NCBI GenBank assembly: GCA_041659045.1
Contig: JBAZZB010000001.1
Location: forward strand, 134,111 to 198,110
DNA length: 64,000 nt
Origin: Patescibacteria group bacterium
GTDB lineage: Bacteria > Patescibacteriota > Patescibacteriia > SG8-24 > DYFX01
Direction of reading: 5' to 3'
Shown here: in pieces, positions 1-64,000 of the stretch
Position numbering within the stretch: the first letter of the stretch is position 1
Layout of the letters: the number at the start of each line of letters is the position of its first letter
Program-made: the position numbers and the translations under genes
The notes under the pieces: generated by a model
The model's database searches: none
Seen by the model: the letters and a program-made list of their open reading frames with translations, nothing else
What the model was told of the DNA's origin: nothing

Positions 1-248
1 GCCGTGTGCTCGAAGCGGTGGTGCCTCGTTTCTTAGAGGGTTTCCGCGTCGAGATGGCACTCAACTATGCATGTCGCGCGCGCGGTTGGCGGTACGGATC
101 GATTCCGACGCTCGGTGTCGGTCAGGTTCGCAAGATGCAAAAGATTGGCTTTTGGCGGGGACTCGCTGCGTATGCCAAAATGATTTGGGAAATCGGCGAC
201 GCGCTCATCCGTGTTCGACTAGCAAAAAAAGAATTTCTGCACACATGA
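1..248 (+). CDS. C-terminal fragment of an unidentified protein; the gene starts upstream of the window
   Basis: The frame is open from the window edge. The TGA at 246-248 overlaps the murD ATG at 245 (ATGA), which suggests a co-transcribed real gene. Confidence 0.4.
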   Translation, partial: RVLEAVVPRFLEGFRVEMALNYACRARGWRYGSIPTLGVGQVRKMQKIGFWRGLAAYAKMIWEIGDALIRVRLAKKEFLHT

Positions 249-1669
249 CGACCGTATTACGCGACAAAAAAGTGACAGTGATGGGTCTTGGTGTGAACCA
301 GGGTGGTTTGGGTGTTTCGAAATGGTTGCTACGCCAGGGCGCGCGCCTCACGATTACGGATTTGAAAGATCGTCACGCGCTCGCGGCGTCGATCGAGGAA
401 TTGGAAGCGCTGCGCGTCTCGCTTGGAAAAAAAGCGCACAAAGTTCGATATGTGCTCGGCGAGCACCGCGCTGAAGATTTTAAAGACGCGGATCTGGTCA
501 TTCAGAATCCGGGCGTGCCGCGCGATTCCGTGTTCTTGAAAATCGCTCGCAAGGCCGGTGCGCTGATCGAATCGGATATGTCGATCTTCTTCCGTTTGTG
601 TCCGCAAATGATCGTTGGCGTCTCGGGCACTAAAGGCAAGACGACGGTCACCGCTCTTCTCGGAGCGATGCTCGAAGCCTCTTTTGGTCGCGTTTTCGTG
701 GCGGGGAACATTCGAAAATCGGCGCTTGCCTACGTGATGGAGGCGAAAAAGGAAACGCCGATCGTTTTGGAACTTTCTTCCTGGCAGCTTGAAAGCCTCA
801 AGGCCGTCGAGCGCAGCCCGAACATCGCCGTTCTCACGAACGTACTGCCGGATCACCTGAATCGATACGACGGCATGAAGGATTACGCCGCCGCTAAAGA
901 ATTGATTTACGCTTGGCAGCTTCCGACGGATATTGCGATTGTTCCTTACGACAACGCCTACACCAAAAAAATGGGCGCACGCGTACGCGGCGAACGTTTT
1001 TGGGCTTCGATGAAACCGATCGCGGACGAACAGAACGGTTTGTACTACAAGAAGGGGAAGGCGATTGCGCGCGCACAAGGTATTGAAACAGTGTTGTTCG
1101 AAGAGAAAGATGTGCGACTGCCGGGCGCGCACAATCTTTGGAACGCGCTTTTGGCCGGAGGCGCTGCTTTTCTGCGCGGGGCGAAACCTCTCTCTATTCG
1201 AAAAGCACTTCGTTCGTTCAAGGGCGTACCACATCGTCTTGAGTTCGTACGCGCCATCAAGGGTATTTCCTATTGGAACGACACGGCCGCCACGACACCG
1301 GAAGCCTCAATAGTCGCGATGGAAACACTTTTCTTGAAAAAGAAAGGTGTGCTTATTGCCGGCGGAGCTGACAAGGAACTGAAGTTTTCCGAGTGGGCAA
1401 AGGCTGTGAAACGTTTTGCGAAGGAAGTCATTTTGTTTGAAGGGACAGCAACACCGAAAATGGTAAAAGCGCTCAAAAAAGAAGGTATGCCAGTCGGCGA
1501 AACGGTATCGTCCATGCATGACGCTGTTCGTCACGCCGCGCGCGCTGCGGAAAAAGGGGAGTCCGTCCTACTTTCACCGGGATGTGCCTCTTTTGGCCTG
1601 TTTGTGAATGAATTTGATCGTGGTGATCAGTTTGGTGTTGAAGTGCGCGAGCTTCACACGAAGCGGTAG
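245..1669 (+). CDS. murD: UDP-N-acetylmuramoylalanine--D-glutamate ligase MurD
   Basis: Translation MTTVLRDKKVTVMGLGVNQGGLGVSKWLL...VSGTKGKTTVTALLGAML...SPGCASFGLFVNEFDRGDQF carries the MurD N-terminal GxGxxG motif, the Mur ligase P-loop and the MurD C-terminal motif. ATG at 245. Confidence 0.9.
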   Translation: MTTVLRDKKVTVMGLGVNQGGLGVSKWLLRQGARLTITDLKDRHALAASIEELEALRVSLGKKAHKVRYVLGEHRAEDFKDADLVIQNPGVPRDSVFLKIARKAGALIESDMSIFFRLCPQMIVGVSGTKGKTTVTALLGAMLEASFGRVFVAGNIRKSALAYVMEAKKETPIVLELSSWQLESLKAVERSPNIAVLTNVLPDHLNRYDGMKDYAAAKELIYAWQLPTDIAIVPYDNAYTKKMGARVRGERFWASMKPIADEQNGLYYKKGKAIARAQGIETVLFEEKDVRLPGAHNLWNALLAGGAAFLRGAKPLSIRKALRSFKGVPHRLEFVRAIKGISYWNDTAATTPEASIVAMETLFLKKKGVLIAGGADKELKFSEWAKAVKRFAKEVILFEGTATPKMVKALKKEGMPVGETVSSMHDAVRHAARAAEKGESVLLSPGCASFGLFVNEFDRGDQFGVEVRELHTKR

Positions 1670-1738
1670 TCGCACTTGAGCGAGGCCGTGGGTGCGTATG
1701 AGAGTGAACTGTGGTATACTGAGGACGGTTTTTCCACT

Positions 1739-2516
1739 ATGATTACACGAATTTCGCGCCGCTTTGCGAAGGCTTCAGTCGTCGCGCTCGCGACACTTCT
1801 GACGAGTACGTTCTCAGCGCTGGCCGTCACGTCGATCGGTACCACTTGGCGCGCGGGTATCACGATCTGGTGCTGCCGATGCCGTCCGTGGATGCAACCG
1901 CGAAACTGCGCGTGCAGCTTGTCGCTGATGGCGGCGCAGTCTTAGCTTCTGATGACTCCGATGCGACGTTCTTGATTGATGTTCCAGATTCTATCACGCC
2001 ACCACCACTCGGAGACGGGGGCTGCCGGAGGCGTATGATCCGTTGGCGACCATTGATAGTGACAAAGGCTTGGTGGAAGCCGTAACGGCGCTCGGAGCGT
2101 TTTGCAAAGGAAATAAACTGATCAAATTGAAAGACGACGGGAATCCCGTGACGCAATATGGTAGCTCAGTCTATTATTGTGGTCGCGACGGAAAACGGTA
2201 CGTCTTTCTGAGCGTGAAAATCTATGCGACGTGGTACGTGGACTTTTCGAACGTGTACGTGATTACGGCCCAAGAAATGGCAGCGCTGCCTCTTGGGGGG
2301 AACGTGACGTATCGACCAGGTGCTCGACTCGTGAAAATTCAAAGCGATCCGAAAACCTACACCGTCAGTCGAAATGGGCTTTTGCGGCACGTGCCGGATG
2401 AGGCGACGGCCATCGCGCTTTTTGGAACGTCGTGGAGCGGCCTTGTTGATGACATCGACGTTGCGTTCTTCTTGAATTATCGCATCGGCCAGCCGCTCGC
2501 GCCGATCGCACCGTAG
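1739..2516 (+). pseudogene. Frameshifted gene for a secreted protein. The signal peptide is in frame 2, the middle in frame 1, and the C-terminal domain in frame 0. The C-terminal ~110 aa are paralogous to the C-terminus of the M23 peptidase at 12717-13748.
   Basis: ATG at 1739 encodes MITRISRRFAKASVVALATLLTSTFSALA|VTS, a clear signal peptide. Natural-looking protein continues in the +1 frame (GYHDLVLPMPSVDATAKLRVQLVADGG...DSITPPPLGDGG). After a 5-G homopolymer at 2017-2021 it continues in the third frame (LPEAYDPLATIDSDKGLVEAV...YYCGRDGKRYVF...GGNVTYRPGARLVKIQSDPKTY...). This C-terminal part is about 50% identical to residues ~230-343 of the protein at 12717-13748. Confidence 0.55.
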
Positions 2517-2594
2517 CCCGTACGAGTCCTCGCGGCTCCGGCGCGTCATTCGCGAATGGCGCGCCTTGCTGATGAGGGTGTTTTTTTATAAGCT

Positions 2595-3953
2595 GTGCAG
2601 GCTATGTTTGCCACAATCAAGAAATTCGTCCCGAAACCGATTATCCGGCTCTATCACTGGGCTTTGGCGCTTTTGGCCGCTGCCTGGTACGCCTGGCCTT
2701 CAAAGAGACTGATCGTGATCGGTGTGACGGGTACCAACGGCAAAACCACCGTTGTGAACCTGATTGCGCGTATTTTGGAAGAAGCAGGGGAGAAGGTTGG
2801 ACTCACCTCTACCGTGAATTTTCGCGTTGCGGGTGAGGATGTGCTCAACGACAAAAAAATGACGATGCCAGGCCGTTTTTTCTTGCAGAAGATGTTGCAT
2901 CGCATGGCGGAGGCTGGCTGCCGCTACGCCGTGATTGAAACGTCATCGCAAGGCCTCGATCAATTCAGACATCTTGGCATTGAGTACGATGTTGCTGTTT
3001 TCACCAATCTGACACCAGAGCACATCGAAGCGCATGGTGGATTCGAGAAATACAAAACCGCGAAACTGAAACTCTTTCATCATCTCGTGAAACATAAGCG
3101 CAAGGTCGTGCCGATGCGCGGCGACGTGAAGAAAACGATCGTCGTGAATCTTGAATCGGAGCACGCATGGGATTTTCTTGACGCTCCGGCTGACAAGAAG
3201 TATGGCTTCCTGGCCGATGGTGCGGAGAAGCCGGCTGGCAACGCGGCTTGGCCGATGGCGATCGTGAAAGCACTCGACGTACAGCTCAGGCCTGATGGCT
3301 CGAGTTTTATCGTGCGCGATGCACGTTTCGATCTGAAAATGCCGGGACGCTACAATGTCTTGAACGCAATGGCAGCTATTTCCGTCGGGTTGTCTCAAGG
3401 GATCCCGCTCGAAACGATGGCGAGAGGTCTTGCGAAAGTCGATAATGTCCCAGGACGCTTCGAACGTATTGAAGAGGGTCAGGATTTTAGCGTTATCGTC
3501 GACTACGCGCCGGAGCCGGAATCGTTGCGCCAAGTCTACGCCGCCGTCGAGCGTCTGCCGTACAGGAATATCATCCATGTGCTTGGCTCGGCTGGTGGCG
3601 GACGTGACGTGGCTCGCCGGCCGATCCTTGGAGCACTTGCGGGCGAGAAAGCTGACGTTGTCATCGTCACCAACGAAGATCCGTATGACGACGACCCGCG
3701 CTTGATTATCGAACAGGTGTCTGCGGGCGCGATCGAGTCAGGAAAAAAAGAAGGGGAGACACTTTTCAAGATCGAAGATCGTCGCGAGGCAATCGCCAAA
3801 GCTGTCGAAATGGCTGCGGCAGGCGATGTTGTCTTGTTGACGGGGAAAGGTGCTGAGCAAGCGATTGTTGGGCGAGGAGGCAAAATGACGCCGTGGGACG
3901 AACGAGTCGTGGCGCGTGAACTGGTACGCCGACGCCTCGGCAAGCTACAATGA
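2595..3953 (+). CDS. Mur ligase family protein, MurE-like (UDP-MurNAc-tripeptide synthetase), with an N-terminal hydrophobic helix
   Basis: Translation has GVTGTNGKTTV (P-loop), DNVPGRFE, VDYAPEPESL and TNEDPYDDDPR, which are MurE/MurF-type motifs. The N-terminal IRLYHWALALLAAAWYAW segment is predicted transmembrane. Start GTG at 2595 or ATG at 2604. Confidence 0.7.
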   Translation: MQAMFATIKKFVPKPIIRLYHWALALLAAAWYAWPSKRLIVIGVTGTNGKTTVVNLIARILEEAGEKVGLTSTVNFRVAGEDVLNDKKMTMPGRFFLQKMLHRMAEAGCRYAVIETSSQGLDQFRHLGIEYDVAVFTNLTPEHIEAHGGFEKYKTAKLKLFHHLVKHKRKVVPMRGDVKKTIVVNLESEHAWDFLDAPADKKYGFLADGAEKPAGNAAWPMAIVKALDVQLRPDGSSFIVRDARFDLKMPGRYNVLNAMAAISVGLSQGIPLETMARGLAKVDNVPGRFERIEEGQDFSVIVDYAPEPESLRQVYAAVERLPYRNIIHVLGSAGGGRDVARRPILGALAGEKADVVIVTNEDPYDDDPRLIIEQVSAGAIESGKKEGETLFKIEDRREAIAKAVEMAAAGDVVLLTGKGAEQAIVGRGGKMTPWDERVVARELVRRRLGKLQ

Positions 3954-3957
3954 AGTC

Positions 3958-4563
3958 ATGAGTCTTGAACGTCAATTAGGGCTGCGTGACGAGGAATCGC
4001 TCTTATCCGTCGTACGACGAGCCGCCGCGACGATGATTTTGCCGTTGTGTCTTTCGGCGATCCTCCTTCTCGCACCTCTCGTACTGCTCGTGCCGCTCTT
4101 GCGCCTGGGGTGGTACGGACAAGCTGTGATCGGCATTTCGCTTGTTGCTGGGCTTCTGGTAGGCCTACGAGCACTGCTTGATCGACAGGCATCGTTTCTG
4201 GTTGTGACGGATCAGCGCGTTATTTACGTCCGTCAGCATGGACCCTTCGACCGGCATGTCACCGAGCTTTCGTATTCCCGCATACAGCGCGTCTCCTACC
4301 GCGTAAAGGGGCTCATCCCGACGCTCTTTCGGCATGGATCGCTGATTCTCGAATCTGCGGGAGGCGAAGAACCTCTGACAATCGAACGCGTTCCCGACCC
4401 CGCGCGCGTGCAGGACTTGATCAATCAAATCCAAAGCGGCGGTCACGGTGGCTTTGGTGACATGTTGCAGTCCGTTTCCAAACTTGATCCGCGTCAGCTC
4501 GGTCTCTTGAAGGCCGAGATCGACCGCTCGCTCCGTCACCTTCCTCCAGAGGAACGCCCGTGA
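3958..4563 (+). CDS. Membrane protein with bacterial PH (bPH_2/YdbT-like) domain
   Basis: ATG at 3958 lies 5 nt after the stop of the upstream gene. Two TM helices are followed by ...FLVVTDQRVIYVRQ...SYSRIQRVSYRVKGL...LILESAGGEEPLTI, a bPH-like pattern. Confidence 0.55.
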   Translation: MSLERQLGLRDEESLLSVVRRAAATMILPLCLSAILLLAPLVLLVPLLRLGWYGQAVIGISLVAGLLVGLRALLDRQASFLVVTDQRVIYVRQHGPFDRHVTELSYSRIQRVSYRVKGLIPTLFRHGSLILESAGGEEPLTIERVPDPARVQDLINQIQSGGHGGFGDMLQSVSKLDPRQLGLLKAEIDRSLRHLPPEERP

Positions 4564-4576
4564 TAGCATTCACCCT

Positions 4577-5041
4577 ATGCGTAAGACGTCTGAACGCGCT
4601 CCACGACGCCTTGGGTGGCTGGTCGCAGGACTGGCTGTCTCGTCTCTTCTGGCTGGAGTCGGTTTTGCCCGAGAAGCGCTGCGCACCCGCCAAATCGATC
4701 GAGAAATCCAAGCGCTTCGCCAGGAAGCCGACAAGTTGCGCATCCATAACTTCCAGGTTTCTTCGCTGCAGGCTTCGCTCGACAGCGGAGAGTTCCTCGA
4801 ACGTGAAGCGCGGATGAAGCTCGGTCTTCAGAAAGAGGGGGAGCAGGTCGTGGTGCTTCGGAAAGATGCTGTGAAGCCTTTGCCCGAGACCGCAGAAGGG
4901 CCCGCCGCCCGAAGTCTCGCTGAAGGCTGGTCAAACACAAAAAAATGGTGGAATTATTTCGCTGATCCGCATGCCTTCGCCGAATATGCCCGAACCAACA
5001 GCGTTGCCGGCTCGTCCGCATCCGCTCATCCATCACGGTAG
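4577..5041 (+). CDS. ftsB: Septum formation initiator family protein (FtsB/DivIC-like)
   Basis: Single N-terminal TM, a coiled coil, then the motif FLEREARMKLGLQKEGEQVVVL typical of FtsB/DivIC. Confidence 0.7.
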   Translation: MRKTSERAPRRLGWLVAGLAVSSLLAGVGFAREALRTRQIDREIQALRQEADKLRIHNFQVSSLQASLDSGEFLEREARMKLGLQKEGEQVVVLRKDAVKPLPETAEGPAARSLAEGWSNTKKWWNYFADPHAFAEYARTNSVAGSSASAHPSR

Positions 5042-5972
5042 GCCGCCTCGGAGCCGCCGTTTTTATGCGCTGATCATCGCAGGCGCCGCGCTTTTTTTGC
5101 TGGTGTTTGGTTTCGGTTTGTATCGCTACAATTGGAACGGGGGCGTGACGCAAATCCTTACGAATGTTTTACCGTATCCGGCAGCGATCGTTGATGGTCA
5201 CGTGATACGCTTTTCCGATTATCAAAACAATCTCACCGTGCTCCAACGTTTTTACGAAGCAGAGCGCGAGCGCGCCGCACCAGGTTCAGCTTTTCCGAGC
5301 GAAGCGGAACTCAAAGCGCGTGTTCTCGATCGTTTGATTAAAGATCAGTTGGCGTTTGGGCTCGCGGATCGTTATGAAATCGTCGTGACATCGGAATCCG
5401 TGCGCGCGGCATACGACGAAACGATTCTCGATCAATCTTCGCTCGATTCGCCGACCGGGAAAGCGAAGGCAGAAGCACGAGCGGCGGAAACGCTTGATGA
5501 TCTCTATGGGCTTCGACCGTCCCAATTCAAGAATCGTGTGCTGCACCCGTTTCTCCTTCGTCAAAAGCTCGAGCAGGCGATTCAGAATGACGCGGAGCTG
5601 AATGCGGAAAAGTATAAAAAAGCCGAAGCGGCCTTGGCAGAGTTGAACGCCGGCAAGGCGTTCAAGGACGTTGCAATGACGTACAGCGAGGATTCGAATG
5701 CGGCCGCGACGGGCGGCGACCGAGGCATGATCGGACGCGGTCTTTTGCCTCCTGAGGTCGAAGCGGCTGCGTTCGCGCTCTCTCCCGGCGAAACAAGCGG
5801 CATTGTAAAGAGCGCTCTGGGGTACCACGTTCTGCGCGTGATCGAGCGACAGGAATCCGGCAGCACGGTTTTCAAGGTCAAATTACAAGAAATTCTGGTG
5901 CGCCCCATCCAGCTTGATGACTATCTGGAAGCCCAGAAAAAGACGGCCTCGATTACGGTTTTCGTCCATTGA
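4971..5972 (+). CDS. Peptidyl-prolyl cis-trans isomerase, PpiC/parvulin type (PrsA/SurA-like), membrane anchored
   Basis: N-terminal TM (FYALIIAGAALFLLVFGFGLY) and a C-terminal rotamase domain (AFKDVAMTYSEDSNAAATGGDRGMIGRGLLPPEVEAAAF...GYHVLRV). The start is uncertain (4971 or 4986 ATG); it overlaps the ftsB-like 3' end. Confidence 0.75.
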   Translation: MPSPNMPEPTALPARPHPLIHHGRPPRSRRFYALIIAGAALFLLVFGFGLYRYNWNGGVTQILTNVLPYPAAIVDGHVIRFSDYQNNLTVLQRFYEAERERAAPGSAFPSEAELKARVLDRLIKDQLAFGLADRYEIVVTSESVRAAYDETILDQSSLDSPTGKAKAEARAAETLDDLYGLRPSQFKNRVLHPFLLRQKLEQAIQNDAELNAEKYKKAEAALAELNAGKAFKDVAMTYSEDSNAAATGGDRGMIGRGLLPPEVEAAAFALSPGETSGIVKSALGYHVLRVIERQESGSTVFKVKLQEILVRPIQLDDYLEAQKKTASITVFVH

Positions 5973-5998
5973 ATCTTCCGAAGGATTCCGGTACCCTT

Positions 5999-6024
5999 GG
6001 CACGTCGCTCGCGAACGACGTGCC
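5999..6024. promoter_or_regulatory. 26-nt near-perfect palindrome GGCACGTCG-CTCGCGAA-CGACGTGCC (copy A of a 2-copy element)
   Basis: Inverted arms of 9 nt with an 8-nt spacer, followed directly by cTTGACG. A near-identical copy lies at 26998-27023 upstream of umuD. No U-tract follows, so it is not a classical intrinsic terminator. Confidence 0.35.
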
Positions 6025-6042
6025 TTGACGCGAAAACGGCCT

Positions 6043-6116
6043 GCGGGTATCGTACATCGGTAGTATGCGACCTTCCCAAGGTTGAGAGACGGGTTCGATT
6101 CCCGTTACCCGCTCCA
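6043..6116 (+). tRNA. tRNA-Gly (anticodon CCC)
   Basis: Cloverleaf: acceptor GCGGGTA/TACCCGC, anticodon stem CGACC/GGTTG with loop TTCCCAA, T-arm ACGGG-TTCGATT-CCCGT, 3' CCA encoded. Confidence 0.85.
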
Positions 6117-6117
6117 T

Positions 6118-6193
6118 GCCACCTTAGCTCAGCCGGTAGAGCAATGCTTTCGTAAAGCAGAGGTCCGGGGTTCGATTCCCCGAGGTGGCTCCA
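6118..6193 (+). tRNA. tRNA-Thr (anticodon CGU)
   Basis: Acceptor GCCACCT/AGGTGGC, D-arm GCTC-AGCCGGTA-GAGC, anticodon loop TTCGTAA, T-arm CGGGG-TTCGATT-CCCCG, CCA encoded. It lies 1 nt after tRNA-Gly. Confidence 0.85.
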
Positions 6194-6222
6194 AAAAAAC
6201 CTGACTCTTGTCAGGTTTTTTT
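6194..6222 (+). terminator. Rho-independent terminator after the tRNA pair
   Basis: CCTGAC-tctt-GTCAGG hairpin followed by TTTTTTT. Confidence 0.8.
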
Positions 6223-6250
6223 GTATACCCCCAAGTCCGTAGGAGGCATG

Positions 6251-6259
6251 TGATATACT
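6251..6259 (+). promoter_or_regulatory. Extended -10 element TGaTATACT 6 nt upstream of the ftsE ATG (leaderless transcript candidate)
   Basis: TG-n-TATACT at 6251-6259 with the ATG at 6266. The only SD-like AGGAGG (6241-6246) is too far upstream to serve as an RBS. Confidence 0.4.
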
Positions 6260-6265
6260 GTATAC

Positions 6266-6946
6266 ATGATCCGCCTGAAGAACGTTTCGAAAATGTACGG
6301 CCCCGATATCGTCGGGGTAAAGAACGTAAATTTGCACATTCGCCCCGGCGAATTTGTTTCGATTGTCGGGCAAAGTGGCACGGGTAAGTCGACGCTCGTG
6401 AAGCTTTTGATCGCCGAAGAAAAACCGAGCGGCGGTTCGATCCAGGTCGGCGGCTGGGAGATCGGACGTATACAGGAAAAAGACGTCCCAGGACTCCGTC
6501 GCCAAATCGGTGTCGTCTTTCAAGATTTCAAGTTGCTGCCGAAGAAAACCGTTTTTGAAAACGTTTCGTTCGCGCTTGAAGTCGCGGGTGTGTCCGGTCG
6601 TCGTATCCGTGAGGTCGTGCCGCACGTGCTGCGCATCGTGAACCTGGCTGGTAAAGAAGACCGCTATCCGCAACAGCTCTCTGGTGGCGAGCAGCAGCGT
6701 GTCGTGATCGCTCGCTCGCTCGTGCATCGTCCGAAACTCATCGTTGCCGACGAACCGACGGGCAACCTCGACTCCATCCACACAGGCGAGATTGTCGACA
6801 TCTTCCGTAAGATCAACGAGTTTGGAACGACGGTCGTGATGGTCACGCATAATCGTGAGATCGTGAACGCCATGCGCAAACGCGTGCTGACGATCCACGC
6901 CGGCGAAATCGTCGCGGACCACGAAGAAGGTAAATACCTCATCTAG
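6266..6946 (+). CDS. ftsE: Cell division ATP-binding protein FtsE
   Basis: Walker A GQSGTGKST, ABC signature LSGGEQQRV, Walker B LIVADEPTGNLD; 226 aa, typical FtsE size. Confidence 0.9.
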   Translation: MIRLKNVSKMYGPDIVGVKNVNLHIRPGEFVSIVGQSGTGKSTLVKLLIAEEKPSGGSIQVGGWEIGRIQEKDVPGLRRQIGVVFQDFKLLPKKTVFENVSFALEVAGVSGRRIREVVPHVLRIVNLAGKEDRYPQQLSGGEQQRVVIARSLVHRPKLIVADEPTGNLDSIHTGEIVDIFRKINEFGTTVVMVTHNREIVNAMRKRVLTIHAGEIVADHEEGKYLI

Positions 6947-7106
6947 TAGCCTCGCTCGTCGTTCCCTTTCATTCATATGCCGCGTATCTCGGCTGCAAAT
7001 CGTTCAGGACTCGTCGTGATAGCCCCGCTATCACTCGCTCGCCCTTCACGATTTTCGCTCGAGCTACGCGACATCTGAATTGAAAGCTAACTCCTCGCTC
7101 AGCTGC

Positions 7107-8018
7107 ATGTTCGTTTCTAGCGCACGCGTCATCAAATTTGCGCTCAAGGATTTCTGGAGGAATCTTGGTTTGTCGCTCATGACAATCTCGATCCTCGTCT
7201 TGACGTACCTGTCGCTTAACCTGCTCGTGATCGTGAACTTTTTCACGGATGCCGCCATTCATGTGGTTGAAAACCGCGTCGACATCTCGGTCTATTTTGG
7301 TCCGGATGTTTCCGATGATCGTATCTTGGCGGTACGCGGGGATCTGACGTCACTCCCGGAAGTAAGGGAAATCGAGTTCGTTTCGCGCGAGGCGGCGCTC
7401 GAACAGTTCAAGCGCAATCACGCCGATGAACCGGCGATTCTTGAAGCGCTGCAGGAAGTGGGGGAGAATCCGCTTGGCGCCGTCCTTGTCGTAAAAGCCA
7501 AAGACGCGGCGAGTTATGGCCCGATTCTTGAAGCGCTCGATAGCCCAGCCATCAAGGCGCTGGTGGCTGATAAAACCGTTGAAGATCATCGTGCGCTCAT
7601 TGAGCGATTGACGCTCATTACCGACAAGGTACAACGCGCAGCTTTAACGCTCAGCCTTGTTTTCGCCCTGATCTCGCTACTCATCGTTTTCAACACGATC
7701 CGCGTTTCCATCTACATTCATCGTGAAGAGATCGCCATCATGCGTTTGGTCGGTGCCTCCAACAATTTCGTGCGCGTGCCGTTCTTGATTGAAACGATGC
7801 TGTTCAATGTCCTGGCGCTTGGTCTCGTGGCCGCTGCTGTGTTTCCGACACTGGGCGTTATTGAGCCGGCCGCGCGCGCCTTCTTTGACGCGGATGTCGC
7901 GATCGGCGCTTACTATCGCGCGCATTGGCTTGAAATTTTCGGGTACCAACTCGGCGCCGTTTCCTTCCTGAGTTTGATTGCCACGGCACTTTCGATGCGG
8001 AGGTATTTGAGGAAATAA
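7107..8018 (+). CDS. ftsX: Cell division permease FtsX
   Basis: FtsX-like topology: N-terminal TM, large periplasmic loop, three C-terminal TMs ending ...FLSLIATALSMRRYLRK. It follows ftsE. The start is ambiguous (TTG 7080 or ATG 7107). Confidence 0.8.
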   Translation: MFVSSARVIKFALKDFWRNLGLSLMTISILVLTYLSLNLLVIVNFFTDAAIHVVENRVDISVYFGPDVSDDRILAVRGDLTSLPEVREIEFVSREAALEQFKRNHADEPAILEALQEVGENPLGAVLVVKAKDAASYGPILEALDSPAIKALVADKTVEDHRALIERLTLITDKVQRAALTLSLVFALISLLIVFNTIRVSIYIHREEIAIMRLVGASNNFVRVPFLIETMLFNVLALGLVAAAVFPTLGVIEPAARAFFDADVAIGAYYRAHWLEIFGYQLGAVSFLSLIATALSMRRYLRK

Positions 8019-8043
8019 AAAAAAGACCGCGCTTCAGCGCGGT
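8017..8043 (-). terminator. Intrinsic terminator for the minus-strand gene 8034-8906
   Basis: ACCGCGC-ttca-GCGCGGT hairpin that overlaps the stop codon; on the minus strand it is followed by a T8 run. Confidence 0.6.
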
Positions 8044-8906
8044 TCACGGATGAGTTCGTAGAGATAGAAGAGGTTGTCAATCGATTTCGGAGCGCCGGGC
8101 ATCAGCTCATCGGCGAGTTTTTCGAGCTCGACGCGGTGAAGTTCGACGCAGCCGCGCATGAGCGTTTCGAGATGGACTCTCTGAAACATCTCGCGCATAG
8201 TATCGCGTGGCTTCGGTGTGACCATGACGCGGCGCTTCAAGCGTCCGGTCTGCGTGCAAAACGTATCGACGAACGTTGGGTGATCGCCCTGGACGGCCAT
8301 GACGGCGTCGACCTCGTGGCGCATTTCGTCTTCGTCGTATTCTCTGACGATGTGCGCGAGGATGCTGCAGGATCGGTCGTTCATACCGAGTTTACTAGCA
8401 GCGGCGTCGAACGCATCAGTGTGCTTCTGCATGTCGTCGACGCTGATGACGTACGACTTCGGGTTCTTTTTCCGGTACTCCAGAATGATTCGGTACGAGT
8501 CTTCTTTTGACTGGTGGCCGATCTGTAGCATCCAGTTTACGTCGATCCCGAAGTTGTGCAGCAGGAAGCGCGTCACGCGGAGTCCGAGAAAGCTCGATCG
8601 CGCCGTGACGATGTCTTGTGACTGGTGCATTCCGTCCTCGCCACAGGCGCGGGCGATACGCGCGAACGGGCCATTCTCGAGAACTTCCGTGAACAGGCGT
8701 TCTTCATGGTCGAAGTATTTCTCGACCTTGAAACCGAGGTGCGCGAAAGCATCGTCGCTGCGGCCGGATACGAGCACGCGATCGACGTCCCAGATGATGT
8801 GGACGTCGTGCCCTTCCGCGCGAAGACGGTGAATCAGCGCCTCGAGCTCACAGACCTGCTCTGCAGAACGTTGTAACTCTTCGGGCGTGCTGGGTTGAAA
8901 GGGCAT
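8034..8906 (-). CDS. Hypothetical protein, possible HAD-like hydrolase (IIWDVDRVL DxD motif)
   Basis: Start ATG at 8906 is preceded by AAGGAG 7 nt upstream. No confident family assignment. Confidence 0.6.
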   Translation of the reverse strand: MPFQPSTPEELQRSAEQVCELEALIHRLRAEGHDVHIIWDVDRVLVSGRSDDAFAHLGFKVEKYFDHEERLFTEVLENGPFARIARACGEDGMHQSQDIVTARSSFLGLRVTRFLLHNFGIDVNWMLQIGHQSKEDSYRIILEYRKKNPKSYVISVDDMQKHTDAFDAAASKLGMNDRSCSILAHIVREYDEDEMRHEVDAVMAVQGDHPTFVDTFCTQTGRLKRRVMVTPKPRDTMREMFQRVHLETLMRGCVELHRVELEKLADELMPGAPKSIDNLFYLYELIREPR

Positions 8907-8960
8907 GGGAACTCCTTGTCCGTGCGGACGCTTCGACGGTAGCAATGAAAAAACCGCCGG

Positions 8961-9347
8961 TCAATGGACCGGCGGCGGGGGATCGTAGCCGACTTCTCGC
9001 ACGAGAATGCGACGTCCGTCGGGGTCTTCGAAGATGGCTGAGCGAAGCTTCTGATCGGGGTCGTAGTATTTGACCGGATCACGATCTAGATCGAGCTCGT
9101 TTGAGACGCGCAAGACCTCATCGAATCGACGCACATCGACGATCCAGAAGTCGCCTTTTGGTGGCGCGACGTGCGAGCCACTTTCCGACGGATAGAACTC
9201 GTACACGCAAAGGCCGAAGTCCACAGAATAGTGGATCGGACCCTTCTTGTGCTGCTCCTCGACGAGCACGTAGCCCAGCGCCTCATAGAACTGGCGCGTG
9301 CGGTCGAGATGCTTGACCTTGATCACGCGGACTGTTTTTGGCTGCAT
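8961..9347 (-). CDS. VOC/glyoxalase-bleomycin resistance family protein
   Basis: 128 aa; ...RVIKVKHLDRTRQFYEALGY...YEFYPSE... resembles the glyoxalase fold. Confidence 0.6.
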   Translation of the reverse strand: MQPKTVRVIKVKHLDRTRQFYEALGYVLVEEQHKKGPIHYSVDFGLCVYEFYPSESGSHVAPPKGDFWIVDVRRFDEVLRVSNELDLDRDPVKYYDPDQKLRSAIFEDPDGRRILVREVGYDPPPPVH

Positions 9348-9398
9348 GTTCGCCTCTGAGGTTGCGTGCTTCTACCGTAAACGGGGAACGGAAACGCG

Positions 9399-9896
9399 TC
9401 AATCCACAAGAATCTCGGTGGACGGCAGTTTTGTTCGGATCGCTTCAAGGTCTTGTTGGGAAATTGCGTTGCCTCGGAGGTCGAGTCGGCGGAGGTTTTT
9501 GAGATTGCCGAGTTCGAGTGGGAGTCCCGTGAGTGCATTCTGCGAGAGATCGAGTGTCTGCAGAGATGCGAGCTGGCCGATTTCAGCCGGCACGCCGGTC
9601 ATGGCGTTGTCGCTGGCATCAAGAACGCGCAAGCGCTCTAGAAGGCGAATCTCGGCCGGTAGGGCCCCCGTCAGACGGTTCCCAGAGAGGTCGAGCTCCT
9701 CGAGATCGGTTTTGGAAAAAACAGACGAGGGGACTTTTTCGAGGGTGCTGTCAGACAGGTCGAGCCGCTTGGATGCGGCGGCGGCTGGCACGGAAGGTGT
9801 TGTTGTTTGGATTCCATTCGATGGCGCCGTTTCCGCGCAACCGGCTCCGAGCAGGACGATGGTGGCGAGAGCGATGATATTGCGGGTGTTCTTCAT
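9399..9896 (-). CDS. Lipoprotein with leucine-rich repeats (LRR)
   Basis: Signal peptide with lipobox LLGAGC, then tandem LxxLxLxxNxL repeats (LDLSGNRLTGALPAEI, LRVLDASDNAMTGVPAEI, LQTLDLSQNALTGLPLEL, LRRLDLRGNAI). Confidence 0.75.
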   Translation of the reverse strand: MKNTRNIIALATIVLLGAGCAETAPSNGIQTTTPSVPAAAASKRLDLSDSTLEKVPSSVFSKTDLEELDLSGNRLTGALPAEIRLLERLRVLDASDNAMTGVPAEIGQLASLQTLDLSQNALTGLPLELGNLKNLRRLDLRGNAISQQDLEAIRTKLPSTEILVD

Positions 9897-9982
9897 AGTA
9901 CATTCACGCTACTCCTGGAATGAAAAACAGACCAGCGAATGGTCGGATGCCGAAACGAACGTTCTGTGTGGAGTCTCCACTG

Positions 9983-10015
9983 AAAAGAAAATCCCCACAT
10001 GTCTTGCATGTGGGG
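9983..10015 (-). terminator. Intrinsic terminator (minus strand) after gene 10021-10407
   Basis: CCCCACATG-tcttg-CATGTGGGG hairpin, followed by a T-rich run on the minus strand. Confidence 0.7.
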
Positions 10016-10020
10016 AAGCG

Positions 10021-10407
10021 TCACTTGTTGGTGACCGTGATCGTGATGGAGTTCGTGTTCGCACCAACCTCTCCTCCCACCTGCTTCTCGATGAATGCGC
10101 CATGCGCAAACCAGAGATAGAAGGCGACGAGCGGAACGACCCAGATGAGTGGTCTGCGTTTCCAGTCCTCTCCGTATTCGTAAAGAGTGAACATCGAGAT
10201 GAACAGCGACAGTGTGTGCCAGAAGAAGATCGTCGCGCCGATCCTGTCGACCCACGAGTGGTCGTTCATGAGCATGAGCGGCGGCCCGATCAGGGCGAAG
10301 GCTCCGAAAGCGTAGGCGGCTGCCTTCCAGCAACGCGCGAACAACAGCGGCAGGACGCCGATGGCGGCAAGACCGAGACCGAGCAGGATCAGGTGTACAA
10401 GGTGCAT
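10021..10407 (-). CDS. Small integral membrane protein (4 predicted TM)
   Basis: Start ATG at 10407 is preceded by AGGAGA 6 nt upstream. Hydrophobic throughout. The longer ORF listing (to 10545) lacks an RBS and runs through a terminator hairpin. Confidence 0.55.
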   Translation of the reverse strand: MHLVHLILLGLGLAAIGVLPLLFARCWKAAAYAFGAFALIGPPLMLMNDHSWVDRIGATIFFWHTLSLFISMFTLYEYGEDWKRRPLIWVVPLVAFYLWFAHGAFIEKQVGGEVGANTNSITITVTNK

Positions 10408-10512
10408 GACGTTCTCCTGGAAATACCGCTTCGGATGGTCCGATGCGGGACGTGGAAACGTAGCAGGCATTGGAGGAAGTGTCAATGTGGGAACGGGGCT
10501 GTCGTTGCAACG

Positions 10513-10542
10513 AAAAAACATCCGTGGTGACGGATGTTTTTC
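10513..10542. terminator. Bidirectional terminator-like hairpin
   Basis: Perfect 12-bp inverted repeat AAAAACATCCGT-ggtg-ACGGATGTTTTT. Confidence 0.6.
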
Positions 10543-10652
10543 CATGGCTCACCAGCCCGGTCTGGAACCAAATTCCCTACGGAAAACCCGGGGATTTCGT
10601 GGGGGGCATCAGACCGTTTTGGATGTCTCGGTCGGACACGAATATGGATCGA

Positions 10653-11135
10653 TCAACAGTGGTAAAGATCGCAATAATCCGGCGCGCTATTTGCAGACCT
10701 CTCGGCATTCTCGATGTACTGTCTTAACCACTTTTGATTCGACGGATTTACCAACGGATCCTCGATGCGACTTTGAATAAAGATGATCGACCTCGGAATA
10801 ATGATGTAAAAAGCTATTGAGTAGCCCAGAAACAATAAGCCAAGGAGACGCAAAACGTCATCGATCAAGCTTTTTGCAATATGTTGAGCGATTTCAATTT
10901 TCCCGTGACCAACGCCGCCCCACTGATGCTGTGCGACAAGGCGCTTAGCCCATCTTTCACGATACAGAATGAGTACCGTGAAAAAACCACCGATATATCC
11001 TACAAATATGGATTCCAATATCCAGATCGCCAGACAGATGACCAGCAGTGTCGCCGCAACTAAACCAAATTGCGATTCTGGGAATTTACGAATTCTGTCG
11101 TTCATATGTACCGAATCAGGAAAAAAGTATTTCAA
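10653..11135 (-). CDS. Hypothetical membrane protein in an AT-rich islet
   Basis: Composition is clearly lower GC than the flanks; 3-4 TM helices. The start is uncertain (TTG 11135 or ATG 11105) and no RBS is evident. Confidence 0.45.
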   Translation of the reverse strand: MKYFFPDSVHMNDRIRKFPESQFGLVAATLLVICLAIWILESIFVGYIGGFFTVLILYRERWAKRLVAQHQWGGVGHGKIEIAQHIAKSLIDDVLRLLGLLFLGYSIAFYIIIPRSIIFIQSRIEDPLVNPSNQKWLRQYIENAERSANSAPDYCDLYHC

Positions 11136-11188
11136 CCGCGATCATTATATCAGTTATCCCTTCTCATAAATAGGATATTACGAATGCG

Positions 11189-11216
11189 AAAACCCCGGAC
11201 AGTTGACCGGGGTTTT
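11189..11216. terminator. Bidirectional intrinsic terminator
   Basis: CCCCGG-acagttga-CCGGGG hairpin flanked by an A-run and a T-run. Confidence 0.65.
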
Positions 11217-11263
11217 CGTGGTGTGCCGGACCTCTCGGTCTCTCGAAAGGCGCTTGGCATGGC

Positions 11264-11533
11264 TCAACCCGCAAGCGTTTCTTTCAACATAGCACGCAGT
11301 GTACTCTTGCCTTTGCTAGTTTTGAAGTATTGCTCGCGCCGGAGTGCATCGTACTTATTCAGGTAGGCTTCATAAAAAATAAGTTGGATAGGCAAGCGAT
11401 ACTTTGTCGCCGCCACCTTGCCCGCCTTGTGAGCTTCTACACGTTTCCGCAGATCTTCTGAAAAGCCCGTGTAGAAACCGCTGTCTTTATGGCTTTGGAG
11501 TATGTAGGTGTAATACATCTTGCGCCTAGACAT
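11264..11533 (-). CDS. GIY-YIG nuclease family protein (UPF0213-like)
   Basis: MYYTYILQSHKDSGFYTGFSEDLRKRVEAHKAGK...YRLPIQLIFYEAY...REQYFKTSKGK is a GIY-YIG domain. Start ATG at 11533 or 11518. Confidence 0.7.
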   Translation of the reverse strand: MSRRKMYYTYILQSHKDSGFYTGFSEDLRKRVEAHKAGKVAATKYRLPIQLIFYEAYLNKYDALRREQYFKTSKGKSTLRAMLKETLAG

Positions 11534-11540
11534 AACAAAA

Positions 11541-11563
11541 CACCCTTGCTTTATGCAAGGGTG
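11541..11563 (-). terminator. Hairpin plus TTTTGTT on the minus strand, upstream of the GIY-YIG gene and downstream of the tRNA-Gln palindrome array
   Basis: CACCCTTGC-tttat-GCAAGGGTG, followed on the minus strand by TTTTGTT. Confidence 0.5.
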
Positions 11564-11594
11564 CTCCGGGTTCACCAGTTGTGCATGACGCAGT

Positions 11595-11681
11595 CCTTGC
11601 ACCGTGCGGTGCAGGGCAAGCCCGGCGGCTCTCCCTGAACCATGCGGTTCAGGGCTGCGCCATGCACCGTACGGTGCATGG
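11595..11681. repeat. Three tandem 22-nt REP-like palindromes (H1 11595-11616, H2 11633-11654, H3 11660-11681) immediately 3' of tRNA-Gln
   Basis: H1 ccttgcacc-gtgc-ggtgcaggg, H2 ccctgaacc-atgc-ggttcaggg, H3 ccatgcacc-gtac-ggtgcatgg. Each has a 9-bp stem and 4-nt loop, and stem positions covary (C:G, T:G, A:T; C:G vs A:T). A fourth copy (ccctgcacc-atcc-ggtgcaggg) is at 63205-63226. Confidence 0.6.
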
Positions 11682-11752
11682 CTCGGGGACTTGGATTCGA
11701 ACCAAGATTCACGGCTTCAAAGGCCGCTGTCCTACCATTGGACGATCCCCGA
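11679..11752 (-). tRNA. tRNA-Gln (anticodon UUG)
   Basis: On the minus strand: acceptor TCGGGGA/TCCCCGA, D-arm GTCC-AATGGTA-GGAC, anticodon stem GCGGC/GCCGT with loop CTTTGAA, T-arm CTTGG-TTCGAAT-CCAAG, discriminator G, CCA encoded. Confidence 0.8.
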
Positions 11753-11773
11753 AGGCAGCCGCATCGTAGCGAA

Positions 11774-11800
11774 TAAAAAGCCCTGACGCAAGAGTCAGGG
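11774..11800 (-). terminator. Intrinsic terminator (minus strand) after gene 11795-12637
   Basis: CCCTGAC-gcaaga-GTCAGGG hairpin overlapping the stop codon, then a TTTTT run on the minus strand. Confidence 0.6.
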
Positions 11801-12637
11801 ATTGATCGCGTGATACGCGCCGATGGCCAGGGCGTAGTCCGCGTTGGGCGGGAAGTAAGGAGTCTTGCCGATCTTTCGAAGCATTGCCTCGAGCGTTGCT
11901 CGGACGTAGTTCGACTTGTGTGGCATGGTACCAACGATGACGACGTCGCGGATGCCGCGGAACTCCGGGATCCGCTCGAAGAGAAGCAGTCGACTGGCGA
12001 GATCGGTCGCCAGGTGCTGGATGACGCTCTTCGCGCCGCGTATGAGCTTCGTGATGGGGTCGTCCGTGGTTTCTCTTGCCGCTTTGGCGAAGCTGGCGGC
12101 CACCCACTGTTCGTAGGGCGTGCCTCGCAGCGACGGCACGGCTTCTCCGAGCATGAGGTCGTACGATGGGATGTGTTCCTTGCCTTCGAGGAGACCGTCA
12201 ATGGCTTCTCCGGAGGCAATGTCCAGCATCTCAAGCAAGCCATCGATACTGCCAGCGCTGTAGGGACTGCCAACGGGGAAGTCGTAGCCTTCACCGTTCA
12301 CGACCGTGAACGACATGCCGGTGCCGATTCCCACCACGATATGTTTCGTCTCGAGAGGCTTCGTCGCGCAGATCATCTGGTGCTGGGCGCCACGCGCTTG
12401 AAGGCGCAGCTCAGCCTGAATCGGATCACCAGGCCAGACGTGGTGGCGGAACTTCTCGAAAGCCTCTCTTGAGCCGTTGCCGGCGATGCAGATATCTCTG
12501 ACGCCAAGGTGTTCAAGGACTGAGACCAGGCTCGACTGGCGGACCACTCGAGAAGAGAGGAAGCACTCGGCACCCCGCTCGTCGATCCAGTAGATCTTGT
12601 CGCAGGTCAAACCGCAATCAACGCCGGCTTTCTTCAT
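11795..12637 (-). CDS. Type II pantothenate kinase-like protein (CoaW/fumble family, ASKHA ATPase)
   Basis: Start ATG at 12637 with AAGGAG 8 nt upstream. MKKAGVDCGLTCDKIYW..., IVVGIGTGMSFTVVNG..., VGSPYSAGSIDGLL... and YALAIGAYHA align with the S. aureus CoaW motifs (GIDAGGT, VGTGTS, GGIGTGGG, AIGALYL). Confidence 0.65.
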   Translation of the reverse strand: MKKAGVDCGLTCDKIYWIDERGAECFLSSRVVRQSSLVSVLEHLGVRDICIAGNGSREAFEKFRHHVWPGDPIQAELRLQARGAQHQMICATKPLETKHIVVGIGTGMSFTVVNGEGYDFPVGSPYSAGSIDGLLEMLDIASGEAIDGLLEGKEHIPSYDLMLGEAVPSLRGTPYEQWVAASFAKAARETTDDPITKLIRGAKSVIQHLATDLASRLLLFERIPEFRGIRDVVIVGTMPHKSNYVRATLEAMLRKIGKTPYFPPNADYALAIGAYHAINP

Positions 12638-12716
12638 GGTTGACTCCTTTGTGAAAGGTCGGTGGCGATATGGTGCGGTATGCAATGAGTTTACGCAAGC
12701 GTGGTAAGATGCCGGT

Positions 12717-13748
12717 ATGACTGCAAGACCTGGTTTGTTTCTGCTTAAAAAGTCGCTCGTTATCGTCTGCGTTCTTGCGGCAAGTTTTTCGGCGTTTCCG
12801 ATCAAGGCCGAGGTGATTCGACCAATCATGTTTCCTGTTCAAGGCGAGGCCTACTACACGGACACGTTCAATGATGGTCGTAGTGGCGGCCGCTCGCATG
12901 AAGGGATCGATATCATGGCTGCCAAGATGACGCCTGTTGTGGCTGTTATCGATGGCCGTATTCGCTGGCTCACGGAAACTGAAGCGTCCTATGGTTGGAT
13001 GGTGGTGATGGAAGATTCCGAAGGGTACGAATATTCCTATATCCATTTGAACAACGACACGCCTGGTACAGACGATGGCTTGGGGGGACGCGAGCGCGCG
13101 ATTGCTCCAGGTATCGAGGATGGTGCTTCTGTTACGAAAGGCCAGCTCATCGGCTGGGTTGGTGATTCTGGAAACGCTGAGAATACCGCGCCGCATTTGC
13201 ACTTTGAGATTGAGGAGCCCGGAGGTTTTGCGATCAATCCTTATTGGACACTGCTCGCCGCCGAGCGTCCGGGACGTTTTGATCCAGAAGCTGCGCGGCT
13301 TGTGAGCCCTGATATTAATACGGAGAAGCAGCTCACGGTTCGTCCTGAGGCGGAAGTGCATTGTCTCTCCGGATCGCTCATCAAGTCGACGGCGGCGAGC
13401 GCGGTGTATTTCTGTGGCGCTGACGCGAAGCGTTACGTGTTCCCGAATGACAAGACGTACTTCACCTGGTACGCGGATTTTTCTTCCGTGCTTACGTTGT
13501 CAGCGACCGAGCTTGCCGCGATTCCGATCGGCGGCAACGTGACGTATCGTCCGGGTGTGAAACTGCTCAAGATTCAAAGCGATCCGAAAGTCTATGCGGT
13601 CGATCGCCAAGGCACGTTGCGTTGGGTGACGACGGATACGCTTGCGAAGGCGATGTACGGCACCGCTTGGGCCAAGCAGGTTCACGATCTTTCGGACGCC
13701 TTCTTCATCAACTATAAGGTGGGCGACCCGATCACGAGCGCGGAATAG
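12717..13748 (+). CDS. Secreted M23 family metallopeptidase with a C-terminal domain of unknown function
   Basis: Signal peptide. M23 motifs GRSHEGIDI and GDSGNAENTAPHLHFEI. The C-terminal ~110 aa (AVYFCGADAKRYVF...GGNVTYRPGVKLLKIQSDPKVYAV...) is paralogous to 2043-2516. Confidence 0.85.
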   Translation: MTARPGLFLLKKSLVIVCVLAASFSAFPIKAEVIRPIMFPVQGEAYYTDTFNDGRSGGRSHEGIDIMAAKMTPVVAVIDGRIRWLTETEASYGWMVVMEDSEGYEYSYIHLNNDTPGTDDGLGGRERAIAPGIEDGASVTKGQLIGWVGDSGNAENTAPHLHFEIEEPGGFAINPYWTLLAAERPGRFDPEAARLVSPDINTEKQLTVRPEAEVHCLSGSLIKSTAASAVYFCGADAKRYVFPNDKTYFTWYADFSSVLTLSATELAAIPIGGNVTYRPGVKLLKIQSDPKVYAVDRQGTLRWVTTDTLAKAMYGTAWAKQVHDLSDAFFINYKVGDPITSAE

Positions 13749-13756
13749 ATCCTGTC

Positions 13757-14200
13757 ATGAATGCCTTCAGCATCATCGCCACCTTCTGCTTCTATAGCGT
13801 TTTTGGCTGGGTGCTCGATACGATCTGGCGCTCCATTCGCGGTTGGCGATATGTCCGAGGCGGATTCTCGAAATATCCGTTCAGTCCGATTTACGGCTTT
13901 GGTGCGCTTTTTGCGCTCGGCCTTGTCCCGCTTTTGGATACTCGACCGCTGTGGTTCCAATGGGCGTTCCTCGCGCTTTTTCTCGGGGCGTTCGAATATG
14001 TGAGCGGTGTACTGATCGTGAAGACACTGCACAAACGTCTCTGGAATTACACGGAGGAGCCGCTCGATGTCAAAGGTCACACGACGCCGTTCTACGCATT
14101 CGCTTGGGGAGGGCTTGCACTTCTTGTTATCTACGTCCTGCAGCCAATGCTTGAGGCCTCTTGTTCGACCTCCGTTCTCTGCGCGAAACTTCTGCAATAA
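13757..14200 (+). CDS. Small polytopic membrane protein (putative ABC-transporter type IV/DUF1113-like)
   Basis: 147 aa, 4 TM; the [12 protein letters not shown] motif resembles the CmpB-like family. Confidence 0.5.
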
Positions 14201-14204
14201 TTTG

Positions 14205-14612
14205 ATGGCTATGCATGAAGAAAAAATCGTTCGATCCGAAGAGGAGTGGAAGAAGATGCTCACGCCCGAGGAATATCGCGTCTTGCGAGAGAAGGGAACC
14301 GAAACGCCGGGTTCAGGTGAGCTGTATCACAATACGGATCGCGGCACGTACATGTGTCGTGCGTGCGGCTCAGATCTTTTTAAATCCGACGCGAAGTATG
14401 ATTCCGGTTCCGGTTGGCCGAGCTTTTGGCAAGCCGTCGATCCCTCGAAGATCACGACGGACACTGACACGACGCACGGCATGCTGCGCAAGGAGATTCT
14501 CTGTGCGCGATGCGGTTCACACCTCGGCCACGTGTTCGATGACGGACCGAAAGAAACGACCGGCCAACGTTTCTGCGTGAACTCGATGTCTCTGAAGTTT
14601 AAAAAAGAATAA
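14205..14612 (+). CDS. msrB: Peptide-methionine (R)-S-oxide reductase MsrB
   Basis: Two CxxC zinc motifs ([25 protein letters not shown]) and the catalytic RxCxN (RFCVNS). Confidence 0.9.
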
Positions 14613-14616
14613 CCGT

Positions 14617-14922
14617 ATGCTCAAAGGTTTCATTGAATTCATTCGCGAGAAAGGCGTCGTCGGTTTGGCCGTCGGCTTCCTCATGGGTGGCGCGATCTCT
14701 AAGCTTGTGACGGCGTTTGTCGAAAACATTATTAATCCGCTGGTCGGCCTGCTTCTCGGCAAAGCTGGAAATTTGGCAGAAGCCTCGGTCGTGCTTGGCA
14801 CGGCAACGCTCAAATGGGGAGCGTTCGTCACAACGTTCATCGACTTTGTCATTATTTGCGCCGTGATCTATCTCGGCGTCAAAGTGCTTCGACTCGATCG
14901 CATTGATAAGAAAACAGTTTAA
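14617..14922 (+). CDS. mscL: Large-conductance mechanosensitive channel MscL
   Basis: MLKGFIEFIREKGVVGLAVGFLMGGA...FIDFVIICAVIYLGVK, typical MscL, 101 aa. Confidence 0.85.
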   Translation: MLKGFIEFIREKGVVGLAVGFLMGGAISKLVTAFVENIINPLVGLLLGKAGNLAEASVVLGTATLKWGAFVTTFIDFVIICAVIYLGVKVLRLDRIDKKTV

Positions 14923-14927
14923 TACGT

Positions 14928-15329
14928 ATGGCTATGAGCAAGATCGTTCACGTCATCAAAGAAGTTTTAGAAAACGAAAACTTTCGGAAAGTGCTGTTTA
15001 CAGGCGAGAAGTCACAACTTGTTGCCATGAGCATTCCGCCCGGAGGTGAAATCGGCGAGGAGACGCACGACCACGTCGAGCAGACGTTGTATTTTCACGC
15101 GGGGGAGGGCGAGGCCGTCCTTAACGGGGAGTCCAGCCCGCTGCGCGCCGGCGACGTCCTGGTCGTTACGCCTGGAACGCGTCATAATGTGAAGTGTACG
15201 GGAGCCGAACCGCTCAAAATCGCCACTGTATACGCGCCGCCGAACCACATCGATGGTCGCATCCATGCTACGAAAGCCGATGCCGATCGCGATACCGAGG
15301 ATGAAGCCTTCGGTCATCACGTCGAATAA
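14928..15329 (+). CDS. Cupin domain protein
   Basis: 133 aa with cupin His/Glu motifs (HDHVEQTLYFHAGEGEAVL...PGTRHNV). Confidence 0.65.
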   Translation: MAMSKIVHVIKEVLENENFRKVLFTGEKSQLVAMSIPPGGEIGEETHDHVEQTLYFHAGEGEAVLNGESSPLRAGDVLVVTPGTRHNVKCTGAEPLKIATVYAPPNHIDGRIHATKADADRDTEDEAFGHHVE

Positions 15330-15345
15330 TTCTTCGCTCTGTTGT

Positions 15346-15828
15346 ATGGGCATGCTTGAACGGTCCGATAAGAAAATCCTGGCGCTGCTTCGCGTCGCCT
15401 TGGGTTGGCTCTTTTTCTACGCGGGTTTCACGAAGCTGATCAACCCGACCTGGTCGGCAAAAGGGTATTTGCTCGGTGCAAAAACCTTCTCCGGGTTCTA
15501 TGCTTGGCTGACATCCGACAGCGTCATGCCGATCGTTGATTTCATGAACGAGTGGGGCCTAACGCTTCTCGGCGTTTCGCTGATTCTTGGTATTGCTGTG
15601 CGATTCTCGTCGGTACTCGGTTCGCTCATGATGGTGTTGTACTGGTTCCCGGTGCTGACCTTCCCGTACGTTGACCATGGGTACTTGGTTGATGATCACA
15701 TCGTCTACGCGCTGGCACTCTTGTATTTCGCCGCTGTCGGCGCCGGGCGCTACTACGGTTTGGGGGAGCGCTGCGCTCGCCTCCCGCTCTGCGCAAAATA
15801 TCCGAAACTTCGCGCCTGGCTCAACTGA
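15346..15828 (+). CDS. DoxX family membrane protein
   Basis: ALLRVALGWLFFYAGFTKL is the DoxX signature; 4 TM. ATG at 15346 or 15352. Confidence 0.7.
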   Translation: MGMLERSDKKILALLRVALGWLFFYAGFTKLINPTWSAKGYLLGAKTFSGFYAWLTSDSVMPIVDFMNEWGLTLLGVSLILGIAVRFSSVLGSLMMVLYWFPVLTFPYVDHGYLVDDHIVYALALLYFAAVGAGRYYGLGERCARLPLCAKYPKLRAWLN

Positions 15829-15844
15829 GAGAAGAAGTCGAAAA

Positions 15845-15870
15845 GAAAAAAGCGCCGACGGCGCTTTTTT
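15845..15870. terminator. Bidirectional intrinsic terminator between convergent genes
   Basis: AAAAAAGCGCC-gac-GGCGCTTTTTT. Confidence 0.75.
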
Positions 15871-15888
15871 CTGTTGTGTGATTGCTGA

Positions 15889-16284
15889 TCAGGACTTGAA
15901 CCATTCACTGCGGCTCTTTGGCCAGCCGAGGAGGAAGAGCAGCGCCAGCGGTGCGCCCCAGTTTGCCCAGCGTTCGACGAAATCCCACATTGGCATGCCG
16001 ACGATCGGACGAACGAGCGCTGTCCACGCGCCCCAGAAAGCGGCCCAGAGCAGAGCGGCTTTGATGGGTTTAAGAAGAACGATTGCCGCGATCAGGATGT
16101 CCATGATGCCGATCATGGTGAGGAGTGTGACGGCGGTCGTTGCATCGACGCCGGTCAGCTGCGAAATCCACTTGAGCCAATCCGCTTTGCCTTGCAGGGC
16201 GAATACGCCGTGGCCGATAAATTCGCCGGCGACTGCGACGCGCAACACGAGTTGCGCCCTCATGGAAGCGTCCATACGTTTCAA
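15889..16284 (-). CDS. DoxX-like small membrane protein
   Basis: Hydrophobic 4-TM protein (…GEFIGHGVFALQGKADWL…). The N-terminal start is uncertain (16284 or 16263). Confidence 0.5.
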   Translation of the reverse strand: MKRMDASMRAQLVLRVAVAGEFIGHGVFALQGKADWLKWISQLTGVDATTAVTLLTMIGIMDILIAAIVLLKPIKAALLWAAFWGAWTALVRPIVGMPMWDFVERWANWGAPLALLFLLGWPKSRSEWFKS

Positions 16285-16327
16285 AATTATGAATCTTTAA
16301 GAAAAGATCATGCTTACGACCATCGTA

Positions 16328-17020
16328 TCACGCGCGCACCTCGACAAGCAGGCCTGGTCTTGTGGCGCGGATCCGCTCGGCTACGGCTGCAAGGTCAAGA
16401 CCTGGCGCACGGGGCAAGTCTTTCGCAAGCGTTTTCTCATATCGCATTTCCTGTAAGGCGTACCGATCGCCAGATCCCAGAGATGAAGCGATTTTCACGA
16501 GGTCGTCTTCCGTATGGAGATGTGGGTAGACGGTCGTACGGAACTCGCAGGCAATTCCGGATGAGCGGATGACGCCCATTGTTTCAATGCAGTTGTCGGT
16601 CGCAACGCGGGCGGCGGGTCCTATGACTTCGCCATAGCGGCTCCAGACATGCTTGAGGTCCATCGCGAAGAAGTCCACGAGTTTCTCTTGTATGACGCGC
16701 TCGATCATGCGCGGATGCACGCCGTTCGTATCGAGCTTCGTCTCGAGTCCCATTGATTTGATCTCCGACAAAAACTCCGGCAAGTCCGGATGCACGGTTG
16801 GTTCTCCGCCTGTGACGACGACGCCGTCGAGAAACAGGCGGCGCTCAGCAAGGCGATCCAAAACCTCTTCCGTTTCCATCTCGTTCTTACCACGTGTCGG
16901 AAGAAGTTCCGGATTGTGGCAGTAGACGCAACGGAACGGACAACCCTGCGTGAAGACGATCGCCGCTACGCGACCGGGAAAATCAAGCAGGCTCAGTGGC
17001 TGCAATCCGGCGATGCGCAT
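16328..17020 (-). CDS. nrdG: Anaerobic ribonucleoside-triphosphate reductase activating protein NrdG (radical SAM)
   Basis: CPFRCVYCHNPEL is the radical-SAM CxxxCxxC motif; it lies downstream of nrdD and overlaps it. Confidence 0.9.
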   Translation of the reverse strand: MRIAGLQPLSLLDFPGRVAAIVFTQGCPFRCVYCHNPELLPTRGKNEMETEEVLDRLAERRLFLDGVVVTGGEPTVHPDLPEFLSEIKSMGLETKLDTNGVHPRMIERVIQEKLVDFFAMDLKHVWSRYGEVIGPAARVATDNCIETMGVIRSSGIACEFRTTVYPHLHTEDDLVKIASSLGSGDRYALQEMRYEKTLAKDLPRAPGLDLAAVAERIRATRPGLLVEVRA

Positions 17021-18815
17021 ATGGAGTGGTCATGTTCGGAACTTCGTATTCTTTGCGCCCCACGTATTCGCTCTTCTTGCCGACGTTCCATTGGTCGACC
17101 GGACGGAAGTATCCAACGACACGCGACCAGACTTCGCAGCGTTCCTGGCAGGTCGGGCATTCCGGCTTTTCACCTTCGAGATAGCCGTGCGACGGACAAA
17201 TGCTAAAGGTCGGCGTGATCGTGAAGTAGGGGAGACGGTGGTTCTCGGCGACTTTTTTGACGAAGCGCGCGCAGGTTGTCCAATCGCGCACGCGCTCGCC
17301 GAGGAAAAGGTGGAGTACGGTACCACCCGTGTATTTAGACTGCAGCTCATCTTGATGTCCAAGCGCAGCAAGTGGATCGTCTGTGTGTCCAACGGGCAAG
17401 TGCGACGAGTTCGTGTAGTACGGCGCTTGCGGCGTTCCCGCTTGGATGATGTCGCTCCAGCGCTTCCGGTCTTCTTTGGCGAATCGGTAGGTTGTGCCTT
17501 CGGCCGGCGTCGCTTCTAAGTTGTAGAGGTGCCCTGTTTCTTCTTGATAGGCAACCAAACGATCACGCATGAACTCGAGCACCTCAAGCGAGAAAGCGCG
17601 GCCTTCTTCGGTGGCGATATCGGAACCGAGCAAGTTAAGACAGGCTTCATTCATGCCGTTCAAACCGATCGTCGAGAAATGGTTGCGTAGCGTGCCGAGA
17701 TATCTTTTGGTGAACGGTAGAAGACCGCGATCGATGTTGCGTTGCACGGTGACGCGCTTGATTTCGAGTGAATTTTTCGCCAGATCCATCAAGCGGCCAA
17801 GACGCGTAAAGAACGCGTCCTTCGATTTTGCGCGATAGCCGATTCTCGCCAAATTGATCGTGACGACGCCGACGGAGCCGGTCATTTCTGCCGAGCCGAA
17901 CAAGCCACCGCCACGAGCCTTCAGAGCGCGCAGGTCGAGCTGTAAGCGGCAACACATGCTGCGGACATCTTTGGGATCAAGCGCCGAGTTCAGGAAGTTT
18001 TGGAAGTAGGGGATGCCGTACTTGGCGGTCATTTCAAAGAGACGCTGCGCATTCTCCGACTCCCAGTCGAAGTCCTTGGTGATGTTGTAGGTCGGGATTG
18101 GGAAGGTGAAGACGCGTCCGCGTGCGTCGCCGGCGGTCATGACGTCGATGAAAGCGCGGTTGATCATGTCCATCTCCGGCTTGCAATCAGCGTAGGTGTA
18201 CGACTGATCTTTTTGCGCAATGCGCGGACGTTTTTCGAGAAGGTCTTCCGGTACCGTCCAATCGAGCGTGATGTTTGTGAAAGGCGTCTGCATGCCCCAG
18301 CGCGACGGAACGTTCAGATTGAAGACAAATTGTTGCACGGCCTGACGCACCTCATCGTAAGAGAGGTCGTCGTTTTTTACGTACGGAGCAAGAAGCGTGT
18401 CGAACGAGGAAAACGCCTGCGCGCCCGCCCACTCGTTCTGCAGTGTGCCAAGGAAGTTCACCATCTGTCCGAGCGCCGTTTCAAAATGCTTGGGAGGAGC
18501 GGACTCGACGCGGCCAGGTACTCCGTTGAATCCCTCTTCCAAAAGCTGACGCAGGCTCCAGCCGGCGCAGTAGCCCGCGAAGAGGTCGAGATCGTGAATA
18601 TGGAAATCGCCCTCAACATGCGCGCGACGCACGGCTGCCGGGTAGACGCGCTGCAGCCAATACTGGGCCGTCAGTTTGCCAGAAATATTCAGAATCATGC
18701 CGCCGAGCGAGTAGCCCTGGTTCGCGTTGGCATGCACGCGCCAGTCCGAACGGTCCAAATATTCTTCAATCGTCGAGATGGCGTCGATCTGGGAGGCGTT
18801 AGAGGTGGGCGACAT
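16983..18815 (-). CDS. nrdD: Anaerobic ribonucleoside-triphosphate reductase NrdD (class III RNR)
   Basis: ...HVEGDFHIHDLD..., C-terminal glycyl-radical region ...RVVGYFRP... and Zn motif CPSHGYLEGEKPECPTC. Start ATG at 18815; no strong SD. Confidence 0.9.
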   Translation of the reverse strand: MSPTSNASQIDAISTIEEYLDRSDWRVHANANQGYSLGGMILNISGKLTAQYWLQRVYPAAVRRAHVEGDFHIHDLDLFAGYCAGWSLRQLLEEGFNGVPGRVESAPPKHFETALGQMVNFLGTLQNEWAGAQAFSSFDTLLAPYVKNDDLSYDEVRQAVQQFVFNLNVPSRWGMQTPFTNITLDWTVPEDLLEKRPRIAQKDQSYTYADCKPEMDMINRAFIDVMTAGDARGRVFTFPIPTYNITKDFDWESENAQRLFEMTAKYGIPYFQNFLNSALDPKDVRSMCCRLQLDLRALKARGGGLFGSAEMTGSVGVVTINLARIGYRAKSKDAFFTRLGRLMDLAKNSLEIKRVTVQRNIDRGLLPFTKRYLGTLRNHFSTIGLNGMNEACLNLLGSDIATEEGRAFSLEVLEFMRDRLVAYQEETGHLYNLEATPAEGTTYRFAKEDRKRWSDIIQAGTPQAPYYTNSSHLPVGHTDDPLAALGHQDELQSKYTGGTVLHLFLGERVRDWTTCARFVKKVAENHRLPYFTITPTFSICPSHGYLEGEKPECPTCQERCEVWSRVVGYFRPVDQWNVGKKSEYVGRKEYEVPNMTTPYAHRRIAATEPA

Positions 18816-18887
18816 AGTATTGAAGGAGATGAATAAAAAAAGCACGCGACGGGCGCGAGCTTCTAGAGCTTCTGCAGGGGACCGCTT

Positions 18888-19085
18888 TTAGTTTTCAGGC
18901 GTATGCGGAATGCGGTTCGGGCACGGGTCGATCATGCACAGGAGTCGATTGTACTGCGAAGCGACGACGTTCGTGATGGCGTGGCAGTGCTTGCATTTGA
19001 CCTCCACCGACCCCTCGACCAAGAGGCCTTTGAAGAGCAATTTTTTACACTGCCCGCAGCGATATTCGGAAAGGCAAACGGACAT
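18888..19085 (-). CDS. Com-family zinc-ribbon protein (Mu Com-like)
   Basis: 65 aa; CxxC...KCxHC pattern (RCGQCKKLLF...VKCKHCHAITNV). No clear RBS. Confidence 0.45.
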   Translation of the reverse strand: MSVCLSEYRCGQCKKLLFKGLLVEGSVEVKCKHCHAITNVVASQYNRLLCMIDPCPNRIPHTPEN

Positions 19086-19245
19086 ACGTACGGGTTATGC
19101 ACAGTCGTTCCACTAGATATAGTATCTCAAAAAAACTCTGACCACAATATGTGGTGTGGATGAAAATACGCCCCACAAGGCTCCGAAAGGGCGTTACCTT
19201 TCAAAAACCCATTCGTAGTACACTGGTGAGAGCGCTCCCAACCCC

Positions 19246-19767
19246 ATGGATACCCAACAATTTGCGTCGTTCTACGACGCGCATGTCCGCGACATCTATA
19301 AGTACCTCTATTACCGCACGCAGCATCGCGAGACGGCCGAGGATTTGACGTCTCAGGTTTTCTTGAAGGCACTCGATAAATTTGCTGCCTACGACGAAAC
19401 GCGTGGGACTTTTATCGCCTGGCTCTATCGCATCGCTCGGAACACACTGATCGATCATTACCGCGCCACGCGCGCGACGCTCGATATTGAAGACGTCTGG
19501 GATCTGCAATCCGATACCGACGTCGCACGAGACGCCGAAGCGCATGAGCGTATCGCCAAACTTCAGCCTTACCTCACGGCACTGCCGAAAGAACAACGCG
19601 AACTGCTCTTGCTGCGTCTCTGGGATGGGCTTTCGTACGCTGAGATTTCCGAAATCGTCGGCAAGAGCGAAGACGCCTGTAAAATGGCGTACTCACGCGT
19701 CGTCGCCAAACTCCGCAAAGAGGTTCCCGCCTCGATTCTGCTTCTCCTTCTCTTCACGCATCTATGA
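19246..19767 (+). CDS. ECF-type RNA polymerase sigma-70 factor
   Basis: Region 2 (DLTSQVFLKALDKFAAYDETRGTFIAWLYRIARNTLIDHYR) and region 4 (LPKEQRELLLLRLWDGLSYAEISEIVGKSEDACKMAYSR). Confidence 0.85.
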   Translation: MDTQQFASFYDAHVRDIYKYLYYRTQHRETAEDLTSQVFLKALDKFAAYDETRGTFIAWLYRIARNTLIDHYRATRATLDIEDVWDLQSDTDVARDAEAHERIAKLQPYLTALPKEQRELLLLRLWDGLSYAEISEIVGKSEDACKMAYSRVVAKLRKEVPASILLLLLFTHL

Positions 19768-21281
19768 TCGACCAAAAACGTATCGACGCGCTTCTTGAGG
19801 AGCTCTACGCGATCCAACCGGATCTTCGCGCGCAAGACGCTCCGCTTCGCGCGCTCGTTCAAGAGCTACTGATCTCCAAGCCCGATGCGGCGCTCGATGA
19901 ACATTTCGTCGAACGCCTGCGTTCCGAGTTGCTCGCTCGCGCCTCCGCCGTTTCTCCTAAGTTCAACGTTATGAATATCTTCTCTACAAAACATCGTTTC
20001 CTTGTTCCGGGACTGGCTGTGCTTGTCCTGGCGGTAGCCGGTGCTACGGCCCTCCAAAGCATCCAGCAACCGGGGCGTCTGACATCATCCCGCGTTGCCA
20101 TGGCTCCTTCTTTGGAACGTGTGAACTCGAATGCCTTCGGCAAGCTTTCTGGCAGCAACGGTGACGCTGGTTCCAACGCCACGTTCATGGCTCCGGAAAC
20201 AGCGCCTTCTACGGCATCCCCGCGTCCGCAGTCCGGTGGCGGCGGTGGCATGGGCCTTACGGTCGATTCCAAAATGGTCGCGCCTGATTGGGTTCCGACG
20301 ATCTATCACTACGTCTACAAAGGCGAGGCCATTGAAAACCTGGACGCGCAGATTGACGTCTATCGCCGCGTAAAAGCCGCGCCGGCCGTCGGCCCGCTTT
20401 CCGCGCTCCAAGACGCAAACCTCGGTCTGGTTGATTTGAACAATGCCAAGGACGCCTTCGTGCAATCTTTCACGATCGCCGAAAAGCGCGACCAGGGCTA
20501 CGTCTTCAACGTCGATGCGCAGGAGGGTATGGTCAATATTTTCCAAAACGGAAAATGGATCTCACCGCTTTCGCGCTGCATCGATCAGAACTGCTATGAA
20601 CAGAACCGCCTGAAAGAAAGCGATTTGCTTTCCGACGAAGAATCGATCCGCATCGCCGACGCCTTCCTCGTCGAGTACGGCATCTCGAAGGCTGACTACG
20701 GCGCGCCGATCGTCAACAACCAGTGGCGCATGCAATACGCGGCCATGGACTCCGCCTCCCGTTCTTCCTTCTGGTTTCCTGAAGGCATCAGCGTCGTCTA
20801 CCCGGTTCTTGCCGACGGTAAAGTCGCTTACGACGAAAGTGGATATCCGTACGGCCTGAACGTGAACGTCGACGTACGCATGAAGCGCGTCCAGAGCGTC
20901 TGGAACCTCTTCACCCGCACCTATCAGGTTTCTTCGTACGCCGCAGAAACCGACGTGAAGCGTTTGCTTGGCATCGCTGAAAACACCGACAACTACGGAG
21001 GTGGATGGCCGGATAATGCCAAGCGCGTCGATGTTGAGCTCGGTACGCCGAAGATTGCCTACGTTCGCGCGTGGCAGCAATTGGGCACGACCGGTGCGGA
21101 ACTTCTCGTGCCCGCGCTTATCTTCCCGATCCAGAACGCACCTGCTGAGCTCTGGCGCCAGAACGTGATCGTTCCGCTCGCCAAAGATCTGCTCGATGCC
21201 TTGCCACCTATGGTTGGTATTCCCATGCCTGTCGATGCGCCCGTCATGATGGCTCCGCCTGAGGTGAAAGAAACAAAATAG
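19764..21281 (+). CDS. Putative anti-sigma factor (single TM, large extracytoplasmic domain)
   Basis: ATGA overlap with the sigma gene stop. Cytoplasmic N-terminal ~70 aa, a TM (FLVPGLAVLVLAVAGATAL), then a ~400 aa extracytoplasmic domain. Confidence 0.55.
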   Translation: MIDQKRIDALLEELYAIQPDLRAQDAPLRALVQELLISKPDAALDEHFVERLRSELLARASAVSPKFNVMNIFSTKHRFLVPGLAVLVLAVAGATALQSIQQPGRLTSSRVAMAPSLERVNSNAFGKLSGSNGDAGSNATFMAPETAPSTASPRPQSGGGGGMGLTVDSKMVAPDWVPTIYHYVYKGEAIENLDAQIDVYRRVKAAPAVGPLSALQDANLGLVDLNNAKDAFVQSFTIAEKRDQGYVFNVDAQEGMVNIFQNGKWISPLSRCIDQNCYEQNRLKESDLLSDEESIRIADAFLVEYGISKADYGAPIVNNQWRMQYAAMDSASRSSFWFPEGISVVYPVLADGKVAYDESGYPYGLNVNVDVRMKRVQSVWNLFTRTYQVSSYAAETDVKRLLGIAENTDNYGGGWPDNAKRVDVELGTPKIAYVRAWQQLGTTGAELLVPALIFPIQNAPAELWRQNVIVPLAKDLLDALPPMVGIPMPVDAPVMMAPPEVKETK

Positions 21282-21285
21282 TACT

Positions 21286-21960
21286 ATGATCGAACAGGTT
21301 GGCCGTGTTGGCCGCGCGCCGGAACGGCTTGTCTATCGCGATCTGAAGCTGGAGCGAAAGGGTTTCCTTTCGCTCTTCAGCTTTGCGCTTGATGGTTCGA
21401 CGCATCGTTTCGATGGCATGGCACGCGGCCCGGCGGTCATCGTGCTTCCCGTCGACTTTGCTCGCCGCGAGCTCTATATGCTCCGCGAGATTCGTCCGCT
21501 CAAGCCGTTCGCGTATTTCGCGCGCGCGGAAGAAGCGCTTCGTGGCTTGCTGAAAGGCGCGAGCATCGAGAGTTACGAGGTTGAAGCGGAACACGCGCGT
21601 CTCTATGAGATGCCGGCCGGCATGATTGATGGGGATGAAACGCCCGAAGATGCCGCCGTGCGCGAACTGCGTGAAGAAACCGGACTCATCATCCCGACCA
21701 CCCGGCTTCGACGGGTGGCTTCGGCGTTTCCGTCGATCGGTGGTTCGACAGAGCTCGTGTACCTGTTCATCGCTGATTTGCCGGAGACACACGCTCAAGA
21801 TCGCGAAGAGGCGCGGGGTGACGGGGGAGAGGAAATCGAGATTTTAAAAATGGGCTGGGACGATGCTTTTGCGCTTTTGGAAAAAGAAACGCTCGGCGTT
21901 TCGTCCGGTTTGTTGCTGCGCGAGCTCAAGGTGCTGGACATGCAGAGGAAATTGGGTTAA
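21286..21960 (+). CDS. NUDIX hydrolase (ADP-ribose pyrophosphatase-like)
   Basis: Nudix box GMIDGDETPEDAAVRELREETGL. Confidence 0.8.
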   Translation: MIEQVGRVGRAPERLVYRDLKLERKGFLSLFSFALDGSTHRFDGMARGPAVIVLPVDFARRELYMLREIRPLKPFAYFARAEEALRGLLKGASIESYEVEAEHARLYEMPAGMIDGDETPEDAAVRELREETGLIIPTTRLRRVASAFPSIGGSTELVYLFIADLPETHAQDREEARGDGGEEIEILKMGWDDAFALLEKETLGVSSGLLLRELKVLDMQRKLG

Positions 21961-21990
21961 CCTCCGTACGCACTCGAAGCGGAGGAATTC

Positions 21991-22413
21991 GTGAGCGATC
22001 AATACGTTCTTCTGACCGAGCCACTTTTCGTTCTGGGGTCCGGGATTGGGTATGAGCGCGAGGTCTTGCTGTGGACGCCACCGACCGACGACGAAGTATC
22101 GGCGTGGCAAGTTCCGAACGCGGCACTCGTGTATCAGCTCTTCCATTGGCTGGATGTGCCCAAGGTCACTGCTGCCGAGCTCAAGAGCTTTGTCGAGCGG
22201 CGTCTGCTGACCGCGCCCAATGCGCCGCATGTGGGCTTGAGTTGCGCGTTGTTGCCAAAGCAGCGCTTCGAGCGGCTGCAGGCGCGCATGATGGAGCGCA
22301 GCGTCACGATCTTCAAGGTGTTCAAGTATAGAGAGATCGTGAAGAAGACGTCGCCTTTCGACTGGCAGACGGTCTGCATGCTGCTCTACGCGTTCGAACA
22401 TCTTGATCGGTAA
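21991..22413 (+). CDS. Hypothetical protein
   Basis: GTG start preceded by GGAGGA 5 nt upstream; 140 aa; no recognised family. Confidence 0.5.
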   Translation: MSDQYVLLTEPLFVLGSGIGYEREVLLWTPPTDDEVSAWQVPNAALVYQLFHWLDVPKVTAAELKSFVERRLLTAPNAPHVGLSCALLPKQRFERLQARMMERSVTIFKVFKYREIVKKTSPFDWQTVCMLLYAFEHLDR

Positions 22414-22513
22414 CGCTTTGCGCGTCGCTCACGGGCGACCTGTCTTGACGGCGAGTCGGAAATGGGAGATACTCCCTGTCGATTCGCCTTTTCTTTTCAG
22501 GAGAAGAAGTAGC

Positions 22514-22897
22514 ATGAGTGAAGATCCGAGGGCGGCCCTCTTTCGCAAAGAAGCTGACGCGAAGGGGATGACGCTCAAGATAACAGGCGATGATTGTCTG
22601 GATGTCGAAACACGGTTCACGTTCGCTTTGAAACGAGGAACGATCGTCACGTCACGTCACCCCACGCAGCTGACAGGGCTTCTCAAGCTCGCCGAGGCTG
22701 TCTGGGGACGCATGCAGGGCGATCATGCGGAGTTGATGCTCGTCAGTGCGCGGCGCGAAGATCTTCACCCGTCAGCGTCGCCAGCGAACGTCGTCTGGCA
22801 GCTGGCGGGTACGCAACCGTCACGCATCACGTTCAGTACCTGGCTCGAAGATCAGCTCCTTCTCTCCAAGGCCGTGTTGCTCAGGGGTTTCCCGTAG
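22514..22897 (+). CDS. Hypothetical protein
   Basis: ATG at 22514 with AGGAGA upstream; 127 aa. Confidence 0.5.
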   Translation: MSEDPRAALFRKEADAKGMTLKITGDDCLDVETRFTFALKRGTIVTSRHPTQLTGLLKLAEAVWGRMQGDHAELMLVSARREDLHPSASPANVVWQLAGTQPSRITFSTWLEDQLLLSKAVLLRGFP

Positions 22898-22946
22898 CAC
22901 CGGCCTTTTTTGTTTGAGATGCACGCATCTGCTACGATGTGGGCGT

Positions 22947-23417
22947 ATGGTCAAGACGCTCACCCTCTGCGTCGTCCGCAACGACACCCACATTCTTTTG
23001 GGTATGAAAAAACGCGGATTCGGCGAGGGGCGTTGGAACGGTTTTGGTGGCAAAGTTCAGCTCGGTGAGACAATCGAAGAGGCTGCGCGACGAGAACTGC
23101 AAGAAGAGTGCGGTCTCGAAGCTGAAACACTCGAGAAGCGTGGTGTGCTAACCTTTGAATTTGCGACCTTGCCGGAAGTGCTTGAAGTCCACGTCTACGA
23201 AGTGACGGCGCATCGTGGCGAACCGGTCGAGTCCGATGAGATGCGTCCTGCGTGGTTCCGATTGACCGACATCCCATTTAACGAGATGTGGCCGGATGAT
23301 CGTCACTGGCTTCCGATTTTTTTGGAAGGGCAGCAGGTGCACGGAAAGTTCTATTTCCTTGATGCCGAAACCTTACTCGATTTCACTCTTCACGAGGGAC
23401 TCCCTCAACCCGTATGA
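22947..23417 (+). CDS. NUDIX hydrolase, MutT-like (8-oxo-dGTP diphosphatase family)
   Basis: Nudix box GGKVQLGETIEEAARRELQEECGL; 156 aa. Confidence 0.8.
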   Translation: MVKTLTLCVVRNDTHILLGMKKRGFGEGRWNGFGGKVQLGETIEEAARRELQEECGLEAETLEKRGVLTFEFATLPEVLEVHVYEVTAHRGEPVESDEMRPAWFRLTDIPFNEMWPDDRHWLPIFLEGQQVHGKFYFLDAETLLDFTLHEGLPQPV

Positions 23418-23926
23418 AAACGTACATTATCGCGTCTGCACTGCTCGTTACGCTCGGTGCGGGTTGCGTTTCCTCGCAGCCTGTTGCGCAGCCACCTGTG
23501 AACGAGCAGCCCGCACCAGCTCCGCAGCCCGCGCCGGCCGCTGTTAACGAAGATCCGGTCTACGGCCCTTCGTACAAAGCGAACATGATTGTTGTCGACA
23601 AGATTCGTCTCGGCGAGAAGATCGCGAGCCCTCTCGTGATTACGGGTAAGGCGCGCGGGAACTGGTATTTTGAGGCCAGCTTTCCGGTTGAACTTGTCGA
23701 CTCGAACAACAAACTCATTGCGAACGGTATCGCACAGGCTCAAGGCGACTGGATGACAACGAACTTCGTGCCGTTCAAAACGACGCTGACGTTTTTGACG
23801 CCGGACATGTACAACATGAACGCGACGTTGATTTTCCGGAAAGACAACCCGTCCGGCGAACCGCAAAACGACGACCAGATGCGCTTCCCAGTCCAGTTTG
23901 ATATCAACGAAGTCAACGCGGAATAA
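23414..23926 (+). CDS. Lipoprotein with GerMN/Gmad2-like immunoglobulin-fold domain
   Basis: Lipobox LGAGC followed by a Pro/Ala-rich linker. ATG overlaps the upstream stop. Confidence 0.55.
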   Translation: MKTYIIASALLVTLGAGCVSSQPVAQPPVNEQPAPAPQPAPAAVNEDPVYGPSYKANMIVVDKIRLGEKIASPLVITGKARGNWYFEASFPVELVDSNNKLIANGIAQAQGDWMTTNFVPFKTTLTFLTPDMYNMNATLIFRKDNPSGEPQNDDQMRFPVQFDINEVNAE

Positions 23927-23929
23927 GAG

Positions 23930-25777
23930 ATGCCTATGGCTGGCGAGGAACGCGCACTCTTGGTGTACGACGGTGATTGCGCTTCCTGCAACCTGTGGGT
24001 CGATCACTGGCGCACGCTGACGGGGGAGCGCGTTCAATACACTTCCTCTCAAGAGATCGCTGAAAAATTCCCGGACGTCCCGCGCGAGAAATACGCTCGC
24101 GCGGTGCAATTGATCGATGCGGACGGCTCCCGCCTTGAAGGCGCTGCGGCCGTTTTTGCCTTACATGCGAAGCGTCCAGGTTTTGGTTGGATGAAAAAAC
24201 TCTACGAGGCGCCGGCCGTTGCTCCGGTTTCGGAGTGGGTCTATCGACTCGTGGCGCGCCACCGTCCTTTCTTTCTCAAACTTACGCATCTGCTTTGGGG
24301 GAAAAAGCTTGAAACGCCGCGCTACGGTTTGACGTCGCGTCTCTTTTTGCAAGCGCTCTCCGCGATCTATTTTTTCGCTTTTATTTCGTTGCTCTCGCAA
24401 CTGCCCGGCCTGGTCGGGGAGCAAGGGCTGTTGCCGGCGCAAACCTCGTTGGCGGCGGCGCGTGCAGAACACGGGTTTGCGGCTGTCTGGCTTGCTCCGA
24501 CATTCGCGTGGTTCGGCGCGCACACAGGAGCGCTGCAATTCATGGCTCTTCTGGGCACGCTCGCGGCGCTTCTCGCTTTTGGTGGAATCTTGCTCGCGCC
24601 GTGCCTCGCGCTCATGTGGGCCCTTTATCTGTCTCTTGTGGTTATTGGGCAATCCTTCGCCGGATTTCAGTGGGACCTGCTCTTGCTCGAAGCGGGCTTC
24701 TTGGCGATCTTCTTGGTGCCGTTCCGTCGCGCTGTCAGCTACCGGTCGCGACTTGAGACGTCTGGGACGGTACTGTGGCTCTACCGGTTTTTACTTTTCC
24801 GACTTCTTCTCGCCTCCGGCTTCATGAGGTTCTTTCCCGAAGGTGCCGGTTGGTTCAACCTCTCGTTCCTGTCTTCGTATTTTGAAACCCAACCGTTGCC
24901 AACAACGATCGCATGGTTCGCGCATCAAGTGCCGGTGGGTGTTCTGAGTGTGTTGGCGCTCTTCCTGTGCGTTTTCGAGCTCCTCGTGCCGTTCCTCTTT
25001 TTCCTACCATCGCGGGCGCGTCGTCTGGGCGCTTTGTTGATGGCTGGATACCAGCTCTTCTGGCTTCTGACCGGCAATTTCGCTTTCTTGCACCTGCTGG
25101 CGCTCGTGCTGTGTCTGCCTCTGCTTGATGATGCGTTGATTGAACGCGTGCTCCCGCGTCTTCGCGCGAAACATCCGTTTGTTCCCGCGCGCGATGGGGT
25201 GTGGCGCAGGCGATTGATCACGACGCTCGCCGTCGCGCTCGTGACGCTTGGTCTCACGCGTCTTTTTGCGATATTCACGCGCGTCCCCGCGCCAGCCTTG
25301 CTCCTCACGGCCGTCATTGCTCCACTGCGTGTTTCAAACGACTACGGTTTCTTTGGTGTGACGACAGCCGCACGGCAGGAGGTCATTATTGAAGGATCGA
25401 CGGATGGTGTCGTTTGGAAAGAATATGGGTTTGTACAAAAGCCGGGTGATCCGAAACGCGCCCCGGGTTGGGCCATGGTATTTCAGTCACGTCTCGACTG
25501 GCGCATGTGGAGCGCGGCGCGGAGCGAACCGACCACGTATCCTTGGGTTGCGCATTTGATGATCCGTTTACTGCAAGGATCAGAGCCTGTTCTCGCGCTG
25601 TTCGAGGAGAATCCGTTCCCGCAGTCGCCGCCGAAGTACGTGCGTGCTACGCTGTACGCGTACCGTTTCACGACGCCGGAGGAACGTGCACGCGATGGTG
25701 CGTGGTGGCGTCGTGAAATGAAATCTTCGTATCTTCCAACTCTTTCCTTGGGCGCGCAGCCCGGAGGTGCACCGTGA
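23930..25777 (+). CDS. DCC1-like thiol-disulfide oxidoreductase (DUF393) fused to a lipase maturation factor family membrane domain
   Basis: N-terminal YDGDCASCNLWV motif, then a polytopic membrane region resembling LMF proteins. Confidence 0.65.
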   Translation: MPMAGEERALLVYDGDCASCNLWVDHWRTLTGERVQYTSSQEIAEKFPDVPREKYARAVQLIDADGSRLEGAAAVFALHAKRPGFGWMKKLYEAPAVAPVSEWVYRLVARHRPFFLKLTHLLWGKKLETPRYGLTSRLFLQALSAIYFFAFISLLSQLPGLVGEQGLLPAQTSLAAARAEHGFAAVWLAPTFAWFGAHTGALQFMALLGTLAALLAFGGILLAPCLALMWALYLSLVVIGQSFAGFQWDLLLLEAGFLAIFLVPFRRAVSYRSRLETSGTVLWLYRFLLFRLLLASGFMRFFPEGAGWFNLSFLSSYFETQPLPTTIAWFAHQVPVGVLSVLALFLCVFELLVPFLFFLPSRARRLGALLMAGYQLFWLLTGNFAFLHLLALVLCLPLLDDALIERVLPRLRAKHPFVPARDGVWRRRLITTLAVALVTLGLTRLFAIFTRVPAPALLLTAVIAPLRVSNDYGFFGVTTAARQEVIIEGSTDGVVWKEYGFVQKPGDPKRAPGWAMVFQSRLDWRMWSAARSEPTTYPWVAHLMIRLLQGSEPVLALFEENPFPQSPPKYVRATLYAYRFTTPEERARDGAWWRREMKSSYLPTLSLGAQPGGAP

Positions 25778-26025
25778 GCGATGATGATGAAGATGAAAAA
25801 CCCGATCAGATAGACAAATCGAAACCGCTCCTCGATGAAGCGGTCGATGATCTCAAGGCACTCTTGAGCAAGCTGGAAGACCTGAATTCACTCTTTCCCG
25901 CGACGCGCGCGTTTCTTGCGATGCAGGGCGTCGACCATGTACGCGATTTGTCGCCAGAAAAGCGAGAAGAGCTCATGGTGTTCTTGCAAGCCGAGCGCAA
26001 CTCGCTCCACAAGCCCCCGAACTGA
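25774..26025 (+). CDS. Small acidic hypothetical protein
   Basis: GTG start overlaps the upstream stop (GTGA); 83 aa, Asp/Glu-rich N-terminus. Confidence 0.4.
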   Translation: MSDDDEDEKPDQIDKSKPLLDEAVDDLKALLSKLEDLNSLFPATRAFLAMQGVDHVRDLSPEKREELMVFLQAERNSLHKPPN

Positions 26026-26079
26026 CCCCGTATGCGTGGGGCGAGCGTTCGGGGGATTTTTGTTGTAGACTTCCGTCAT

Positions 26080-26964
26080 ATGCCTCATGTTGTCTTGATG
26101 GGTTCCGGAAAACTCGGCAGCGCCATTGCGCACGTGCTCGCTAAAAAACGCATCCGCGTTGAAGCTTGGGACGTGCTGCCAGGAAAAGTTCCGCGGCAAA
26201 AGCCGCTTGAAAAAATCGTGCCCGGAGCGGAAGCCGTCTTTTTGTGCCTGCCGTCCTGGTGCCTGCGTGACGCCGCGACGACGCTCGCGCCGCTTCTGGC
26301 CAAGAAAACAGCTGTTGTTTCCGTTTCCAAGGGTTTGGAAAAGGGGACACTCCTTACAGCCGACGCGCTCTTGCATCAAACATTGCCGGAAGGCGCACCG
26401 TTTGTTTTTCTTGGCGGCCCGCTTTTGGCCGACGAGCTTTTATCCAGCCAGCCCGGCGTCGGCGTCGCCGCTTCCGCCGATCCGGCGGCGCGCCGTACGA
26501 TGGAGAAACTTTTTTCCGGCACGCGTCTCCGTATTGAAGCAACCGATGACGTCGCAGGGACCGTCTGGTCGGCGATCTTGAAGAACGTCTATGCGATCGG
26601 TCTTGGTATGACCGAAGGCTTGGGTTGGGGTGCGAATGCTCGCGGCTGGTTTGTCGCGGCCGCCGTGCAGGAAGCGGGGGAAATCCTTGTTGATCTCGGA
26701 GGCCGCAAGGAAACTTTTCACGGTACAGCTGGCGTCGGCGATCTCGTCGCCACGGGCTTGAGCCCGCATTCCAAAAACCGCACGCTCGGCGAAGCCTGGG
26801 CGAAACATGGCAAAGCACCATTTGAAAGCGAAGGGAAAATTTCTTTGGCGCCGCTTTTGAAGTTGCTTGGTGCGCGCGCCAAGAAACGACGCTTACTTAT
26901 GGCGCTCAAGGCTACGCTTTTGGACGGCAAAAAAGCAAAGAAGGTTTTCGAGGGGTTGTTGTAA
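26080..26964 (+). CDS. gpsA: NAD(P)H-dependent glycerol-3-phosphate dehydrogenase GpsA
   Basis: N-terminal Rossmann VVLMGSGKLGSAIA; ...NVYAIGLGMTEGLGWGANA..., typical GpsA. Confidence 0.85.
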   Translation: MPHVVLMGSGKLGSAIAHVLAKKRIRVEAWDVLPGKVPRQKPLEKIVPGAEAVFLCLPSWCLRDAATTLAPLLAKKTAVVSVSKGLEKGTLLTADALLHQTLPEGAPFVFLGGPLLADELLSSQPGVGVAASADPAARRTMEKLFSGTRLRIEATDDVAGTVWSAILKNVYAIGLGMTEGLGWGANARGWFVAAAVQEAGEILVDLGGRKETFHGTAGVGDLVATGLSPHSKNRTLGEAWAKHGKAPFESEGKISLAPLLKLLGARAKKRRLLMALKATLLDGKKAKKVFEGLL

Positions 26965-26997
26965 GTCATCCTACGCCACTCGCGAGTGACGTGGCCT

Positions 26998-27023
26998 GGC
27001 ACGTCGTTCGCGGACGACGTGCC
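26998..27023. promoter_or_regulatory. 26-nt near-perfect palindrome GGCACGTCGT-tcgcgg-ACGACGTGCC (copy B) abutting the -35-like TTGCGC upstream of umuD. Candidate operator (SOS-type).
   Basis: 10-bp inverted arms; it ends 1 nt before TTGCGC and 38 nt before the umuD ATG. Near-identical to 5999-6024. A second palindrome CACTCGCGAGTG lies at 26977-26988. Confidence 0.4.
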
Positions 27024-27060
27024 TTGCGCTGTTCGCCATAACGGACGGTACGGTGGGAGC

Positions 27061-27369
27061 ATGCCCACCATTCAATTTTTCCAACCGGAAGAGGGTCGAC
27101 GTTTTGACGGCCCGCTTGATCTGAATACGCACGTTATCCGTCATCCCGCAGCGACGTTCTTTTTGCGCGTTGGACCGGACGTGCGTGGTGATGCTGATGT
27201 GCGCTCTGACGATTTGTTAGTTGTTGACCGTTCGGTTACCGCTTTTCCGAACGCGGTCGCTGTGGTCGTGCGGGGAGGCGAATTGCGCGTTGAGCGCTTG
27301 CGCCGATCGGGAGATGAGGAAACGGAGCTTTGGGGTGTCGTGACGCACCTGATCCGTGCGCTGCCATGA
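27061..27369 (+). CDS. umuD: UmuD-like S24 peptidase (LexA-like autoproteolytic domain only)
   Basis: 103 aa. HPAATFFLRVGPD...GDADVRSDDLLVVDRS...AVVVRGGELRVERL matches the S24 catalytic Ser/Lys region. No HTH. ATGA overlap with umuC. Confidence 0.8.
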   Translation: MPTIQFFQPEEGRRFDGPLDLNTHVIRHPAATFFLRVGPDVRGDADVRSDDLLVVDRSVTAFPNAVAVVVRGGELRVERLRRSGDEETELWGVVTHLIRALP

Positions 27370-28628
27370 CAGGGCTCTACGGCTTGGTCGACTGCAATAA
27401 TTTTTTCGTCTCCTGCGAGCGCGTCTTCGAACCGAAGCTCGAAGGTAAGCCCGTGGTTGTGCTGTCGTCGAACGACGGCTGCATTGTCGCGCGCTCGAAC
27501 GAGGCGAAAGCGCTCGGTATTCCGATGGGCGCGCCGATGTTCGAGTGGCGCGACGTCTGCCGTCGAGGAAACGTGATCGCGCTCTCTGGTAACCACGCGC
27601 TCTATTCCGACATGTCTGACCGCGTCATGCGCACGGTCGCCGAGTTCGTCGAGGATCATGAAGTGTATTCCATCGACGAAGCATTTTTGCGTTTTGGTCC
27701 GCGTGAGGACGCTGAGGGAACTTGCCGTGCGTTGCGCGCGGCCGTGCGGCAGCGCGTCGGTATTCCGGTTTCAATCGGTCTTGATACGACGCGTACGCTC
27801 GCCAAAGCCGCGTCAAAGTTTGCCAAACAACATATCGAACTGGGCGGAGTGCTTTCGCTGCACACGCATCCGCGTAAAGACGAAATGCTTGAAAAGCTCG
27901 ATGTCGGAGACTTGTGGGGTATTGGCCGCCAATATTCCAAAAAACTGATCGGTTCCGGCGTTCATTCGGCCCGCTCGCTGCGCGACCTCTCCGATGATTG
28001 GATCCTGCGGCACCTGGGCTCGTCGGGACTTCGCGTCGCGATGGAACTGCGCGGCATGCCGTGCGGTGAGTTCGCGGCACCGCGAGAGCATCGTAAGAGC
28101 ATTGTCTGTTCTCGCTCGTGCGGTCGACCGATCACCGCGTTGGCAGAATTGAAAGAAGCTGTGGCGTCACATATTGCTTCTGCCGCAGAGACGTTGCGAG
28201 GCGAGGGATTGCGTGCGCGCTTTTTGACGGTCTTCGTCGGTCTTCGCAAGCAAGGCTATGGTATGCCGTATCCTTCCGGACGCTCCGTCATGCTCGAAGC
28301 AGCGACCAACGACACGCCGGAACTCATTCGCGCCGCGCATGTGCTTCTTGAAACGTTTTATCGTGACGGCATGGCCTATAAAAAAGTTGGCGTGCGTTTG
28401 ACGGATTTTTCTGGAGAAGAAGCGCATCAGCTTCGCGTCTTCGGCGGAGGAGAACCTGATCCGAAGCGGCGCGCGGCCTGGGCGGCACTCGACACCATCA
28501 ACGCGGAGTGGGGGACAGGAACCGTAAAGTTTGCTGCCGAAGGTGTCGCGCGCGGCTGGAAACCCAAATCCGAACGACGTTCGCCGCGGTACACGACGCG
28601 TTGGGACGAGCTCAAGATCGTGCGTTAA
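27366..28628 (+). CDS. umuC: Y-family DNA polymerase UmuC (error-prone Pol V catalytic subunit)
   Basis: MTGLYGLVDCNNFFVSCERVFEP...VVVLSSNDGCIVARS...SIDEAFL are Y-family polymerase motifs. Confidence 0.9.
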   Translation: MTGLYGLVDCNNFFVSCERVFEPKLEGKPVVVLSSNDGCIVARSNEAKALGIPMGAPMFEWRDVCRRGNVIALSGNHALYSDMSDRVMRTVAEFVEDHEVYSIDEAFLRFGPREDAEGTCRALRAAVRQRVGIPVSIGLDTTRTLAKAASKFAKQHIELGGVLSLHTHPRKDEMLEKLDVGDLWGIGRQYSKKLIGSGVHSARSLRDLSDDWILRHLGSSGLRVAMELRGMPCGEFAAPREHRKSIVCSRSCGRPITALAELKEAVASHIASAAETLRGEGLRARFLTVFVGLRKQGYGMPYPSGRSVMLEAATNDTPELIRAAHVLLETFYRDGMAYKKVGVRLTDFSGEEAHQLRVFGGGEPDPKRRAAWAALDTINAEWGTGTVKFAAEGVARGWKPKSERRSPRYTTRWDELKIVR

Positions 28629-28654
28629 AAAAAAGACCCCACACGTGCGGGGTC
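28624..28654 (-). terminator. Intrinsic terminator (minus strand) after gene 28653-28985
   Basis: GACCCCAC-acgt-GCGGGGTC hairpin overlapping the stop codon, then a T8 run on the minus strand. Confidence 0.7.
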
Positions 28655-28985
28655 ACCAGAAGCTGAGTTGCGGCGGCGGTCCGATGGATGAAGACGTGAG
28701 GTGGTCGTGCAGCGCTTTGCGCTCGGCGGGCGAGAGCGTCATGACGGCCACCTTCCCTTCCTGGAGCGCGCTCTCCTTGTCGTCCAGCCAGCCGAAGATC
28801 ATGAGTCGGCGATTCTCCGCGGCGCCGACGTTGCAGTAGACGTACGGACGAGCTTTGAAGTCGCGCGTCTCGACGCGGTCCTGCACAAAGCCGGTCTCGG
28901 GGTTCTGAATCGCCTTCAGTCCGTACACGACGCGCCGCGTCGGCACGGCGCCGTAGACGGTTTTGGCTTTGACTCTCTTTGCCAT
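28653..28985 (-). CDS. Hypothetical protein (110 aa)
   Basis: ATG at 28985 with AGGAGG 5 nt upstream; its own terminator. The longer overlapping R-rich ORF in another frame is rejected. Confidence 0.6.
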   Translation of the reverse strand: MAKRVKAKTVYGAVPTRRVVYGLKAIQNPETGFVQDRVETRDFKARPYVYCNVGAAENRRLMIFGWLDDKESALQEGKVAVMTLSPAERKALHDHLTSSSIGPPPQLSFW

Positions 28986-29083
28986 CGCATCCTCCTGCCG
29001 CGAACCTAATCGAAAAATGCCGATCTGTCAAGCGTTTGACGGGTCGTGAGACACGCGGTATCACTAGGGCAGGGAGGTATCTC

Positions 29084-29470
29084 ATGCCCAAGATCCTTAT
29101 CATCGAAGATGACGCCGACATGAACGAAGGCTATCAAGGTCTCTTTGCAGGCGTGGGCATCGAGCTCCTCATCGCAACGACGCTACTTGAGGCTTTGCGC
29201 ACGTTCGACGCGAATCCTGATATCGCCGCCGTCTTCGTTGACGGACTCTTTCCTCGCAAGGAAGGCGAGTCGCATCGGCCCGAGCATGGACGGAAGTGTA
29301 ACGGAGTGATTTTTCTCATCAACGCCGCTCATCGATGCCCGATGTTTGCCTGCTCAAGCGAAGACACGATCAATCAGCAGATGTTGAACGCGGGCGCGTC
29401 GGAGACGTGCAAGAAGGGAACGGCGATTCTGGCGCGGGCGCGCCAGCTTCTCAAGGACACGGCCAAGTAG
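29084..29470 (+). CDS. Stand-alone response regulator receiver domain protein (CheY-like)
   Basis: MPKILIIEDDADMNEGY...VFVDGLFP, a receiver fold with a conserved Asp pocket; GGGAGG RBS. Confidence 0.7.
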   Translation: MPKILIIEDDADMNEGYQGLFAGVGIELLIATTLLEALRTFDANPDIAAVFVDGLFPRKEGESHRPEHGRKCNGVIFLINAAHRCPMFACSSEDTINQQMLNAGASETCKKGTAILARARQLLKDTAK

Positions 29471-29483
29471 CCGTGTCTTTTTT
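29456..29483 (+). terminator. Rho-independent terminator
   Basis: GACACGGC-caagta-GCCGTGTC followed by TTTTTT. Confidence 0.8.
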
Positions 29484-29536
29484 CGTACGGAAACCGATTG
29501 GCCAAAAAGGGTGGTTTCGGGCAAACTGGCAGTAGT

Positions 29537-29809
29537 ATGAAACGCGCGTTCTACATTTTCGCGTTTACGTTTCTGGGCGTGCTCCTGCAGTTTTTAGCGC
29601 ACGCGCTGCTTGAAATGACGGTGATTTCGTTGCTTCTCGACGACTTCAATCGCTACAGCCTCGGCCTTTCATGGAGTCAGTGGTACGCGGTGCATCATAT
29701 GCTGAGCCTTCTTTTGCTGATCCTTGGAATTGTTTTTGGTCATCGATGGGGCATCTTTTGGTGGCAGGTGATTTACGTCGAGCAGCGCTACAAGAAGTGG
29801 AAGTGGTGA
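29537..29809 (+). CDS. Small membrane protein (2-3 TM)
   Basis: 90 aa, hydrophobic (FYIFAFTFLGVLLQFLAHALL...). Confidence 0.45.
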   Translation: MKRAFYIFAFTFLGVLLQFLAHALLEMTVISLLLDDFNRYSLGLSWSQWYAVHHMLSLLLLILGIVFGHRWGIFWWQVIYVEQRYKKWKW

Positions 29810-29959
29810 CCGAAAGCATAAGAGGTGCTTCGCGCAGATATTGACACGGAGCTCTTTTTTTGTTGTTGTGCAGGCACGAAGCAGAGCCTAAGGGCGACTG
29901 CGGCGTCCTTCTCCCGTGGGGGAAGGCAACTTCCGGCCGTGGCCGGCAAGGAGTGAAGA

Positions 29960-30748
29960 ATGTCTGAAGAGTTGAAGACGTTTGATTGGGAATGTTCTTT
30001 GAACGATCTGGTCGCGAAAAACAACGACCACGCGTTCGCGGCGCTGTTGGACGGAAAGACGTCCGACGAAGCGCTGGCCGTGTGTCAGAAGTTGTACCAG
30101 ACCTACGTCGACGAGCACGATGACGTTTGTGCGCTGCGGCAGGTCGAGTACCTGCTGACGATGCAGCGCGATCTGTTCCGCGAGGCACCGAACGCCGACG
30201 CTCGGTCGGTGCAGTACGGCATGGCCGAGGCTGCGTTGACGCGATGGCGTAAGTTGCCTCGCAACAAGGAGGGTCGACCCGGCTGTCCGAGCACGCCGAC
30301 GCTCTTGAAGACGAAGGTGTACCTCGCGAGCATTGCGGCGTCCGTCTGGGCGGCGCGCGAGACGAAAGCTGTGTCTGCCGCGGCCATCCTCATGGGCCTG
30401 CTGTCTCTGCCACATTTCGGCAACGCCGAAGAAAAGCTCTTGCTGGAGGTGGTGAGGGCGGTGCTGGAGCATGTTCCGCACGAACGGCTCTGTCACCACG
30501 CGGTCATCGTCATCGAGATGATGTCGCGTGCGGAGCGAGGTTCGCCGTCCGCGCGTCCGCACCCGTTCTTGCGGCCGATGCTCACCACGCTCGTGCGACG
30601 TTTGGTGACCGAATACGCTGAGAGGCCGAAGCTGCAGAACTTTGCTGTCGCACTGCGTGTCCTGAGTGCGCTCGGCGAATCAACCGATTCATCGGTGGGG
30701 CAGGCTCTCGAAGCACAAGCCAAGATGTTGATTGCGAAAGTCGATTGA
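29960..30748 (+). CDS. Hypothetical all-alpha protein (262 aa)
   Basis: AAGGAG 6 nt upstream of the ATG. Long structured 5' leader; GC3-rich codons. Confidence 0.6.
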   Translation: MSEELKTFDWECSLNDLVAKNNDHAFAALLDGKTSDEALAVCQKLYQTYVDEHDDVCALRQVEYLLTMQRDLFREAPNADARSVQYGMAEAALTRWRKLPRNKEGRPGCPSTPTLLKTKVYLASIAASVWAARETKAVSAAAILMGLLSLPHFGNAEEKLLLEVVRAVLEHVPHERLCHHAVIVIEMMSRAERGSPSARPHPFLRPMLTTLVRRLVTEYAERPKLQNFAVALRVLSALGESTDSSVGQALEAQAKMLIAKVD

Positions 30749-30824
30749 ACACCCGTTCGACCCTGTCTCCCAGGGTTGTTTTTTGTTTCGTCTGGGTCAA
30801 AGGGTGTACACTGTACGTAGAAAT

Positions 30825-31334
30825 ATGAAAAAACTTCCTTACGCTGTCACACTCGTTTCTGCTGCTCTTCTTCTTGTGGGCGCGGGTTGCGGCTCAAAAA
30901 AACAGATCGAATCTTTTGAAGATTGCGCCGCAGCCGGGAATCCGGTCATGGAATCGTATCCACGCCAATGCCGCGCGGACGGCAAGACATTTGTCGAGAA
31001 AGTTTCGTGGGTTCCGGGGCCAGGAGCGAATTTTCCCGTGAACGCCGAACTTGGTGAAGCATTTACGCTGCAGCCCGGACAATCGCGCGGTATCGATGGC
31101 GGCATTCGTTTGACGCTGCTTGAGATTAACGATTCTCGCTGTCCGAAAGACGTACAATGTATTTGGGCCGGTGAGCTTTCCGCGCATTTCAAATTGGAGG
31201 GTCCGGAAGACACAGCGCCGATCCAGGAATTTTCACTTGGCACGGCTCGTAACGGATCGGTGGAACTTTCTGGATTCACGTTTACGTTGAAGGACGCGTC
31301 GGAAGCACTCGCAACCGTCATTGTCACGTATTAG
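30825..31334 (+). CDS. Lipoprotein (unknown function)
   Basis: MKKLPYAVTLVSAALLLVGAGCGS lipobox; 169 aa. Confidence 0.65.
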   Translation: MKKLPYAVTLVSAALLLVGAGCGSKKQIESFEDCAAAGNPVMESYPRQCRADGKTFVEKVSWVPGPGANFPVNAELGEAFTLQPGQSRGIDGGIRLTLLEINDSRCPKDVQCIWAGELSAHFKLEGPEDTAPIQEFSLGTARNGSVELSGFTFTLKDASEALATVIVTY

Positions 31335-31337
31335 CGT

Positions 31338-31496
31338 ATGTCGCTCGAAGATTTCTTTTTCTACTTGCCCGCGTATGGTTCGATCGCGCTGCTCGTGGCC
31401 GGTGCTGCCGCGTCGTGGCTCGCCTGGAGACTTCTCGCTGCGCATCGTGAGAAGCGCCGACAGTCAAAGCCTGTGGAAAACTTGCCGAAAACGTGA
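31338..31496 (+). CDS. Possible 52-aa single-TM peptide
   Basis: ATG 4 nt after the upstream stop. MSLEDFFFYLPAYGSIALLVAGAAASWLAWRLL...; not in the ORF track (<60 aa). Confidence 0.3.
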   Translation: MSLEDFFFYLPAYGSIALLVAGAAASWLAWRLLAAHREKRRQSKPVENLPKT

Positions 31497-31548
31497 TATA
31501 CTAAACGACGTCTAAGCGTCTTTTAGCGCTTTTTATACACGTATCGGT

Positions 31549-31839
31549 ATGATGAACGGGAAAGGCATGTGCGCCTTGCACAAAGCGGCCTGGGTCCTCG
31601 TGATCGTCGGCGCGCTCAACTGGGGTCTGGTCGGTGTCGCGAAGTTCAATCTCGTGTTCGCGCTTCTCGGCTCGTGGCCGATGGTTGAGCGCGTGGTGTA
31701 CGTCTTGGTCGGTGTCGCGGCCTTCGCGATGCTTGCCGCCGGCAAGTGCTGCGTCAAAGGAAGCTGCAAGTGCGGCGACGGCGGTTGCGGCCACTGCAAC
31801 ATGGAAGAGAAGAAGCCGATGGGCGGTCAGCAGATGTAA
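31549..31839 (+). CDS. DUF378-family membrane protein with Cys-rich metallothionein-like C-terminal tail
   Basis: GALNWGLVGVAKFNLV is the DUF378 core; C-terminus CCVKGSCKCGDGGCGHC. Confidence 0.65.
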   Translation: MMNGKGMCALHKAAWVLVIVGALNWGLVGVAKFNLVFALLGSWPMVERVVYVLVGVAAFAMLAAGKCCVKGSCKCGDGGCGHCNMEEKKPMGGQQM

Positions 31840-31849
31840 AAAACGGAAA

Positions 31850-31878
31850 CCGGTCTCTGGACAAGAGGCCGGTTTTTT
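31850..31878 (+). terminator. Rho-independent terminator
   Basis: CCGGTCTCT-ggaca-AGAGGCCGG followed by TTTTTT. Confidence 0.8.
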
Positions 31879-31916
31879 GATAGGAAGTGGACGTACAAAA
31901 CAGGAGACCGAAAGAC

Positions 31917-33005
31917 ATGCTCGATTGCATCAAGGCAAGTGGTTCTTTCTACGACGTCGGCGTGATCGTTGGGGAGCGCACTCGCGAAGGAATTCTCTCT
32001 GCGGCGCGCTACGCGTTGCCAATGTTGCTGGAGAAGGGCTTCGGTGGCGATGACGTGGCCATGCGGGCCGCCACGGACGGCTATGTCGAAGCGTCCGGCA
32101 ACTTCTTCCCCCAGTCGATCGAGTTCATGCACGGCCTTGCCGACGGCTGCGGAATGGTTCGGCACGAACAGCTCGCAGTCGCCTTCGGCGAAGAGCTGGA
32201 GTACTTCCCGCGCGTCGAGCGCTGCTCGACGATGGTTATCTGGACGCCCGATGGTCCGGTGATCGCGAGAAACGAGGATTTCTGGGAGAGCTACTTCGAA
32301 GGGCTGGCCATCTATGACCTCACCTTCGACAACTTTCCGCGTGTTGTCTCGCTCAACTACGTCGGTTACATGCCGCACCTCGGCGGCTCGCTGACCGTCA
32401 TGGAAGACCAGCCGCAGCGGTCGTTTGCCCTCGCGAACGATTCTCTCTGGCTGCCGACTCGTCACGGCATTCCCAAGCAGGTCAAGCACTTCCGAGCAGC
32501 GCTCGCGCGCGGCGTAGGGGATGCGATCAGCTTCCTTGTCGCCCAGCCCAGTTCATTGTCGGACCACTTCACGGTGGCAAGCGTCGAACGCGCTGTTTCG
32601 CTCGAAGTTTCGAATGCGGAGAACGCGGTAGAAGTCGCTCGGTGGTACGATATCGTGCCACGCGACGTAGGCAACGTCTTGACTGTGACGGCTCCGTTCT
32701 GCCACACGAACAGCGTTCGTTGGTTGGAGCCGAAGATGCCAGATCCAGCACCGCCCGGTTCGCACATGCGCTACTGGCGGCTCGAATCGGTTGCGCAGAA
32801 CGATCCTCCTCGCACGTATGAGGAGCTCGAGAAGCTCTTCTCGACGCGCGATGGGATCATCCGGCGCGACAACGAGGTCAACCTGACGCTCCAGCCCAAC
32901 AGCTGTACGCTGGCCACGACGATCATCGATCCAGGCAAGCGCCGCATGACGATACTTCGTTACCGGCGTGACGGCTCGCAGGTGCGCGACGTGTTCCAGC
33001 TCTAA
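31917..33005 (+). CDS. C45 family peptidase / acyl-CoA:6-APA acyltransferase-like Ntn hydrolase
   Basis: AGGAGA RBS. An RVERCSTMVIW-like nucleophile Cys follows the self-cleavage Gly; overall size and motifs fit the C45/AAT family. Confidence 0.6.
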   Translation: MLDCIKASGSFYDVGVIVGERTREGILSAARYALPMLLEKGFGGDDVAMRAATDGYVEASGNFFPQSIEFMHGLADGCGMVRHEQLAVAFGEELEYFPRVERCSTMVIWTPDGPVIARNEDFWESYFEGLAIYDLTFDNFPRVVSLNYVGYMPHLGGSLTVMEDQPQRSFALANDSLWLPTRHGIPKQVKHFRAALARGVGDAISFLVAQPSSLSDHFTVASVERAVSLEVSNAENAVEVARWYDIVPRDVGNVLTVTAPFCHTNSVRWLEPKMPDPAPPGSHMRYWRLESVAQNDPPRTYEELEKLFSTRDGIIRRDNEVNLTLQPNSCTLATTIIDPGKRRMTILRYRRDGSQVRDVFQL

Positions 33006-33034
33006 CCCGCTTATCTGAGCGGGTTTTTCTTTTG
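33004..33034 (+). terminator. Rho-independent terminator
   Basis: CCCGCT-tatctg-AGCGGG followed by TTTTTCTTTT. Confidence 0.75.
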
Positions 33035-33035
33035 G

Positions 33036-33044
33036 TGGTATACT
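33036..33044 (+). promoter_or_regulatory. Extended -10 TGgTATACT 9 nt upstream of the VIT gene ATG (leaderless candidate)
   Basis: TGnTATACT at 33036-33044 with the ATG at 33054 and no SD. Confidence 0.4.
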
Positions 33045-33053
33045 TTCAGCGAT

Positions 33054-33767
33054 ATGCAAAACCCCACTGGCAAAGGCGTATACGGCAGACTTTTGGACGC
33101 TATTCGCGAGCTTGTGTTCGGTTTGGAAGACGGTCTTGTCTCAACCATGGGCGCGGTCGCCGGTATCGCGGCTGGTACGGAAAACGCCGGTATCGTTGTG
33201 CTCTCCGGCCTCGTGATTATCGCCGTCGAAGCGCTTTCGATGACGGCTGGTTCGTATCTTTCCAACAAGTCGCACCGCGAGATGTTGGAGAAAAAAATCG
33301 CAGACGAACGTCGAGAGATCGAAACGCAGCCCGAAGAGGAAACCGAAGAGTTGCGCGTCATGTATCGACAGCGCGGCTTTTCAGAAGACGAAATCACAAT
33401 CCTCGTGCGACGTATCACGCAGGACAAGGCACTGTGGCTTGAAGAAATGGTGGCCAAGGAACTCCACATCGGTATGAATGATTTGGTGGAACCGAATTCG
33501 CGCGCCATCATCATGGGAATTTCGTACGTGATTGGCGGAGCCGTGCCGCTCGTGCCGTACCTCGTTCTTCCTGTTGAAATCGCCTTGCCCGTTTCCGTCG
33601 TCGCAACGATCGTTGCGCTGTATGCTGTTGGGTATGTCAAAGGCCGCGCGACGGGGCTTAGCAGTATCAAGAGTGGGGGAGAGATGATGCTCGTTGCTTC
33701 GGCTGCGGCGCTTGTGGCCTATTTGATTGGTAAGGCGGTCGGCCACGTCTTCGGTCTCACCGTCTAG
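33054..33767 (+). CDS. VIT1/CCC1 family iron/manganese transporter
   Basis: N-terminal cytosolic helix-rich region with an acidic EEETEE stretch and 5 TM, typical VIT family. Confidence 0.75.
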   Translation: MQNPTGKGVYGRLLDAIRELVFGLEDGLVSTMGAVAGIAAGTENAGIVVLSGLVIIAVEALSMTAGSYLSNKSHREMLEKKIADERREIETQPEEETEELRVMYRQRGFSEDEITILVRRITQDKALWLEEMVAKELHIGMNDLVEPNSRAIIMGISYVIGGAVPLVPYLVLPVEIALPVSVVATIVALYAVGYVKGRATGLSSIKSGGEMMLVASAAALVAYLIGKAVGHVFGLTV

Positions 33768-33769
33768 AT

Positions 33770-34330
33770 ATGGACGAAAGAGCCAAACATTTTTTCAAAG
33801 ATATCGGAGTGATCGTTGCGAGTATTGCGGTCGCGATTTTTTTTGTGAGTACGGATACGGTAGCAAGGTTTCTGGTTTCGACGCGCGAGATGCAGCTGAT
33901 CGGGAGCTTTGTCGCCGGCGTGTTTTTTACTTCGGCGTTCACGACGGCACCGGCCATCATCGCACTCGGCGAAATTTCAGCGTTAGGCGGATCCGCTTGG
34001 TCGACCGCCGCGATCGGGGCGCTCGGCGCCGTGTTGGGGGATTTGATTTTGTTCACGATCGTAAAAGATCGTCTTTCAGAACACATGGCCACCCATTTAA
34101 AAAACACCAAAGGGTGGTCGAGCTTTTCATTTCTCATGAGCACAAAATCGCTTCGGTGGCTTTCGTTTTTCATCGGCGGATTGATTATCGCGTCGCCCTT
34201 CCCCGACGAACTCGGCGTCAGCTTGCTCGGTATTTCAAAAATGCGCACCTCGTGGTTCGTGGTGCTTTCCTATACGTTTAATTTTATCGGCATTCTCGCG
34301 ATTGCCGGCATCGCGCACCTGCTCGTCTAG
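33770..34330 (+). CDS. Polytopic membrane protein of unknown function
   Basis: 186 aa, 5-6 TM; 2 nt after the upstream stop (operon). Confidence 0.5.
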   Translation: MDERAKHFFKDIGVIVASIAVAIFFVSTDTVARFLVSTREMQLIGSFVAGVFFTSAFTTAPAIIALGEISALGGSAWSTAAIGALGAVLGDLILFTIVKDRLSEHMATHLKNTKGWSSFSFLMSTKSLRWLSFFIGGLIIASPFPDELGVSLLGISKMRTSWFVVLSYTFNFIGILAIAGIAHLLV

Positions 34331-34336
34331 AATCTA

Positions 34337-34771
34337 TCAGCGCGAAAATTTGGTGACGAGGGCTTTGGAAATTTTTCGGACGCTTGCCTCGCTCGGGCCA
34401 GTGACAATAACGACACGTTTTGTGCTGGCGATATAAGCGCGTAGTTGCAAACGGGCTCCGATCTTCATGAACTGCTGTTGCGGTTCGACGACCCATTTTG
34501 GGACGGCAGAAACGTCGGCGACGTAGACGGCCACGAGATCAGCGCAATCCGCACAATCTTTTTTTGCATCCTTCGCGGAAAGGGTATCCGCTGTACGAAA
34601 ATAGCGTACAGGAGCCAAGAATCGGTCGGGGGTAGGGACTACGGAAGTGACATTGGAAATACCGGCGGAAGTCAGGTCGTCTTCGGTTACCTCAAGTGGT
34701 GCTGGAAGAGCCGCGGAGGCAGCACTGGCGGCAAAGAGAAGGATGATGGCGATCCACGGGGTTTTTTTCAT
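34337..34771 (-). CDS. Secreted hypothetical protein
   Basis: Start ATG at 34771 encodes MKKTPWIAIILLFAASAASAALP, a signal peptide. Confidence 0.5.
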   Translation of the reverse strand: MKKTPWIAIILLFAASAASAALPAPLEVTEDDLTSAGISNVTSVVPTPDRFLAPVRYFRTADTLSAKDAKKDCADCADLVAVYVADVSAVPKWVVEPQQQFMKIGARLQLRAYIASTKRVVIVTGPSEASVRKISKALVTKFSR

Positions 34772-34822
34772 ATTGTAGGCTGTGTATCTACAGTATACAC
34801 TGGACATGCATTCAATGCTGTT

Positions 34823-36166
34823 ATGGCGAACCACAAACTCAATCCATTCTCCGAAACGCTCAAGACGTTTTTTGGGCGCGATACTTCGATTCTGCGGGAG
34901 GCTTTAAAGGCAATACAACCCGCTGAACTCGGCGTGATCATTAACGGGTTGTCCGAGCGCGAGAAAATTCAGGTGCTCGCCCTGCTTGAAGACCAAAAAC
35001 TCGGGCGCGTTTTGTGGGAAGTCAGCCCCCACACGAGACGCAGACTTCTTACAAGGATGTCTTCGGATCGTTTGGTGAAGCTCGTGACGGGTTTGGAATC
35101 GGACGAAGCGGCCGACGTCATTCAGCTGCTCGACCGTCGTCGCAAGGAGCGCATCATCGAGGCGCTCCGACGCCACGACCCCAAGAAGATTTTACCGCTT
35201 CTCGGTTTCGAAGAAGAGACGGCCGGCGGTCTCATGAAGTCCGAGTATTTGCGCGCGGAATCCGGCAAGACGGTCGAAGAAGTGCGTAAAGCGATTGCGG
35301 CTACGGGCAGCGGCCTGCAAAAAGCTTCGACGGTGTATGTCGTCGACGCGACGAATTCGCTGGTTGGCGCAATTTCGTTGATGCGTTTGGCAACCGCGTC
35401 AGCTGATAGTTTGATTGACGATTTGGCACACATTCCACCGACCAAACTTCCGGTCGGGATGTTGCAAGACGAGGTGACGCAGCTTTTCAGTGATCTCGAC
35501 GCGGTCGAACTTCCCGTTGTCGACGCACGAGGGAAACTCCTCGGTGTCGTGACGGCCGACGACGTGCTCGACGTGTTGAAGGAATCTCTTTCCGAAGATC
35601 TTTCGCGCTTCAGCGGTACTTCTGAAGACGAGCACGTGAGCGACCCTGCCTGGCTCTCGATTCGCCGCCGCTTGCCGTGGCTTCTTGTGAACCTTGCGAC
35701 CGCTGTTCTGGCAGCGTCCGTCGTCGCGCAATTTCAGGATACGATCAGCCAGATCGTCATTTTGGCGGCGCTCATGCCGATCGTCGCGGGTATGGGAGGA
35801 AACGCCGTGACGCAAACGCTCGGCGTTTCGATTCGTGCACTCGCGCTTCATCAGCTACATACCTGGGACATTTGGAAGATCACTGTTCGGCAGATGCTGG
35901 TCGGCGCAGCGAACGGCTGCTTGACCGGCGTGGTGATGGGTGGTCTGGCGTACGCGTGGACAGGCGACATTCAGCTCGCGTTCGTCATGGTGATCGCCAT
36001 GACAGTGACGCTCTTCATCGCTGGACTCGGTGGGATCCTGATTCCCGTCACTATGAAGAAGCTGAAGATCGATCCGGCGTTGGCTTCGACCGTCTTTGCC
36101 ACGACTCTGACTGATGTGATCGGGTTCCTGACATTTCTCGGTCTGGCTAAAATCCTTTTGACATGA
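34823..36166 (+). CDS. mgtE: Magnesium transporter MgtE
   Basis: N-terminal domain, tandem CBS (…VYVVDATNSLVGAISLMRL…LPVVDARGKLLGVVTADDVLDVL), and a C-terminal 5-TM MgtE domain. Confidence 0.9.
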   Translation: MANHKLNPFSETLKTFFGRDTSILREALKAIQPAELGVIINGLSEREKIQVLALLEDQKLGRVLWEVSPHTRRRLLTRMSSDRLVKLVTGLESDEAADVIQLLDRRRKERIIEALRRHDPKKILPLLGFEEETAGGLMKSEYLRAESGKTVEEVRKAIAATGSGLQKASTVYVVDATNSLVGAISLMRLATASADSLIDDLAHIPPTKLPVGMLQDEVTQLFSDLDAVELPVVDARGKLLGVVTADDVLDVLKESLSEDLSRFSGTSEDEHVSDPAWLSIRRRLPWLLVNLATAVLAASVVAQFQDTISQIVILAALMPIVAGMGGNAVTQTLGVSIRALALHQLHTWDIWKITVRQMLVGAANGCLTGVVMGGLAYAWTGDIQLAFVMVIAMTVTLFIAGLGGILIPVTMKKLKIDPALASTVFATTLTDVIGFLTFLGLAKILLT

Positions 36167-37521
36167 AATTGCATTTCTTCGGTGCCGCTCAGGAAGTGAC
36201 GGGTACGTGCTACTTGTTGGAGTCGGGGAGTCATAAAGTGCTCGTCGATTGCGGAATTTTTCAGGGCGGCGACGGCGACAGCAAGCGGAACCACTTGCCG
36301 TTCCCGTTCGAACCGGACGCGATCGACGCGATCTTTTTGACGCATCCGCACATGGACCACGTTGGTCGCGTGCCTCTGCTTGTGAAGCGCGGCTACCGTG
36401 GGCCTATTTTTACAACGTTCCCGACAGCCGATCTCACCAAGTTGCTGTGGAAGGACATGTTGTCCGTCATGCAAGACGCGGAAAAGCGTGAACATGTGCC
36501 GCCTCTCTACGACGAAGATGACGTGGCCAAAGCGGAAGCGCGGCTCATGCCGGTTGAATACGAGACGCTGGCGGAAATTTGCGCGGGAGCGATTAAGGCG
36601 ACCTTCCACGACGCCGGTCACGTCCTTGGTTCGGCGTTTATCGAGTTTAACGTCGAGAATCGAACGGTCGTTTTTTCTGGAGACCTTGGCAACGATGACG
36701 TGCCGATTTTGCGTCCGACGGCGTCTCTGCCCGCTTGCGACGTGCTTGTGATCGAGTCGACCTACGGAGATCGTTTGCACGAAGACTTGCAGACACGCCA
36801 AACGATTTTGCGTGACCTCGTGAAAGAGACGATCGAAAAAAAGGGCGTGCTCATGATCCCGACCTTCGCGATCGAGCGCACGCAGGAAATCATGCTGACG
36901 CTGCATCGTCTTGCGGAGAACGGGGAAATTCCGCGCGTGCCGATTTTCCTCGACAGTCCGCTGGCCATCAACGCCACGCATGTGTATGAAGAGTACGGCC
37001 GGTATTTCAACGAGAATGCCAAAAAGGAGATGATGTCTGGTCACGAGTTATTTGAGTTGCCAGGTTTTGTCGCCACCAAGACGCCGGACATGTCGAAAAA
37101 AATTAATGATGTCGTGCCGCCGAAAGTGATCCTGGCGGGATCCGGCATGATGACGGGTGGACGCATCTTGCATCATCTCGTCCGTTACTTGCCTGACCCG
37201 AATTCAACCTTGATGATCGTCGGGTATCAGGCGCACGGGACGGTTGGACGCCGATTGTATGAAGGCGCAAAAACCGTGCGCATCCACGGTCACGATGTTC
37301 ACGTCAACGCGACCGTGACCTCCGTTGGTGCCTGGAGCGCGCACGCCGACCAAGCAAAACTCCTGCGTTGGATCCAGAGTGCACCGAAGAAGCCGGAGGT
37401 CGTTCTCGTGACGCACGGCGAACAAAACGCGTCGGAAACACTCGAGCGAAAACTGAAGCGGGACCTGAACATCGATGCCTATGTTCCGGCTCCAGGCCAG
37501 ATGTTCAACCTACATACATAA
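36163..37521 (+). CDS. MBL-fold beta-CASP ribonuclease (RNase J-like/CPSF-like)
   Basis: HPHMDHVG metallo-beta-lactamase motif, beta-CASP region and a C-terminal RNA-metabolising MBL domain; ATGA overlap with mgtE. Confidence 0.7.
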   Translation: MKLHFFGAAQEVTGTCYLLESGSHKVLVDCGIFQGGDGDSKRNHLPFPFEPDAIDAIFLTHPHMDHVGRVPLLVKRGYRGPIFTTFPTADLTKLLWKDMLSVMQDAEKREHVPPLYDEDDVAKAEARLMPVEYETLAEICAGAIKATFHDAGHVLGSAFIEFNVENRTVVFSGDLGNDDVPILRPTASLPACDVLVIESTYGDRLHEDLQTRQTILRDLVKETIEKKGVLMIPTFAIERTQEIMLTLHRLAENGEIPRVPIFLDSPLAINATHVYEEYGRYFNENAKKEMMSGHELFELPGFVATKTPDMSKKINDVVPPKVILAGSGMMTGGRILHHLVRYLPDPNSTLMIVGYQAHGTVGRRLYEGAKTVRIHGHDVHVNATVTSVGAWSAHADQAKLLRWIQSAPKKPEVVLVTHGEQNASETLERKLKRDLNIDAYVPAPGQMFNLHT

Positions 37522-37532
37522 GAGGAAGTACA

Positions 37533-37559
37533 AAAATAGCCTAAAATAGGCTATTTTTG
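37533..37559 (+). terminator. Rho-independent terminator
   Basis: AAAATAGCC-taaaat-GGCTATTTT followed by a T-run. Confidence 0.75.
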
Positions 37560-37591
37560 CTAATATAAGCCATTTATATTGTTATTTAGTA

Positions 37592-37621
37592 TTGACAAAA
37601 CTGTCTAAATATGCTAGACTG
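37592..37621 (+). promoter_or_regulatory. Strong sigma70-like promoter driving the GC-rich island
   Basis: TTGACA (37592-37597), a 17/18-nt spacer, then TAGACT (37616-37621), in an AT-rich stretch ~50 nt upstream of the 37671 ATG. Confidence 0.55.
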
Positions 37622-37670
37622 CTTGCATCGTAGGACTGACAGTTCACCCCGCAATTCTGGAGGATTTCTC

Positions 37671-37982
37671 ATGAAGCCCCTGCTCATTTCGCTCATCATC
37701 GCCCTCGGCCTCTTCGCCACCACCTCGACCGCTTCGGCCGACCGCACCTTCGAGGTGAAGGACGACGTGGTGAAGCTGGTCATCAAGAAGGCGAAGTTCG
37801 TCTTCGCCAAGCCCACCACCACCCTCATCAAGACCTGTGTCGACGACGCCCGCTACGAGTGCGTCTACAAGCTGGTCGGCAAGAACCGGCGCCAGAAGGA
37901 GATCAAGATCTACGAGTACCGCGCGGACGACTACGTCTTCCCGATCTACATCACCGAGCACAAGCTCGCCTCCACCAACTGA
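37671..37982 (+). CDS. Small secreted protein (island gene A)
   Basis: GGAGGA RBS; signal peptide MKPLLISLIIALGLFATTSTASA; 103 aa with 2 Cys; extreme GC3 codon bias. Confidence 0.6.
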   Translation: MKPLLISLIIALGLFATTSTASADRTFEVKDDVVKLVIKKAKFVFAKPTTTLIKTCVDDARYECVYKLVGKNRRQKEIKIYEYRADDYVFPIYITEHKLASTN

Positions 37983-38033
37983 TCGCGTCGCGATCACTCA
38001 GCTCAGCGCGTCGAGCCTCCGCTCGACGTCTCT

Positions 38034-38080
38034 GCCAAAGCTTCCGAGTCTCTCGGAATCTCCGGCAGGGAAACGTTCCC
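38034..38080 (+). repeat. Island repeat R1 (47 nt, two hairpins) upstream of gene B
   Basis: gccaaagcttCCGAGtctCTCGGaatctccggcaGGGAAacgTTCCC; the homolog is at 38499-38548. Confidence 0.5.
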
Positions 38081-38116
38081 AACGAGACACCACCACATAC
38101 CACAGCGAGGTTACCC

Positions 38117-38452
38117 GTGCCCGAGTTCAAGCTCTACATCATTGCCGACGCGTGCGCGCCCGCCGCCCTCATGTTCGGACCGTTCAACTCTCCCGAGGCG
38201 GCCGACGCCTGGCTCGAGGAGCTCAAGGGTCGGCTGCCCGCCAACGAGTGGCACCACAAGGTGCAGACGATCAAGGGGTCGTACCTCCCCAACGCGCTCG
38301 TCTACAGGCGCTTCCAGAACATCGCCACCAAGCAGTGGTTCACGGTCCACCTCGTCGAGGTCGACAAGGACGCCGCGGTGGCCAGCACGTTCGAAGCCGC
38401 GCAGGACCTCGCCACGGTGCTCTTGCACCTGAACCTCAAGTCCGCCACCTAG
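38117..38452 (+). CDS. Hypothetical cytoplasmic protein (island gene B)
   Basis: GTG start with GAGG upstream; 111 aa; GC3-rich. Confidence 0.5.
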   Translation: MPEFKLYIIADACAPAALMFGPFNSPEAADAWLEELKGRLPANEWHHKVQTIKGSYLPNALVYRRFQNIATKQWFTVHLVEVDKDAAVASTFEAAQDLATVLLHLNLKSAT

Positions 38453-38498
38453 TCTCACCCCTCAGTCTTCGCAGGACGCCCGCCCCCGTCCTGCTCCC

Positions 38499-38548
38499 GC
38501 CAAAGCTTCCGATAGAATCGGAATCTCCGGCGGGAAAATCTTCCCGCC
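38499..38548 (+). repeat. Island repeat R2 (50 nt, two hairpins) upstream of gene C
   Basis: gccaaagcttCCGATagaATCGGaatctccggcGGGAAaatcTTCCCgcc; hairpin 1 carries compensatory changes relative to R1 (CCGAG/CTCGG to CCGAT/ATCGG). Confidence 0.5.
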
Positions 38549-38600
38549 TGTTTCTGTTCATGGGCGATCGTGCCCAACAACCCCGGCCAAGGAGGCCACC

Positions 38601-39077
38601 ATGCACCGTCCCGATTTGATGCTGAGCCGCGAAGTGCTGCGCCCGCGACCTGCTCCGACGTTCCCGCGCCGCAAGCTCGGATTCATTCCGATCAGCTTGA
38701 TCGTTGCGGGTGTCGTCGCGATCACGGTCGCAGTCATGGGCATGATGCACGATCGTTCGATGCGCCAGCCTTCCGTGGCCGGTCTGTCGGTCCCGGCTCC
38801 GTCGGCGCCGTTCGCCTGCACGCTCGAGGATCGCGAGATCCAGAACCTCGTCTACGAGCTCTCCATGCACGGCTGGATCCAGCCGTTCGAAGTCGAGGGG
38901 GTCTCGTGCGATCCGTTCAGCCAGACCTCGCCGAAGGTGCGTTTCACCATCGTCGAGCGTCCGGTGGACGAGCTCTGGATCTACTACACGACCGAGCATC
39001 GCTATCCGTGCAAGCCGCCCAAGGAGTCGTGGCTGCGCGGAGATCCGAGCGCCTGGAAGTACTGCTACAAGCGGTGA
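38601..39077 (+). CDS. Membrane-anchored protein with Cys-containing extracytoplasmic domain (island gene C)
   Basis: AAGGAGG RBS; one TM (FIPISLIVAGVVAITVAVMGMM); 158 aa. Confidence 0.6.
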   Translation: MHRPDLMLSREVLRPRPAPTFPRRKLGFIPISLIVAGVVAITVAVMGMMHDRSMRQPSVAGLSVPAPSAPFACTLEDREIQNLVYELSMHGWIQPFEVEGVSCDPFSQTSPKVRFTIVERPVDELWIYYTTEHRYPCKPPKESWLRGDPSAWKYCYKR

Positions 39078-39079
39078 CC

Positions 39080-39190
39080 ATGTTCGAAGTTCTGTTCCTT
39101 CTCGCTCTGGTCGTCGCGCTCCTCACGGACGTGACGCCAGAAACCAAGATCGTCGCGCCCGCGCCGCCCGACGACCTCAACCTCAACTGA
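39080..39190 (+). CDS. Possible 36-aa TM peptide
   Basis: ATG overlaps the gene C stop (gTGAccATG); MFEVLFLLALVVALLTDVTPETKIVAPAPPDDLNLN. Confidence 0.3.
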   Translation: MFEVLFLLALVVALLTDVTPETKIVAPAPPDDLNLN

Positions 39191-39295
39191 CCGCACCTAT
39201 CCGGTCATAAAAATGATAGGGTTCTCTCTGAGCGTTCGAGTGATCGAACATTCGGATCGGAATTCCGTCCGCTCCAGACGTTTTTAGGAGGTCCC

Positions 39296-39526
39296 ATGCG
39301 CTTCTGGTCCGCCTTGTCTCTGTTCATCCTCAGTCTTGTTGCCATCGTCCACGGCTACCGCGTCCAGGAGGATGGGTACTTCGTGAGCGGCTTCATCGCT
39401 TTGTTGGTGAGTGTTCTCGCCATGGTCTATTACACCTGGGTGTACACCATCGAGACGCTCAGCGAGGAAGTCGCCAAGACCATCGCCAAGGAGAAAAGGA
39501 ACATCAGGAGCCATCATGGCCCCTGA
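39296..39526 (+). CDS. Small 2-TM membrane protein (island gene D)
   Basis: AGGAGG RBS; 76 aa. Confidence 0.55.
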   Translation: MRFWSALSLFILSLVAIVHGYRVQEDGYFVSGFIALLVSVLAMVYYTWVYTIETLSEEVAKTIAKEKRNIRSHHGP

Positions 39527-39681
39527 GCAAGATCAATCATGGTTCGTCGAGGACAACCATGCACAACCCGTCGGTTCTCACGGCGGGTTTTATCGTTCCC
39601 TAATATTCTTGACATGTGAGCTTTTCCTTGGTAGCCTCAACCTCGTCTTTGGACAGCCCGTTTTACGGGTAGGAGGACATC

Positions 39682-40830
39682 ATGCGTACCCAGCTCGCTC
39701 TGCTCGTTTCCTTGGTTTTCGTGGTCTGCACCGGCGCTTGCGCCGGTCGTCAGCGCCCCCAGTCGGGCCTGCGTTCCGAGCTGCATCAGCCGCTGGCCGC
39801 TCCCGACCCCAAGGTCCAGAGCGTCCCCATCGATACGGAGATCGTCGTGCCCGAAGCACCGCACGCCGCCGCCTCGGTCGCGGCAGTCGCCGTCCCCAAG
39901 AAGATCGTGCCGAAGCGCATCAAGCGCGTCCGTTCCGCTCAGGAACAGATCAACTTCGATGTGCGGCAGATCATCAACGCGAACAACGCCTGGCTCCGCG
40001 CCGTGGGCGAGCGAGTGTACGGGACGCGTGTCCCGCCATCGCTGCCCATGAACGACGAGCTCGTCGCTGCTCTGCGCATCGAACCCAACACCGTCGAACG
40101 TCCGCGACGGTACGTCGCGAAGGCACCGCGCGCTTCCGTGAAGCACGCCAAGCCCCCGATCCCGTCCGTGACGCACGTCGTCTACAGCGCCGCGCGAACG
40201 CGCTCGTTGACACCGCTACCACCAAAGGTGCAAGAACGCGCAAACGTTGCCGCTCTTGCCGCCCTGGAATCGCCTGATCCCACGACGCTCGGCGTCGTGA
40301 GTTCCGCCCCGCCCGCTACTACGGAAGCCACATCTTCCGTCGTGCACATGTCCAACATGTCCGCGCGACGTTCCGATGTCGCGCTCACCGATCCCAAATC
40401 CTCTTCGATCGACGTGGTCGATCGCCCGCACCTGTTCGAACCGAGCGCTTCCGTAAGCGCTTCCAGTCCGTTCTACCAGCTCTACCTCCCGGCGATCATC
40501 TTCGCGGTGATCCTCGGTCCGCTCCTTGGTTACATCCTTTCGCGCCGTCCAACGCGCGTTTCGTCGTTCGATGATGACGTCGTTCGCGACGCCACCAGCA
40601 CAGTCGTTACCGACCCTGCTCCGACCCACGTACTCGCCCTTGCGCACGTCGTACCTCACTCCGCCCCGACCCAGGAGGCCAGGCCTCCTCACCAGTTCCC
40701 GGAAGGTTCCGGACAGATCATCCGTTCGGAAGACCTCAACACCGGTCAGATCGCTGCCGGTGAGATCGAGGACAAGAACCTCGACGCGCCTACCCAGGCG
40801 CCACCCACGAACACCATCTACTTGAACTGA
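39682..40830 (+). CDS. Lipoprotein/secreted low-complexity protein with a C-proximal TM (island gene E)
   Basis: AGGAGG RBS; signal peptide with Cys; Pro/Ala/Ser-rich; TM FYQLYLPAIIFAVILGPLLGYIL near the C-terminus. Confidence 0.6.
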   Translation: MRTQLALLVSLVFVVCTGACAGRQRPQSGLRSELHQPLAAPDPKVQSVPIDTEIVVPEAPHAAASVAAVAVPKKIVPKRIKRVRSAQEQINFDVRQIINANNAWLRAVGERVYGTRVPPSLPMNDELVAALRIEPNTVERPRRYVAKAPRASVKHAKPPIPSVTHVVYSAARTRSLTPLPPKVQERANVAALAALESPDPTTLGVVSSAPPATTEATSSVVHMSNMSARRSDVALTDPKSSSIDVVDRPHLFEPSASVSASSPFYQLYLPAIIFAVILGPLLGYILSRRPTRVSSFDDDVVRDATSTVVTDPAPTHVLALAHVVPHSAPTQEARPPHQFPEGSGQIIRSEDLNTGQIAAGEIEDKNLDAPTQAPPTNTIYLN

Positions 40831-40856
40831 CGTGGTCAGTTCCGCGCAACTTCATC

Positions 40857-40885
40857 GGCCCCTCCTCGCGAGGCGGCCGTTTTTT
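40857..40885 (+). terminator. Rho-independent terminator ending the island
   Basis: GC-rich hairpin (GGCC-cctcctcgcgagg-CGGCC) followed by TTTTTT. Confidence 0.75.
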
Positions 40886-40933
40886 ATCTCTTTTTTTGAC
40901 ACGTTCGCCATCTCATTCTCTAAGCTGCTATTG

Positions 40934-40962
40934 TTGACAAGACCCTTTAGAAGCGGTATTTT
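40934..40962 (+). promoter_or_regulatory. Putative uvrB promoter
   Basis: TTGACA (40934-40939), 17 nt, then TATTTT (40957-40962); ATG at 40982. Confidence 0.4.
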
Positions 40963-40981
40963 GCGTTCTTATTGATCCGTC

Positions 40982-43024
40982 ATGAACTTCAAGCTCAAAG
41001 CACCCTATTCGCCAGCCGGAGATCAGCCGCAAGCTATTGAAAAGCTCGTGGCCGGTTTGAAGTCGGGCCAGGAGATGCAGACGCTTCTTGGTGTGACGGG
41101 TTCAGGAAAAACGTACACCGTCGCCAACGTTATTCAGGAAATGCAGAAGCCAACCTTGGTGATCGCGCATAACAAGACGTTGGCCGCGCAGTTGTGCAAC
41201 GAGTTCCGCGAGTTCTTCCCGGAGAACGCTGTTGAGTACTTCGTGTCGTATTACGACTACTACCAGCCGGAAGCTTACGTGCCGTCGAGCGACACCTATA
41301 TCGAGAAGGAATCGATGATCAACGAAGAGATCGATCGACTTCGACACGCTTCGACGCAGGCACTTCTGACGCGCAAGGACGTCATCATCGTTGCTTCGGT
41401 TTCCTGCATCTACGGCTTGGGTGCGCCGGAACAATATGAAAAAACCGTGCTTCATTTCAAAACAGGGGAGCGCATCACGCGCGAAGGCGTTTTGACGCGT
41501 TTTATCGAGATGCAGTTCGAGCGCACGACCGCCGATCTGACGCGTGGCCATTTCCGCGTGCGCGGTGAAACGGTCGAGGTCATGCCGGCGAACGAAGAGA
41601 TGATCTATCGCATCGAGACGGGCATGGGCGAGATCACGGGCATCTATAAAATCGATCCGCTGACGCGTAAGCGTGCCGAGCGTGTCGAAGATGTTTGGAT
41701 TTTCCCAGCCAAGCACTTCATTACGAATGCTGAAGATCGGACACGTGCCTTGGCACAGATGGAAATTGAAATGAAGGCACAGCTCGAGAAGTTCCGCAAA
41801 GAAGGAAAGCTGCTCGAAGCAGAGCGTCTTGAACGCCGTACGCGGTTCGATATGGCGATGATGCGCGAAGTCGGCTACTGCCACGGCATCGAGAACTATT
41901 CGCAGATTCTTTCCGGACGTCCGCCGGGTGCTCCGCCGGATACGCTCATGTCGTATTTCCCGAAAGATTTCTTGATGGTCATCGATGAATCGCATGTCAC
42001 GATTCCGCAGATCGGAGGCATGTCGGCGGGGGACGCGGCGCGCAAGAAGACGCTTATTGAATACGGTTTCCGTTTGCCGAGCGCTGCCGATAACCGCCCG
42101 CTTGCCTGGGCGGAATTTGAATCGCGCATGCCGCAAGCCTTGTTTGTTTCGGCGACGCCTGGGAAATACGAATACGCAAACAGTGACCAGATCGTCGAGC
42201 AAATCATTCGCCCGACGGGTCTTGTCGATCCTGAAGTCATTGTGAAACCGGTTACGGAAGACCTGAACACTGGTTACAAAGGCCAGGTTGAAGATTTGAT
42301 TGAGCGCATCAAGGGCCGTATTGAAAAAGACGAGCGCGTCATGGCGACGACGCTCACGAAAAAAATGGCCGAGGATCTTACGACGTATCTCGAGACGCTC
42401 AAGATCAAAGTGAAATACATTCATTCCGACGTCGAGACGCTTGATCGCATCCAGATTCTCCACGAGTTTCGTCGTGGCGTGTTCGACGTCTTAATCGGCG
42501 TGAACTTGCTGCGTGAAGGTCTCGACTTACCGGAAGTTTCGCTCGTCGCAATTCTCGATGCCGACAAGGAGGGTTTCCTCCGTTCTGAAACGTCGCTGAT
42601 TCAAACAATCGGCCGCGCCGCGCGTAACGTCGGTGGCCAAGTCGTGCTGTATGCCGACGGCGATACCGGTTCGCTCACGCGCGCGATCAGAGAAACCAAT
42701 CGCCGCCGTGAACGGCAGATGGCGTACAACAAGGAGCACAACATTACGCCGAAGACGGTGAAGAAAGCGATCACGTCGATGTTCACCGAGATTGAGAAGT
42801 CTCGCGAGAAGGCCGCTAAGCGTAACCTCGAACTGGAAGCCAAGGCTGAGAAACGCCCGCTCGAAGCCGTGTTGAAGGAAAAAGAACTGCAGATGCGTGA
42901 CGCCGCCAAATCGCTCGAGTTCGAACTCGCGGCGCTCCTGCGCGATGAAATTCGCGAGCTCAAGAAGAAGCAGGCCGAAGCGGAGGCGAAGCCGAAGACC
43001 GCCAAACCGCGCCGCGGGCGCTAA
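40982..43024 (+). CDS. uvrB: Excinuclease ABC subunit B UvrB
   Basis: GVTGSGKT Walker A, helicase motifs, and the C-terminal UvrB/UvrC interaction motif [15 protein letters not shown]. Confidence 0.95.
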
Positions 43025-43035
43025 CCCCACCGACT

Positions 43036-45624
43036 ATGCAAGAACACATCGTCATCAAAGGCGCGCGCGAGCACAACTTGAAAAACGTTGATCTCACGCT
43101 GCCGCGCAACAAAATGATCGTCCTGACGGGCGTCTCCGGTTCGGGGAAGTCGAGTTTGGCGTTCGATACGATCTTCGCTGAAGGCCAGCGCCGCTATGTT
43201 GAGTCGCTTTCGGCGTATGCGCGCCAATTTCTCGGACAGATGCAGAAACCGGACGTCGACGAAATCGAAGGTTTGTCGCCGGCGATCGCCATCGATCAGA
43301 AAGCCCACTCTTCGAACCCGCGCTCGACGGTTGCGACCATCACCGAAATTTACGACTATTTGCGCGTCCTGTACGCCCGCGTCGGGCGTCCGCATTGTGT
43401 TACCTGCAAAAAAGAAATCCGCAAGCTGACACCTGAAGAAATCGTGGACACGGCCGTTGAACGCACGAAGGCGATTCATTCCGAGCAGGTTGCCGAGAAC
43501 AAATCGATCAGCGGCAAAGAGTCGCTCTTGAAGAAAAAGAAAATTCATTACGATCACCTTAAAGTGCTGGCGCCGATCGTGCGCGGACGCAAGGGCGAGT
43601 ATCTGCAGCTGCTGAACGATCTTTATACCGCGGGTTTTGCCGAGGTGCGCGTCGACGGCAAGTGGAAGAATTTGCGTGAACGTATTTCGATGGCGCGTCA
43701 CGGTACGCACACGATCGAACTCCTCGTCGACCGCGTGCCGCTCGGTTGGCCGCTCGAAAACAATAAGGGCTTCCGCAGCCAGCTGGCGGAAGCCGTCGAA
43801 CAAGCGCTCGATCGCGCGAATGGTGTTGTGACGTTCGTGTATTCCGACGGTTCGGAGCACGTGATGTCATCGGAATACGCCTGCCCCGACGATGGTTTTT
43901 CGTTCCCGGAAGTTGAACCGCGTCTCTTCTCTTTCAACAGCCCATACGGCGCCTGCCCGACCTGCCATGGTCTCGGGACCGAATCCGTTTGGAGCGAAAA
44001 GGCTTGCCCAGAGTGTGACGGCGCGCGTCTTCGCAAAGAAGCGCTGCACGTTTGGCTCGGTGGTAAAAAGAGTATTCTTGACGTCACCTCGCTTTCGATT
44101 GACGAAGCGGCGGCGTTTTTCAACGGTCTCAAGCTTAACGACACGGAAAAAGAAATCTCGCTGTCCGTGCTGAAAGAAATCACCTCGCGCCTGCAATTCA
44201 TGCTGGACGTTGGCTTGAACTATCTGACGCTCTCGCGCAAAGCCGGTACGCTCTCGGGCGGTGAAGCGCAGCGCATTCGTTTGGCGTCACAGATCGGTTC
44301 AAAACTCGTCGGCGCTCTCTATGTGCTCGATGAACCGACGATCGGCTTGCACCAGCGCGATAACGCAAAGTTGCTCGAAACGCTGACGCACCTGCGCGAT
44401 CTCGGCAATACGATTATTGTCGTCGAACACGATGAGGACACGATTTTTACCGCCGATCATCTTGTCGACTTCGGTCCAGCCGCCGGCAAGCACGGTGGTC
44501 GCGTCGTGGCGCAAGGTTCGATGCCGGACGTTCTGATCAAAGGCCCGCACAATAAAGACTCGTTGACCGTCAAATATTTGAACGGCGACTTGAAGATCGC
44601 CGTACCGCGGAATCGCCGCACGAAGGACAAAGGCTCGATCCGCATCAAAGGCGCGTCCGAGAACAACTTGAAGAATATCGACGTCGAGATTCCGCTCGGC
44701 AAGTTCGTTTGTCTCACGGGTGTTTCCGGCTCCGGAAAATCGACGTTGATGGAAGATGTTCTTTGGAAGTCGCTCTCCAACAAGCTCAACGGTACGAGCT
44801 ATAAGCCGGGCAAGCACAAACAAATCCTCGGCCTCGAGCACCTCGATAAGGTTATCGTCATCGATCAATCGCCAATCGGCCGCACACCGCGTTCGAACCC
44901 CGCGACCTACACGGGGTCTTGGACGTACATCCGCGAGCTTTTTGCGTCGACCGCCGAGGCGCGCATGCGCGGCTACAAAATCGGACGCTTCTCGTTTAAC
45001 CGCCCAGGCGGACGCTGCGAGAACTGCGAAGGCAACGGCCAAATCGCGATTGAGATGCATTTCTTGCCGACGGTCTATGTTCAATGCGACGTCTGCAAAG
45101 GCCGCCGCTTCGACCGCGAAACGCTCGAAGTGAAGTACAAAGACAAGTCGATTTACGACATCTTGAAAATGACCGTCGAGGACTCGTGCGAATTCTTCCG
45201 CGACGTTCCGTGGATCTACGACAAATTGAAGTTGCTCAAAGAAGTCGGCTTGACGTATCTCGAACTCGGTCAGAGTGCGACGTCGCTCTCCGGTGGCGAA
45301 GCGCAGCGCGTGAAGCTTGCCTCCGAACTCTCCAAGCGCCAGACGGGACGCACGATCTATCTGCTCGATGAACCGACGACAGGTCTTCACTTTGCCGACA
45401 TCGATAAGCTGCTTGAAGTGTTGCATCGCCTCGTGAACTACGGCAACACGGTTTTGGTGATCGAACATAACCTCGACGTCATTAAGACGGCTGATCATGT
45501 GATCGACCTTGGACCCGAAGGAGGGGATCGTGGCGGTGAGGTTGTCGCGAGCGGCACTCCGGAGGAAGTCGTGCGCAGTGCGAAGTCGTTGACTGGAAAA
45601 TACTTGCGGAAGTACCTGAAATAA
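43036..45624 (+). CDS. uvrA: Excinuclease ABC subunit A UvrA
   Basis: Two ABC ATPase modules ([12 protein letters not shown]; [12 protein letters not shown]; second [10 protein letters not shown]; [12 protein letters not shown]) and zinc fingers CxxC. Confidence 0.95.
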
Positions 45625-45640
45625 AAATCCGCGACCGAAG

Positions 45641-46171
45641 TCACGGATGCGAAGCGAGATGTGGTGGGGTCACGAGCAGAGCTTGTTCGACCCGCGGGTC
45701 GGCGTGGAGGCTCACAATGGTGGCAAGCCGGATTGGAGCAAGGTTCAGCTCCTCCGCGGCTTGCAGGAACTCCGGTAGGAATGATCCGTCGCGGATCGTC
45801 TTTACGGAGAAGCGCGGGTGCGGGTGGCTAACGACGCGGCCATCGTGCACGACTTCGTAGGAGATCTCGACGAGCGCGTATGGCCATGTTCCGTAATAGC
45901 CGTCGTTCTGTCCGATCTCCTTGAGCATGGACGGCTTGTCGACTGGTCCACCCTGCGTACCATCGGAATAGTGGAGACGGGTGAAGATCGCCGCGTCCCT
46001 GCGACAGAGATCGTTGATCCAGATGCTGCGCAGGATGACCGGTCCGAGACTGACCGCGTGCTGGCAGTCAGGCGTGTGGCACCGCTCGTCATCGCGCATG
46101 TGGAAACGATCGCCGATGCTCTCCGGGATCGTGCGTGAAGGAAGCTTTGTCACGGGACACCTCTTGGTCAT
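45641..46171 (-). CDS. Hypothetical protein (176 aa) in a GC-rich cassette between uvrA and uvrC
   Basis: Long ORF with high GC3 and no family recognised. A TTGACA-N17-TAGAAC promoter-like element lies on the minus strand at ~46176-46205 upstream of M1. Confidence 0.5.
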   Translation of the reverse strand: MTKRCPVTKLPSRTIPESIGDRFHMRDDERCHTPDCQHAVSLGPVILRSIWINDLCRRDAAIFTRLHYSDGTQGGPVDKPSMLKEIGQNDGYYGTWPYALVEISYEVVHDGRVVSHPHPRFSVKTIRDGSFLPEFLQAAEELNLAPIRLATIVSLHADPRVEQALLVTPPHLASHP

Positions 46172-46211
46172 TCGTTGTCCGTGTTCTAGCAGATGGAGAC
46201 GTTCGTGTCAA

Positions 46212-46240
46212 TAAAAAAAAGCGCCGAACGAGGTCGGACG
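46212..46240 (-). terminator. Probable intrinsic terminator (minus strand) after gene 46241-46531
   Basis: Imperfect GC hairpin followed by T8 on the minus strand. Confidence 0.45.
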
Positions 46241-46531
46241 CTAGTTGGGCAGATGCATGTGCGTGACGATGCGCTCGACGATGAACTTCTGCGAGACGCG
46301 CAGACGCTTGGCCAAGTGCCGGAGGCTCTCGGGGCGCTTGCCGTCGATCAGTGCCTGCACGTCGTAGACGTAGTGCATCCAGTGAATGTGCTTGCGCGGC
46401 TTGTAGACCGCCACCTCCACGTAGAGGTGCTTGTCGCCGCCGTAGCCGTAGTCGAGGTTCACCATGCGACCCCTGGGTCGTCCGCAGTCGGCCCCGATGT
46501 CGACGGACTTGATCACGACGGGGTGCTTCAT
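46241..46531 (-). CDS. Small protein (96 aa) with putative C-terminal helix-turn-helix
   Basis: ATG at 46531 with AAGGA 5 nt upstream; the C-terminal ...ESLRHLAKRLRVSQKFIVERIV segment is HTH-like. Confidence 0.5.
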   Translation of the reverse strand: MKHPVVIKSVDIGADCGRPRGRMVNLDYGYGGDKHLYVEVAVYKPRKHIHWMHYVYDVQALIDGKRPESLRHLAKRLRVSQKFIVERIVTHMHLPN

Positions 46532-46672
46532 CGGTCCTTGGAGCCGCGTGTCCTGACAGGTGAAGTACTTCTCGTCAGCCTTTCCCGTTGCTTGTTCGAT
46601 CTGCACGTTGTTCCTCCGTCTTGGTGATGAGCTTGAATTTTCTACCACACAAAAGTCGTTTCGTCAAGACCG

Positions 46673-46681
46673 TGTTATCAT
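46673..46681 (+). promoter_or_regulatory. Extended -10 TGtTATCAT 6 nt upstream of the uvrC ATG (leaderless candidate)
   Basis: TGnTATCAT at 46673-46681 with the ATG at 46688 and no SD. Confidence 0.4.
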
Positions 46682-46687
46682 TTTTCC

Positions 46688-47962
46688 ATGCGCTTGCCAG
46701 ACACGCTCAAACTCAAAGAAACCGACATCCCTGAAACCCCCGGCGTCTATTACATGAAAGACGCTGCGGGCAAAATTTTGTATGTCGGTAAAGCGGTTTC
46801 CTTGGCGCGCCGCATTCCGCAATATTGGCAGCGTCCGCATGGTGAGCATATTGAGAAGATGGTGCCATCGATTGCGGAAATCGATTGGCAAGTCGTGCCG
46901 ACGGCCATCGAAGCTTTGATTCTCGAAGCGAACGAAATCCGAAAGCTCAAGCCGCCGTACAACGTCATTGGGAAAGATGATTCAAGTTTTTTGCACGTCG
47001 CAATCACGAACGAACCCTACCCGAAGCCGGTTTTGATTCGCGGCTACGAGCTGGAGGCCACGCCGAAAAAGAAATTCAAATACGTTTTCGGGCCCTACAC
47101 GTCATCGACGTCGATTCGCGCGGCGCTTGAACTCACCCGCAAGCTGTTTCATTGGTCTGATTGCCAACCGAATCAGAAGCGCCCGTGCTTCTACTATCAC
47201 ATTAAACTCTGCCCCGGCGTCTGCGTTGGAAAAATTTCGCGCCGTGACTACGCGAAAATCATTCGACGCTTGGTGCTGTTCTTTGATGGCAAAAAAACGC
47301 AGATTTTGAAGGAGACCGAACGGCAAATGAAATCTGCGGCTAAAGCGGAAAACTTTGAAGAAGCGGCCAGGCTTCGCAATCTTTCGTTCGCGCTGACGCA
47401 TATTCAAGATATTTCGGTGCTCAAGCGTGAAGAAGATCCACGCGAGGCTCGCGAACTTGGTATCAATATCTTCGGGCGCATCGAGGCCTACGACATCTCG
47501 AATATCATGGGGCAGCAAGCCGTCGCCTCGGGAGTCGTTTTTGTCGAAGGCTTGCCGCGCAAGAGTCTCTACAAGAAATTCAAAATCAAAACCGTCGAAG
47601 GTGCGAATGATATTGCGATGATGAAGGAGGTGTTGCGCCGCCGTTTCGCGCACGCTTCGCCGGGCGACAAGAACGAAGAGTGGAAGCTCCCGGATCTTCT
47701 TGTTATTGACGGTGGAAGGGGGCAGGTCAACGCCGCGATGGAAATTCTGATGCGGCTCGGCTTGAGGATTCCGACGATCGGCCTGGCGAAAGGCCCTGAT
47801 CGCAAACAAGACGTCGTCGTGTACGGCGAACGGACGCCGGAACTTGTTCGCGTCGTGACGCGGTACAAGAAGATCTTGCAGCACGCGCGCGACGAGGCGC
47901 ATCGGTTTGCCGTGAGTTATCACCGCAAGCGCCGGGCTGAAAAATTTCTCGGCCGGAGCTGA
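46688..47962 (+). CDS. uvrC: Excinuclease ABC subunit C UvrC, short form lacking the C-terminal (HhH)2 domain
   Basis: GIY-YIG (GVYYMKDAAGKILYVGKA), UvrB-binding motif (...FEEAARLRNLSFAL) and an RNase H-like endonuclease domain. 424 aa, versus ~600 for canonical UvrC. Confidence 0.85.
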   Translation: MRLPDTLKLKETDIPETPGVYYMKDAAGKILYVGKAVSLARRIPQYWQRPHGEHIEKMVPSIAEIDWQVVPTAIEALILEANEIRKLKPPYNVIGKDDSSFLHVAITNEPYPKPVLIRGYELEATPKKKFKYVFGPYTSSTSIRAALELTRKLFHWSDCQPNQKRPCFYYHIKLCPGVCVGKISRRDYAKIIRRLVLFFDGKKTQILKETERQMKSAAKAENFEEAARLRNLSFALTHIQDISVLKREEDPREARELGINIFGRIEAYDISNIMGQQAVASGVVFVEGLPRKSLYKKFKIKTVEGANDIAMMKEVLRRRFAHASPGDKNEEWKLPDLLVIDGGRGQVNAAMEILMRLGLRIPTIGLAKGPDRKQDVVVYGERTPELVRVVTRYKKILQHARDEAHRFAVSYHRKRRAEKFLGRS

Positions 47963-47996
47963 CGCGCTTCTGCCGATATAAAGAGTTGTTAACATT

Positions 47997-48034
47997 TTAA
48001 AAAAAAGAGACTCCGACATGAGTGTGGGAGTCTA
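47997..48034 (-). terminator. Intrinsic terminator (minus strand) after the ScyD-like gene; convergent with uvrC
   Basis: AGACTCC-loop-GGAGTCT hairpin followed by T8 on the minus strand. Confidence 0.7.
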
Positions 48035-48072
48035 AAGGAAAAACGTGTGGGCCTAGCAGGGCCGGAAGCGAC

Positions 48073-49224
48073 TTACTGGCCGCAGGTGGTGTGCGGACCA
48101 GGAACGTCGATCCGAACGATCTCGCCCAGGCCGCTTTGCGTTCCGACGCCGTAGCCACGGTTCGAGACGAAGAGGTCGCCTTCCGGGCCGAAAGCCATGC
48201 CGGTGGGCAGCGTCAGTCCTTGCGCGACGACCTGCAATCCTTCGTCGGTCCACCGCAGCACACGACCGCTGGCCGTCGTCAAGAACGGCGGGTACGGCGT
48301 GTTGCCTGTCGAGGACTCGAGTAAGTACAGCTTCCCGGCGCAGTCGAAGGCAAGATCCATGACGGTCGTGAGTCCTGTCATGAGGTGCGTCACCTGGCCG
48401 GCGGGCGTGACCTTGAACAGGTGCGCCTGACCGTCAGGATACGGCAGCTCGCCGAACGTGCCGACGTAGAAGTTCCCATCCTTGCCGTGAGCGAGCGACG
48501 TATAGGTGAGCTGACCGATGAGCGAGAGGTCTGCCACGCGCGTGACCGTGCCATCGAGCTCCGCCTTGAGCAGCTGCGCGTGGTTTCCTTCCAGCACGTA
48601 GAAGCTGTTGCCGACGACGACCGTATCGGTCGGAACGCCGTCCGGGGCCGTATCGTCGTCTGCTGGCCCCGCGGTCGGGTTGGCGAGGATCCAGGCGCCG
48701 AGGTCGACGACCAGGGTGCGCGCGCCGCCGGCGTCCATCCGGTAGATGCCCTTCGGCTGGTCGGCCGGATTTCCGGTCGAGCAGCCGCCGCCTTGGACGA
48801 CGACGTACGGCACTCCGCCCATGAAGACGATCTCCTCGGGCCCGACCACCTCCGAACCGGTCCATGGCGTGGTCTGCCCCGAAGGAAGGCCGTCGCTGAA
48901 CGTGCTGCGCACGCCGTCGACGCCGATCTTCGACACGCGGCCCGTGGGGCCACCCGTGATCGGCCCGAGAGGCTCGGGAGCCTGCTCGCAGAGGCCGACC
49001 GTGGAGTTGGAGCCGCCGCGTCCCGCCTCGGCGACGAAGAGTATGTCTCCGTCGAATGCGAGGCCGCGTGGGTTGTCCAGGTTGGTCGTGAAGACCGTGA
49101 CGGGCGCCGTTAGCGCAGGATCCGTCGTCGATGTGTCGGTGTCGTCCGAGCCAAGCGCGACGCAAGCGCCGAGCATTAGCATGCCGACAAGGGTGAGTCG
49201 CCGTTTCATTCCTAATATTTCCAT
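48073..49224 (-). CDS. ScyD/ScyE family beta-propeller lipoprotein
   Basis: ATG at 49224 with AGGAGG 7 nt upstream; lipobox LGAC; repeated ...GLAFDGDILFVAEAG... and ...GMAFGPEGDLFVSN... blades; GC3-rich. Confidence 0.65.
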   Translation of the reverse strand: MEILGMKRRLTLVGMLMLGACVALGSDDTDTSTTDPALTAPVTVFTTNLDNPRGLAFDGDILFVAEAGRGGSNSTVGLCEQAPEPLGPITGGPTGRVSKIGVDGVRSTFSDGLPSGQTTPWTGSEVVGPEEIVFMGGVPYVVVQGGGCSTGNPADQPKGIYRMDAGGARTLVVDLGAWILANPTAGPADDDTAPDGVPTDTVVVGNSFYVLEGNHAQLLKAELDGTVTRVADLSLIGQLTYTSLAHGKDGNFYVGTFGELPYPDGQAHLFKVTPAGQVTHLMTGLTTVMDLAFDCAGKLYLLESSTGNTPYPPFLTTASGRVLRWTDEGLQVVAQGLTLPTGMAFGPEGDLFVSNRGYGVGTQSGLGEIVRIDVPGPHTTCGQ

Positions 49225-49370
49225 CCGAATCCTCCTGAGCTTTATGCGGTACACACGCGTTCAACGCGAACGCGTCAGCACCGCCAGGAGGTTTTACGCT
49301 CTCCTGCAAAAAGTGTCAAGCCCCGCAGGACACTCAGATTTTTCCGGCTGTTTTTTATCCCCAATTTCCG

Positions 49371-49437
49371 GTGGGGAACAGGGTTGTCTTGTGGTAAAAA
49401 GTGGGGTATAATACCTGCATCGTGGTGGGAAGTGGGG
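49371..49437 (+). promoter_or_regulatory. Pmra promoter region with GTGGG(G) direct repeats (MraZ boxes)
   Basis: TTGTCT (49384-49389), 17 nt, TATAAT (49407-49412). GTGGGG repeats at 49371, 49401 and 49432 (about 30-nt phasing), plus GTGGTGGG at 49422. Confidence 0.55.
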
Positions 49438-49455
49438 AAAACACAAAAAAACGTT

Positions 49456-49887
49456 ATGTTTATTGGCGAGTATCGACATTCGATCGACGACAAAGGACGC
49501 CTGGCGATTCCGGTGAAATTTCGCGGGGATCTTGAGTCTGGCGCGATCGTCACGCGCGGCCTCGACGGCTGTCTGTATGTCTATACGCCTGCCGAGTGGC
49601 AGAAGTTGGCCGACAAACTCGCCGCCATGCCGATGAGTCAATCCAATTCTCGCGCCTTCGCCCGCTTGATGCTGGCCGGTGCCATGGATTGCGCCATCGA
49701 CAAGCAGGGGAGGATCGTCCTGCCCGATTACCTTCGTTCGTACGCCGGTCTCAAAAAGAACACGGTCGTGGCCGGTTTGTATAACCACTTGGAGCTCTGG
49801 GACGAAAAAGCTTGGAACACCTACAAGCAGAAAACCGAGAAGGACTCCGGCGAGATTGCGGAGCAGCTCGGTTCACTCGGCGTGTAG
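49456..49887 (+). CDS. mraZ: Transcriptional regulator MraZ
   Basis: MFIGEYRHSIDDKGRLAIPVKFR...GRIVLPDYLRSYAG: tandem SpoVT/AbrB-like MraZ domains. Confidence 0.9.
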   Translation: MFIGEYRHSIDDKGRLAIPVKFRGDLESGAIVTRGLDGCLYVYTPAEWQKLADKLAAMPMSQSNSRAFARLMLAGAMDCAIDKQGRIVLPDYLRSYAGLKKNTVVAGLYNHLELWDEKAWNTYKQKTEKDSGEIAEQLGSLGV

Positions 49888-49888
49888 T

Positions 49889-50773
49889 ATGCCAGGCCAC
49901 ATCCCCGTTCTCCTTGAAGAAGTTCTTTCGAACCTGAATCTCAAACCGAACGACAGCGTCATCGACGCGACGCTTGGCGGAGGCGGACACGCCTCGGCGC
50001 TCCTGGAGGCGACCTCACCGAATGGTCGGCTCCTGGGGATCGAATGGGATGCGCGCACGTTGGAGGAGACTCGCAAAAAGCTTGAAGGTTACGGCTCCCG
50101 CGCCATGCTTGTCCGCGGAAGCTATCGTGACATCGAGAAGTTTGCGGGGGCGTGCGCCTTCCCAGAAGTCTCCGGTATCTTGTTTGACCTCGGGTACTCT
50201 TCGTTCCAAATTGACGATCCGGATCGTGGCTTCTCGTTCCGTTTCGACGGACCGCTCGACATGCGGTACGACGTCTCGGGTGACCTGACCGCGGCGGATA
50301 TCGTCAATACATGGCCGAAAGAGGAACTCGTGCGCATCTTTCGCGACTACGGAGAAGAACGCGCGTCTGGCCGCATGGTCGCCGCGATTCTCCAAGCTCG
50401 CGAACACGTTTCGATCACCACAACCGCGCAGTTTGCCGCCATTATCGCTTCTGCCGTGCCGGAGCGCACACGCTGGGGCAAGCCGAAGATCCACCCCGCG
50501 ACGCAAGCATTTCAAGCGCTGCGCATCGCGACCAATGACGAGCTTGGAAACGTCGAAGCCGTGCTGCCACAGGCCGTCCGTCTGCTCAAACCAGGAGGCC
50601 GACTGGCCGTCATCAGCTTCCACTCGCTCGAAGATCGCATCGTCAAAAACTTCTTTGAAGAATCGGAAGAACTTGAGGTTTTGACTCGCAAGCCGATCAT
50701 GGCGGGAAAGAACGAACTCGAGATCAATCCACGCGCCCGCTCCGCAAAGCTGCGGGTTGCGATCAAACGCTAA
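49889..50773 (+). CDS. rsmH: 16S rRNA (cytosine1402-N4)-methyltransferase RsmH (MraW)
   Basis: HIPVLLEEVL...DATLGGGGHA...DLGYSSFQID, classic RsmH motifs. Confidence 0.9.
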   Translation: MPGHIPVLLEEVLSNLNLKPNDSVIDATLGGGGHASALLEATSPNGRLLGIEWDARTLEETRKKLEGYGSRAMLVRGSYRDIEKFAGACAFPEVSGILFDLGYSSFQIDDPDRGFSFRFDGPLDMRYDVSGDLTAADIVNTWPKEELVRIFRDYGEERASGRMVAAILQAREHVSITTTAQFAAIIASAVPERTRWGKPKIHPATQAFQALRIATNDELGNVEAVLPQAVRLLKPGGRLAVISFHSLEDRIVKNFFEESEELEVLTRKPIMAGKNELEINPRARSAKLRVAIKR

Positions 50774-50777
50774 AACC

Positions 50778-51119
50778 ATGGCACGCAAATTCCATCATCG
50801 CCACGTTCCGCAACTTGCGCGTAAAACGCGGAGCGGTTCGCGTACGAAGCCGATGGCTCTGGTGCTTGGTCTCCTCGTTGTGTTGTTCGGTGCGGGATAC
50901 CTCGTACAAATCAATATTGCATCGTCCAAGGGGTACCAAATCCGCTCGCTTGAAAATCAGATTTCGGAGCTGAAAGAGCAGAGCGAGCGCCTTGAACTCA
51001 AGGTTGCGCAAGAGCAGTCCGTTCAGGCAGTTGAAAACAAGGTACAGAGCATGGGCATGGTGCCGACGCCGAACGTCGAATACATCGCCGTTACGGCGCC
51101 AACCGTGGCACAACGATAA
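50778..51119 (+). CDS. ftsL: Cell division protein FtsL-like
   Basis: Single TM (MALVLGLLVVLFGAGYLV) followed by a coiled coil; position after rsmH. Confidence 0.6.
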   Translation: MARKFHHRHVPQLARKTRSGSRTKPMALVLGLLVVLFGAGYLVQINIASSKGYQIRSLENQISELKEQSERLELKVAQEQSVQAVENKVQSMGMVPTPNVEYIAVTAPTVAQR

Positions 51120-51135
51120 TTTGAAAAAAGAAAAG

Positions 51136-51164
51136 ACCCGGACATCAGGATGTCCGGGTTTTGC
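51136..51164. terminator. Bidirectional intrinsic terminator between convergent ftsL and CDP-alcohol transferase genes
   Basis: CCCGGACAT-cagg-ATGTCCGGG followed by TTTT; an A/T run also on the other side. Confidence 0.8.
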
Positions 51165-51831
51165 GTTGTCGCAGGACGCTGTACGTCTGCGTCATGAACG
51201 AAACGCCACCAAGCGCAGTGGCGGCGCTGAAGACGACGAGCGCTGGCATCTCGAGCGCCATACCAGCTGCCAAGAAGACAAGGAGCGTGATCGACAGGAT
51301 TTCTCCGTAGACTTTGAACTTGCCCCAGGCATTCGCTCCTGGCTTGAGTCCCCAGCGCCACTCAACGAGGAGGCGCCCGAACGTCAGCATGAAGGCGAAG
51401 GCAATCGCTAGCCAGATGATGGCGTGGGGGAAGACCCCCCAACCGAGCGGCAGGAGCGCCGCGAAGTAGCGGATCTTGTCGACGAAGGGGTCGATCTTCT
51501 TGCCGAATTCCGTTGGGCCGAGACGCAGTGATTCCGTTCGATGCGAGCGGAGATCAAGACGACCGGCAGTGTGCAAGCGCTGCTGATAGCGCGCGAGGGC
51601 GCCATCAAGCCAATCGGTCAGCGAGCTGATCGCGAAGAGAATGGCGCCCCAAGCGATGTAGCCGCGCAGGAAGGCGACGATCATTGGAAGAGCCAACAGG
51701 CCGCCGATGATCGTCACGACGTTCGGGGGTACACGGGCAAAGGCACCCGCTTGTCGAAGGACGCCGTCGGAGAAGCGACCAGCACCTTCGAACTCGCTTC
51801 TCTCGTACCATGGACCGTTTTTATCGCTCAT
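51145..51831 (-). CDS. CDP-alcohol phosphatidyltransferase (PgsA-like)
   Basis: DWLDGALAR (DG(x)2AR) motif and multiple TM helices. Confidence 0.8.
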   Translation of the reverse strand: MSDKNGPWYERSEFEGAGRFSDGVLRQAGAFARVPPNVVTIIGGLLALPMIVAFLRGYIAWGAILFAISSLTDWLDGALARYQQRLHTAGRLDLRSHRTESLRLGPTEFGKKIDPFVDKIRYFAALLPLGWGVFPHAIIWLAIAFAFMLTFGRLLVEWRWGLKPGANAWGKFKVYGEILSITLLVFLAAGMALEMPALVVFSAATALGGVSFMTQTYSVLRQRKTRTS

Positions 51832-51929
51832 GCGTCATCCTCCAGCCGCGAAGCGGCTTTTCTGTATATACCATCCTGACCCTTTTGACAAGATGGCTGT
51901 TTCGTGTTCGGATAGGGGTAGGAGGCGAC

Positions 51930-52577
51930 ATGATCGAGAACCGTGATACGTTCTTTGCCCGTTTGCAGACATTGCCGTGGAGCGCGGTCTTGTCGGAGGA
52001 CGAGATCGATCGCATCGAGCTGACCTACGATCTCGCGAAGAACGCGCATCGTGGCCAGACTCGCAAGGACGGCGAACGGTACTTCGAGCACCCACGCCGT
52101 GCCACGTTGACCGTTCTGGACGACTTGGTGATCGTCGAAGCGCGGGTCGTGATGGACGCGCTCCTGCATGACACCTACGAAGACTGCGCCAGGTATCTGA
52201 AGCCGTCGAAGATCCGCATTGTCAGCGGGCCCGATGTCGCGAGGGATATCCGACTGCTCTCGAAGGTTCCCAAGGAGGGCAGCTTTGATCGACTCATGCT
52301 GCATGCGGAGTGGCAGCCGCTCGTCGTGAAGGGTTGCGATCGGCTCGACAACTTGCGCGGCCTCGCTCACATGGACGACGCGTTCAAGTTGAAGCAGCTT
52401 CGCGAGACTTCCGAGACGTATCTGCCGCTCTTCCGGCGTTTGACCGAGTACGACGCGCCGATGCGCTATCGCCCCGCCTGCGAGAAGCTCTACAACCTCC
52501 TCGTCCAGGCGTACAATGCGACGGCGATCACGATTGGTGTTGCGGCACAGCCCGACTTTCAAGGAGTCGTTCCATGA
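51930..52577 (+). CDS. HD domain protein, (p)ppGpp hydrolase-like
   Basis: GGAGG RBS; HRGQTRKDGERYFEHP...VLDD resembles the RelA/SpoT HD motif. Confidence 0.65.
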   Translation: MIENRDTFFARLQTLPWSAVLSEDEIDRIELTYDLAKNAHRGQTRKDGERYFEHPRRATLTVLDDLVIVEARVVMDALLHDTYEDCARYLKPSKIRIVSGPDVARDIRLLSKVPKEGSFDRLMLHAEWQPLVVKGCDRLDNLRGLAHMDDAFKLKQLRETSETYLPLFRRLTEYDAPMRYRPACEKLYNLLVQAYNATAITIGVAAQPDFQGVVP

Positions 52578-52861
52578 AACTCGATCGCATTCGAGACCTC
52601 CAGAGTCTCTATCCAGATGGACGCCGCGTCAGGATCGCTCCGAAGTCGGATGAGATTCGCGCGAAGATTCCTGCCGGTGTGACTGAAGGTATTGTTCGCA
52701 GCGTCGTTCCCATGCCGTCGAACGCGGAAGCGCCCGACCAAGAAGCCCCACCCCTCGAACGCTTCGGCGTGCAGGTGGAGTACGAGCTTCCGTCCGGACA
52801 GATCGACCGCATCATTCTCGACATTGCTGATGTCGAGGTGCTCCCTCACGACTCCTCGTGA
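52574..52861 (+). CDS. Hypothetical protein (95 aa), operonic with the HD-domain gene
   Basis: ATGA overlap; AAGGAG 8 nt upstream. Confidence 0.5.
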   Translation: MKLDRIRDLQSLYPDGRRVRIAPKSDEIRAKIPAGVTEGIVRSVVPMPSNAEAPDQEAPPLERFGVQVEYELPSGQIDRIILDIADVEVLPHDSS

Positions 52862-52887
52862 GGTTTTTTGTAAGAAAAAAGCCCTCG

Positions 52888-53616
52888 CTAGAAACGATGG
52901 CTCTGGAAGAAGGTTTGGCGACGGCGCAGAAGGACTTTCATGTCGATCGCGCAGCGCGGGCAGTAGTTGAACGGAAGGTGCAACCCATCGTCGTCGACGA
53001 AGCACGCGTGCGGAGCGACCTCATTCGGCGACGGGAGCCGCACGTACTCGGTGACGAGCGCGGCGTGTGCCATCCAGTCGCAGCAGAGCGGCGGCTGATC
53101 GATGGGGCCGGCCCACGGCGTGTGCGTGATGGTGCTGTCGATCTTGTACCGATCGAACGGGCAGCAGCTGATCGCGAGGCGCATGAGGCCGCGCATCTGC
53201 TGCTCGAGTCCGAGGTTCATGACGAGTAGCGTCCTCTCCGACATGCCGGGGCGGCGCAGCATGATGAAGCGTCCGTCGTCGCTGCCAGTGAAGATCTTGC
53301 CGATCGACACTTCGAACGACTCGCACCAGCAGGGGTCGGCGGCCGGCTGCTTGAGCAGTCCGATGACCTCCTCGGAGAGAAAGTACGGATCCGGCTCGTT
53401 CTCGACCGTGACGGAGATGTCCGGGTAACCGTCATCCTCCTCGTCGGTCGACGTGTCCGGGACGCTCGGCTTCTGCACCGCGGTTCGCGCGCTGCGCTGC
53501 GAAGTCGCGCGGCGATGCATGGCATAGCCGCTCGGTGAAGGGGTCGGGACCGGCACAAGCCGCGTGGGCTTCTCGATCTCTCTCCGCTTCGCTTCGTTCG
53601 ACGTGCGTTCGGCCAT
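52888..53616 (-). CDS. Hypothetical Cys-rich protein (possible zinc-binding C-terminal domain)
   Basis: 242 aa; CWCE, CCPF, LCCDW, HACF and CPRC clusters in the C-terminal half. Confidence 0.5.
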   Translation of the reverse strand: MAERTSNEAKRREIEKPTRLVPVPTPSPSGYAMHRRATSQRSARTAVQKPSVPDTSTDEEDDGYPDISVTVENEPDPYFLSEEVIGLLKQPAADPCWCESFEVSIGKIFTGSDDGRFIMLRRPGMSERTLLVMNLGLEQQMRGLMRLAISCCPFDRYKIDSTITHTPWAGPIDQPPLCCDWMAHAALVTEYVRLPSPNEVAPHACFVDDDGLHLPFNYCPRCAIDMKVLLRRRQTFFQSHRF

Positions 53617-53707
53617 GAAAGGCTCCTGTTGGAATGGGCGTCGGCTCCTGACCTTGCTACGGCCGACCGCGCACGATACCCTAAAGACACCTGATTGTCA
53701 ACGCTTC

Positions 53708-54784
53708 ATGATCCTCCGCGCTTTCTTTTACGGACTCCTCTTTGCGGTCGCTACCACGCCGATCGTCCGTTTTTTTGCGTTAAAACGTGGCGTGGTCGAT
53801 CGACCCGACGGGGGACGCAAAACCCACGAAAAGCCGACCCCGCTTCTTGGGGGGCTTGCCGTACTTGCCGCGTTTGCCGCGACGGTGTTTTGCCTTCGTT
53901 CCAACCTACTTGGCGGGTTCCTTCTTGAAAAACATCTCCTGGGATTGTTGGCTGGTTCAGCTCTTCTCGTCCTCGGTGGCATCTTGGATGACCGTTACCG
54001 ACTGCGTCCCGTGTTCCAGATGCTCTTTCCTACGTTCGCTTCACTCGTTGTTATCGCCTCTGGTATCGGCGCCGACTTCGTCACGAATCCGTTCGGCGGA
54101 CTCATTCGTTTGGATCTTTGGAATGTCACCTTGTTCCAGTCCGGCGGCGTGCCGTATCAGCTCACCTTTCCCGCCGATCTCTTCACCTTCGCCTGGCTCA
54201 TGGGCATGACCTACACGACCAAGTTACTCGACGGTCTCGATGGTCTCGTTTCAGGGCTCGGTGTCATCGGTTTCGCAGTGATCGCACTTTTGAGCATTAC
54301 GCCAGAAGTCGCGCAGCCTGAGCTCGCGATTCTCGCCATGGCGGCTGCTGGCGCACTTGGCGGTTTTCTCTTCTTCAACGCGCGCCCTGCTTCGATCTTT
54401 TTGGGCGAAGGGGGATCGACACTCGTCGGTTTCCTGCTCGGCGCGTTTGCGATTCTCTCAGGTGCCAAAATCGGCGTGACGCTCCTTGTGCTGGCCGTGC
54501 CGATTATGGATGTCGCTTGGACGATCGCACGCCGACTGGTTGCTCGTACATCGATCGCGCAAGGAGACGCCGACCATCTCCATTTTCGCCTTGTGCGCGG
54601 AGGCCTGAGCCCAAGCCAAACCGTCGCGCTCTTTTGGCTCTTCGCCGCGGCCTTTGGTGGCGCAGGGCTCTTCATCCGCGGACGCGAAAAATTGCTCGCG
54701 CTCGCGATCCTTGCGATACTGTTTCTGTTGACCACGTTTATTCTTCGACGCCGCACGCATGGAGGCTCAACCGAACAACGTTAG
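53708..54784 (+). CDS. Glycosyltransferase family 4, polyprenyl-phosphate N-acetylhexosamine-1-phosphate transferase (MraY/WecA family)
   Basis: ...KPTPLLGGLAV... and ...TKLLDGLDGLVSGL... motifs with 10-11 TM; MraY versus WecA cannot be distinguished from sequence alone. Confidence 0.7.
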   Translation: MILRAFFYGLLFAVATTPIVRFFALKRGVVDRPDGGRKTHEKPTPLLGGLAVLAAFAATVFCLRSNLLGGFLLEKHLLGLLAGSALLVLGGILDDRYRLRPVFQMLFPTFASLVVIASGIGADFVTNPFGGLIRLDLWNVTLFQSGGVPYQLTFPADLFTFAWLMGMTYTTKLLDGLDGLVSGLGVIGFAVIALLSITPEVAQPELAILAMAAAGALGGFLFFNARPASIFLGEGGSTLVGFLLGAFAILSGAKIGVTLLVLAVPIMDVAWTIARRLVARTSIAQGDADHLHFRLVRGGLSPSQTVALFWLFAAAFGGAGLFIRGREKLLALAILAILFLLTTFILRRRTHGGSTEQR

Positions 54785-55247
54785 AAAAATTCCATTTGCC
54801 GCGATTCTTGTTGGTCTCGTTGTTGTCGTGGCACTCGGTTTGCGCGCGCGCGACATGTGGGTCGCGAGACGTCTTGTCCTGGCGGAGATCACGCTCCGCG
54901 ACAAAACGTTCACGGTCGAGATCGCCGATACGGAGAAGAAAAAAGAGAGGGGACTCGGCGGACGAGACGTGCTGGCCGTCGATCATGGTATGTATTTTCC
55001 GTTTCCCTCGGCGAATTACTGGGTTTTTTGGATGAAAGATATGCGCTTTCCGATCGATATCCTATGGATTCGCGATGGCGTTATTGTGGATATCGATGCT
55101 TCCGTGCCCGTGCCGACGAGTGAAGATCTTGAAACCTACAGTCCGATCGAGCCAGCTGATGCCATACTCGAGTTGAACGCCGGTCTTGCGGCCGAGATTG
55201 GTGTAAAGGCAGGTGATCGTGTGGATGTAGGCTCCGCTCAAAAATAA
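54759..55247 (+). CDS. DUF192 domain protein
   Basis: N-terminal TM then DHGMYFPFPS...FWMKDMRFPIDILWI, characteristic of DUF192. Confidence 0.6.
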   Translation: MEAQPNNVRKIPFAAILVGLVVVVALGLRARDMWVARRLVLAEITLRDKTFTVEIADTEKKKERGLGGRDVLAVDHGMYFPFPSANYWVFWMKDMRFPIDILWIRDGVIVDIDASVPVPTSEDLETYSPIEPADAILELNAGLAAEIGVKAGDRVDVGSAQK

Positions 55248-55283
55248 AAGCGCACAGCGGAAAGCTGTGCGGCGAGATCCTGT

Positions 55284-55664
55284 TCAGCGCCTGACTTCAG
55301 ACGGCCGGCCGGCCTTGTCGTTTCCGTAGACCTTGACGACGAAGGGCCCTTCCGTGTCCCGGCCGTAGATGCGCATGACGCCGCTCCCGATGCCGAGTTG
55401 AACGCGCAACATCTCAAGGGATCCGTTGAGCGCTGCGTTGCTCTCCGATTCACCGCTCTTGAACAAATGCGTCGACACCCTGCCGACGTGATCGGTGTTC
55501 ACCGTGATGACGGCATACGTGCCGTCATCGAACTTCACCGGCTGAAGACGCTCATTCTCGCGCATCTCGAACGGTTCGCCGAGCTCTGTGATCGTCCGTT
55601 CTCCGTGACGAAGACCAGTACGAGGCACCTCGTGGCCATTATCGCCGTTTTTTCTGCTTGTCAT
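55284..55664 (-). CDS. Hypothetical protein (126 aa)
   Basis: ATG at 55664 with GGAGGA RBS. Confidence 0.55.
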   Translation of the reverse strand: MTSRKNGDNGHEVPRTGLRHGERTITELGEPFEMRENERLQPVKFDDGTYAVITVNTDHVGRVSTHLFKSGESESNAALNGSLEMLRVQLGIGSGVMRIYGRDTEGPFVVKVYGNDKAGRPSEVRR

Positions 55665-55796
55665 CGCTATCCTCCGAAGGTGTGTTGCGTATCTTGTAGC
55701 AACAAAAAGCGAAAGCGTCAAGGCGAACCGGTCGAGTTGACTTCAAGGCGCATGGAAAATAGGATAAGGGCAACCTGAACGTTCGGGAGGTGTTCC

Positions 55797-56186
55797 TTGA
55801 ATAATCCCACGACGGATGAGTTGCGCGCTCTGCTTGAGAGGGTATGGTGTCTCGAAACGCGTTCGAATGGGTGTACGGGACCTTGGACACCGGAACGTCC
55901 TTCGATGGGGCAATGCGTGCCGACCTCGTTGATCGTCCAAGACCTATTCGGCGGAATCATTCTGCGCACGAATGCAGATGGGAAGCATCCCCATTACTTC
56001 AATCGGCTGGCTGGCGGAACGGAAGTCGATCTGACCCGCGATCAGTTCCTGCCGAACACGGTCTTCGAGCCCCCGTGGGAATTTCGACGCCAGAACATGC
56101 TGCATTCTTCGGGCGCGATCGAAGCGGGGATCATTGGACAGTACACCCACTTGTGCCGGCTTCTCGGTTTGCCGGCGAGGACGTGA
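55797..56186 (+). CDS. Hypothetical protein
   Basis: TTG start with GGGAGGTG upstream; 129 aa. Confidence 0.45.
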   Translation: MNNPTTDELRALLERVWCLETRSNGCTGPWTPERPSMGQCVPTSLIVQDLFGGIILRTNADGKHPHYFNRLAGGTEVDLTRDQFLPNTVFEPPWEFRRQNMLHSSGAIEAGIIGQYTHLCRLLGLPART

Positions 56187-56189
56187 ATC

Positions 56190-56543
56190 ATGCGCTTTCT
56201 TGAACTGCTCTTCGTTGCCGCGCTCATCTTGTACACGACGGCTATCTGGGCGGATCGCATCAAAGGCGAGCTGCACGCGTGGATGGTCAAGGTGTTCATC
56301 TTCGGCTTCCTCTGCGACGTGTTTGGTACGATCCTGGTGTGCGTGACCGTGACTGGTGCCTGGCATCCAACGCTGCACATGCTGACCGGCACCGCTTCGC
56401 TCGTCATCATGGCACTACATCTCGCTTGGGCGATCATGGCGATGAGTCGCGGCGAGCGCTCTGAGGCCTGCTTCCGACGCTGGTCGATACCGGCCTGGCT
56501 GCTCTGGCTCGTCTCGTTCCTGTCCGGTGCCTTCCTACCTTAA
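56190..56543 (+). CDS. Small membrane protein (HsmA-like)
   Basis: 117 aa, 3-4 TM; starts 4 nt after the upstream stop. Confidence 0.5.
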   Translation: MRFLELLFVAALILYTTAIWADRIKGELHAWMVKVFIFGFLCDVFGTILVCVTVTGAWHPTLHMLTGTASLVIMALHLAWAIMAMSRGERSEACFRRWSIPAWLLWLVSFLSGAFLP

Positions 56544-56568
56544 CCTCCATGTTTTCGGAGGTTTTTTC
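56543..56568 (+). terminator. Rho-independent terminator
   Basis: ACCTCC-atgttttc-GGAGGT followed by TTTTTT. Confidence 0.75.
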
Positions 56569-56595
56569 TTTCCTCTCATCTAACCCACCCCGGCC

Positions 56596-56624
56596 TTGAC
56601 GCCTCGGGGAGACCCTGATAGAGT
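56596..56624 (+). promoter_or_regulatory. rplU promoter
   Basis: TTGACG, 17 nt, TAGAGT; ~28 nt upstream of the rplU ATG. Confidence 0.55.
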
Positions 56625-56652
56625 GGCCTCACTTTCAGATAAGCCAACCTCT

Positions 56653-56964
56653 ATGTACGCAGTCATCGCCTCCGGCGGCAAACAATATAAAGTTAAGGAA
56701 GGCCAGACCGTGAAGGTCGAAAAGCTCTTGGCTGACGAGGGTTCTACCCTCGAACTCCCGGTTCTCCTGGTTTCCAGCGAGGACGGCAGCGGCCTCAAGC
56801 TCGGCACTCCGACCGTCGACGGCGCCAAGGTTACGGCCAAGGTTCTCGAGCACGGCCGCGCGGCCAAGATCCAGATCGTGAAGTACAAGCCGAAGAGCCG
56901 CTACAAGCGCGTCAACGGTCATCGCCAGCCCTTCACGTCCATCCAGATCGAAAAGATCGCCTAA
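56653..56964 (+). CDS. rplU: 50S ribosomal protein L21
   Basis: MYAVIASGGKQYKVKEGQTVKVEKL...KYKPKSRYKRVNGHRQPFT, canonical L21. Confidence 0.95.
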   Translation: MYAVIASGGKQYKVKEGQTVKVEKLLADEGSTLELPVLLVSSEDGSGLKLGTPTVDGAKVTAKVLEHGRAAKIQIVKYKPKSRYKRVNGHRQPFTSIQIEKIA

Positions 56965-56971
56965 GAACAAT

Positions 56972-56997
56972 CCTCCGACATCGTCGGGGGATTTTTC
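56972..56997 (+). terminator. Rho-independent terminator directly after rplU
   Basis: CCTCCGAC-atc-GTCGGGGG followed by ATTTTTC. Confidence 0.75.
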
Positions 56998-57026
56998 GTT
57001 GACGGAGCATCGTACACTTCCTACAC

Positions 57027-57719
57027 TTGTGGCATATGGTCAACCAACTCGAAGCAATCGTCTTTGCAGGAGGCACGCGCGAACCGATCGATGATGTGCG
57101 TGTCATCACCAATCTTTCAACGGGTCGATTCGGCATCACGATTGCTAGAGCGTTGGCGCGGCGTGGTGTCCGGGTGACACTCGCAGCTTCTACAGGTGTC
57201 GTAGAACCCCTCGACGATTTTTCCGGCGCGCCCGGTTCCTCGGGGCAGCTCGTACGTTTCGCTTCATATGCCAATTTGGCCGAGGTGATTGATGGTCTGG
57301 CAAAAGGAGCTGCGGGCATCGCGGCGCTCGTCTTCATGGCCGCGGCCGTTTCCGATTTCAGCCCTGTGCGTTCCGAGGGCAAGATCTCGTCAGATCAGGA
57401 GGAAATTACGATCACGATGCGGCGCAACCCCAAACTCTTGGCGCGCTTCCGTGAGCAGTTCGGCCTCGAAGCGTACTTGGTCGGTTTCAAACTGACATCA
57501 GGCCTCAGGCGCGAGGAGATGTTGGAGAAAGCGCGCAAGCAGTTAGAAGCCTGTAAGCTCGATCTGGTTGTCGCGAATGATTTAAAAAACTTCGAAAACG
57601 AAAACCACCCGGTCACGCTTTTGACGCCGGGTGGGGAGACTGTTGAACTTGTTGGCACGCGAAACGTTGTTGCTGAACAGCTCGTAGAAGACGTGCTTGC
57701 TCGAGTGGCTGGGCGCTAG
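57027..57719 (+). CDS. coaB: Phosphopantothenate--cysteine ligase (CoaB domain only)
   Basis: RVITNLSTGRFG (CoaB dinucleotide-binding motif) and ...AVSDF...KLDLVVANDL; no CoaC flavoprotein domain. Confidence 0.7.
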   Translation: MWHMVNQLEAIVFAGGTREPIDDVRVITNLSTGRFGITIARALARRGVRVTLAASTGVVEPLDDFSGAPGSSGQLVRFASYANLAEVIDGLAKGAAGIAALVFMAAAVSDFSPVRSEGKISSDQEEITITMRRNPKLLARFREQFGLEAYLVGFKLTSGLRREEMLEKARKQLEACKLDLVVANDLKNFENENHPVTLLTPGGETVELVGTRNVVAEQLVEDVLARVAGR

Positions 57720-58324
57720 CGCGAGGAAATATCACGCCTCCCGACCAGTGCGTCCGAGAGCGTGACTTCGTCGGCGTACTCGAGGTCGGCACCACGGGGG
57801 AGGCCGCGTGCTAGGCGCGTCACGCGCGGCAGAGAAGCGGCGTAACGGCGGGAAAGATAGACCATCGTGGCTTCACCCTCGATCGTTGGATTGACGGCTA
57901 AGAGCAATTCGCGCACCGAGCCACCTTGGAGACGCTGATCAAGACCGTCGATACCGAGCGTTTCCGGTGTCACGCCTTCAATAGGAGAAAGAAGTCCGCC
58001 AAGCACGAAATACTTGCCGCGGTAGGCGCCCGTACGTTCGATTGCGGAGAGTCCCTGCTGGTCAGCAACAATACAGAGCTCGTCATCACGGCGTGACGGA
58101 TCGCGGCAAATGCGGCAGGGATCCGATTCCGAGACGCTGCGACATCTCGCGCAGATGATAATAGAACGCTCCAACGCGAAAATGGCGTCGCCTAAGCGCG
58201 TGGCTGCTTCGCGACCGCGGCCAAGCAAATGAAACACGAAACGTTCGGCGGTTTTTTCGCCGATACCGGGGAGCTTTTTAAACTCCTGAATCAGGTTTTC
58301 GATTGAAGCCGGAAACCGCGACAT
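57716..58324 (-). CDS. recR: Recombination protein RecR
   Basis: HhH (LPGIGEKTAERF), C4 zinc finger (CARCRSVSESDPCRIC), Toprim and Walker-like motifs. Confidence 0.95.
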   Translation of the reverse strand: MSRFPASIENLIQEFKKLPGIGEKTAERFVFHLLGRGREAATRLGDAIFALERSIIICARCRSVSESDPCRICRDPSRRDDELCIVADQQGLSAIERTGAYRGKYFVLGGLLSPIEGVTPETLGIDGLDQRLQGGSVRELLLAVNPTIEGEATMVYLSRRYAASLPRVTRLARGLPRGADLEYADEVTLSDALVGRRDISSR

Positions 58325-58327
58325 TGC

Positions 58328-58627
58328 TTAGTTCAATCCCGGAATGTTCAAGCCACCCGATTTCTTCATGGCTTCTGCCATGGCGCGCTGCGCTTTTTTG
58401 ACCGTGTCGTTGTAAGCCTCCTTTACGGCTGCTTCAAGTTTGGCTTTATCGGAAAGCAGTTCTGGATCGATCTTTACATCGGTAACTTCTTGGTTGCCGT
58501 TCATGGTGACGGTGACTTTGCCCCAAGCTCCGGATCCTTCGACGGTGACGTCCTTCAGGGTGTCCTGGATTTTCTTGGCTTGGTCGCGAAGATCTTTGAT
58601 CTGTTTGAGCTTGCTGAACATGGTCAT
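58328..58627 (-). CDS. ybaB: Nucleoid-associated protein YbaB/EbfC
   Basis: 99 aa; ...KIQDTLKDVTVEGSGAWGKVTVTMNGNQEV..., canonical. Confidence 0.9.
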   Translation of the reverse strand: MTMFSKLKQIKDLRDQAKKIQDTLKDVTVEGSGAWGKVTVTMNGNQEVTDVKIDPELLSDKAKLEAAVKEAYNDTVKKAQRAMAEAMKKSGGLNIPGLN

Positions 58628-58636
58628 AGGTGGTGA

Positions 58637-60043
58637 TTAGGCTTCGATGGCGGTCGGGCCTCCGAAATCTTTTTCAAGATTTTTGAAGCTAGCGCGGTTT
58701 TCGTCAAAGAAGAGTCTGCAGACGCCGGTCGGACCGTTACGATGCTTGGCGATGTGGATTTCAGCGACGTGTCGTTCCTCCGGCGCCAAGTCTTCCAAAC
58801 GGTAGTTGCGGTCGGCGGCCTTGCGGTAGATGAACATGACGACGTCGGCGTCTTGTTCGATGGAGCCGGATTCACGCAAGTGCGCGAGTTTCGGAATGGC
58901 CGGCTTGCTCAGTTCGACGGCGCGCGAGAGCTGTGAGAGCGCTAGAACCGGTACGTTCATTTCGCGCGCCAAGCCCTTGAGCGAACGGGTGATGCCGGCG
59001 ATTTCCTGCACGCGGTTTTCGATCTTCGTCTGCGACTCCATGAGCTGGAGATAGTCGACGACGATGAGGCCGAGTTGCCCGTATTGTTTCTGGAGACGCC
59101 GCACCTTGGTGCGGATTTCCATGATGTTGACGTTGGCGGAGTCGTCGATGAAGATCGGCGCTTCGGAAAGCGTACCGAGTGCGTGGGCGATGTGCGGAAA
59201 GTCGTCGTCACCCGGTTTGTCGGACAAGCGTCCGGTGCGCATCTTCCACAAGTCAACGTTGGCTTCAGCACAGATCATGCGATCGACCAATTGTTCCTTC
59301 GACATTTCCAGAGAGAAGATGCCGACCGGCTTTTGCGAGCGCACCGCGACGTTGCGGGCGATGTCGAGTGCGAACGATGTTTTACCGCAAGCCGGACGGG
59401 CGGCAAGAATAACGAGGTCAGAGGCTTGGAGACCTGCCAGAAGGTTGTCGAGCGATTTGAAACCGGTCGGCACACCGCGCAGCTTGCCCTTCTCCTTGTG
59501 CAGTTCATCGATGCGATCGAACGCCGCGTCGAGGACGCTGCGGATCGGAACGAAGTTCTGTTTGAGATGCTTTTGCGAAACACCGAAGAGTCTCTGCTCA
59601 GCTTGGTCGAGCAATGATTCGACGTTATCTGTTTCGCCGCCATCGAAGCCCATGCGAGCGATTTCGTGCGACGCGGTAATGAGGCGGCGAAGCGTCGAAT
59701 CGCGTTGGACGATTTTGGCGTAGTGGAAAACGTGCGAGGCGGTCGGCACGGCTTCGGCAAGTTGCGCCAGATACGTTTGCCCGCCACAACGTTCGAGCTG
59801 GCTCGCTTCGTTCAAACGATCGGAAAGGGAAATGAGGTCGATCGGTTCGGACTTGGCATAGAGGCCAAGCATGGCGTCAAAAATCGCGCCGTGGCTTTCA
59901 CGGTAAAAATCTTCGGGCGTGACCATGTCGGCCACGCGCAAAATTGCTTCCTTATCGATCAGGATCGAACCAAGGACGGCAGCTTCCGCGTCGTAGTTGT
60001 GCGGTGGGACGAATTCGGGTTTGCGGTCGCCAGAAGCTTGCAT
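58637..60043 (-). CDS. dnaB: Replicative DNA helicase DnaB
   Basis: N-terminal domain (HNYDAEAAVLGSIL), Walker A ARPACGKTSFAL, Walker B LIVVDYLQLM, arginine finger. Confidence 0.95.
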   Translation of the reverse strand: MQASGDRKPEFVPPHNYDAEAAVLGSILIDKEAILRVADMVTPEDFYRESHGAIFDAMLGLYAKSEPIDLISLSDRLNEASQLERCGGQTYLAQLAEAVPTASHVFHYAKIVQRDSTLRRLITASHEIARMGFDGGETDNVESLLDQAEQRLFGVSQKHLKQNFVPIRSVLDAAFDRIDELHKEKGKLRGVPTGFKSLDNLLAGLQASDLVILAARPACGKTSFALDIARNVAVRSQKPVGIFSLEMSKEQLVDRMICAEANVDLWKMRTGRLSDKPGDDDFPHIAHALGTLSEAPIFIDDSANVNIMEIRTKVRRLQKQYGQLGLIVVDYLQLMESQTKIENRVQEIAGITRSLKGLAREMNVPVLALSQLSRAVELSKPAIPKLAHLRESGSIEQDADVVMFIYRKAADRNYRLEDLAPEERHVAEIHIAKHRNGPTGVCRLFFDENRASFKNLEKDFGGPTAIEA

Positions 60044-60110
60044 AGTGGCACTATCGTACGTGATGGGGCTAGCACCGTCAAAGCGAAAAAACGGGCCTGG
60101 AAGGCACCGT

Positions 60111-60737
60111 TCAGGGGTCGGTTATGAGCCTGTGGATAAGATCGAACAGGCTCGAATCGTACAGAGGGGAGCGGTGGTACCACGGACCATAGTGGCACCA
60201 AGCCGGGTTGAGGTCAGGCTGCCTCGGTCGGACGAGCAGATCGTTCGTGCCGAAGATCGCTTGGAAGTCCCACGCGCGCGGTTTGTGCAGAAATGAGACC
60301 TGCTTCTTGAGCGTGGGGCTACCCGGACGCATTTCACGAATGCTGGTGCGAAGGAGCGGATCAACGAGCCACCCAAGCTCTGCGGACCATGCTCCATGGA
60401 ACGGTGTACCGAACGTAATGACGCGGCAGACGATCTCTTCGGGGTTGTCGTACACCCGAATGATCGACTGCATCATCGAAGAGACGCTGACGAGCCCGCC
60501 TTCCGACCAGCCGACGAGGGTGATCGGTTCATCCAACTTCTCGCGAAGCTTCAGGATGTCTTCCGCGAGATGCCGGCCATGAAAGTTGATCGGCTTGCGA
60601 TAGAGGAACGGGGCGCGTGGCCAATCATGCGTGTCGACGTCGCACTGACGCAGGGCTTCTTGCAACGGGCGGAGCGAGAGCTGCCCACCAAGGAAACCAG
60701 GCACGAGCACTGTCGGAAAACGTGGTGTTGAGGACAC
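60111..60737 (-). CDS. Alpha/beta hydrolase (lipase/esterase-like)
   Basis: GWSEGG nucleophile elbow (GxSxG); 208 aa. Confidence 0.6.
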   Translation of the reverse strand: MSSTPRFPTVLVPGFLGGQLSLRPLQEALRQCDVDTHDWPRAPFLYRKPINFHGRHLAEDILKLREKLDEPITLVGWSEGGLVSVSSMMQSIIRVYDNPEEIVCRVITFGTPFHGAWSAELGWLVDPLLRTSIREMRPGSPTLKKQVSFLHKPRAWDFQAIFGTNDLLVRPRQPDLNPAWCHYGPWYHRSPLYDSSLFDLIHRLITDP

Positions 60738-60814
60738 GTGACACCTCCGTGAGAGCCTTCCTCCACGGTAGACCTACGCCGCTTCGAAGTCAAAATATGG
60801 TAGAATAGCCCTAT

Positions 60815-61963
60815 ATGTCGAACACCAAGCGTCCGTCGCGCTTCGGGTCGGGTTTCCGCGCTTCTTTCGTGCTATTCGGCACGATCGTCGGTGCTGGAAT
60901 TTTTGGTTTGCCGTTCATCGTGCAGCAGTCGGGGTATCTTCCTGGGCTCTTTTGGATGATCGTCTTGGCTGGAGCCGTGACGCTTACGCACCTACTCTAC
61001 GCGGAGGTTGTGATGGCGACGCCTGGGCAGCATCGCTTGGTCGGATACGTACGGATTCATCTTGGACCGTGGGCAGAACGACTGGAAGCATTTTCTTCGG
61101 TCATCGGTTTGTTCGGATCAAGTTTGGCCTACTTGATTCTTGGTGGCTTGTTCGTGTCACAAATTTCAGCTTCATTTTTTCCCGTCTCTGCATTTTGGGG
61201 ATCGCTTCTGTTGTTCGTTTTCGGACTCATGGTTGTGCGGAAGGGGACGGCGTTTCTTTCCGGCGTCGATTTTTGGATGACGCTTATCGAGATGGGCTCG
61301 ATCCTGCTTCTCACGTTCATTGCCGCGACGGCCGTCAAAACAGAACATCTCGTCACGATGCACCTCGATCGCGGATTGCTGCCATACGGTATCGTTTTGT
61401 TCGCCTATGGCGGATTGACCGTCGTTACGGAAGTGCGTGAGATCGTTGGTGGTGATCCTCGTAAAGTCCGTCGCAGTGTCGTAGCAGGAACGCTCATGGC
61501 CGTTGGTTTGACGATTGCGTTTGTGACGGCGGTTGTTGGTGGGTTGGGCCCGGAGACGACACAGGAGTCGATCGGTGGTCTTAGCTTGAAGTTTGGCGGC
61601 TCACTGCCGCTTCTTGGTGCGATCGCTGGTCTCTTCTCGATCCTGACGTCCTACATCGTCTTTACCGACTATTTGAACAAGCAATTCCGCCAAGACTTTG
61701 GTATTCGACCTTTTTTGGCGGCCATCGCAGCGGTTGGCTTACCGTTTCTCCTCTACCTCGTCGGTATCCGCAGTTTTGGCCGCATTTTGGAGCTTGTCGG
61801 AGCCGTCCTGATCGGTGTTGAGGGCATGTTTGTGGCCGTGATGTACTTGAAAGTAAAACGCGAAAAACGACCCGGTGTGCTCAAGGTTCCAAACGGGCTC
61901 GTCTATTTCCTGATGCTGGTATACGGCGCGGGTGCTCTCTACGCACTTTTTGGTCCACGCTAA
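60815..61963 (+). CDS. Amino acid permease (aromatic amino acid/TnaB-Mtr-like transporter family)
   Basis: 11 TM; N-terminal ...FGTIVGAGIFGLPF... typical of the HAAAP/amino-acid transporter family. Confidence 0.65.
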   Translation: MSNTKRPSRFGSGFRASFVLFGTIVGAGIFGLPFIVQQSGYLPGLFWMIVLAGAVTLTHLLYAEVVMATPGQHRLVGYVRIHLGPWAERLEAFSSVIGLFGSSLAYLILGGLFVSQISASFFPVSAFWGSLLLFVFGLMVVRKGTAFLSGVDFWMTLIEMGSILLLTFIAATAVKTEHLVTMHLDRGLLPYGIVLFAYGGLTVVTEVREIVGGDPRKVRRSVVAGTLMAVGLTIAFVTAVVGGLGPETTQESIGGLSLKFGGSLPLLGAIAGLFSILTSYIVFTDYLNKQFRQDFGIRPFLAAIAAVGLPFLLYLVGIRSFGRILELVGAVLIGVEGMFVAVMYLKVKREKRPGVLKVPNGLVYFLMLVYGAGALYALFGPR

Positions 61964-61970
61964 TTGGAAG

Positions 61971-61997
61971 AACCCTTGACAAAACAGGGTTTTTTTG
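61971..61997 (+). terminator. Rho-independent terminator
   Basis: AACCCT-tgacaaaac-AGGGTT followed by TTTTTTT. Confidence 0.7.
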
Positions 61998-62069
61998 ATA
62001 GGTTCGGTCTCAGTGAGATTGCCCTTTTTCTCGAGAAGTACCACATCAACCCAAGGCAAGGAGGCTGAC

Positions 62070-63197
62070 ATGATCGGACAGCGAAGCGAGCCGGCGACCT
62101 TGCCGGACGATCCAGAAGAGCTCAAGAAGCTCCTGTTGGCCGAACGGGCATCACACGATGCGTCGAAGCAGGAAATCAGCCGTATGACGGCCGAGTATTG
62201 GGAGCATGCTATGAATGGCATGGTTGCCAAGGGACTCAAGGCCGCGACGTTCCTGGCACATCCGCACGGCAAGATCTTGCGCTGCAGCGATGCAGCGGAA
62301 CTCTGCGGTTCGGAGGAGGAGATGGGTGGCAGCGTCTACTCGGTCATCTTCGATCGTCTGCGCGATCCCCGTGACTTCTACGCGTCCTCGAGTGAGGACA
62401 CGGGCGTTCATCGGGTGCCGAGACTTTTCAGCGAAGAGCTTCGCAACGAGCTCGGAAAAGCGTTGAAGACGGAACCGCCGGCACGCGGTCGTTCCAGACG
62501 GCGCACGATCCAGACGTTGTTTAGCCGCACGGAAGTGGCGGTGCTCGACTCGCCCTCGAAGGGTCCGATCGACGTGATGGTCTCGATTGCGTACGGTCTC
62601 GACCACAACGAGCACGAGTGGTTGCACGTCTCGCTCATCGACGTCGATGCGGTGAGCTGTGATCCGCTCACGGGTCTGCGATACGTGAAGACGCTCATGC
62701 GTTCGGTGTCGCGCGATATCGCGGAGTGTGAACGCGCTCAGCATGGCGGTACGCCATGCGTGCCGGTCTCGGTGATCTTGTTTGACGGCGATGGCCTGAA
62801 GAAGGTGAACGACACCTATGGGCACTACGCCGGCAACCAGGTGATCCAAGCGATGTCGCGCCGCGCGAGCCGTTTCTTCTCGCGTCCAAGCGATCTGCTC
62901 ACGAGGCAGGGTGGCGACGAGTTTGCCGCCAAGCTGATCGCGGGAGCGGAGGCGGCGCTCGCACACGGTGAGAAGATCCGTAAGGCGGTCGGTGGCGCAC
63001 CGATTCCCGTGCGACTTTCTCCTGACGATGACGAGAGAATCATGCTCGACATGACGATCTCGGTCGGTGTCGCGACCTACGAGGCTGGGCTCACGGCTGA
63101 AGCGCTTGTCGCGCGCGCCGACCAGGCGCTCTATCACGCGAAGCGCAGCGGTCGCAACCGCACCTCGGACAAGATCTCGGCTCTCGTGAAGCCATAA
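62070..63197 (+). CDS. GGDEF-domain diguanylate cyclase with N-terminal sensor region
   Basis: AAGGAGG RBS; C-terminal GGDEF domain with ...DGDGLKKVNDTYGH... and RQGGDEF. Confidence 0.8.
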   Translation: MIGQRSEPATLPDDPEELKKLLLAERASHDASKQEISRMTAEYWEHAMNGMVAKGLKAATFLAHPHGKILRCSDAAELCGSEEEMGGSVYSVIFDRLRDPRDFYASSSEDTGVHRVPRLFSEELRNELGKALKTEPPARGRSRRRTIQTLFSRTEVAVLDSPSKGPIDVMVSIAYGLDHNEHEWLHVSLIDVDAVSCDPLTGLRYVKTLMRSVSRDIAECERAQHGGTPCVPVSVILFDGDGLKKVNDTYGHYAGNQVIQAMSRRASRFFSRPSDLLTRQGGDEFAAKLIAGAEAALAHGEKIRKAVGGAPIPVRLSPDDDERIMLDMTISVGVATYEAGLTAEALVARADQALYHAKRSGRNRTSDKISALVKP

Positions 63198-63203
63198 CGC
63201 ACA

Positions 63204-63232
63204 ACCCTGCACCATCCGGTGCAGGGTCTTTT
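63204..63232. terminator. Bidirectional terminator built from a fourth copy of the 22-nt REP-like palindrome
   Basis: ACCCTGCACC-atcc-GGTGCAGGGT followed by CTTTT. It is nearly identical to H2 at 11633-11654 (ccctgAacc-atGc-ggtTcaggg), with a compensatory stem change. Confidence 0.75.
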
Positions 63233-64000
63233 CATTTGTTGCGGTTTCGTTTTGCGAGATCAAGCGTTTTCTTGAGCAACATTGCCACAGTCATGGGGCC
63301 GACGCCTCCGGGAACGGGCGTAACTGCGGAGGCGACTCCTGCTAGGCTCTCCGCGTCCGCGTCGCCGACGGTTTTTTCGTCAACGCGCGTGGTACCGACA
63401 TCGATCACGATCGCGCCCTGCTTGAGCATCTTCGCCGTAAGCGAGCCGGGCTTTCCAACCGCCGTCACAACGACGTCGGCCGCGTTCACGTCCTCTGTCG
63501 GTTCAAGTCCTCGGCGCGAAAGCATTGTTTCAAGCGGTACAGAGAAGATGGCGCTATTGGCAAGCACACAGGCAAGGCCGTGATCCGGCGTGGCGACGGT
63601 ATCGAGTAAAAGAGAAATTGCTTCGATGAGACCGGGTGCCTCGCCTGTACCTTCAAGATAGGCGCGTAGGTTTTCAGGATGAAAACCATCGACATCCTTG
63701 CGAGGGGCGATTGCGTTCATAATCGCGTCCGTATCGAGGTGTGGAGGGAGCGGCAATTGCACGAGCATTGCGTCAATGTCGTCGCGGTGATTGAAAGCTT
63801 CGACGGCGTGCATTACATCCTCTTGCGAAGCGTCTGCGGGAAACACGCTGAGTTCAAAAAGAATACCTACGGCGGCGCAGGCTTTTTCTTTCAAGCCGAC
63901 GTACAGCCGTGAAGCGGGGTCGTCACCAACAAGGATAACGCCCAAACCGGGCCGTGCGCCGAGGCGAGCGACCTCTTCAGTGACCATGGTTCGGATGTGT
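63232..64000 (-). CDS. folD: Bifunctional methylenetetrahydrofolate dehydrogenase/cyclohydrolase FolD (N-terminal residues continue beyond the window end)
   Basis: ...PGLGVILVGDDPASRLYVGLKEKA..., ...PHLD...IAPRKDVDGFHPENL..., ...VVTAVGKPG..., ...PVPGGVGPMTVAMLL..., all canonical. The reading frame is open to the window edge. Confidence 0.85.
   Translation of the reverse strand, partial: HIRTMVTEEVARLGARPGLGVILVGDDPASRLYVGLKEKACAAVGILFELSVFPADASQEDVMHAVEAFNHRDDIDAMLVQLPLPPHLDTDAIMNAIAPRKDVDGFHPENLRAYLEGTGEAPGLIEAISLLLDTVATPDHGLACVLANSAIFSVPLETMLSRRGLEPTEDVNAADVVVTAVGKPGSLTAKMLKQGAIVIDVGTTRVDEKTVGDADAESLAGVASAVTPVPGGVGPMTVAMLLKKTLDLAKRNRNK

Follow-up and report, generated by a model that had tools for sequence, protein, structure and literature searches.

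A probable deletion remnant of two secreted-protein genes between murD and a Mur ligase gene in a Patescibacteria genome

The segment 1739-2516 of the 64,000-nt stretch of Patescibacteria DNA analysed here (the window) is most probably a pseudogene remnant produced by one large deletion and one point frameshift, a reading that can be given a probability of roughly 0.85. The initial annotation had treated the segment as one gene carrying two frameshifts; comparison with relatives does not bear this out, as the signal peptide comes from a different gene, here called X, and at the first shift a deletion has joined X to the gene that follows it, Y. The ancestral order would have been murD, X, Y, Mur ligase, with X and Y coding for secreted proteins of ~620 aa and ~414 aa, respectively. 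A deletion of ~2.3 kb would have taken X from codon ~36 on together with the first ~187 codons of Y, and the promoter region, start codon and signal peptide of X would thereby have been fused at 1843-1846, out of frame, to the rear of the Y Ig-like domain. A further loss of 1 nt in the G run of the linker (2017-2021) would then have moved the conserved C-terminal domain (CTD) into a third frame. Translation from the ATG at 1739 would stop at 1943-1945, with the CTD left as a signal-less ORF at 2043-2516. Since the CTD is left without a signal peptide, the exported protein would have been lost, and what remains at the locus is likely to be without function.

On this reading the locus exemplifies the ordinary decay of genes in a bacterium with a small genome (Patescibacteria). 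With deletion-derived pseudogenes of reduced genomes it shares an internal deletion spanning two genes, an out-of-frame junction and a secondary frameshift in a homopolymer, as well as flanking conserved genes, murD and the Mur ligase gene, that are untouched. Its sole distinctive trait in comparison to ordinary deletion remnants is the retained signal peptide of X, which mimics a single gene in three frames; a signal peptide kept beside a deletion junction can thus pass for the beginning of one frameshifted gene, and this may serve as a warning. Wider interest lies only in the ~130-aa CTD, a member of a large unmodelled family of Patescibacteria envelope proteins with a confidently predicted fold. 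Cell-surface modules are central to the host attachment of Patescibacteria episymbionts, and for this reason the CTD deserves a family definition.

Reading Frames and Orthologues

The window derives from a Patescibacteria (CPR) MAG, and its ORF 2043-2516 belongs to a contig of 646 kb. Three-frame translation of positions 1676-2520 yields in frame A, from the ATG at 1739, the textbook signal peptide MITRISRRFAKASVVALATLLTSTFSALA...; in frame B, from about 1846, LARGYHDLVLPMPSVDATAKLRVQLVADGGAVLASDDSDATFLIDVPDSITPPPLGD; and in frame C, from 2019/2022 to the stop codon at 2514-2516, LPEAYDPLATIDSDKG..., which codes for the CTD (Table 1). In this translation each frame change amounts to one missing base. 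The succession of signal peptide, middle segment and CTD in three frames across 1739-2516 is thus as originally described, and so is the placing of the second shift at the G5 run, within which the single-base gap of the window falls in DNA alignments with orthologues. A first frame change is likewise present; its position, given before as near 1846-1860, is slightly upstream at 1843-1846.

Table 1. Coordinates of features in the window and of the corresponding genes in the related contig L004
Sequence	Feature	Position	Strand	Frame or basis
Window	Extended -10-like element TGgTATACT, 5' of the retained X start	1712..1720	+	read from sequence
Window	X' remnant, first ~35 codons (signal peptide) of X	1739..1842	+	frame A; blastn, tblastn, alignment A3
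Window	X'/Y' deletion junction, 4 unaligned bases CACT	1843..1846	+	two blastn blocks
Window	Y' middle, codons ~188-243: last three Ig-like strands and Pro-rich linker	1847..2016	+	frame B; tblastn
Window	G5 run with 1-nt deletion relative to orthologues, frame B to frame C	2017..2021	+	alignment gap
Window	Y' CTD including stop codon	2022..2516	+	frame C
Window	WC866_00730, GenBank hypothetical protein, TTG start, 157 aa	2043-2516	+	annotated ORF (protein P0001)
Window	Intact M23 peptidase; C-terminus (~13398-13739) is the second CTD copy	12717..13748	+	Pfam, BLASTP, tblastn
L004	murD	93-1511		
L004	Gene X, secreted protein, N-terminus MTKRFSYRHAKVSSIVLVSLATLLTGAFSALAVTSIGTD...	1558-3435		
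L004	Gene Y, 414 aa	3440-4684		
L004	Mur ligase	4774-6123		

Close orthologues were obtained from the CTD homology search, namely P0002 (78% identity to P0001), P0003 and P0004, with contigs L001, L002 and L003, the last being contig CAZKMF010000161.1 of GCA_964553975.1; a scan of GTDB species genomes supplied further relatives. The search for intact orthologues that had been proposed for this locus finds Y as a single ORF, in a single frame, in the contigs of seven relatives (L001, L002, L004, L025, L008, L006 and L007). The Y protein begins with a signal peptide and continues through an N-domain, an Ig-like domain and a Pro-rich linker to the CTD. The Ig-like domain is complete in the Y of L004, L025, L008, L006 and L003, and Kre9_KNH and Big_7 Pfam matches below threshold are seen in L006 and L008. 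The gene order in L004, L025 and L003 is murD, X (a secreted protein of 616-625 aa), Y (414 aa) and Mur ligase.

Deletion Joining X to Y

Aligned to L004 by blastn, the window falls into two colinear blocks: positions 153-1842 correspond to L004 1-1697 (76% identity) and positions 1847-3968 to L004 4002-6138, leaving 2304 nt of L004 (1698-4001) without a counterpart in the window. The same two-block pattern is obtained with L025. At the protein level, a tblastn search with X and Y of L004 finds at the locus only X residues 1-46, which align to window 1739-1867, and Y residues 188-240 (frame +1) and 245-409 (frame +3). Alignment A3 shows conservation of the murD-X spacer and of the opening ~35 codons of X as far as ...GTCACGTCGATCGGTAC, where similarity to X ends and similarity to Y starts; the X' remnant includes an identical stretch, GCGCTGGCCGTCACGTCGATCGGTAC, after which similarity is lost, and L025 matches X' as well. 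The junction itself changes the frame, passing from frame A of X to frame B of Y. Coding sequence is therefore missing as well as disrupted: what is left is confined to residues 1-~38 of X and 188-414 of Y, and the frame is broken by the out-of-frame junction at 1843-1846, the loss of 1 nt at 2017-2021 and the frame A stop at 1943-1945.

Compared with L004, L008 and L003, the Ig-like domain of Y' is reduced to its last three strands, and therefore even a "repaired" product would be structurally incomplete, with half of that domain absent. X and Y are complete in three lineages, and the version in the window is truncated and out of frame; a deletion in the lineage of the window is therefore the parsimonious account, and parsimony together with the truncated Ig-like domain would favor this direction over an insertion elsewhere.

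Two other explanations of the 5' part of the locus were considered and rejected. Compensating indels around 1800-1845, suggested by the alignment to L001, do not hold, as L004 shows this stretch to be homologous to X, not to Y; and derivation of the signal peptide from a degenerated Ig-like strand is likewise discarded on the homology to gene X seen in L004.

Gene X, lost from the window, codes in L004 (1585-3432) for a protein with repeated "NDS(T/S)RY(L/F)TVSST..." segments and, at its C-terminal end, a domain that contains Cys. Its sole above-threshold Pfam match, to ScfRs (E = 1e-7), is probably spurious.

Upstream of the retained X start, alignment A3 shows GTGGTATACTG unchanged in the L004 spacer between murD and X. 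The TGgTATACT element may function as a promoter, judging from its sequence; a simple consensus -35/-10 promoter scan did not call it. Past 1842 the open frame of X' continues, now out of frame, as far as the stop at 1943-1945. Initiation at ATG 1739 would accordingly yield a 68-aa product (1739-1945) in which the signal peptide is followed by a Cys-rich out-of-frame tail, TTWRAGITIWCCRCRPWMQPRNCACSLSLMAAQS, a product that is probably meaningless.

Reality of the Two Lesions

A different pipeline produced the Logan assembly of SRR18595301, whose 10.4-kb contig L083 matches window 1660-2530 at 100% identity and differs from the window overall by 1 base in 5516; if this contig derives from the MAG's own run, the identity excludes assembler artefacts, not systematic read errors at the G run. 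The check by an independent assembly that had been recommended for both shift sites thus returns both lesions in identical form and no continuous ORF.

Codon-usage tiling of the window and inspection of suspicious ORF pairs bring out genes that are long and unbroken (862, 681, 599 and 591 aa, among others), and by these means a further clearly frameshifted gene is not visible within the 64 kb. The G5 at 2017-2021 is one of 42 G/C runs of at least 5 bases in the window, in which A/T runs reach up to 8; none of the other 41 G/C runs breaks a gene, nor do the longer A/T runs. At the junction 1843-1846 (GGTAC-CACT-TGGCG) there is neither a homopolymer nor a repeat that could explain a misjoin.

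These observations bear on the reading in which the locus is a normal single secreted-protein gene and both frame changes are sequencing or assembly indels. That each change amounts to one missing base, and that one of them lies in a homopolymer, is in keeping with such a reading. However, the N-terminus is homologous to another gene, X, 2.3 kb that the relatives possess are missing, and repair of both sites would still leave half of the Ig-like domain absent. The junction is not a homopolymer, the independent assembly is identical, and no other gene in 64 kb is broken despite the 41 other G/C runs and A/T runs of up to 8. A normal gene misread in this way is thus very improbable. The assembly indels that had been offered as one explanation are disfavored by the identical Logan contig and by the 41 G/C runs that break no gene; assembly error is unlikely, and the lesions are most probably real.

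The junction 26-mer has no match in the JGI metagenomes, and a protein-guided scan of these metagenomes returned distant family members only, with no close orthologue among them.

The Second Frame Change

The L001 protein aligns to the window by tblastn in frame +1 at 1846-2016 (70% identity) and then in frame +3 from 2022, and L001, L002 and L004 all read through the site of the second shift in one frame. On the basis of these alignments the second shift can be taken as a true loss of 1 nt.

Contingency loci are recognized by a homopolymer or short tandem repeat, typically of 7 or more units, in an ORF or promoter. The locus resembles such phase-variable loci in that a surface-protein gene carries a frameshift within a G run, and in L003 a C6 run of this linker shows a +1 change of independent origin. 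The initial annotation had accordingly raised phase-variable expression through the G tract, to which programmed ribosomal frameshifting may be added as a second way of making the gene switchable. Both are scarcely credible. Unlike contingency tracts, the run has 5 bases only, far fewer than those known, and is 1 of 42 such runs in the window. In the alignments the run is absent at this position from L001, L002 and L004, and its length is equal in the two assemblies compared, such that neither conservation of the tract nor length polymorphism is found. The gene is moreover already truncated upstream: correcting the frame at the run would still give Y' neither a start in frame nor a signal peptide, the upstream junction being also out of frame. 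As to programmed -1 frameshifting, the site reads GAC GGG GGC and has no canonical X XXY YYZ slippery heptamer, and the relatives encode Y in one frame. The Pro and Gly codons that abound in the linker account for the concentration of homopolymers, and hence of indels, in this region, and the second shift is better regarded as a simple loss of one base within a remnant.

In L003, which is a different MAG, two genes (395-1138 and 1095-1634) are called in place of one Y. The lesion there is the +1 change at the C6 run of the Pro-rich linker (L003 1095-1110), and the split is read as an independent inactivation at a homopolymer, reflecting a mutational hotspot together with dispensability of the gene, and does not speak for a switch.

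State of the CTD Remnant and of the 157-aa ORF

Between Y' and L001, dN is 0.15 and dS 0.93 (dN/dS about 0.15-0.16), and of 51 conserved columns the CTD remnant departs from the family in 4, a figure usual for intact members. Neither dN/dS against L001 nor the conserved columns thus point to relaxed selection. Since the CTD carries no excess of damaging substitutions and no signal of long-term decay, inactivation appears to have been recent. The initial annotation had offered a decaying paralog as one explanation. A decaying, non-functional locus agrees with the present findings; a whole-gene paralogue of the M23 peptidase does not, as the domain alone is common to the two.

The same values would suit a working stand-alone CTD protein, in which case the 157-aa ORF (2043-2516) would only lately have been released from its export signal. 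Intact and annotated, this ORF has a GGAGG 9 nt before its TTG start; it keeps the conserved residues (all but the 4 of 51, as in the family generally), and its dN/dS is 0.15. However, the low dN/dS represents the history before the lesions, and the TTG is a start of convenience within a segment conserved in the orthologues (ATIDxDK). In fully inspected homologues, furthermore, the CTD is found in proteins with an N-terminal signal peptide or extracytoplasmic domains, and a cytoplasmic copy would be separated from its presumed target. A newly functional cytoplasmic protein is therefore unlikely, and the ORF is better viewed as the 3' fragment of the Y pseudogene; WC866_00730 should be flagged as such in annotation. 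Residual expression or function of the CTD ORF is possible but unlikely.

The GGAGG (window 2029-2045) stems from conserved Pro-Glu-Ala codons, and the signal-less CTD fragment might still be translated from it.

The Interval between murD and the Mur Ligase Gene

The interval between murD and the Mur ligase gene (window 1670-2590) differs in gene content among L003, L004, L008 and L025. L003 has X and Y with an extra beta-lactamase-like gene, and L008 has Y without X and 2.5 kb more sequence after Y. Nucleotide identity between the window and L001 is about 75% over Y' and rises to about 95% at 2568 and beyond, the jump at 2508-2568 falling in the spacer 5' of the Mur ligase gene, and dS between the two is 0.93 for Y' vs 0.29 for the Mur ligase. 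By this comparison 2508-2568 would be a recombination boundary, and the Y cassette a divergent allele between near-identical flanks. The interval looks like a recombining island of surface-protein genes that has been almost emptied in this genome. The island sits inside a cell-wall synthesis and division cluster.

The CTD Family and Its Predicted Fold

Over 132 aa the CTD shares 51% identity with the C-terminus of the protein encoded at 12717-13748 (BLASTP, E = 2e-46), which agrees with the ~50% first estimated, and that protein is an M23 peptidase (Peptidase_M23 PF01551, 72.6 bits vs a cut-off of 28.7, E = 3e-20). By tblastn the window holds two CTD copies only, at 2106-2513 and 13398-13739. 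No Pfam or NCBIfam model matches the CTD, and a sequence-profile search of the PDB with the CTD alignment gave no relevant relative, the hits being to the cupredoxin domains of some alignment members and, spuriously, to antibody VYYC motifs. Homologues elsewhere, whose absence would have weakened the paralogy interpretation, are on the contrary abundant: grouped at 50% identity, the matches of an exhaustive phmmer search form about 4,060 clusters at E <= 1e-3 and 637 at E <= 1e-30. In these proteins the CTD either directly follows the signal peptide or lies C-terminally in proteins as long as ~3,000 aa, and its partners include M23, PG_binding_1, DUF3048, fn3 arrays, cupredoxin and subtilase. 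PG_binding_1 often directly follows the CTD.

Structure prediction of the shared domain, also proposed at the outset, was run with AlphaFold2 on a 42-sequence alignment and gave a confident model (pLDDT 90.1, pTM 0.82) that consists of two similar beta-beta-beta-alpha-beta-alpha units and may resemble the repeats of EccB. Comparison of the two halves with each other by hhalign gives weak support to an internal repeat (P = 7e-4 over 17 columns). The best PDB matches in Foldseek are the soluble domains of EccB1 and EccB5 of ESX systems (E = 9e-4, probability 0.98), a weak fold match with a TM of about 0.3 over whole chains. Lower in the Foldseek results is a weak match to 6ist, a phage endolysin wall-binding domain, and in a viral structure library the best matches are small uncharacterized actinophage proteins, with weak matches to lysins.

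The EccB repeats have been reported to resemble the wall-binding PlyCB, although peptidoglycan binding by the repeats is, according to the same authors, experimentally undemonstrated (PMC4769845). No publication linking EccB with Patescibacteria was found in a literature search. The CTD may be likened to the EccB repeats and PlyCB in its two beta-beta-beta-alpha-beta-alpha units and best PDB fold matches, and in its extracytoplasmic, cell-envelope context with fusion to M23 and PG_binding_1. It differs from EccB in that there is no relation at the sequence level (Pfam, NCBIfam, PDB) and a TM of only about 0.3, and in that EccB has four repeats and a central domain whereas the CTD has two repeats and lacks the context of an ESX system. 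With the wall-binding domains of phage endolysins, such as the CBD of LysIME-EF1, it shares the character of a small module on a peptidoglycan hydrolase; its fold matches to 6ist and to phage amidase and CHAP lysins are weak and not significant (E about 0.1-2).

On the strength of the EccB/PlyCB-like units in the model and of the M23 and PG_binding_1 partners, the ancestral role of the CTD may have been cell-wall anchoring or targeting. The duplicated cell-wall module, possibly peptidoglycan-binding, of the initial annotation stands as a real, shared and uncharacterized module, its association with the wall being plausible. A broader and tentative proposal, rather less likely than not to hold in full, is that the CTD is a previously undescribed, very widespread surface-anchoring or target-binding module of Patescibacteria and that the murD-to-Mur-ligase interval is a recombining surface-gene island, in the course of being lost from this genome. 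If this were true, the CTD could tether M23-type hydrolases and large surface proteins to the peptidoglycan of the cell itself or of its host.

The CTD motif AVYYCG draws spurious hits to framework 3 of antibody heavy chains (AVYYCA; alignment A2), which is a trap for automated annotation of this family.

Follow-up and report, generated by a model that had tools for sequence, protein, structure and literature searches.

Six small genes located between a beta-CASP RNase gene and uvrB in the window (the whole 64-kb stretch of Patescibacteria DNA that was analysed) are rather likely to form an operon for abundant surface or envelope proteins, in which intercistronic RNA structures would set the processing or stability of the transcript. 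The locus is distinctive in two ways: its codon bias appears to be selectively maintained, and the spacers between its genes contain copies of a structured RNA element not described before. The six ORFs, A to F, lie downstream of a near-consensus promoter; they are present as the first-pass annotation had described them, and a second, independent gene caller, run on a metagenome contig of identical sequence, returned exactly this set. The features, in window coordinates, are as follows.

37530–37560, strand not assigned: palindromic terminator at the end of the beta-CASP RNase gene, a hairpin with a 14-bp stem that was flagged on the minus strand, in an AT-rich spacer
37592–37620, plus strand: promoter P_A, TTGACA, 17-nt spacer, TGc-TAGACT (extended -10), 10/12 consensus matches with TG
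37671–37982, plus strand: gene A, 103 aa, exported, Sec signal peptide ending ASA/D, 2 conserved Cys, C-terminal ..STN, GC3 0.96
38008–38082, plus strand: RNA element copy 1, hairpin H0, helix P1-P2 and short hairpin P3, 74 bits, MFE fold z = -4.0
38117–38452, plus strand: gene B, 111 aa, GTG start, cytoplasmic alpha+beta protein without a TM segment, GC3 0.96
38471–38547, plus strand: RNA element copy 2, 80.6 bits, MFE fold z = -4.5, terminator-like 3' hairpin at 38529–38548
38601–39077, plus strand: gene C, 158 aa, N-in single-pass membrane protein, one TM segment, 4-Cys ectodomain, GC3 0.84
39080–39190, plus strand: gene D, TM peptide of 36 aa (38 aa from a GTG at 39074) ending ..DDLNLN, GC3 0.81
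39296–39526, plus strand: gene E, 76 aa, two TM segments, GC3 0.82
39565–39595, plus strand: intrinsic terminator, 9-bp stem then TTTTAT, end of the first transcription unit
39609–39637, plus strand: promoter P_F, TTGACA, 17-nt spacer, TGG-TAGCCT
39682–40830, plus strand: gene F, 382 aa, putative lipoprotein, lipobox ..TGAC/AG, C-terminal TM segment, GC3 0.76
about 40856–40897, plus strand: intrinsic terminator of F, a GC hairpin with a T-run

The promoter P_A and the hairpins after the RNase gene and after F, all noted in the first-pass annotation, were confirmed, but the single unit behind one promoter was not: the terminator at 39565–39595 followed by P_F divides the segment into two transcription units. 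P_A would drive A, an element, B, an element, C, D and probably E, and P_F would drive F; both are predicted to be of the conserved strong form TTGACA-N17-TGnTAG(A/C)CT. The P_A-type sequence TTGACAAAA...TG.TAGACT is found upstream of the first cluster gene in the related loci L002, L003, L004, L006, L007, and L010, while in P_F the TTGAC and TG.TAG.CT are invariant in 7/7 aligned loci. The position of the terminator upstream of the F promoter is conserved in seven loci, and the nucleotide homology of the window with L002 and L004 resumes at 39604, ahead of P_F. Gene D is translationally coupled to C, its alternative GTG start overlapping the C stop. The F protein has a low-complexity ectodomain and a cytoplasmic tail ending ..YLN, and its ..GAC/AG is invariant among orthologues. 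None of the six proteins gave a match above threshold in Pfam, NCBIfam, PHROGs or PADLOC, in line with the initial remark that no family was recognisable; the F protein matched nothing in Pfam or PDB, and no homologue of E was found. A C-terminal Asn is present in 22/48 proteins of the locus, from at least five unrelated families, vs 1/59 background genes, and is unexplained.

The cluster follows the RNase gene in all 11 relatives, i.e., species-level loci in which the beta-CASP RNase is 74–96% identical to that of the window, and uvrB-uvrA closes ten of these loci (the L005 contig ends before uvrB); the cluster there is 1.7–4.8 kb long. Orthologues of A were found in nine of the 11 (35–74% identity) and of F in ten (22–56%), and homologues of D in L007, L010, and L011, probably also in L006 and L002. 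Gene C has a homologue in L006 (26% identity) and, by inspection, in L046. Both promoters are conserved among the relatives, and nucleotide identity to L002 and L004 is unbroken from the flank across the promoter, gene A, and element 1. On these comparisons the locus appears to be an old, lineage-specific, vertically inherited, and rapidly diverging one, belonging to a genus- or family-level Patescibacteria clade (Minisyncoccota/Parcubacteria-like MAGs).

The repeated element, overlooked in the first-pass annotation, occupies 47–75 nt between cistrons and comprises the hairpin H0, the bipartite helix P1-P2, and a conserved CAAAG / CUCC internal region; 19 copies were collected in total, two in the window and up to five elsewhere, locus L046 having one in each of its five spacers. 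In a 13-copy alignment 94.8% of the pair cells are paired, vs 30–45% in slid controls, and double changes occur in 15 of 24 pairs; with all 19 copies the values are 95.1% and 16 of 24 pairs with compensatory double changes. Plus-strand scores are 47–88 bits vs at most 35 bits for the minus strand, G-U pairs occur on the plus strand only, and the MFE folds of both window spacers reproduce the structure. The covariation demonstrates a conserved RNA structure. It had no match in Rfam at E ≤ 1, and every copy found belonged to this type of locus, a restriction that holds for the sequence examined (the window with its 64 kb, related loci amounting to 205 kb, and 42 stretches of metagenome picked by pattern matching). 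The cluster can do without the element, none being detectable in the clusters of L007 and L011.

The first-unit cistrons are separated by an RNA of about 75 nt, with H0 followed by an irregular P1-P2 helix carrying the invariant CAAAG / CU(C/Y)C. Its action may be on the transcript, either as a site bound by a protein or as one at which RNase III, J or Y processes the mRNA or is kept from it; the level of A would in this way be set independently of the products encoded downstream, and stretches of the polycistronic mRNA would be stabilised. A more general parallel is the differential decay programmed into operon mRNAs by protective structures (Dar and Sorek, 2018, PMC5927463). An unlikely alternative is that the elements are only leaky terminators or attenuators devoid of U-tracts, imposing a polarity of A >> B and B > C and having no processing or binding role. 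Several observations agree with it: H0, a 9-bp hairpin rich in GC, lies about 20 nt past each stop, other gene ends of the window are marked by palindromic hairpins of a different family whose stem (ACGTCG) is related, the 3' hairpin of copy 2 plus TGTTTCTGTT was flagged as terminator-like, and in L003 the element is directly followed by a canonical terminator. However, the most conserved part is the P1-P2 helix and not H0, and the invariant unpaired and stem nucleotides CAAAG, CCGA/UCGG, and CUCC would be needless in a plain terminator. The U-less element is unlikely to be a mere terminator also because canonical U-tract terminators occur elsewhere in the locus, at the true ends of the units.

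The reading as an operon of surface or envelope proteins draws on the products themselves, predicted to be exported, lipid-anchored, and small membrane proteins, with small cytoplasmic alpha+beta proteins in some members. Flanking proteins are 74–98% identical to those of the relatives, vs 26–75% for A and F. Over the same genome pairs dN is 0.16–0.55 for gene A and 0.35–0.77 for gene F, vs 0.014–0.08 for the RNase gene and uvrB; a dN 10–15 times that of the flanks suggests weak or diversifying constraint on the cluster proteins. The direct dN/dS of gene A, 1.1–1.6, is compatible with either positive selection or mere relaxation, its dS being compressed by codon bias. Such fast divergence is typical of surface-exposed products and points to a surface role. 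Of the two functions proposed in the first-pass annotation, a cell-surface or host-interaction cassette is compatible with exported, lipid-anchored, TM, and fast-evolving proteins, while bacteriocin/immunity gained no positive evidence. The latter, with A (or C) as an antimicrobial and the small TM and cytoplasmic proteins as immunity factors diversifying in an arms race, is distinctly unlikely. It fits loosely with the strong promoter, with a small disulfide protein exported by Sec and small TM peptides, and with the variable gene content and the very fast protein evolution; yet no bacteriocin, toxin or immunity family was matched in the four databases, no transporter, modification or lysis gene is present in the cluster, the cluster is not patchy but present throughout the clade and in synteny, and F, the largest of its conserved components, has the look of a structural lipoprotein anchored in the membrane.

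Gene content and order between the element copies differ among the relatives. Between copies 1 and 2 lies B in the window and in L002 but a 2-TM protein gene in L006, and B precedes C in the window, whereas in L046 C precedes a B-like gene. In L002, L004, and L006 alike, the two copies of a genome have H0 sequences of 100% identity, vs a mean of 57% between genomes, indicating concerted evolution. Because of these differences in content and order, the direct repeats of about 75 nt are proposed to serve as recombination substrates reshuffling the small genes between copies. An integron-like cassette array, in which the elements would be attC-like sites folded as single-stranded DNA, by which promoterless small genes are captured and reshuffled behind a fixed promoter, is very improbable. 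It would account for ORFs of about 300–500 bp each bounded by a structured imperfect-palindromic repeat, for their position behind a single strong promoter at a site fixed in the chromosome, and for the variation of cassettes and the concerted evolution of repeats. However, no tyrosine recombinase adjoins the array in any of the 12 loci, which the RNase gene and uvrB flank in every case, and there are no R''/R' core sites (RYYYAAC / GTTRRRY). Moreover, the nucleotides conserved in the internal loop and P2 stem are typical of an RNA or protein recognition site, the elements lie 20–70 nt past stops and 25–65 nt ahead of starts inside a transcribed operon, and the shuffling calls for no dedicated enzyme, homologous recombination between direct repeats being enough to explain it.

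The jump to extreme GC3 that had singled out the segment was borne out by computation over the window, though it does not extend over all of it. Against 59 other window genes (mean 0.652, sd 0.072, maximum 0.86) the z value is 4.3 for A and B, 2.2–2.6 for C to E, and 1.5 for F; extreme bias is thus confined to A and B, and the GC3 of F is merely at the upper end of the window range. The GC skew of the cluster is negative, with C-rich third positions. Gene A has a GC3 of 0.95–0.98 in the window, L002, L004, and L006, whose flanks range from 0.68 to 0.83, and the cluster genes of L046 are at 0.85–0.95. In a low-GC relative, a single 2.3-kb locus (L067), cluster genes stand at 0.76–0.78 vs 0.36–0.39 in flank genes, and the RNA element has 41% GC; its A-like gene is similar to A in architecture, though hhalign gave homology a probability of 1.7%. 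The direction of the bias is that of rplU, the only ribosomal protein gene in the window and so the sole reference for optimal codons (C4 0.54, Y2C 0.80, R2G 0.74), and is more extreme in gene A (0.73, 0.94, 1.00). The high GC3 is accordingly a gene-specific codon bias, with C at four-fold and Y-ending sites and G at R-ending sites. Since it stays high in A of four species and in the L067 cluster against a flank of 0.37, it is maintained and is not a fading donor signature; selection on synonymous sites would hold it across backgrounds with GC3 from 0.37 to 0.83, most likely for very high expression and/or long-lived mRNA.

Recent acquisition of the segment from a higher-GC donor and its insertion between the RNase gene and uvrB, as first supposed, is highly improbable and already largely refuted: a GC of 0.60 vs 0.556 in the flanks, a GC3 of up to 0.96 vs 0.68, the near absence of database homologues, and clade genomes of 62–66% GC that make an intra-clade donor conceivable speak for it, but the site is occupied in all 11 relatives, with orthologous A, D, and F and promoters, identity to L002 and L004 is continuous across it, it has no integrase, tRNA or flanking repeat, the extreme GC3 of A recurs whatever that of the flanks, and the L067 cluster keeps its GC3 while its non-coding element has drifted. 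A foreign signature undergoing amelioration would behave in the reverse way. Homologues in conserved synteny among relatives, named beforehand as grounds against acquisition, were largely found.

Among known systems, the early polycistronic mRNA of phage T7 has RNase III processing hairpins between its cistrons (R0.3–R1.3). Like these, the element is an irregular internal-loop hairpin repeated in intercistronic spacers of a strongly transcribed polycistron, placed after a stop and ahead of the next ribosome-binding site, with sequence conserved around the internal loop; unlike them, it is bipartite (H0 plus P1-P2, with or without P3), has no sequence or Rfam relationship to them, and belongs to a cellular CPR operon in which cleavage is a proposal. 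REP/BIME and other intercistronic palindromes, as in malE-malF of E. coli, stabilise upstream mRNA segments. They too are repeated extragenic palindromic hairpins within operons that can mediate recombination, and 3'-end protection is plausible here as well; REPs, however, are dispersed genome-wide in hundreds of copies, whereas the element was found in one locus type only in the sequence examined and has a conserved non-palindromic core. Integron gene-cassette arrays, which carry attC sites, likewise have one promoter and short promoterless ORFs bounded by a structured repeat, with content varying at a fixed site; here there is neither an integrase nor attC core motifs, the covariation is G-U-compatible on the coding strand only and in a transcribed spacer, and the first and last genes, A and F, are stable orthologues. 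A single-sequence structure model of protein B (pLDDT 72) was compared with TGAM_1934 of the archaeon Thermococcus gammatolerans (PDB 2mcf), at 11% identity; no function is given for TGAM_1934 in the PDB title or in the one citation found. In abundant surface-protein loci (pilin, S-layer, variable lipoprotein) high expression coexists with rapid protein divergence. The present locus differs from them in having no homology to such families, no phase-variation repeats, and no silent cassettes, and the abundance of its products is presumed; it shares with them a promoter and a codon bias that are both strong, products that are exported or anchored by lipid, and a dN far above the genomic norm alongside conserved signal peptides and Cys.

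The segment between the gene of a beta-CASP RNase and uvrB belongs to a Patescibacteria clade and holds a conserved orphan operon that diverges rapidly, maintains a biased codon usage, and has a structured RNA recurring between its cistrons. The spacer separating the two flanking genes is 3.46 kb long and holds six plus-strand ORFs, A to F. The features of the locus are as follows.

36163-37521, beta-CASP metallo-beta-lactamase RNase gene (452 aa), followed by a hairpin
37592-37620, first promoter, TTGACA-17-TGcTAGACT
37671-37982, plus strand, gene A
38008-38082, first copy of the RNA element (A-B spacer)
38117-38452, plus strand, gene B
38471-38547, second copy of the RNA element (B-C spacer)
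38601-39077, plus strand, gene C
39080-39190, plus strand, gene D
39296-39526, plus strand, gene E
39565-39595, U-tract terminator upstream of the promoter of F
39609-39637, second promoter (P_F), TTGACA-17-TGGTAGCCT, serving F
39682-40830, plus strand, gene F
about 40856, hairpin with a T-run after F (canonical U-tract terminator)
40982-43024, uvrB

The six ORFs listed in the first-pass annotation are borne out by our own ORF calls, and the same set was returned by an independent gene caller for an identical metagenome contig; the promoter and the two hairpins described there, one after the RNase gene and one, with a T-run, after F, are all present. The segment is indeed entered through a promoter and left through a terminator, but it comprises two transcription units, not one, as the terminator upstream of F is followed by P_F. 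Both locus promoters, and their equivalents in the related loci L002-L012, pair a perfect TTGACA box at -35 with an unusual extended -10 element, TG-n-TAG(A/C)CT. This extended -10 form is invariant across seven species, the uvrB promoter (40934-40962) having TATTTT instead, and its presence in both promoters may reflect a common regulator or sigma specificity. The RBSs of several cluster genes lie in a conserved self-complementary context, GGCC-AAGGA-GGCC (38581-38600 in the window; about 405-420, 2190-2207, and 2660-2680 in the metagenomic locus L046).

Searches with the RNase protein gave 11 species-level relatives, 74-96% identical, labelled as Minisyncoccota or Patescibacteria MAGs. Several public MAGs of the clade (L003, L005-L008, L010, L012) bear the title 'uncultured Gammaproteobacteria bacterium', which appears to be a taxonomic mislabel, since the RNase protein is 75-94% identical and the synteny is common with Patescibacteria genomes. 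A cluster of 1.7-4.8 kb follows the RNase gene in 11/11 relatives and is closed by uvrB-uvrA wherever the contig reaches that far; orthologues of A and/or F occur in all relatives whose contig reaches uvrB. Both promoters are conserved in the relatives, and the TTGAC and TG.TAG.CT motifs of P_F are invariant in seven loci. By clustering all ORFs of the gaps between the RNase gene and uvrB in the relatives, the following families were defined.

Family F, 10 loci, lipoprotein with a C-terminal TM segment
Family A, 9 loci, small exported or lipid-anchored two-Cys protein
Family C, TM segment with a Cys-rich ectodomain
Family D, TM peptide
B-like family, small cytoplasmic protein, at times membrane-tethered
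Further family, TM and coiled-coil protein

The small size of the families is borne out by database searches: an exhaustive HMM search with the A profile returned only 20 cluster representatives of 1.84 billion, all of about 100-117 aa, and in word-index searches A had 6 relatives and F had 7, while B matched only itself. When the window is compared with L002, L003, L004, and L006, identity is 88-98% for the flanking proteins (dN 0.014-0.08), whose synonymous sites are near saturation (dS 0.9-1.8), while A is 40-75% and F 30-56% identical (dN 0.16-0.77); the locus proteins therefore evolve 10-15 times faster than their neighbours. In the relatives L010 (11414-13412) and L005 (4764-6014), additional genes separate the cluster from the RNase gene. 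They encode a multi-TM transporter-like protein of about 390-416 aa, to which L010 adds a 204-aa ORF bearing an HEAGH motif, so the site tolerates insertions. Three relatives share a highly conserved stretch of about 250 nt after the RNase gene (L007, 11377-11666; L012, 11356-11723; L005, 6100-6360), absent from the window; it resembled a non-coding RNA, but Rfam had no match for it, and a small ORF on the minus strand (MNIKILRA.GAAAVLTALF..DSATTVPNS..), with a terminator, accounts for it better.

Against this background, the proposal of the first-pass annotation that the segment was probably acquired horizontally is not supported, as homologues lie largely in conserved synteny in the relatives. 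The composition does deviate from that of the host, with a GC3 (GC at third codon positions) of A and B at z = 4.3 and a bulk GC of 0.60 vs 0.556. A strain-specific insertion is contradicted by the presence of the cluster at the same site in 11/11 relatives, with A and/or F orthologues and conserved promoters. No integrase or transposase ORF was found in the locus by ORF calls and family searches, nor were flanking direct repeats by a repeat search of the window, and no tRNA lies at the locus, those of the window being only at 6043-6190 and 11682-11752. There is no amelioration either: the GC3 of A is 0.95-0.98 in four species (the window, L002, L004, and L006), where the flanking genes have 0.68-0.83, despite saturated synonymous divergence in the flanks.

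The reported jump in third-position GC is real, but uneven. The GC3 values are 0.96 for A, 0.96 for B, 0.84 for C, 0.81 for D, 0.82 for E, and 0.76 for F, with 0.68 for both flanking genes and 0.652 +/- 0.072 (maximum 0.86) for the 59 other ORFs of the window, so A and B are the most extreme genes of the window and F belongs merely to its upper tail. The next-highest values (0.76-0.86) are those of other lineage-specific hypothetical genes (48073-49254 and 52888-53616 on the minus strand, 29960-30748 and 31887-33005 on the plus strand), one of which encodes a putative lipoprotein whose long ectodomain is Gly/Thr-rich; raised GC3 may be a general property of the orphan or exported genes of this genome. 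The genes of L046 have a GC3 of 0.85-0.95. The most telling case is another metagenomic locus, L067 (1152-2181), from a low-GC relative. There, the gene of an A-like lipoprotein and the next gene, for an exported protein, have a GC3 of 0.76-0.78 vs 0.36-0.39 in the neighbouring genes, while the RNA element between them has just 41% GC, with compensatory changes in its P1 helix. Here the non-coding element has drifted to the composition of the host while the third positions beside it have stayed GC-rich, which, albeit at a single short locus, speaks for selection acting on synonymous sites and against a recent transfer. The upstream neighbour in L067 is an SPFH/band-7-like gene, not the RNase gene. 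In gene A, C is used at 0.73 of four-fold sites and 0.94 of Y-ending two-fold sites, and G at 1.00 of R-ending sites; the bias of rplU, the only ribosomal protein gene of the window, has the same direction but is weaker (0.54, 0.80, and 0.74). We read this bias as a probable optimisation, in codons or at the mRNA level, of a gene with very high expression. The nominal dN/dS of A, 1.1-1.6 at a dS of 0.15-0.33, is not readable as positive selection, because a GC3 of about 0.97 compresses dS.

That none of the six proteins matches a recognised family, as noted at first pass, holds: Pfam, NCBIfam, PHROGs, and PADLOC gave only sub-threshold noise, the best scores being 15.6 bits (SPOR) for B and 15.7 bits (FtsL) for E. 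The SPOR domain (PF05036) was rejected for B, the score lying below the gathering cut-off of 21 and the match occurring in 1/6 B-like sequences. Pfam searches with every B-like and F family member found nothing, nor did a PDB profile search with the F family. Protein A has a Sec signal peptide, a beta-rich body, and two conserved Cys residues, with lipobox variants in L008, L009, and L067; its AF2 model, from a 6-sequence alignment, was poor (pLDDT 45). The AF2 model of B is usable and has a single structural neighbour, TGAM_1934, for which the sources found give no function. C consists of an N-in TM segment and a 4-Cys ectodomain, D is a TM peptide coupled to C, and E is a 2-TM protein for which homologues were not found. 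F begins with M-R-x, a hydrophobic stretch, and a G-A-C-A-G lipobox (GAC|AG), in which A19 and C20 are invariant in 10 orthologues; by inspection of the sequence it thus has the signal peptide, lipobox, and invariant Cys of a bacterial lipoprotein, and is predicted to be one. It continues with a short conserved helical segment (..NDEIVAAL..), a low-complexity linker, a TM segment, and a cytoplasmic tail in which a G-S-G motif occurs.

The likeness to bacteriocin/immunity cassettes suggested earlier found no backing. There is no Pfam or NCBIfam bacteriocin match, the signal peptide of A is an ordinary Sec signal, no ABC transporter or modification enzyme is encoded among the six ORFs, and the small TM proteins of the cluster cannot be assigned to immunity. 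More broadly, family searches connected none of the six proteins with bacteriocins, toxins, phage proteins, or defence systems. For exported, anchored, and fast-evolving products, the most economical reading would be a role in the envelope or at the surface.

The locus proteins have a further feature in common. C-terminal Asn, often as Leu-Asn, ends 22/48 curated locus-type proteins vs 1/59 other proteins of the window (Fisher p = 1e-8, with orthologues not being independent). Across the loci L002-L012, L046, L067, and the window it occurs in at least five unrelated families, namely A, D, F, the coiled-coil protein, and a TM-tethered B-like protein; the window examples are those of A (..STN, 37977-37982), D (..LNLN, 39185-39190), and F (..YLN, 40825-40830). 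The signal lies at the protein level, because Leu is encoded as CTC or TTG and Asn as AAC or AAT; the stop codon that follows is usually UGA, then C or U. A single sorting pathway does not fit, as the predicted topologies put these C-termini on both sides of the membrane. Our literature search for a C-terminal-Asn signal found nothing relevant.

The RNA element came to light because the A-B and B-C spacers share a direct repeat of 47 nt, which is the core of a structure of about 75 nt. In relatives its nucleotide identity is 84-89%, while the adjoining coding DNA is unalignable. Its parts are as follows.

H0, 9-bp hairpin, usually CGUCGAGC...GCUCGACG; some copies have unrelated complementary sequences instead
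P1, 6-bp helix
Internal loop after P1, 2x2, AA / YC
Pairs beyond the internal loop, two invariant, A-U and G-C
P2, 7-bp hairpin, UUCCGAN...NUCGGAA, loop variable
P3, short 3' hairpin, often present, overlapping the 3' strand of P1

In an alignment of 13 copies made without reference to structure, 94.8% of the pair cells are paired and 15/24 pairs show changes on both sides, vs 30-45% paired and 3-5 double-changed pairs in slid-partner controls; with 19 copies the figures are 95.1% and 16/24. P1-P2 was recovered independently by RNAalifold, and the MFE fold of each window spacer consists of H0 and P1-P2 (z = -4.0 and -4.5). G-U pairs occur on the coding strand only, where the model scores 47-88 bits vs at most 35 bits on the other strand; this strand preference indicates a structure formed in RNA, or at a minimum in the single-stranded plus strand. 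No match to Rfam 15 was found at E <= 1 in 36000-42000, and none at the gathering threshold besides tRNAs in the window and three loci; a literature search for a described Patescibacteria RNA motif also found nothing relevant. The covariance model was run on the 64-kb window and on about 205 kb of related loci, and every copy that it detected lay within this locus. When a metagenome collection was scanned with a degenerate pattern and the matches were filtered with the model, only further examples of the same locus emerged (L046, L064, L067, and L063, which is the L009 contig). Confinement of the copies to this locus in the sequence covered by these searches speaks against a dispersed repeat of the REP/MITE type. 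One other pattern match, L051, with a Firmicute-like context, is palindromic and scores on both strands, and looks like a chance match. In L046 there are five copies, one per spacer between six small genes; the element was not detected in L007 and L011, and L008 has a weak candidate only. The structured RNA repeated between cistrons is new and well supported.

The element is placed at 20-70 nt from the stop codon that precedes it and at 25-65 nt from the start that follows, and it leaves the Shine-Dalgarno sequence uncovered. Because its most conserved nucleotides surround the internal loop and form the P2 stem, both loops vary, and neither H0 nor P1-P2 has a U-tract, it would be more in keeping with a site recognised by a nuclease or by an RNA-binding protein than with a riboswitch or plain terminator. 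H0 may act as a leaky terminator. Within the element, only the 3' hairpin of copy 2 (38529-38548) agrees with a loose terminator criterion; the true ends of both transcription units are canonical U-tract terminators. A second palindromic family, GGCACGUCG..CGACGUGCC (GGCACGTCGyTCGCGrACGACGTGCC), occurs at five gene ends (2539-2568, 5998-6027, 22418-22447, 26969-26998, and 26997-27026), directly 3' of the stops of plus-strand genes; its stem has ACGTCG in common with H0, and it is a putative U-tract-less terminator or REP-like hairpin.

The H0 halves of both copies are 100% identical, loop included, within L002, L004, and L006, vs a mean of 57% between genomes, and two copies of L046 are identical across H0 and P1-P2; judged from these sequences, the copies undergo concerted evolution. 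The gene between the copies is B in the window and L002 and a 2-TM protein in L006, and B precedes C in the window, while C precedes the B-like genes in L046. Recombination between the directly repeated elements would be a simple explanation of such differences in content and order. Promoterless short cassettes of variable content behind one promoter also resemble an integron. An integron-like cassette mechanism is nevertheless unlikely, because there is no recombinase and no attC core: no IntI tyrosine recombinase or attI adjoins, the flanks are the RNase gene and uvrB in every locus, and the consensus, a CAAAG...UCUCC core with a separate perfect hairpin, has neither the R''/L''-L'/R' architecture of attC nor GTTRRRY. 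The target of a diversity-generating retroelement finds no support here, as there is no TR/VR-like repeat in the 64-kb window and no RT ORF in the locus, though a remote retroelement of this kind might lie elsewhere in the genome.

Patescibacteria (CPR) make up a large, mostly uncultured share of bacterial diversity and live attached to host cells, and the genes that shape their surfaces are largely orphans. A, D, and F are conserved but fast-evolving exported proteins, and thus candidates for envelope or host-attachment roles. With its strong covariation support and its restriction to one operon type, the element is a candidate for a new family of cis-acting RNAs, and the C-terminal Asn signature might reflect a new signal for processing or quality control. 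For composition-based island callers the locus is a caution, since selection on an operon can maintain a GC3 'island' that is no mark of transfer; no major paradigm is changed by these findings. They might be joined in one picture, which we consider improbable: an 'expression site', specific to CPR, at which small envelope genes would be interchangeable, in which a dedicated structured RNA or DNA repeat would both punctuate the transcript and permit integrase-independent shuffling of cassettes, a C-terminal Asn (Leu-Asn-COOH) common to otherwise unrelated products would mark an undescribed pathway of C-terminal recognition, modification, or turnover, and GC3-rich coding would be an mRNA-stability design of ribosome-poor episymbionts for abundant surface proteins.

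Known systems offer several comparisons. The GGCC-AAGGA-GGCC context of the RBSs would form a small hairpin with GGA in its loop, which by sequence likeness is reminiscent of CsrA-type sites. The early mRNA of T7 carries RNase III hairpins between its cistrons, and protective intercistronic hairpins of the REP type shape the differential decay of operon mRNAs. By analogy, both the T7 hairpins and those of the REP type may be regarded as the closest functional analogues of the element described here, in line with the general principle of differential decay within operon mRNAs set out in PMC5927463.

Follow-up and report, generated by a model that had tools for sequence, protein, structure and literature searches.

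Among the closest described counterparts of the element reported here are the intercistronic RNase III signals of phage T7, namely R0.3, R0.5, R1.1 and others (Dunn & Studier / Nicholson). These are repeated between the cistrons of one polycistronic transcript, and each is an irregular hairpin with upper and lower stems around a conserved internal loop; the copies are alike in loop and core while the stems vary, and a hairpin that remains shields the upstream 3' end. The module that we describe, a GC-rich hairpin (H0) followed by a bipartite hairpin (LH), shares this anatomy, with the polycistronic transcript as a prediction. There is, however, no sequence relationship between the two: LH is shorter than the T7 signals and has a separate, putatively protective hairpin in H0, and whereas the T7 signals belong to a phage, the module is chromosomal in a CPR bacterium and the cleavage of LH is predicted only.

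Other systems resemble the module in part. The attC sites of integrons and of CALINs (attC clusters lacking an integrase) are likewise imperfect palindromes that sit in one orientation between the mostly orphan small genes of a hypervariable array, and they share with LH two 7-bp stems around an unpaired spacer, a variable loop and a break of inter-array homology at the 3' base of the palindrome. LH nevertheless measures 40-43 nt as against 57-141 nt for attC, has no bulged extrahelical bases, and is most conserved at its centre, the most variable part of attC. REP/BIME elements and intercistronic stabilisers such as that of E. coli malE-malF are, like the module, GC-rich extragenic hairpins inside operons that may protect the upstream mRNA from 3' exonucleases and are possible recombination substrates, but REPs occur genome-wide in both orientations, with a 5' GTAG and RAYT transposases, whereas the module keeps to a single locus and a single orientation. 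Finally, in the orphan toxin/immunity modules of CDI/Rhs loci a short conserved tract precedes each variable unit, as it does here, and lets homologous recombination swap units beside a fixed promoter-proximal gene. That tract is toxin coding sequence, whereas the module is structured and lies in non-coding spacers, and in the genes of the array, unlike those of CDI/Rhs, neither toxin nor immunity domains can be recognised.

Patescibacteria (CPR) live as episymbionts, have tiny genomes and have not been cultured; to our knowledge, almost nothing is known of their post-transcriptional control or of the variation of their surface proteins. A literature search on integrons or attC sites in Patescibacteria and on hypervariable small-protein arrays in CPR found nothing relevant. 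The locus described below keeps one chromosomal position and is a hot spot where even near-identical strains differ in gene content, and the module repeated along it is a compact, covariation-supported motif that can be tested in metatranscriptomes or in vitro.

Two copies of a module in an array of small genes

The window, as we call the whole 64-kb stretch of DNA analysed, belongs to the core chromosome of a Patescibacteria (CPR) MAG and lies on a 646-kb contig. Between the MgtE and beta-CASP genes on one side and uvrB on the other it carries genes A to F (Table 1), which have no match in Pfam, PHROGs or PADLOC and, in NCBIfam, only a sub-threshold match of gene E to FtsL. Gene A is one of a 13-member family, gene B is a singleton among the compared arrays and a near-orphan in public protein collections, and genes C and D are tightly packed, with no module separating them. 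Since the sole promoter-like site on the + strand before 40934 precedes gene A, we read A-B-C-D as one operon; the promoter block of gene A is kept in the related loci L017, L040, L041, L043, L046 and L047. The A-D stretch has 63% GC with a C>G skew, compared with 57% GC for the window, and GC3 reaches 0.96 in genes A and B compared with 0.68 in the flanking housekeeping genes. Because array GC is ~0.61-0.66 in most relatives and core GC ranges from 0.55 to 0.67 across them, the array in the low-GC genome of the window looks, on composition, imported or exchanged.

The preliminary description of this DNA had reported a ~47-nt double-hairpin element in two copies, R1 and R2. A repeat search recovered both (38034-38080 and 38499-38545, 47 nt, 81% identical), and the pattern GCCAAAGCTTCCG-N7-CGGAATCTCCGGC with up to three mismatches matched the window exactly twice, compared with no match in 100 shuffles; the half-patterns taken alone occur elsewhere at chance level. 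When the whole 64-kb window was scanned with an unfiltered covariance model, R1 scored 60.8 bits and R2 60.9 bits, and there was no third copy, the next + strand match reaching 11.5 bits. The reported spacing was likewise recovered, with 36 nt between the end of R1 as then defined and the start of gene B (GTG, 38117) and 52 nt between the end of R2 and the start of gene C (ATG, 38601), as was the GC hairpin that follows the preceding stop codon and precedes each copy (38008-38029 and 38471-38494). A tandem duplication that included the genes was rejected, as B and C share no BLASTP similarity and the repeat consists of the ~47-75-nt intergenic module alone.

The finding stands and is more extensive than first seen, but the double-hairpin layout gives way to a conserved unit of H0 and one bipartite hairpin. 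The first of the two reported hairpins is real and longer than claimed (TTCCGAG-TCT-CTCGGAA in R1, TTCCGAT-AGA-ATCGGAA in R2), and its compensatory change involves one pair, G:C to U:A. Around it lies an outer stem that had been overlooked (CTCTGCC/GGCAGGG in R1, TCCCGCC/GGCGGGA in R2), in which the copies differ by two more compensatory pairs. Both LH folds in the window have z-scores of about -3.5 to -3.8 (RNAfold). The second reported hairpin (hairpin 2) can be drawn in both copies (38068-38080, 38529-38548) and is strong only in R2, where a terminator scan gives it an 8-bp stem; as a family trait it was rejected, since it beats shuffles in just 4 of the 24 copies described below. Hairpin 2 and the outer stem of LH are mutually exclusive, because both use the same G-rich 3' arm, and in the minimum free energy fold of the whole R2 spacer LH forms and hairpin 2 does not.

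Table 1 Features of the array and its flanks in the window.
Feature	Position	Strand	Description
MgtE gene			Upstream of the array, with the beta-CASP gene
beta-CASP metallo-beta-lactamase RNase gene	36163-37521		Upstream of the array
Promoter	37592..37620	+	Sigma-70-like, TTGACA-17-TAGACT, TG-extended; upstream of gene A
Gene A	37671..37982	+	103 aa, signal peptide, WC866_00990; first array gene
H0 copy 1	38008..38029	+	GCGTCGAGC-CTCC-GCTCGACGT, -15.1 kcal/mol; GC-rich, no U-tract, directly abuts LH
LH copy 1	38030..38070	+	CTCTGCC AA AG C TTCCGAG tct CTCGGAA T CT CC GGCAGGG; holds the R1 core
Hairpin 2 of R1	38068..38080	+	GGGAA-acg-TTCCC, -5.5 kcal/mol, z=-0.1; overlaps the LH 3' arm
Gene B	38117..38452	+	111 aa, GTG start, GAGG Shine-Dalgarno 7 nt upstream
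H0 copy 2	38471..38494	+	GCAGGACG-cccgcccc-CGTCCTGC, -13.4 kcal/mol
LH copy 2	38495..38535	+	TCCCGCC AA AG C TTCCGAT aga ATCGGAA T CT CC GGCGGGA; holds the R2 core
Hairpin 2 of R2	38529..38558	+	GGCGGGAA-aatc-TTCCCGCC then TGTTTCTGTT; terminator-like, -15.1 kcal/mol, z=-3.5
Shine-Dalgarno hairpin	38585..38597	+	Shine-Dalgarno in small hairpin GGCC-AAGGA-GGCC, ahead of gene C
Gene C	38601-39077	+	158 aa, membrane-anchored, C family, WC866_01000
Gene D	39080-39190	+	36 aa, transmembrane, D family
Gene E	39296-39526
Terminator-like hairpin	39565-39589
Gene F	39682-40830
uvrB	40982-43024		Downstream of the array

Family, structure and covariation of the module

Covariance models, the first built from 11 copies found by sequence alone and the second from 21 copies, together yielded 24 distinct + strand copies, spread over 12 genomes or contigs of related Patescibacteria; 13 of the copies were found with a structure-aware model. 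All 24 lie, in gene orientation, in spacers between co-directional small genes of a single syntenic array, at the site between the beta-CASP RNase gene and uvrB, and no copy was detected outside the array in ~330 kb of related loci searched. The module marks the boundaries of array units and is placed strictly between genes: it is found neither before the first array gene, where a promoter lies instead, nor between overlapping gene pairs, nor after the last array gene in the window, L017, L040, L041, L043 or L047, where terminators take its place (in the window, no LH copy follows gene D, past 39190). It occupies four of the four array spacers in L050 and three of the four in L051. R1 and R2 are copies of an undescribed, lineage-restricted H0 + LH module in one Patescibacteria lineage; Rfam 15 had no match to the element at E<=5 (window 36000-42000), and L017 had none at gathering thresholds. 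A REP/BIME identity was rejected, given the single orientation, the lack of copies outside the array in the 64-kb window and the ~330 kb of relatives, and the finding of GTAG immediately 5' of the palindrome in none of the 24 copies.

The relatives came from several searches. A loose pattern scan of representative genomes gave 37 matches with L017 as the sole true relative; the rest were discarded because they fit only the specified bases or represent an unrelated Bacteroidales motif. L017 has the order beta-CASP, promoter, A homologue, module, a different small membrane gene, module, C homologue, D, F and uvrB. A scan of metagenomes added L038, a 4.6-kb contig in which five modules separate six small genes followed by an F homologue, and L039, at a contig end, which is probably a distant relative. 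The syntenic loci L040-L055 were reached through homologues of the beta-CASP protein. All relatives whose beta-CASP is at least ~75% identical to that of the window have an array of small genes without Pfam matches at this site, while L054 (70%) has a small array and L055 (60%) has none. Different spacer modules are seen in L046 and in the first spacer of L047. A scan of viral contigs for the module returned no matches and BLAST against phages and plasmids found none, so the array is not a recognisable mobile element.

LH consists of a 7-bp outer stem, an AA/CC loop, AG:CU pairs, a 1x1 mismatch (C.U in the window copies) and a 7-bp inner stem, the latter being the first hairpin of the preliminary description, closed by a loop of 2-5 nt. 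It totals 16 bp and three mismatched layers, or ~19 stacked layers, and its internal loops, 2x2 and 1x1, are symmetric. Within the covarying stems is set a nearly invariant core, AAG-N-NNCNGA ... UCNGNN-N-CU, with the near-invariant pairs A13:U37, G14:C36, C18:G32, G20:C30 and A21:U29; in the core group the AA/CC loop is nearly invariant as well. LH is under selection as a structure, as had been suggested from two copies and is now seen in additional copies from related genomes with extensive compensatory change. The 11 copies recovered from sequence alone have 96% of their cells paired and two-sided changes in six pairs, and none of 500 shuffles was as good. For 21 copies, 95.2% of cells are paired, a fraction inflated by the 13 of 24 copies that came from the structure-aware model, and two-sided changes affect 12 of the 15 pairs (36 cells); again none of 500 shuffles equalled this, although such statistics overstate the significance because the copies are phylogenetically related. 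Slid controls on the same 21 copies were 33-56% paired, and RNAalifold, without the structure being given, recovered 14 of the 15 LH pairs.

Compensatory stem changes occur even inside single genomes and, together with the variable loop length, favour the formation of a hairpin over a duplex-DNA operator; an operator for a dimeric repressor was rejected on these grounds. The strict placement between cistrons and the lack of promoter-like sites in the array spacers likewise favour a folded single strand and fit an operon mRNA. As to the strand, the intermediates of stem transitions read on the sense strand comprise 27 U:G and 11 A.C, and canonical pairs in LH amount to 92.2% on the + strand and 88.0% on the - strand, which favours the sense strand. 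On the other hand, on the - strand the AA/CC loop would turn into tandem G.U pairs and LH is more stable in 20 of the 24 copies (mean -24.9 vs -21.9 kcal/mol), H0 does not discriminate between the strands, and folding energy and the wobble pairs of H0 give no consistent answer. The functional strand is probably the sense strand, a grade kept at probable because the U:G intermediates favour + and the folding stability favours -.

A GC hairpin directly abuts LH on its upstream side in all 24 copies (-8.5 to -20 kcal/mol), its sequence varying even between the two copies of the window, where it holds the same position, and its types cluster by genome. In none of the 24 is H0 followed by a U-run, LH coming directly next, and an intrinsic (Rho-independent) terminator was rejected for this reason; the terminator pattern was matched only by hairpin 2 of R2 (38529-38558). 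The distance from LH to the start codon is 35-66 nt, that from the stop codon to LH is about equally constrained, and sequence information falls to nearly zero immediately 3' of LH. A C-rich, CCUCAGC-like motif is often present between the stop codon and H0.

Array turnover and the breakpoints of homology

All-against-all BLASTP revealed a common order in the hypervariable arrays, in which A leads, D and cluster 3 come towards the end, F closes the row and the middle consists mostly of singletons; on either side of the module lie members of at least 15 unrelated gene families. L040 and L041 encode identical beta-CASP proteins and their flanking DNA is 96-97% identical, yet the content of their arrays differs: the replaced segment starts exactly at the 3' base of LH (at 4569 in the comparison of L041 with L040) and ends inside gene D'. 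Similarly, the homology between the window and L017 ends at the LH 3' base, at 38072, and copies 2 and 3 of L038 share one sequence that begins ~10 nt ahead of H0 and runs through the final base of LH, after which they diverge. L051 and L050 are ~84% identical across their modules, with no match over most of gene A and otherwise unalignable surrounding DNA. Side by side with this divergence, L038 also has identical LH sequences in its copies 1 and 4.

Because every unit carries the same ~65-75-nt module, the copies offer portable homology for swapping, deleting or inserting units. The repeats thus probably serve also as homology tracts for cassette turnover, through homologous recombination, which is compatible with the breakpoints, and the repeated module marks the boundaries of the exchanged units.

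Possible roles of the module

We tentatively favour, as plausible, a reading of H0 + LH as an mRNA module between cistrons that serves processing, stability or recognition, in which we infer the RNA level, the strand, the role and the factor. The module would be carried in the sense mRNA of an operon (promoter, A, B, C, D) encoding small secreted or membrane proteins. Lying 15-70 nt after the upstream stop codon, H0 would act as a barrier against 3'-exonucleases for the upstream cistron, and LH would be recognised by a factor acting in trans, for which an RNase III-type endoribonuclease specific for double strands is the likeliest candidate. By cleaving, this factor would cut or mark the polycistronic mRNA at the junctions of its cistrons and so give each cistron a stability and translation of its own, much as the T7 signals separate cistrons by cleavage. 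As in a T7-type signal, the copies lie between the cistrons of one predicted transcript (24 of 24 between co-directional genes, with the sole promoter-like site upstream of gene A). Such a signal is an irregular hairpin of about two helical turns; LH reads 7 bp, 2x2, 2 bp, 1x1 and 7 bp, and its ~19 layers place it at the short end for RNase III. We count against this explanation that 16 bp is short for a classical RNase III substrate. The role is most likely post-transcriptional, with the T7 RNase III sites as its analogue. Of the roles suggested in the preliminary description, RNA processing or cis-regulation within an operon mRNA fits the anatomy best, as far as can be inferred, while the attC-like one fails on all its testable features.

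An mRNA element need not be cleaved, and LH could be a translational operator or riboregulator that governs the access of ribosomes to the downstream gene, either by binding a protein or by refolding; we regard this as unlikely. The near-invariant core inside covarying stems, the LH-to-start distance held at 35-66 nt, the likeness of the CUCC tract of LH to an anti-Shine-Dalgarno and the frequent placement of the Shine-Dalgarno in a small hairpin of its own all speak for it. Yet the spacing between stop codon and LH is constrained to much the same degree, the array provides no conserved cytoplasmic protein as a binding partner, and base-pair probabilities computed for 17 spacers never pair the Shine-Dalgarno with LH. 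Pairing of the Shine-Dalgarno with the C-rich motif that precedes H0 does not exceed that of shuffles (mean z=0.06), and sequestration by either LH or this CCUC motif was accordingly rejected. A transcription attenuator, in which the outer LH stem, as antiterminator, would compete with hairpin 2, as intrinsic terminator, and thereby set read-through into the next gene, appears highly improbable; an attenuator or a riboswitch expression platform would call for an alternative hairpin conserved across members, which hairpin 2 is not. It would account for R2, where GGCGGGAA can pair either with the upstream TCCCGCC or with the downstream TTCCCGCC, the latter followed by TGTTTCTGTT, and for a copy arranged alike in L047 (15217, -14.5 kcal/mol), but hairpin 2 exceeds shuffles in so few copies (4/24), is devoid of a U-tract in R1 (z=-0.1), and lies where there is essentially no conservation downstream of LH.

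The breakpoints invite an explanation at the level of DNA, in which H0 + LH, folded in single-stranded DNA, would be a site for a recombinase encoded elsewhere, either attC-like or of a new cassette type. This we consider decidedly unlikely, even though array content differs despite identical beta-CASP proteins (L040 vs L041), homology breaks at the LH 3' base in three independent comparisons, the bottom strand when folded is no less stable than the top one, the succession of 7-bp stem, unpaired spacer, 7-bp stem and variable loop recalls the R box, spacer, L box and terminal structure of attC, and the GC3 of 0.96 in the array against 0.68 in its flanks suggests exchange with higher-GC relatives. 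As far as sequence can tell, an attC-like identity fails every testable defining criterion. The core pair R'' (RYYYAAC) and R' (GTTRRRY) is found in none of the 24 units on either strand, with GTTRRRY absent from all + strand units; neither an integrase nor attI was found nearby, and Pfam detected no tyrosine recombinase in 12 syntenic loci, covered to 10 kb on both sides, or among the 20 window ORFs of 250-530 aa, although CALINs lack an integrase too. Unlike integrons, no array has a copy after its last gene, and unlike attC exchange, the one observed replacement ends inside a gene: L041/L040 homology resumes within gene D' with no second site, as homologous recombination predicts. The symmetric internal loops without bulged bases, the mere 40-43 nt of LH and the lack of phage or plasmid similarity count against such a site as well. 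Its more specific form, a single-stranded-DNA site of non-integron cassette exchange cut at the LH 3' base by an Xer-like or other recombinase encoded elsewhere, is very doubtful. Quite unlikely, too, is a passive repeat, left over from unit duplication and kept alike by gene conversion, whose hairpin is tolerated and has no function of its own. Identical copies within one genome (L038 copies 2 and 3, and LH 1 and 4), the clustering of H0 types by genome and the other spacer modules of L046 and L047 are what it predicts. Gene conversion would, however, leave unexplained the pairing-preserving change at 12 of 15 positions amid divergence, the loop nucleotides that are invariant across genomes whose beta-CASP is 75-96% identical to that of the window, and the persistence of the module beside unrelated genes while nearby coding DNA has diverged beyond detection.

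Were the favoured reading as an RNA processing signal correct, the module would be a natural operon punctuation akin to synthetic Csy4 or RNase III sites; were it a DNA site, it would represent a new cassette system by which ultra-small CPR genomes could swap small surface-protein genes at a fixed locus. Under either reading the motif could join libraries of RNA or repeat families and serve to find such arrays. The kind of Shine-Dalgarno hairpin that precedes gene C (GGCC-AAGGA-GGCC) is seen again in island spacers of related genomes.

Base composition of the array and gene B

The hypervariable run of small co-directional genes between the beta-CASP RNase gene and uvrB (the array) is set apart by its base composition, with a GC3 of 0.96 in genes A and B (37671-38452) as opposed to 0.68 in the flanking housekeeping genes (36163-37521 and 40982-43024). 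Across relatives, array GC is roughly constant, at 0.61-0.66 in most, whereas that of the core spans 0.55-0.67. Taken together, the GC3 contrast in the window and the near-constancy of array GC against a shifting core suggest that array DNA has been exchanged between lineages.

Gene B itself is nearly an orphan. Among 1.84 billion representative proteins, its homologues number three, all of them small and 31-40% identical to it. Its product is predicted to adopt a beta-beta-alpha-beta fold (single-sequence AF2 model, pLDDT 72), for which the only PDB match, a weak one, was TGAM_1934 (2mcf, TM 0.60), a protein without known function.

Spacer modules and other motifs of the array

At the array locus of some relatives, there are spacers with modules other than the one made up of LH, the 40-43-nt bipartite hairpin found between array genes, and H0, the GC-rich hairpin abutting it on the 5' side. 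The architecture of the modules seems more conserved than their sequence.

A second conserved motif of the array, ATCYGGTCRTWAAAATGAT, is enclosed by a CCNATC...GATNGG hairpin and contains a -10-like TAAAAT; it occurs once in the window and in 0 of 100 shuffles. Ahead of many array genes, a further small hairpin holds the Shine-Dalgarno sequence in its loop, and is a conserved ribosome-binding-site format of these arrays.

Coordinates of array features and of other matched elements, by window or locus
Feature	Location	Coordinates	Description
Gene B	window	38117-38452	
Shine-Dalgarno hairpin	window	38585-38597	GGCC-AAGGA-GGCC
Shine-Dalgarno hairpin	L038, L043, L046, L050, L053		island spacers
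ATCYGGTCRTWAAAATGAT motif	window	39199-39217; hairpin about 39193-39224	3' of gene D
ATCYGGTCRTWAAAATGAT motif	L043	12955-12973	comparable spacer
ATCYGGTCRTWAAAATGAT motif	L051	7348-7366	comparable spacer
ATCYGGTCRTWAAAATGAT motif	L052	6206-6224	comparable spacer
Spacer module	L046	11925-12002; 12441-12524	repeated 10-bp-stem hairpin GATCCCGAGC...GCTCGGGATC, then AGAAATGGGCC
First spacer	L047	13985-14110	H0 and a bipartite hairpin whose sequence is unrelated
suhB/mmgR match	window	40828-40894	shortly upstream of uvrB
GGGACAAGCTTCCGCTAWCGCGGAATCTCC motif	L005, L007, L010, L019, L023, L034, L035, L036		
LH-like element	L039	2110-2156	GTCCGCC AAAG C TTCAGCG..GGCGGAA G CTCC GGCGGGT; 25-27 bits

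Other candidate elements

A weak Rfam match to suhB/mmgR, which scored 18.6 bits (E=2.6) where the gathering score is 41, is probably due to chance. In Bacteroidales/Rikenellaceae MAGs, GGGACAAGCTTCCGCTAWCGCGGAATCTCC with a GATCTCCCAGGAGGGGA-like hairpin downstream forms a conserved motif at eight loci, which had no Rfam match at gathering thresholds; it shares with LH only the core AAGC-TTCCG...CGGAA-TCTCC and is unrelated to it. The LH-like element of L039, an AT-rich, CPR-like contig from Hainich groundwater that ends ~100 nt past the element, is probably distantly related to LH, and adjoins tRNA genes.
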